Assembly (NCBI GenBank): GCA_029258835.1
Contig: JAPDJY010000080.1
Coordinates: forward strand, 1 to 15,908
Origin: Thermoproteota archaeon
Lineage (GTDB): Archaea; Asgardarchaeota; Jordiarchaeia; Jordiarchaeales; Freyrarchaeaceae
DNA length: 15,908 nt
Reading direction: 5' to 3'
Shown here piece after piece: positions 1 to 15,908 of this stretch. The translations under genes and the position numbers were made by a program. Position 1 is the first letter of the stretch. The number at the start of each line of letters is the position of its first letter. Below the pieces are notes generated by a model. The model worked only from the letters and a program-made list of their open reading frames with translations. It was not told the DNA's origin and did not search any database.

Positions 1-1
1 T

Positions 2-106
2 GCATACAAGCACATAATACTGGAAAGCGACATAGGACTAGGGGAAGAGGTTAAAGTGAAACTTGAAGAGGCGCGAGTAGGATACTTGATAGGTTCGATC
101 TTGTAG
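2..106 (+). CDS. 3' end of a TRAM-domain protein, probably a MiaB/MtaB-like tRNA methylthiotransferase (partial)
   Basis: Frame 2 reads AYKHIILESDIGLGEEVKVKLEEARVGYLIGSIL*, with TAG at 104-106. This resembles the C-terminal TRAM beta-barrel pattern (Y K x I I ... L G E x V x V K ... Y L I G). Confidence 0.65.
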   Translation, partial: AYKHIILESDIGLGEEVKVKLEEARVGYLIGSIL

Positions 107-192
107 GTGACTACACCCTCTTCATTCCCATTTTTCCAGAGGATCCATATGTTCTTTCGGTATATTAAAGAGAAGTATCAGGAAGCTGTTAC

Positions 193-206
193 TAACTTTT
201 TTATTA
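193..206 (+). promoter_or_regulatory. Putative TATA box for the cdrS-ftsZ operon
   Basis: AT-rich TTTTTTATTA at 197-206, about 45 nt upstream of GTG 251. Confidence 0.4.
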
Positions 207-250
207 TGCTGTTTTCCCTAATACAGGCAACAAGAAGGGGGTGGTTTGAG

Positions 251-433
251 GTGCAGCTCGTAACGGTTCACCTGCCCGAAGCATACATAAATGGATTGAA
301 TAAGCTTGTTGAAATGAAGCATTACCCAAACAAGTCCGAGGCCATCCGTGTCGCCATCCGTGATTTACTTAAAAGGGAATTGTGGGAGAGACAGGCATTT
401 TATGGACGCACCCCTATAAGCGGGCGGGAGTAG
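251..433 (+). CDS. cdrS: Ribbon-helix-helix transcription regulator, CdrS-like (60 aa, GTG start at 251)
   Basis: MQLVTVHLPEAYINGLNKLVEMKHYPNKSEAIRVAIRDLL has the CopG/Arc RHH pattern (beta strand, YPN(R/K)SEAIR). It lies directly upstream of ftsZ, as in the archaeal cdrS-ftsZ2 arrangement. A GGGGTGG SD-like element precedes 251. The ORF-track start at 107 is too far upstream. Confidence 0.85.
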   Translation: MQLVTVHLPEAYINGLNKLVEMKHYPNKSEAIRVAIRDLLKRELWERQAFYGRTPISGRE

Positions 434-461
434 CTTAACGGTCACGGTCAGGTGGCTAGCG

Positions 462-1610
462 ATGGCGACGAGCCTCATCAGGGAAGCCATAAAGCACTCA
501 AGGGACGTACGTGTGGAACGCGAATGCAAGGTAGGTGATGCGAGGATAGCTGTCATTGGGACAGGGGGGGCTGGAAACAACACCGTGGATAGGTTGATGC
601 ACTTAGGCGTCGTCGGAGCGGAATGTATTGCTATAAACACAGATAAGCAGCATCTTGAAAGAGTTAGCGCGCACAAGAAGCTTTTAATCGGGAGGAAGAT
701 TACGGGTGGGCGCGGCGCCGGCGGATTTCCTCACATAGGAGAGGCAGCTGCCGAGGAGAGTAAGGATGAAATAGCTCAATTACTGAAGGGGATAGACTTA
801 GTTTTCATAGCTGCTGGGATGGGTGGAGGCACGGGTACAGGCAGCGCCCCAGTCATAGCCGAGATCGCTAAGAAAATGGGTGCAATGGTCGTTGGGGTGG
901 TAACGATGCCCTTCGAAATGGAGAAGGGACGGAAGCAGAAGGCATTCGACGGCCTGAAAAAACTGAGGTACTTCGCAGATACGGTGGTGGTAATAGATAA
1001 TAACCGGCTTCTAAGCTTAGTTCCAAACCTTCCAATAGATGAGGCATTTAGTGTTGCAGATGAAATTCTTGCCAACATGGTTAAGGGGATAACTGAAACG
1101 ATAAGTGTGCCAAGCCTTATCAACTTAGACTACGCTGATGTCCAAAGTGTTCTTAGAAACGGTGGAGTGGCCATGGTTGGGATCGGAGAGGGAGAAGGGG
1201 AGAATAGGGTGGAAAAAGCCGTTAAAAACGCACTTGACTCCCCCCTGCTCGACGTCGACATAACCGGGGCAAGTGGGGCGCTGATCCATGTTACAGGCGG
1301 CCCGGATATGACGTTGACCGAGGCGACCAGGGCAGGCGAGTTGATAACGGAGAAGATGGTTGATGACGCTTTAGTGATCTGGGGGGCTAGGGTTGATCCC
1401 AACTTAACCGGTATAATAAGAATTATCCTCATTTTAACTGGTGTTAATAGCCCTCAGCTTTTAGGCCCAGCCGAGTTTGAAAGGACGGGGCTAGACATAT
1501 TAAAGCCGCTTCCATCAGACAATAATAAGCCATTCCCCCCCTTAGAAGAGTTTACGCCTATCCCTAGAAGAAGCGATGAAGAAGACGACTTAGGGATCCC
1601 ACGCCTCTAA
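462..1610 (+). CDS. ftsZ: Cell division GTPase FtsZ (FtsZ2-like by context)
   Basis: Motifs [26 protein letters not shown] (tubulin signature) and INLDYADV (T7 loop). Pro/acidic linker and C-terminal DLGIPRL tail. Confidence 0.97.
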
Positions 1611-1632
1611 ACCTTTATTTTTTCTCTCTTCC
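1611..1632 (+). terminator. Oligo-T/pyrimidine-rich archaeal terminator after ftsZ
   Basis: CCTTTATTTTTTCTCTCTTCC immediately after the TAA stop. Confidence 0.45.
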
Positions 1633-1680
1633 TAAAACGTTTCAGAGAATTTCTTCTTAAGTAGGAGAAGGGCTTTAGAG

Positions 1681-2374
1681 ATGATAAGGATTTTAGTTGT
1701 TGAGAGAGGGATCTATGGGGAACGCGTTGTTGAAACCATTAACAAGTATGGGAATGAAAGGTTTAAAGTGGTGAGAAGGTTTAAGCTTCCAAGAGAGTTG
1801 CCTGAACTCATAGATGAGCCGGAAGGATACTTTCCAAGAGGGGTTTTTTGAAGGGGTTGACGTAGCGTACCTTTACACGCTTTATCCTGACCTAACAATA
1901 CAGGGGGTTCTAGAAGCATGCAAAGCAGGGCTCTCAGCTGTCATTATACCTGGGGAAGATCCAACCTTTAAGGGTGCCGCATCTAAAAAAGAACTCCAGA
2001 GAGTGGCGGAGGGGAAAATAGACGTTTTCGCGCCTAGAATCTCCTGTGCGTTACATCCACCAACGGGTAATAGGGTAGTCGACCAATTAGCTGAGAGATT
2101 TGGAATGCCGGAAATACACGTCTCACTTCACGGTCAACGCGTCCTAAGCGTCAACGTGGTTAGAGGAGCCCCCTGTGGAGCTACATGGTACGTTGCGAGG
2201 AATCTTAACGGTGAAAGGTTTCCCGACGCTGATGCTCTTAGACGCAAGGCGGGCCTTCTCGCCCAGTATTACTGCAGAGCGCCCAGAGGGTATCCCCCTT
2301 TTGAAGACGTAAAAGGGATACATCTAGCAGGGGAGCTGCACGCCAAAAGCGTGAAGATAATAAAGTTAAAGTAA
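1681..2374 (+). CDS. DUF166-family protein interrupted by a +1 frameshift at about 1846-1851 (programmed frameshift, pseudogene or assembly indel)
   Basis: 1681-1851 encodes MIRILVVERGIYGERVVETINKYG...LPELIDEPEGYFPRGVF*, a DUF166-like N-terminus (YGERV, LPExIDxPE). The +1 frame continues EGVDVAYLYTLYPDLT...CAL...FGMPE...VVRGAPCGATWYVA...YYCRA...IHLAG to 2374. Confidence 0.8.
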
Positions 2375-2419
2375 AAATCGCATTTTACGCCTCCTGTCAA
2401 GGTTCTTAGGTGCATATCT

Positions 2420-3190
2420 TTACATTATCATTGGTTTTAACGTTTTTTCAAGTACCTCTTTTACAGCTAGATATGCAGGGGAAGTTTCAGGGAGGTCTAG
2501 GAGGGGTTTTCCCATCAAGTTGTATTCTGCCAGTTTTCCGTCTACGGGTATGCTGCCAACGTAGTCTAGTTTAAACTTTGCTGCGTACTCCTTTAGAACG
2601 CCTTCAAGACCGGGTGTTACCTTATTGACCACTAAGAACACCTTTTTAAATTCTCTGTGAAGGACTTTTGCCAAGTCTCTTATTCTTGAGGCGGTCTGAA
2701 TGCCCATCTTTGAAGGGTCTGCTACGAGGAACATTACATCAACGTTGGCACTGGTGCGCCTACTGACGTGCTCTAACCCGGCTGGCAAGTCCATTAACAC
2801 TAAAGAGTAATTCTTCACTAAAGTATCCATGATCTTCATTAACAAATTATTTACAAGGCAGTAGCATCCTTCCCTTTCAGGCGCCCCCATAACGAGCAAG
2901 TCGAATAGGTCCCCCTCATAGAGGATGTCAAAGACCCGGTACTCTAAGTACTCTGCTTTACCAAAGTTTGGGGGGAAGCTGCTCATTTTCTCTTTAAGCT
3001 CGTTAACGATTACTCCAACGTCTCCTCTCACATCAACACCTAAAACGTCAGGAGTATTGGAGTCAGGGTCTGCGTCGATAACCAGTATATCTTGAGAGTT
3101 CCACTCTAAGAGGGCTTTCAATGCTAAAGCCAGAAAGCTTGTTTTTCCAACTCCTCCTTTACCGGAAACTGCTATGATCTTCGGCTGCAT
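2420..3190 (-). CDS. cooC: CooC/AcsF-type nickel-insertion ATPase (CODH/ACS maturation)
   Basis: Deviant Walker A SGKGGVGKT, IDADP, the GCYC metal-binding motif and DLPAGLEHVSRRT. Confidence 0.88.
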   Translation of the reverse strand: MQPKIIAVSGKGGVGKTSFLALALKALLEWNSQDILVIDADPDSNTPDVLGVDVRGDVGVIVNELKEKMSSFPPNFGKAEYLEYRVFDILYEGDLFDLLVMGAPEREGCYCLVNNLLMKIMDTLVKNYSLVLMDLPAGLEHVSRRTSANVDVMFLVADPSKMGIQTASRIRDLAKVLHREFKKVFLVVNKVTPGLEGVLKEYAAKFKLDYVGSIPVDGKLAEYNLMGKPLLDLPETSPAYLAVKEVLEKTLKPMIM

Positions 3191-3281
3191 AAATCCAACT
3201 CCATGGAGGCGTTCCGGGTACTACATGGATCTCAAACCTAAGATAAACTTTACCTGCCTAAAGACGCGCCGAGGAACTAGA

Positions 3282-3310
3282 CGGGAAGGAAAAACGGTGA
3301 AAGGCCGTTT
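3282..3310 (-). terminator. Small hairpin plus pyrimidine tract after mptE
   Basis: AAACGG (3292-3297) / CCGTTT (3305-3310) inverted repeat, followed on the minus strand by TTCCTTCCC. Confidence 0.35.
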
Positions 3311-3316
3311 ACAACA

Positions 3317-4087
3317 TCAAACCCATCTTAATGTCTTTACGCCTTTAATCACTTCTCCTTTGCCGGTTATGTTAACGATAACAGCATCCGTGTTTTTAGC
3401 TAGCCATTCTAATAACTTCTTTGCATACTTCAGCTTTTTACGTTTCACGGTGGTAGCGTATACATCACACGTATATGTCGGCTTCGAGAAGCGCCCAACC
3501 TTTTCCCCCAAGTCAAACCCGGCTAGCAAGATTGTATGCGCCCCCATTGCCTCGGAAAGGAAGGCTGCCCTGTCGCCATCGGTGAAGCCGAAAAAATTAT
3601 AGATTTTCCCGATGGGTTCTGTTTGCGTCGTCCCAAGGACAGGGCCGTGAAACTCCTTAACTTTTTCAAGGGATGTGATATTATCTCCGTGTGCATGTAC
3701 GACTACTATGGACCCTTCAAGGTTTGCGGAGAGAATATCCTCTATTTTTCCATCCAAGTCTGTCACTATTAATCCTGGCTTAATTCCTTCCTTTAGGAGG
3801 GCTGACGTCGCCCCGTCAACGGCGACATTGACACATGTTTTGTCTAGTCCTACCCTCTTGATTTCTTTTACGTTCCTTTCCAGCGAGGGGCCACAGCCAT
3901 AAACTATTACGCAATTACCGGATATCATCCCTTTTACTTTATCTAACGCGTCTCTTACTTTAGCATCATCTAAGATCTCATTAAGGATCATCGCCGCCTC
4001 TCTGTCCTTTTCCGGGTCGAAGCCAAAATCCTTAACAATTTTATCATACCATTTCTTCCAGTCATCGTAAGTTATTTTCCTTGGCGT
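3317..4087 (-). CDS. mptE: 6-hydroxymethyl-7,8-dihydropterin pyrophosphokinase MptE (DUF115). The start is probably upstream of the ORF-track ATG at 3991 (ACG 4087 or ATA 4075).
   Basis: Motifs GCGPSL, AVDGAT, IVTDLDG, VVHAHGDN, GTTQ, GFTDGDRA, LAGFD and KxKKLxxA. The conserved N-terminal segment YDDWKKWYDKIVKDFGFDPEKDREAA is in frame upstream of 3991. Confidence 0.88.
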   Translation of the reverse strand, partial: TPRKITYDDWKKWYDKIVKDFGFDPEKDREAAMILNEILDDAKVRDALDKVKGMISGNCVIVYGCGPSLERNVKEIKRVGLDKTCVNVAVDGATSALLKEGIKPGLIVTDLDGKIEDILSANLEGSIVVVHAHGDNITSLEKVKEFHGPVLGTTQTEPIGKIYNFFGFTDGDRAAFLSEAMGAHTILLAGFDLGEKVGRFSKPTYTCDVYATTVKRKKLKYAKKLLEWLAKNTDAVIVNITGKGEVIKGVKTLRWV

Positions 4088-5474
4088 CCCTTCCTCCTCC
4101 CAGCAACCTTATCACTTCATCAAGCCTCGGCATGCTACTTCTAGAGCCAGGTCTCTGAGCTGAAATCGCGCTCGCCGCAAGGCCGAACCTAATGCTTTCC
4201 CTTAAACTCTTCCCATCTAAGACCGCCTTCATGAATCCTGCTGAGAAGGCGTCTCCCGAGCCGCTGGCATCCAACACGTCCACGTCGAAACCGTCCACAT
4301 GTATTCTACCTTCTTTTGTATAGGCGTCACATCCCTCCGTTACCCCCTTAAAAACGATAAGGGTCTTCAACCCTGTCCCGAGAATTTCCGTCTCACTTTC
4401 AGATTTTCCTTTGGACATTTTACTCCATCCTCTCTCGCTTAAGATCAAGAAATCGGTGTTTCGCAGAATGCCTTCTACCTTGTCGACGCCCCTCTTAAGA
4501 TGATGGATTGTAGGTCTGTAGAAAACTTTCAGGTTACGGGTTTTCGCGTAGCTTGCAATCAGCTCGCCTACCTCAACGAACGTCTCACCTATATAGACAG
4601 CCTTAGCATTTTTTATCAGTTCCCAGTTTATTTCTTCTGGGTCAGATATTGAAAGAGCAGTTCTTGCGGTGGCGGTCACATACGCTTTCCTTTCCCCATC
4701 CTCGAAGATCACTATGGTCCTCGGCGTTTGAAGCCTCCGATCTATTATTAAGTTTGTTGCGTCAACGTTTTCCTTTATAAAATCATTAATCATCCTCCAT
4801 CCACATGAATCCCCACCTATCTTCCCAGCAAAACTCACTCTGACCCCAAGCCTTGAAAGCGCTACGGCGACGTTTCCTCCGGATCCACTTGGTGACTCGT
4901 ACACTTCGTGAAGTAAGCCTACTCCGGAAACGAGATTGGCTTTTCTTGATAAAGCTATCGTTTCCATGGAAGCTGAACCATAAACTATTACCTCAGGTTC
5001 GAAGACGGCTTTCTGCAGTTTGGCTAGTGCCTTCGTGACAGCAGCAGAAAAAATTCTCTCAAGTTTTCCAGCTTCCATGTTCTTTTTAAGGCAAAGATCG
5101 ATGATGTTGTCAATGTACGTTTTGAAGAGTTCCTCCAACACTTTCTCTAGATCGAGGGATGGAAGCTGCCTTTTAAACATGAGGAGTATCCATCGTCCAA
5201 TATCAGTTGGCTTATACCAAATAGTGTGCCTTCCCCTTTCCAGCCGGTGACACTCCTCCAGCACTTTCAACTTAACTAGCTTTTTCAAGTGGGCTATAAC
5301 CGTTTTATTCGAGTGTCTAAGTCGTCTTATTATTTCTCTCTGGGCAAGTACCCCTCGGTCTATTTTTTCCAGTATCTCGAACGTAATGGGAGAGCCGAAA
5401 ACCCCCATTAGAAACTCTCTTAAATCGTGCGGGTCAGCTGGAAGAAAAAGCAGGTAGGGCCAGTTTTCCTCCAT
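4062..5474 (-). CDS. Winged-HTH / PfkB(ribokinase)-family kinase fusion protein
   Basis: N-terminal wHTH (FEILEKI..QREIIRRLRHSNKTVIAHLKKLVKLKVLEE..WYKPTDIG). C-terminal PfkB domain (SGSGGNVAVALSRLG, GKIGGDxxG, DASGSGDAFSAGF). Confidence 0.85.
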   Translation of the reverse strand: MEENWPYLLFLPADPHDLREFLMGVFGSPITFEILEKIDRGVLAQREIIRRLRHSNKTVIAHLKKLVKLKVLEECHRLERGRHTIWYKPTDIGRWILLMFKRQLPSLDLEKVLEELFKTYIDNIIDLCLKKNMEAGKLERIFSAAVTKALAKLQKAVFEPEVIVYGSASMETIALSRKANLVSGVGLLHEVYESPSGSGGNVAVALSRLGVRVSFAGKIGGDSCGWRMINDFIKENVDATNLIIDRRLQTPRTIVIFEDGERKAYVTATARTALSISDPEEINWELIKNAKAVYIGETFVEVGELIASYAKTRNLKVFYRPTIHHLKRGVDKVEGILRNTDFLILSERGWSKMSKGKSESETEILGTGLKTLIVFKGVTEGCDAYTKEGRIHVDGFDVDVLDASGSGDAFSAGFMKAVLDGKSLRESIRFGLAASAISAQRPGSRSSMPRLDEVIRLLGGGRDAKENNLR

Positions 5475-5483
5475 CAACCATTT

Positions 5484-5861
5484 TCACCCTTCCACTTTTT
5501 CAATAAACATTAACGGGTAGTTGAGTTCAGGGATATAATCCAGTCTTGCAGTGACCTTCACTGCACCATACTCAACCACTAACCTGACAGAAAGGTTTCT
5601 TCCACTAACTTCAGAGTATCCATAAACATTCACATCTCCAATGCCTTCCTTTATTTTAACTTCCACCGACTTAACATATGGTTGGCAAGAAACCGCCTTT
5701 TCTATCGCTCGCTCAATAAGTGGAATGATCTCTTTCGACACTGGAACGCCGACGAATTGATGGTAGATTGCGCCAAGTTTAATGCCAGCCTCGAAGATGG
5801 CACGGTCTCTTTCACTAACCTCTCTTCCAAAAAAGCCTCTAGTAACATCCTTGTCTCCCAA
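5484..5861 (-). CDS. mptD: Archaeal dihydroneopterin aldolase MptD (DUF381)
   Basis: Motifs RAIFEAGIKLGAIYHQFVGVPV, QPY, YGYSE and LNYPLM. TTG start with a GAGGGGG SD. Confidence 0.9.
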   Translation of the reverse strand: MGDKDVTRGFFGREVSERDRAIFEAGIKLGAIYHQFVGVPVSKEIIPLIERAIEKAVSCQPYVKSVEVKIKEGIGDVNVYGYSEVSGRNLSVRLVVEYGAVKVTARLDYIPELNYPLMFIEKVEG

Positions 5862-5956
5862 AAAAACCCCCTCACTTAGCCTCTAAATTCTAAAACTTTC
5901 CTTTCACCATCACTAAGAAACGTTGCCACATAACCCCCAACTCGACATCGCCTTAA

Positions 5957-5968
5957 GAAATCTTTAAA
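5957..5968 (+). promoter_or_regulatory. BRE-TATA for the AIR-synthase-like gene (divergent region shared with mptD)
   Basis: GAAATCTTTAAA about 55 nt upstream of ATG 6023. The same AAATCTTTAA word lies upstream of radA. Confidence 0.5.
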
Positions 5969-6022
5969 GTTAAATCTAAAGAAAGTTTTCCCTTGGTAGA
6001 AAACGCGAAGGTGCTTTAAAAG

Positions 6023-7402
6023 ATGAGTGATCTTGAAGGGTTAGCAAAGCGGCTTTTCTTGAAGGGTTTCTCCCGCTCCTTGATCCTTGAAAGACTTGCA
6101 TCGGAAGTTACGGTATTTAAGGATGTGGCTGAACAGGATGCTTACGCTTTCGCCGAAGCTGTACTTTCGGAGGTGGAAGCATCTTTGAGGGCCCTAGCTA
6201 ATAAGGAGGTAGGCTGGATCTTAAGGCATCCTAAGAGTGGAGCAACAATGCACGATTTGGGGGTTGGATGTAGAGGGGAAGGGGACTTCTTCGTCCATCA
6301 ACTTCTTTCAGAAATAGCCGACATAGGAGTAGCACGTGTCCTAGGACCTAAAGCGCAAGACGATGCAGGAATCGTCGGCCACGAGGGAAGATTCATTGTT
6401 GTAGCGGTGGATGGAACTCATTCACGTTTAACCGAGTTCCCTTTTATTGCAGGTTTCCATGTGACACGAGCTGCAATGAGGGACGTCTACGTTAAAGGAG
6501 CCAAGCCTGTAGCTCTCTTTACCGACCTTCACCTAGCGGACGATGGGGACATAGGTGTTTTGTTTGACTTTATGGGGGGTGTGAGGGCTGTCTCCCAGCT
6601 ATCCGGTGTCCCCTTAGTAGCGGGCTCAACGCTTAGAGTTGGAGGGGACATGGTTATTGGTACCCGCTTCGTCTCATGCGTTGGGGCGGTTGGAGTAATA
6701 GAAAGGGAGGACATGATAGCTGCTAGACGTAGAATAAAGCCGGGTGACGACGTCATCATGACCGAGGGTGCCGGTGGGGGAACAATAGCAACCACAGCAA
6801 TTTATAGCGGGATGCCTGAGGTTTTACTTGAAACCCTTAACATTCAATTCATTGAGGCGTGTGAGGCTCTCCGTCAAAGCGGACTCTTCAGTAAGATCCA
6901 TGCCGCAACGGACTGGACAAACGGGGGACTTAGAGGAGACTGCAGCGAGATTTGTAGAACCGTCAAGGTGGGAATGAAAATATATGAGGAAAAGGTCAGG
7001 TCCCTTCTAAACAAGAAAGTCTTATCTATGCTTGACACGTTGTCAATAGACTATTTAGGCGTTTCAATGGATGCACTTCTCATATTTAGCCCACCAGAGC
7101 ACACGAAGGAAGTCCTTTATACTTTGAAAAAGGTTAACGTGAAATGTGACGTAGTGGGCGAAGTGATAAGCGATCCTGCCAGACCAATTTTAGTAAGCAA
7201 TGGAAAGGAAACATGCTTAGAGCCACTTTACAGGGAGGCAGCTTACACGAAAATTAAGAAGTTAGTTGGTGAAGAAGCACCTCTAAGAAAGGAAGAGTTC
7301 ATGGCATCCGCTAGGAGAGCTGTCCTCGAATCGCTTGAAAAGACCAAGAGGGTTATTGAGCTCGTAACAAGGAAACGAAGAGAAAAGGCTCCACTACAAT
7401 AA
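6023..7402 (+). CDS. AIR synthase (PurM)-like / HypE-related protein of the archaeal MJ0640-like type, function unknown
   Basis: Motifs GVGCRGEGDFFVH, QDDAG, AVDGTHSRL, RDVYVKGAKP, HLADDGD, GSTLRVGGDM, TEGAGGGT and TDWTNGGLRGD, typical of the PurM-like fold. Confidence 0.8.
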   Translation: MSDLEGLAKRLFLKGFSRSLILERLASEVTVFKDVAEQDAYAFAEAVLSEVEASLRALANKEVGWILRHPKSGATMHDLGVGCRGEGDFFVHQLLSEIADIGVARVLGPKAQDDAGIVGHEGRFIVVAVDGTHSRLTEFPFIAGFHVTRAAMRDVYVKGAKPVALFTDLHLADDGDIGVLFDFMGGVRAVSQLSGVPLVAGSTLRVGGDMVIGTRFVSCVGAVGVIEREDMIAARRRIKPGDDVIMTEGAGGGTIATTAIYSGMPEVLLETLNIQFIEACEALRQSGLFSKIHAATDWTNGGLRGDCSEICRTVKVGMKIYEEKVRSLLNKKVLSMLDTLSIDYLGVSMDALLIFSPPEHTKEVLYTLKKVNVKCDVVGEVISDPARPILVSNGKETCLEPLYREAAYTKIKKLVGEEAPLRKEEFMASARRAVLESLEKTKRVIELVTRKRREKAPLQ

Positions 7403-7420
7403 GAAGGTCACGGAGCCTAC

Positions 7421-8365
7421 TCAAGCATCAACTATACCTTCTTCGGTTATTAGGAAAACGGTTTCCTGCTCTGGAAGATAGGGGCTGTCGACAACTCTAG
7501 CTATACGTTGATTTCCTTTACCCTTCCTCAGATAAACTCTCGTTGTACAGTTATGAGCTATTATATGCCCTCCAACAGGCTGGGTCGGATCACCGAAGAA
7601 GGTATCGGGCTTAGCCATAACCTGATTTGTTACCACCACAGCCAAGTTATGTAGCTCTGAAAGCCTCAGAAGAGTGTGAAGATGCTTATTCAACTTTTGC
7701 TGTCTTTCAGCCAGTAAACCACGGCCAACATATTCAGACCTGAAGTGGCCGACTATGCTATCGACTATTACTAGCTTCACGTTTCTGCCTTCACTAATGA
7801 TGTCCTCCACGCTCTGAGCCAAGTAAAGCTGATGGTCAGAGTTATACGCCCTAGCATATGTAACTTTTTGAAGCGCCTCCTTCACGTCTAATCCAAACCT
7901 GCTTGCAATCTGAACCAGTCTTTCAGGTCTGAATGTGCCTTCAGTATCTATGTAAACGGCTTCCCCAGACAAGCCACCTGCTTCTTCAGGAAGCTGAACC
8001 GTGATCGATAGCTGATGGCATATCTGAGTCTTCCCTGTGCGAAACTCTCCGAAGAATTCCGTTATACCTCTTGTTTCGATTCCGCCGCCTAGTAATTCAT
8101 CCAGGTTCCTGCAGCCAGTAGTAATTTGAGAAATTCTCTTCCTCTGCTCTAGATACTCTTCAGCAGAGATGAAGCCGATGTTAACGAGCTCTCGAGCCGC
8201 CTCTATTATTTTTGCTGCAGTTGCTTCGCCTATCTCCGCCGCTATGGCAATTTCCCTCGGCGTTGCTACCGCTATGGACTCTGGAGTCCTGAAACCGGCT
8301 TCGTAAAGTTTCTTAGCAATAGCTGGCCCTACCCCTGGGATATCCTCTAGCGAATTTGACGACAT
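7421..8365 (-). CDS. radA: DNA repair and recombination protein RadA
   Basis: N-terminal HhH domain (LEDIPGVGP), GFISA polymerisation motif, Walker [34 protein letters not shown] and GGHIIAH. GGAGGTG SD at 8373-8379. Confidence 0.97.
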
Positions 8366-8413
8366 TAACGGACACCTCCGCCCTTTTCATTTCCAAACTC
8401 TTCTTATTTCTCC

Positions 8414-8428
8414 CTTAAAGATTTAATT
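8414..8428. promoter_or_regulatory. Overlapping divergent TATA elements for radA (-) and DUF447 (+)
   Basis: CTTAAAGATTTAATT reads AAATCTTTAAG on the minus strand and AAAGATTTAATT on the plus strand. Confidence 0.4.
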
Positions 8429-8469
8429 TAGCCTTCTTGTTTTAATACTTTCCTGATGGAGGCTGAAGT

Positions 8470-9102
8470 GTGGGAGCAATGCTGGAAAAGCTTGGATTTA
8501 AATCTGGGTGCATTTACGAGGTGATTATTACTACACTTAATGAGGACGGTACGTTTAACGCGGCCCCTATGGGAGTTGCAATTATAGATCCGGAAACTCT
8601 CACCGTTAAACCCTACACGGACACTAAAACATACCGTAACTTAGCCAGAGAGAAGCAGGCAGTCGTTAACATAGTTGATGATGTTCTTCTTTTTTACATA
8701 ACAGCTATCGAAAAAGAAAAAGTAAAAATGTTACCGTTTAGGAGGGGCAAAGTGGTTTCGGCGCCGGCATTGAGTCAAGCTAAAGCGTATATTGAATGCA
8801 CTGTTAAAGGGAAACCTGTTACTTATAATGGAAGGGCTAGAATACTTTTAAGGGCCGTAAACTACACCGTTCTAGATCCCTGCACTAAACCTATTTGCAG
8901 AGCGCCGAGTCTTATTCTCGAAGCAATAATCCACCTTACGAGGATTTCACCTTTAATCACTGCTGGAAAATTTGACCAAGCATTAAAACTATTAAAACTT
9001 ATAGAATTATACAGAGATACTATTAAGAGAATATGTGGTGACTCAACATACAATAAATTGATAAATGAAATTTATAAGAAAGCAAAGCAGCAATGTCCTT
9101 AA
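8470..9102 (+). CDS. DUF447-family protein (FMN-binding split-barrel-like)
   Basis: Motifs YEVIITT, FNAAPMG, TKTYRNL, VVNIVDD and CRA..LILEAIIHLTR. The start could be GTG 8470 or ATG 8479. Confidence 0.8.
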   Translation: MGAMLEKLGFKSGCIYEVIITTLNEDGTFNAAPMGVAIIDPETLTVKPYTDTKTYRNLAREKQAVVNIVDDVLLFYITAIEKEKVKMLPFRRGKVVSAPALSQAKAYIECTVKGKPVTYNGRARILLRAVNYTVLDPCTKPICRAPSLILEAIIHLTRISPLITAGKFDQALKLLKLIELYRDTIKRICGDSTYNKLINEIYKKAKQQCP

Positions 9103-9228
9103 CGTGAAAGCTAACTTTTTAAATGCAAAAAAGTAAACGTTTCTATGAGCTAGAGCTTGCTGCCAGACGTGGCGAATAAGACGTTGAAAGGAAACTCTTC
9201 ATAAAAAGTGGAAGCGTGGGTGTTTGAA

Positions 9229-10170
9229 TTGGTTAAGATATTTTTTGCTAGTGATATTCATGGATCCGAAAGGTGCTGGGTGAAATTTTTACGTGCAACG
9301 GAATTTTACAACGTAGACGTACTGATAATGGGTGGAGACTTAACAGGCAAACTTATAGTACCTATAATAGAAAGGAATAATGGCAGCTATACGTGCTCCA
9401 TTTTCGGGAAAGACTACGTGCTAAGGAGCAAGAAAGAGATAGAGGAGATGGAGGAAAAAATCAGGTTTAGTGGATATTACCCATACGTGACGACCGAAGC
9501 CGAAGTTGAGGAGCTACAGGCGGACGATAGGAAGGTTGATAAGCTCTTTGACAAGTTAATGGTTGAAAGTGTGAAGCGATGGATGGACATGGCGGAGGAA
9601 AGGGTTAAAGACGACGTCATGATCGTAGTGTCCCCTGGAAACGACGACCGGTTCGTAATAGACGACGTTATAAAGTCTTCAAAGAGAGTCATATACCCGG
9701 AGGAAAGAGTCGTCTACATCGATGAACACCCCATGATAAGTTGCTGCTGGGTTAATCCTACCCCATGGAACTCCCCTAGGGAAACGAGTGAGGAGGAACT
9801 GGAGAAACGCTTGAGAAGGGAATTTGACAGGGTTGGGGATTATGAGAAGCTCATCTGTAACTTCCACGCGCCACCATACAAAAGCGGCTTGGATCTAGCT
9901 CCGAAATTGGATAAGAAGATGCGTGTTAAATATTTCATGGGTAAACCACAGTTTAGCCCGGTGGGCTCTAAGGCTGTTCTGAAAGTTATTAAGGAGTTTG
10001 AGCCCATGCTTGGGTTACATGGACATATACATGAAAGTACTGGAGAGAAACATTTTGGCAGGACCCTATGCATAAATCCCGGGTCAGAGTACGGGGAAGG
10101 CATACTGAAGGGATACATAATTGAGGTGAAAAATGGAGAAGTAAGGAAGCATTGGAAGGTTGAAGGGTAA
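9229..10170 (+). CDS. Icc-related calcineurin-like metallophosphoesterase (probable TTG start at 9229)
   Basis: Motifs SDIHGS, GGDLTG, PGNDD, FHAPPY, LHGHIHE and INPGS. Confidence 0.88.
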   Translation: MVKIFFASDIHGSERCWVKFLRATEFYNVDVLIMGGDLTGKLIVPIIERNNGSYTCSIFGKDYVLRSKKEIEEMEEKIRFSGYYPYVTTEAEVEELQADDRKVDKLFDKLMVESVKRWMDMAEERVKDDVMIVVSPGNDDRFVIDDVIKSSKRVIYPEERVVYIDEHPMISCCWVNPTPWNSPRETSEEELEKRLRREFDRVGDYEKLICNFHAPPYKSGLDLAPKLDKKMRVKYFMGKPQFSPVGSKAVLKVIKEFEPMLGLHGHIHESTGEKHFGRTLCINPGSEYGEGILKGYIIEVKNGEVRKHWKVEG

Positions 10171-10211
10171 AGGCTTCTTTGAATGAGGGGGGTAGGTTAA
10201 GGAAGAACAAA

Positions 10212-10234
10212 TTTTTCATTTTTTCATTTTCATT
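10212..10234 (+). terminator. Oligo-T terminator made of TTTTCA units
   Basis: TTTTTCATTTTTTCATTTTCATT about 40 nt after the phosphoesterase stop. Confidence 0.5.
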
Positions 10235-10236
10235 AA

Positions 10237-10410
10237 GGGGTGGGGCTGGGGGTTCACACTTGATATGTTTTTATGGGTAATGTGTGTTTTGGTTTATCAG
10301 GCGTTTCCCCGTCATCGAGGCATGCGCCTCTGATGGGGCTTTCGGGGGACCCCGGAGCCCACATCCGAAGACTCCACCCATAGGCCACCCCGTGGCCAAA
10401 CCAGCACCCC
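10237..10410 (-). ncRNA. Putative structured ncRNA, resembling the omegaRNA/right end of archaeal TnpB-encoding IS elements (orphan)
   Basis: GC-rich intergenic block with hairpins at 10307-10338, 10336-10360 and 10383-10397, a closing pair 10272-10278/10376-10382, and an imperfect terminal inverted repeat. The minus strand reads GATGTGGG...CCCCCGAAAGCC...GATGACGGGGAA followed by an A/C-rich tail. Confidence 0.5.
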
Positions 10411-10524
10411 AAACACCCACCAAATTTTAACTGCTTCGCAAGGTGTTGGTTGAGGGTTAACGTACAATTCCTTCAGGAGGCGATCCTCTAATTTACGAAG
10501 GGAGTGAAGCTATAAATGGACATC

Positions 10525-10535
10525 AAAATTTATAT
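10525..10535 (+). promoter_or_regulatory. BRE-TATA for the Roadblock gene
   Basis: AAAATTTATAT about 46 nt upstream of ATG 10581. Confidence 0.5.
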
Positions 10536-10580
10536 CATTGAAAATGGAAAGGTAAAAATGGACAAGCGGGGTTCTGAAAG

Positions 10581-11162
10581 ATGGCTCTAGATGAGAAAAC
10601 GGCTAGTAGACTGGTTCGACTACTTCAGCAAATAGAAGATTCCACAAGGCTTGAGGGGGTAGCTTTAATTACCAAAGATGGAATAAGGGTGGCATGTGCC
10701 GAATCCGCTAGCGTCGACGTCGACGTTATATCGACAGCTTCCGCAGCGATAATAAGTACAGGTGAAGCAACCACGGTGCAGCTTGGACATGGAAACCTCT
10801 CTGAAATTATAATCAAGGGAGACTCAGGATACCTGATTATAACTCGTGTTGATGAAAACCACATGTTAGTAGCGTCAAGTAAGGACATTGTACGTTTAGG
10901 GTTAAACCTAGGAGTATTAAAACGCTACGCACACTCTATAGCCGGACTTCTCGCCCAAGTGAAGGTTAGGGCTGCAGCCCCGACACCAGCTACAGTACCC
11001 CGACCAGCCCATCCTTCAACAGGGGTCACAGTTAAGGAGGAGGCTACACCGGTTAGCGATAGAGAAGCGATCTTTGAGGCTCTCAGAGCGCTGGGACTTG
11101 AAGACGCTGTGACCGAAATTAAGTCTCAAGAAAAGAAGTTTGAGAAAGCTGAGAAAGTATGA
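10581..11162 (+). CDS. Roadblock/LC7 (MglB-like) domain protein with a Pro/Thr-rich linker and C-terminal helix
   Basis: Residues ~1-125 fit the roadblock fold (LEGVALITKDG, ISTASAAIISTGE, LGHGNLSEIIIKGDSGYLII, LGL). They are followed by AAAPTPATVPRPAHP and DREAIFEALRALGL. Confidence 0.88.
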   Translation: MALDEKTASRLVRLLQQIEDSTRLEGVALITKDGIRVACAESASVDVDVISTASAAIISTGEATTVQLGHGNLSEIIIKGDSGYLIITRVDENHMLVASSKDIVRLGLNLGVLKRYAHSIAGLLAQVKVRAAAPTPATVPRPAHPSTGVTVKEEATPVSDREAIFEALRALGLEDAVTEIKSQEKKFEKAEKV

Positions 11163-11173
11163 GTTTTCAGATT

Positions 11174-11314
11174 CTAACGGGTGTAAAGAAAGTCTTCAAG
11201 GATACCGCAAATTCCCTTAAAGTTTTTGTTGCACTTAATGCAACAAATTCCCTTTTCGGCGCAGTAGATATTATTTATGCATTCCATGCAACACGGGTTT
11301 TTCCCCAAACTCAT
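11174..11314 (-). CDS. Small cysteine-rich protein (46 aa, 8 Cys), not in the ORF track
   Basis: ATG at 11314, GGGTGA SD at 11321-11326, TAG at 11174-11176. Sequence MSLGKNPCCMECINNIYCAEKGICCIKCNKNFKGICGILEDFLYTR. It starts 22 nt after the UbiA stop and fills the gap to the convergent Roadblock gene. Confidence 0.7.
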   Translation of the reverse strand: MSLGKNPCCMECINNIYCAEKGICCIKCNKNFKGICGILEDFLYTR

Positions 11315-11336
11315 TTTAAATCACCCTTCTTTTTAG

Positions 11337-12404
11337 TTAGGTAACCGTGAAGACGAACCTGACCAAAAACTCATTAAAACAGCATAGGGCGAACATGAAC
11401 ATGAGTATTTTTAGTGCCACCCACATACGGTTCCTAGCAGGATTTATGATTGCCCATATGAAGCTAGCTAGAAAAAAGGCCACACCCATCATCACGTTCA
11501 CGTCTGCCAAAATTATGTCAAACGCGGTGAAAACGCCTAGAATACTTAAAAGCAAACCTACGAGTAGACACGTTCTTTTCCCTAAGGCAACTGATAACGT
11601 TTTTAAGCCAGCAGCCTTATCTGCCTCGTAATCTAGTGTAGCTGTGACCGTATAAAAAGCAGCTCCAAAGAAGTTTACACTTAAAAAAAGCCTGAAAGGA
11701 AACCAGTTTTTCACGGAGAAGTAAATGAGAAAATAGCTGAAGTTGGTTAAAGGAAGAAATATGCTGTAAATTAGTGAGATTATAAGGGATGAACGTGCGG
11801 CTCCTTCGAAAACTTCTTGGTAGACGATGTGGCCGGCAACGAAGGGCAACGATGCGAGACCTAACGTGTTCCAGGTGATGTCTAAGGGAGCCTTAGATTT
11901 TAATCTGGGCTTATAAGAGTAGGTGAAGGAGAGGAAGTGGCCCAGAAGCACCACCATGAAAAGGAGGTACGAAACAGCTAAGCTTACAAGGAGGCTTAGA
12001 ACAGCAGAGAAAACGCTTAAGTTAGCAACCGTTTTTGCTGACGCTCTACCATTAACTATCGGATTGCTGTAGTCTTTACCAAAGTTACACTTATCACTAT
12101 CTTGCGAGTCTGCGTACGTGTTCACGTTGCACCCTGACAATGCCGCTAAGAAGGTAGCTATGTAAGCAGGAATAACGCCTCCACCGAGGATGAAGTTTAA
12201 AACGAGATCTCTCACCAATCGGGAGAAAAACCATAAACCATTAAGGACGGATAGTAGAGGAGAAAGTAGAGACCCCAGCTCTCCCACTATGAGAAGAGCT
12301 ATCGGAAGCGCTGTAAAAGCTGGCCTAGTTAAATTATAAAATACACCAATAGAGTTAGCTAACCTAGACGATGACAACCTCCGCTTCCTCCAATACCCGC
12401 ACAC
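11337..12404 (-). CDS. UbiA-superfamily membrane prenyltransferase
   Basis: Multiple hydrophobic segments, LTRP, first Asp-rich motif NTYADSQDSD, NPI, YSYKPRLK, and second motif LDYEADKAAGLKT. Confidence 0.85.
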   Translation of the reverse strand: MCGYWRKRRLSSSRLANSIGVFYNLTRPAFTALPIALLIVGELGSLLSPLLSVLNGLWFFSRLVRDLVLNFILGGGVIPAYIATFLAALSGCNVNTYADSQDSDKCNFGKDYSNPIVNGRASAKTVANLSVFSAVLSLLVSLAVSYLLFMVVLLGHFLSFTYSYKPRLKSKAPLDITWNTLGLASLPFVAGHIVYQEVFEGAARSSLIISLIYSIFLPLTNFSYFLIYFSVKNWFPFRLFLSVNFFGAAFYTVTATLDYEADKAAGLKTLSVALGKRTCLLVGLLLSILGVFTAFDIILADVNVMMGVAFFLASFIWAIINPARNRMWVALKILMFMFALCCFNEFLVRFVFTVT

Positions 12405-12534
12405 CCAATTCCCTCTTTAATTTCCGCTTATTAGATGAGGTACTTCACTCTTAAAACTAATCCTTTCAGGTAAAGCACCATTTCCCCTCTTCTGAGGGGA
12501 TTCACATTTATTAACTCTTCGTTGAAGGAAAAAA

Positions 12535-12549
12535 GGAAAGGTTTTTATA
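12535..12549 (+). promoter_or_regulatory. BRE-TATA of the ribosomal protein operon
   Basis: GGAAAGGTTTTTATA about 70 nt upstream of the rpl22 ATG. Confidence 0.6.
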
Positions 12550-12619
12550 CACTGCCAGTTTTGGATACTATAAACTTTCCGTTGAAGAAAACCATGCCCC
12601 TCTAGAAGGTGGAGCCAGC

Positions 12620-13090
12620 ATGCCAAAGTTCGGGTATTCCATCTATGGACTCGACCCAGCATTAACTGCCAAGGCTAGCGGGCGAGACCTTAGAATTTCA
12701 CATAAGGCAGCTCGTGAAATATGCAACACAATAAAGGGTATGATGTTATACGAGGCAAAGGAGCTCTTAGAGGAGGTTATAGCCCTTAGACGTCCGATCC
12801 CGTTTAGGAGGCATAAGGGAAAGCAGGCTCATAAACGTGGTCTCCAAGGATGGCATACTGGCCGCTACCCTGTTAAAGCAGCCCGTGCCATAATGAAGAT
12901 ACTAGATAACGTAGAAACTAATGCTGAACAAAAGGGACTTGACGTCGACAGCTTAAGGATAATTCATGCCGCCGCCCAGAAGGGGCCAGTTATGAAGCGT
13001 TACATGCCACGTGCCTTCGGGCGAGCTACACCAAAATTTAGGGTTTTAACTCATGTTGAAATAGTTGTCAAGGAGGAGCCTGTAGAATAG
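12620..13090 (+). CDS. rpl22: 50S ribosomal protein uL22
   Basis: Motifs LRISHK, GRYPVKAA, PRAFGRA and THVEIVV. Confidence 0.96.
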   Translation: MPKFGYSIYGLDPALTAKASGRDLRISHKAAREICNTIKGMMLYEAKELLEEVIALRRPIPFRRHKGKQAHKRGLQGWHTGRYPVKAARAIMKILDNVETNAEQKGLDVDSLRIIHAAAQKGPVMKRYMPRAFGRATPKFRVLTHVEIVVKEEPVE

Positions 13091-13108
13091 TTAAGAGGGA
13101 GAGATTAA

Positions 13109-13756
13109 ATGTCGACCAGGATGCACTTCATTCGAAGCGCGATCCAGCGGGTTGAAATAGACGAGTTCCTCGCTAAGGAGCTTAGGAGGGCAGGGTATGC
13201 TGGAGTTGACATTCAAAAGACAGCCTTAGGGACGAATGTGACGATCTACGCGTCTAGACCAGGGATGGTCATCGGGCGACGGGGACGGAACATACAGCAA
13301 TTAACAGAGATCCTTGAGAAGCAATTTAAGGTTGATAACCCTCAGATAAACGTTCAGGAAGTAAATGCTCCCGAGCTTGACGCACGTGTAATGGCCAATC
13401 GCCTCGCAACAGAGTTGGAGAGAGGCGTCCATTACCGTAGAGCAAGCTACTTCATTCTCAGGAGAATAATGAGCGCGGGAGCGCTTGGATGCGAAATAAT
13501 AGTTAGTGGGAAGCTAACGAGCCAGAGAGCACGTTACCAAAAGTTTAGGCAGGGCGTCCTGGTTAAGTGCGGTGAGCCGTCAAATAAGTTCGTTGATGAA
13601 GCTGTAGCGTATGCGTTGCTTAAGCCGGGTGTAATAGGTGTTAAGGTAAGGATAATGCTGCCTAACGCTGTCATGCCGGACGTGGTCGAGACTAAAGAGG
13701 AGGTTAAAGAGGAAGTTGAGGAGGAGGCAGAGGCTACCGCGGAAACAGAAGAGTAA
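13109..13756 (+). CDS. rps3: 30S ribosomal protein uS3
   Basis: Motifs AGYAG, KH domain PGMVIGRRG, GALGCEIIVSGKL and GVIGVKV, with an acidic tail. Confidence 0.97.
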   Translation: MSTRMHFIRSAIQRVEIDEFLAKELRRAGYAGVDIQKTALGTNVTIYASRPGMVIGRRGRNIQQLTEILEKQFKVDNPQINVQEVNAPELDARVMANRLATELERGVHYRRASYFILRRIMSAGALGCEIIVSGKLTSQRARYQKFRQGVLVKCGEPSNKFVDEAVAYALLKPGVIGVKVRIMLPNAVMPDVVETKEEVKEEVEEEAEATAETEE

Positions 13757-13776
13757 GGATGATTTGAGGTGATACT

Positions 13777-13992
13777 GTGAGCTATAAGATTAGGGAGATA
13801 AGGTCTTGGAGCCTTGAGGAGCTCAAGGAGAAATTAGAGGAGCTTAGGTCTGAACAGTTAAACCAGCGGGTTTTAAAGTCTCTCGGCGGCGCCATAGAAA
13901 ACCCCGCCAGGATAAGGAATACTAGAAGGGCGATCGCTCGGATTTTAACCGTGATAAACGAGAGAAAGAGGAAAGAGAAAGGTGAAGAATAA
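13777..13992 (+). CDS. rpl29: 50S ribosomal protein uL29
   Basis: EIRSWS..EL and ENPARIRNTRRAIARILTVINE, in the expected operon position. Confidence 0.93.
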   Translation: MSYKIREIRSWSLEELKEKLEELRSEQLNQRVLKSLGGAIENPARIRNTRRAIARILTVINERKRKEKGEE

Positions 13993-14380
13993 GAAAAACG
14001 GTAAAAACAGGTTTGTAATACCTGTTAGGGACCTAGTCAGGCACGAACTAATAGGGTTAAATGTTACTGTCGTGGAAAGTCTAAACGACAAATTTATAGG
14101 GTTCTCAGGTGTTTTAATTGATGAGTCACGGAATATGATTACACTGAAATCTGAGAATGGTGCTGTGAGAAAAATACCGAAGGAAGTATGTGTTTTTGAG
14201 TTTGAGTTGCCGCAGGGAGAGAAAGTCAGAGTTGACGGGCGGGCCATAATAGGACGCCCACAGGACCGTTTAAAGATGAAGAAAAGAAAGGTCGTCTGGC
14301 CTCTTAACGTCGAGAAGGCCCTTGCAAAGCTTAAACGTTGCAAAGCTGGTGGCGAGGTGGTGTGCTGCTTTGACCCGTAA
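13982..14380 (+). CDS. rnp1: RNase P protein component 1 (Rpp29/Pop4)
   Basis: Motifs [22 protein letters not shown] and VDG..IIGRP.DRL, in the conserved position before rps17. Confidence 0.9.
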
Positions 14381-14696
14381 CATAGGTGTTGACGTGAAGC
14401 CTCCAAGGCGGGAATGCGACGATAAATTCTGCCCATTTCATGGGACACTTCCGGTTCGCGGCATGATGTTTGAAGGCGAAGTTGTAAGTGATAAAATGCA
14501 GAGAACCGTCGTAGTTAGACGAGACTACCTGAAGTACAACTCAAAATATAAAAGATACGAAAAGAGGCATTCCAACTTTCACGCTCATAATCCTCCATGC
14601 ATAGATGCGAAAGTGGGTGATAAAGTTAAAATAATGGAGTGCCGTCCTCTAAGCAAGACCGTTTCATTCGTTGTTATCGAAAAAATAGAGGAATGA
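14370..14696 (+). CDS. rps17: 30S ribosomal protein uS17 (TTG start at 14370)
   Basis: [36 protein letters not shown] and [17 protein letters not shown] at 14354-14360. Confidence 0.96.
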
Positions 14697-14707
14697 GGAG
14701 GTAAAGC

Positions 14708-15136
14708 ATGTCTAAAAGAGGACGTGGACCAAAACTACGTGCAGGCATAAAGCCGAGGGTTTCACGCGGGCTGCCAGTAGGCGCCAGAGTTATATGCGCG
14801 GACAATTCCGGTGCCAAAGTCGTCCAGATAATTTCGGTGATAGGATACAAAGGCAGACTTAACAGGTACCCAACGGCTGGCGTAGGCGACATGGTCTCCG
14901 TTTCGGTTAAGGAAGGAACACCTGAAATGCGCCGTCAAGTTCTAAGAGCAGTCGTCGTTAGGCAGAGGAAGCCTTACAGAAGAAAGAACGGAGAGTGGAT
15001 CCAATTTGAAGATAACGCGGTGGCAATAGTCTCTCCAGAGGGAGATCCGAAGGGATCCGAGATACGGGGGCCAATAGCGCGTGAAGCCGCAGAGAGATGG
15101 CCTAGGATAGCGGGGATAGCCAGCATAATAGTTTAA
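14708..15136 (+). CDS. rpl14: 50S ribosomal protein uL14
   Basis: Motifs [18 protein letters not shown] and [15 protein letters not shown]. Confidence 0.97.
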
Positions 15137-15157
15137 CGGGTTAGGAAGGGGGTTTTA

Positions 15158-15526
15158 ATGAGGGTTAAGACGGTGAGTCCTAGAAAACAGAGGAGGTATC
15201 TGTATAATGCGCCCCTTCATAGGCGGCGGAAGATGTTTAGTGCGAAGCTGTCTCCAGAGCTTAGGGAAAAGTACGGGGTTAAGTCTCTTCCAGTCCGTGA
15301 GGGAGACGAGGTTCTAATAATGAGGGGGACGTTTAGGGGAACTGAGGGGAAGGTTGTTAAAGTTGACACGAAGAGATATAGGATCCACGTGGAGAACGCG
15401 ACCATAGAGAAGGTTGATGGGACAACGGTTTATTACCCGATTCACCCTTCGAAGGTGATGATAACTAACCTTAAGCTTGATGATCCTCGTAGAAGGGTGG
15501 TTTTGGAAAGGAAGCAATCATCATAG
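15158..15526 (+). CDS. rpl24: 50S ribosomal protein uL24
   Basis: Motifs PRKQR..YNAPLH, KOW motif [12 protein letters not shown] and PIHPSKVMI. Confidence 0.96.
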
Positions 15527-15536
15527 GTGATAGGAA

Positions 15537-15908
15537 ATGGCTAGGATGGGACAAAGGAGGCATATGAAGAGGATAGCGGCTCCGAAGCAATGGGCTATTC
15601 CCCGTAAAACGGCAACTTGGACTGTGAAGCCGAGGCCTGGACCTCACCCCGTAGAGGAGTGTATTCCTCTTCTGATCTTGGTGCGGGACGTGTTAAAGTA
15701 TGCTACTGTCTCCCGTGAGGCAAAAAAGATCATAACTCAGGGTCAAGTTAAGGTTGACGGGCGTGTTAGGAAAGATCATAAGTTCCCGGTTGGGCTGATG
15801 GACGTCATAGAAGTCCCCATAATGGGTGAGGCATATAGGGTTTTGCCCTCAAAGAGGGGGTTCACCCTTGTGCCCATTGAGGGGGAGGAGGTAAGTTTTA
15901 AGCTCTGC
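15537..15908 (+). CDS. rps4e: 30S ribosomal protein eS4 (runs off the window end)
   Basis: MARMGQRRHMKRIAAPKQWAIPRK..WTVKPRPGPH..PL..VRDVLKYA..VKVDGRVRKDHKFPVGLMDVI. Confidence 0.95.
   Translation, partial: MARMGQRRHMKRIAAPKQWAIPRKTATWTVKPRPGPHPVEECIPLLILVRDVLKYATVSREAKKIITQGQVKVDGRVRKDHKFPVGLMDVIEVPIMGEAYRVLPSKRGFTLVPIEGEEVSFKLC

What the first reader, a model, noticed from the sequence alone, without database searches (positions are those of the whole stretch)
10237..10430. Orphan ~175-nt structured RNA resembling the omegaRNA/right end of archaeal TnpB elements, with no tnpB gene in the window
Seen: a GC-rich island in a 410-bp gap with hairpin A (CCCCGTCA/TGATGGGG plus GAGGC/GCCTC, 10307-10338), overlapping hairpin B (GGGCT..CGGG/CCCG..AGCCC, 10336-10360) and hairpin C (GGCCAC/GTGGCC, 10383-10397). 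There is also a perfect 7-bp long-range pair TATGGGT/ACCCATA, a minus-strand cUUCGg, and an outer imperfect repeat (10237-10249 / 10401-10410). The minus strand reads CTTCGGATGTGGGCTCCGGGGTCCCCCGAAAGCCCC...GATGACGGGGAAAC, then an A/C-rich tail ending GTGAACC (10251). From memory, this resembles 3' ends of archaeal IS605/IS607 tnpB genes (the L(R/K)MWG..PPES/KA tail; here LRMWAPGSPESP), where the omegaRNA scaffold lies. A weak TATA-like TTAAAATTT (10430-10422) sits upstream. Inference: a stand-alone or domesticated guide RNA acting in trans with a TnpB-like protein encoded elsewhere, with a candidate guide beginning about 10250 (CCCAGCCCCACCCCTTAATG). It could instead be a non-autonomous MITE-like remnant.
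Basis: partly seen in the sequence, partly recalled or inferred. Interest (0 to 1): 0.72.

Follow-up and report, generated by a model that had tools for sequence, protein, structure and literature searches.

The report
Protein-less transposon carrying TnpB guide RNA
The GC-rich island is one of 23 copies of a roughly 195-bp gene-less mobile element in an archaeon from hydrothermal sediment; it keeps only the ends, a promoter-like box and the guide-RNA scaffold of a TnpB transposon, which makes it a well-documented new example of an already known kind of stand-alone guide cassette.

Summary
Window 10249-10441 is a 193-bp insert whose RNA sense is the minus strand. The host-derived A-CC at 10442-10444 completes the repeat unit.

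- **Copy number.** It is one of 23 copies of a protein-less mini-transposon in this 2.72-Mb genome.
- **Homology to tnpB ends.** Its last ~126 nt recur at the 3' ends of seven tnpB genes in the same genome. Only one of these is intact (contig C9, 394 aa, RuvC D/E/D motifs present).
- **Content.** The mini-element keeps a left end with a TATA-like box and a 15-nt hairpin from inside tnpB. It also keeps nearly the whole omegaRNA scaffold, which ends in GTGAACC-CC, followed by a unique flank that would serve as the guide.
- **Structure.** The helices covary across copies and across tnpB orthologues in other archaeal phyla.
- **Mobility.** Filled and empty alleles show precise insertion at a CC (GG) dinucleotide with no target duplication, which is the IS607 (serine recombinase) signature. 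The window copy is absent from a related strain (net -193 bp).

Use of the RNA in trans by TnpB for homing is inferred, not shown. Stand-alone omegaRNAs and PATEs that encode omegaRNAs are already published. This scan has also reported the same family from other windows of this genome. It is a new member of a known kind.

The parts
10442..10444 (-). Host target nucleotides next to the left end. They read A-CC in sense, where other copies have G-CC. The CC is the crossover dinucleotide, and this is the TAM-like position (family consensus A-Y-G-C-C).
   Evidence: Filled versus empty alleles show that G-CC belongs to the target and that CC is present on both sides of the insert. In contig C40, GCC is an Ala codon of the interrupted ATPase gene. 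Flank logo.
10249..10441 (-). The inserted mini-transposon, 193 bp. The boundary can be shifted by 2 nt because of the CC repeat.
   Evidence: Sharp repeat boundaries in 23 copies. A DNA contig of run X2 joins 10240 to 10486 with 52 other letters between, a net loss of 193 bp.
10398..10441 (-). Left end (LE). It starts TTGCGAAGCAG and carries the TATA-like box TTAAAATTT at 10430-10422.
   Evidence: The first ~20 nt are nearly invariant among copies. The same GCGAAAC..TAAATATTTGG left end precedes the leaderless tnpA(serine)-tnpB operon of a degenerate IS607 on contig C56 and of an Archaeoglobaceae orthologue.
10383..10397 (-). Hairpin 1 (GGCCAC-GGG-GUGGCC). It is retained from inside the tnpB coding region, about 190 nt upstream of the right end in the parent IS.
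   Evidence: Aligns to L009:3371-3400. The six-bp stem covaries in 17 sequences from many archaeal phyla: 90% of cells paired, 18 double changes, 0 of 500 shuffles as high.
10249..10375 (-). Right end, equal to the core of the omegaRNA scaffold. It contains the hairpins at 10335-10362 and 10307-10338 and the terminal helix 10294-10304 / 10256-10266, and it ends GTGAACC-CC.
   Evidence: Homologous to the 3' ends of seven tnpB genes and of orthologues in other phyla, all ending in GAACCC. Covariation: 8-9 pairs with changes on both sides, 0 of 500 shuffles reach the observed score.
10229..10248 (-). Predicted guide (the unique flank transcribed after the scaffold). It reads CAGCCCCACCCCTTAATGAA in sense.
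   Evidence: Conservation stops exactly at 10249 in all copies. The 20-mer has no second full match in the genome. Its use as a guide is inferred.

Best explanation
Window 10249-10441 (sense on the minus strand) is a non-autonomous, protein-less derivative of an IS607-type element that carries an HTH gene and tnpB.

**Shown**
- It is an internally deleted copy of that element. It keeps about 45 nt of the left end with a TATA-like box, a covarying hairpin from inside tnpB, and the ~126-nt right end that overlaps the 3' end of tnpB in the parent IS.
- It inserted at a CC (GG) dinucleotide without a target duplication.
- It is present or absent among natural strains.
- Its helices are conserved by compensatory change.

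**Inferred**
- The left-end promoter transcribes the scaffold and runs into the flank. This would give an omegaRNA of roughly 170 nt whose 3' guide matches the adjacent host DNA.
- When a serine TnpA supplied in trans excises the element and reseals the site as (A/G)CC followed by the flank, TnpB supplied in trans would load this RNA. The only intact cognate gene is on contig C9.
- TnpB would then cut the emptied site, and recombination with a filled sister chromosome would restore the element. This is homing, as shown for IS605 and IS607 elements in bacteria.
For: 1. **Repeat family.** There are 23 mini-copies of 196-207 bp plus 7 copies of the right-end part, with sharp ends and unrelated flanks.
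2. **Link to tnpB.** All 7 right-end-only copies abut the TnpB zinc-ribbon (TNB) domain. The C9 gene is 394 aa with OrfB_IS605 and TNB domains, and its D/E/D and zinc-finger motifs are aligned to ISDra2 TnpB.
3. **Origin by deletion.** The mini-element aligns to the 1420-bp IS as left end, then hairpin piece, then right end, with a 60-nt deletion.
4. **Cross-phylum conservation.** TnpB orthologues at 60-74% identity in MAGs of many archaeal phyla carry the same scaffold, ending in GAACCC just before the divergent flank.
5. **Covariation.** Hairpin 1 and the right-end helices exceed all 500 shuffles and all slid controls.
6. **Precise insertion.**
   - Empty sites on C17 and C67 of this genome match filled metagenome contigs L090 and L095. 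CC is kept on both sides and there is no duplication.
   - Removing 196 bp restores a P-type ATPase ORF on C40.
   - The window copy is missing (net -193 bp) in a contig of DNA run X2.
7. **IS607 affinity.** The small ORF upstream of tnpB is an HTH_17/MerR domain, 40-56% identical to the N-termini of the genome's serine TnpA genes. IS607 is known to use a GG core and to make no TSD (10.1101/2023.11.20.567912).
8. **More retained than transposition needs.** An IS607 element needed only 40 bp of left end and 60 bp of right end for excision (same preprint). Here about 126 + 30 nt of scaffold are kept.
9. **Guides.** Each guide matches only its own flank.
10. **Precedent.** Stand-alone omegaRNAs work in trans with compatible effectors (PMC10691335, citing Altae-Tran 2021). 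PATEs often encode omegaRNAs (PMC10055086).
Against: - There is no direct evidence of transcription, RNA ends or strand. The only RNA data are metatranscriptome contigs that cover 10249-10347 and come from other copies.
- No intact serine TnpA with matching ends was found in this 95%-complete assembly. The two IS607 copies on C56 with similar ends have frameshifted tnpA.
- Only one cognate tnpB looks intact.
- The mini-element lacks 60 nt that the parent scaffold region contains, and the effect on TnpB binding is unknown.
- The window copy deviates from the family. It has A instead of G at the TAM-like position, a 1-nt deletion in hairpin B and a mismatch in the terminal helix. It is only 81-93% identical to other copies.
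- Some compensatory variants in mini-copies are shared with IS copies, so they may be inherited from different master copies and not selected within the mini-elements.
- G-U versus A-C counts do not single out one strand.
Confidence: 0.8

Rival explanations
1. It is an inert transposon relic. On this reading it is a non-autonomous mini-IS whose retained right end reflects only ancestry and recombinase binding sites, and no functional guide RNA is made or used.
For: - No expression data with strand or ends.
- Copies are 7-19% diverged from the window copy.
- No intact cognate serine TnpA was found, and six of the seven cognate tnpB genes are broken or cut by a contig end.
- The window copy has small scaffold defects and an atypical TAM-like base.
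Against: - Far more of the scaffold is retained than an IS607 needed for excision, which was 40 bp and 60 bp (10.1101/2023.11.20.567912).
- A hairpin from inside tnpB is kept while the neighbouring 60 nt are deleted.
- The left-end promoter box is nearly invariant.
- Presence/absence polymorphism at three or more sites shows recent mobility.
Confidence: 0.15
2. It is a domesticated trans-acting guide RNA. On this reading the host has recruited this particular copy, together with a TnpB-like protein, to regulate or target a host or foreign sequence, as TldR-type repressors do.
For: It sits alone in a core-gene spacer between a metallophosphoesterase gene and a Roadblock/LC7 gene, with its own TATA-like box and no tnpB in the window.
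Against: - It is one of 23 copies with arbitrary flanks.
- It is absent from a related strain.
- It was not found in 40 relatives, apart from tnpB-linked scaffolds in one of them.
- The guide has no second target in the genome.
- The cognate TnpB keeps its catalytic motifs.
Confidence: 0.03
3. It is another class of structured archaeal RNA, such as a C/D or H/ACA guide, a K-turn RNA or a riboswitch, that merely resembles a tnpB end.
For: It is GC-rich with several hairpins in an AT-richer genome, and it has GAUGA-like motifs.
Against: - No Rfam family matched at the gathering threshold or at E up to 10.
- There is direct sequence homology to tnpB 3' ends within the genome and across phyla.
Confidence: 0.01

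Closest known systems
Stand-alone omegaRNAs of OMEGA systems (Altae-Tran et al. 2021, as summarised in PMC10691335)
   Same: A mobilised omegaRNA locus without effector or transposase, in a genome that also holds a compatible effector-containing locus. The guide is taken from the flank.
   Different: This one is archaeal and derives from an IS607-type (serine recombinase) lineage. It carries the left-end promoter box and an internally deleted scaffold. Function in trans has not been tested here.
PATE-like minimal elements of IS200/IS605 (Geobacillus stearothermophilus, PMC10055086; Haloquadratum PATEs, PMC3119063)
   Same: A protein-less element of left end plus right end, present in many copies, that often encodes an omegaRNA which must be used by a TnpB encoded in another IS.
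   Different: PATEs belong to the Y1-transposase, single-strand 'peel and paste' family, with subterminal palindromes and a tetra- or pentanucleotide TAM. This element instead inserts at a CC/GG dinucleotide kept at both junctions, and its parent carries an IS607-type HTH.
IS607-family TnpB elements, e.g. CboIStron and its engineered mini-IS (10.1101/2023.11.20.567912)
   Same: No inverted repeats and no TSD. There is a dinucleotide core at both junctions, the omegaRNA scaffold ends in that core, the TAM includes the core, and TnpB promotes retention after scarless excision.
   Different: The core and TAM read (A)YGCC on the tnpB sense strand, where CboIStron has TGGG. The natural parent IS has lost the recombinase catalytic domain and keeps only a 64-aa HTH. 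The mini-element is natural, not engineered.

Membership tests
TnpB omegaRNA scaffold (OMEGA guide RNA) | Lies at the 3' end of tnpB, overlapping the ORF end, and reaches the transposon right end | tested here: met
   Seven homologous copies abut or overlap the TNB domain of tnpB genes. In C9 the stop codon lies inside the terminal GTGAACCCC.
TnpB omegaRNA scaffold (OMEGA guide RNA) | Conserved secondary structure supported by covariation | tested here: met
   Hairpin 1 has 18 double changes and 0 of 500 shuffles as high. The right-end helices have 8-9 pairs with changes on both sides and 0 of 500 shuffles as high.
TnpB omegaRNA scaffold (OMEGA guide RNA) | The scaffold ends exactly at the element boundary and is followed by a copy-specific guide | tested here: met
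   Conservation stops at GAACC-CC in all 29 copies whose right end is assembled and in orthologues. The boundary is confirmed by empty sites.
TnpB omegaRNA scaffold (OMEGA guide RNA) | Transcribed, processed and bound by TnpB, and directs TAM-dependent DNA cleavage | not testable with these tools
   Only metatranscriptome contigs without strand or ends were available, and they come from other copies.
TnpB omegaRNA scaffold (OMEGA guide RNA) | Match to a curated Rfam model | tested here: not met
   No hit at the gathering threshold or at E up to 10. This lineage appears to have no curated family.
IS607 family (serine-recombinase transposons) | Encodes a serine TnpA | tested here: not met
   The mini-element has no ORF. 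Its parent IS keeps only the 64-aa HTH_17/MerR N-domain, which is homologous to serine TnpA N-termini. Serine TnpA genes exist elsewhere in the genome.
IS607 family (serine-recombinase transposons) | No terminal inverted repeats, no target-site duplication, and insertion at a GG/CC core dinucleotide present at both junctions | tested here: met
   Filled versus empty alleles on C17/L090 and C67/L095, the ATPase restoration on C40 and the flank logos.
Classical MITE (TIR plus TSD, derived from a DDE transposon) | Terminal inverted repeats and a target-site duplication | tested here: not met
   The ends TTGCGAAG... and ...GTGAACC are not inverted repeats, and no duplication is present. 'MITE' applies only in the loose sense of a miniature non-autonomous element.
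PATE (non-autonomous IS200/IS605 derivative) | Belongs to a Y1-TnpA lineage, with insertion 3' of a TAM and no shared junction dinucleotide | tested here: not met
   The parent carries an IS607-type HTH. The CC core is on both sides of the insert. Only two broken Y1 tnpA genes are in the genome.
Stand-alone (orphan) omegaRNA locus | A mobilised omegaRNA without adjacent effector or transposase, with a compatible effector elsewhere in the same genome | tested here: met
   There is no tnpB in the 15.9-kb window. There are 23 copies and insertion polymorphism. The cognate intact tnpB is on C9, and its right end is about 90% identical.

The most novel reading that the evidence does not exclude
The family would be an active 'hyperparasite' of two trans-acting functions. 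On this reading, promoter-bearing guide-RNA cassettes outnumber their single intact nuclease gene 23 to 1. They borrow a serine recombinase to move and TnpB to home back into emptied sites, so the unit under selection is the guide RNA gene itself. A side effect would be outward transcription from the left-end promoter into neighbouring host genes.
Probability: 0.35. Interest if true: 0.5.

Novelty: new member of a known kind. Interest (0 to 1): 0.35.

Why it matters
- **For annotation.** It explains a conspicuous GC-rich 'orphan RNA' in a core-gene spacer, and 22 similar islands elsewhere in the genome, as one mobile family. This stops them being read as independent novel ncRNA genes.
- **For TnpB biology.**
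  - It gives a natural archaeal, IS607-type counterpart to the bacterial IS605 PATEs and stand-alone omegaRNAs.
  - The insertion boundaries are exact, a candidate TAM (A-Y-G-C-C) is defined, and the scaffold is trimmed by about 60 nt relative to the parent.
  - Natural presence/absence alleles are available.
  - That combination provides a ready design for a compact thermophilic TnpB/omegaRNA pair, and for testing whether guide-only cassettes really exploit TnpB homing.

Tried and rejected
- **Rfam.** Nothing at the gathering threshold or at E up to 10.
- **Orthologous empty site in 40 relatives.** Not informative. The two flanking genes are not adjacent in relatives, and identity is only about 70%.
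- **First metagenome scan, with a 29-nt pattern from the Roadblock gene.** 0 hits.
- **7-bp long-range pair TATGGGT/ACCCATA.** Kept in most mini-copies, but with no covariation, and not conserved in orthologues. Left open.
- **Outer imperfect repeat 10237-10249 / 10401-10410.** One arm lies in unique flank, so it was rejected as chance.
- **Two alternative pairings for the CCCC/GGGG runs** (hairpin B outer stem plus a 3'-terminal GGG/CCC helix, against one long hairpin A). Both score alike, so they are not resolved.
- **Strand assignment from G-U versus A-C counts.** Not decisive. The strand rests on the tnpB orientation.
- **Second targets for the 20-nt guides.** Only chance 15-16-nt matches.
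- **RNA evidence.** Metatranscriptome contigs touch 10249-10347 but derive from other copies and give no strand or ends. The rest of the element and most of the adjacent spacer (10025-10248 and 10348-10559) have no RNA-contig cover.
- **Intact cognate serine TnpA.** The two IS607 copies on C56 with similar ends are frameshifted. Other serine TnpA elements in the genome end in GAACGG, not GAACCCC.

Full report
**Observation**

The region 10237-10430 sits in the 410-bp spacer between a metallophosphoesterase gene (9208-10170, +) and a Roadblock/LC7 gene (10581-11162, +). The hairpins, the CUUCGG, the TATGGGT/ACCCATA pair, the TATA-like TTAAAATTT and the GTGAACC end are all present at the stated places. 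GC rises to 0.51-0.565 against 0.385-0.45 beside it. The minus strand folds at z = -2.46 and the plus strand at z = -1.78 relative to shuffles. Rfam has no match at the gathering threshold or at E up to 10.

**A repeat family**

A search of the window's own genome (2.72 Mb, 91 contigs, about 95% complete) found 30 homologous copies.
- Twenty-three are full mini-elements of 196-207 bp, counted with the three host nucleotides at the left junction. One of them is cut by a contig end.
- They are 81-93% identical to the window copy.
- Seven further copies share only the last ~126 nt.
- Boundaries are sharp and the flanks are unrelated. In RNA sense (window minus strand) every full copy reads (G)CC-TTGCGAAGCAG ... 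GTGAACC-CC.

**Link to tnpB**

All seven partial copies lie exactly at the 3' end of TnpB genes. The Cas12f1-like TNB domain ends where the repeat begins.
- Only the C9 gene is intact: 394 aa, with OrfB_IS605 and TNB domains. Its FDIN, ILED and DRD motifs and two CxxC pairs are aligned to ISDra2 TnpB.
- Its ORF runs through the whole scaffold, and its stop codon lies inside the terminal GTGAACCCC.
- The parent IS (L009:2167-3586, 1420 bp) has a left end GCC-TTGTGTAGC, a TATA box and a 64-aa HTH_17/MerR ORF overlapping the tnpB start. It has no recombinase domain.
- That HTH is 40-56% identical to the N-termini of the genome's IS607-type serine TnpA genes.
- Orthologous elements in other archaea have the same arrangement of HTH gene plus tnpB.

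**Anatomy of the mini-element**

Aligned to the IS, the element has four parts:
- about 45 nt of left end;
- a 30-nt piece from inside tnpB (L009:3371-3400) that forms hairpin 1;
- a deletion of the next 60 nt;
- the ~126-nt right end.

Its left end, GCGAA(A/G)CAGTTAAATATTTGG, is closest to the left end of a degenerate IS607 on C56 and to that of an Archaeoglobaceae orthologue. In both of those, the same TAAATATTT box precedes a leaderless tnpA start by about 30 nt. The box is therefore a native IS promoter element and not a chance AT run. In the mini-element it lies about 25 nt upstream of hairpin 1.

**Conservation and covariation**

TnpB orthologues at 60-74% amino-acid identity occur in MAGs labelled Desulfurococcaceae, Baldrarchaeota, Archaeoglobaceae, Nitrososphaeria, Brockarchaeota, Jordarchaeia and Bathyarchaeia. 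Their 3' regions align with the scaffold, and all end in GAACCC(C) just before the flanks diverge.
- Hairpin 1 lies inside zinc-finger coding sequence. It is paired in 90% of cells, with 18 double changes against 6.1 expected, and 0 of 500 shuffles reach that.
- In the right end, the apical stem of hairpin A and the 10-bp terminal helix (10294-10304 with 10256-10266) carry 8-9 pairs with changes on both sides. Again 0 of 500 shuffles reach the observed score, and all slid controls are far lower.
- Two alternative pairings of the CCCC/GGGG runs cannot be separated.
- The 7-bp long-range pair shows no covariation.

**Exact boundaries and mode of insertion**

A scan of public metagenome contigs with a junction specific to the mini-element gave 11 contigs.
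- Most are the same insertions as in this genome. Two are filled where this genome is empty.
- On C17 the empty allele reads ...aaggatG-CC-taggtatat. The filled allele reads ...aaggacG-CC-[196 bp]-taggtatat, with CC again at the end of the insert.
- C67 shows the same pattern, with two differing bases just after the CC.
Deleting 196 bp (C40:1630-1825) restores a 388-aa P-type ATPase ORF, and the GCC is its Ala codon.
- For the window copy, a 3.4-kb DNA contig of run X2 (hydrothermal vent metagenome) joins 10240 to 10486 with 52 other letters between. That is a net loss of 193 bp, exactly the predicted insert 10249-10441.

The element therefore has no inverted repeats and no duplication, and one dinucleotide is shared by both junctions. 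This is the IS607 signature described for CboIStron, which uses a GG core, a TGGG TAM and a scaffold ending in GG (10.1101/2023.11.20.567912). Here the sense-strand target motif is A-Y-G-C-C. The window copy has A where the others have G.

**Mechanism**

The anatomy, homology, covariation, boundaries and mobility above are shown. The rest is inferred.
- The left-end promoter would drive a minus-strand RNA through the scaffold into the flank (guide 10248-10229).
- A serine TnpA acting in trans would excise the element scarlessly.
- TnpB from C9 would load the RNA and cut the resealed (A/G)CC-plus-flank site.
- Recombination with a filled chromosome copy would restore the element. This follows what has been shown for IS605 and IS607 in bacteria (PMC10055086; 10.1101/2023.11.20.567912).

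Points in favour of function:
- An IS607 needed only 40 bp of left end and 60 bp of right end for excision, whereas this element keeps about 156 nt of scaffold plus the promoter box.
- Each guide matches only its own flank.

Points against, or still open:
- There are no strand-resolved RNA data.
- No intact serine TnpA with matching ends was found. The C56 copies are frameshifted, and the other IS607 elements end in GAACGG.
- The scaffold has a 60-nt deletion whose effect is unknown.
- The window copy has small defects.

**Comparison and novelty**

Stand-alone, mobilised omegaRNAs that work in trans are published (PMC10691335, citing Altae-Tran 2021). So is the remark that PATEs often encode omegaRNAs used by TnpB from other elements (PMC10055086). 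This family differs in three ways: it is archaeal, it is IS607-type and not IS605-type, and it is a natural internally trimmed scaffold with its own promoter box.

My library searches found no description of an archaeal IS607-derived guide-only element, but that is a limited search. Earlier notes of this scan describe the same family from other windows of this genome and reach the same verdict. It is a new member of a known kind.

Noticed in passing
L009:2167-3586 (genome contig C9:45666-47085): The parent IS encodes only a 64-aa HTH_17/MerR protein (the N-domain of an IS607 serine TnpA, with the catalytic domain lost) plus tnpB. The same HTH-plus-tnpB architecture recurs in orthologues from several archaeal phyla, so the solo HTH looks conserved and not like a decay product.
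   Followed up: partly
L062-L086: TnpB orthologues of 60-74% amino-acid identity are spread over MAGs labelled Desulfurococcaceae, Baldrarchaeota, Archaeoglobaceae, Nitrososphaeria, Brockarchaeota, Jordarchaeia and Bathyarchaeia. This suggests horizontal spread among thermophilic archaea.
   Followed up: no
genome contig C67 ~6607-6612 versus L095:100-300: Between the empty allele (this genome) and the filled allele (metagenome contig), the two bases directly 3' of the CC core differ (GC versus AT). These are the TAM-proximal positions of the would-be target. This could be a strain polymorphism or a cleavage-escape or repair footprint.
   Followed up: no
L089 (genome contig C56:900-2800 and 4600-6650): Two degenerate IS607 copies (frameshifted serine tnpA plus tnpB) have a right end ...GCTGAACCCC. 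One of them has a left end GCTTCGCGAAACTGTAAATATTTGG that resembles the mini-element ends more than the C9 left end does. The mini-element may therefore be chimeric, or derived from this lineage.
   Followed up: partly
genome contig C13:2912-3109 and its flank (RNA run X10): A 416-nt metatranscriptome contig joins the right-end part of the C13 mini-copy to 219 nt of its downstream flank, where an ORF starts 21 nt after the element. This could be read-out transcription from the element into a host gene, or DNA carry-over in the RNA library.
   Followed up: no
genome contig C40:1630-1825: One mini-copy interrupts a P-type ATPase gene within its HAD/hydrolase domain. Removing it restores a 388-aa frame.
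   Followed up: yes
genome-wide: The genome holds several other TnpB lineages. Their 3' regions begin with the same GAUGUGGGG...CCCCGAAAGCCC hairpin but end differently: GAACGG for the IS607 copies with serine TnpA, and GUAGUUCAC for others.
   Followed up: no
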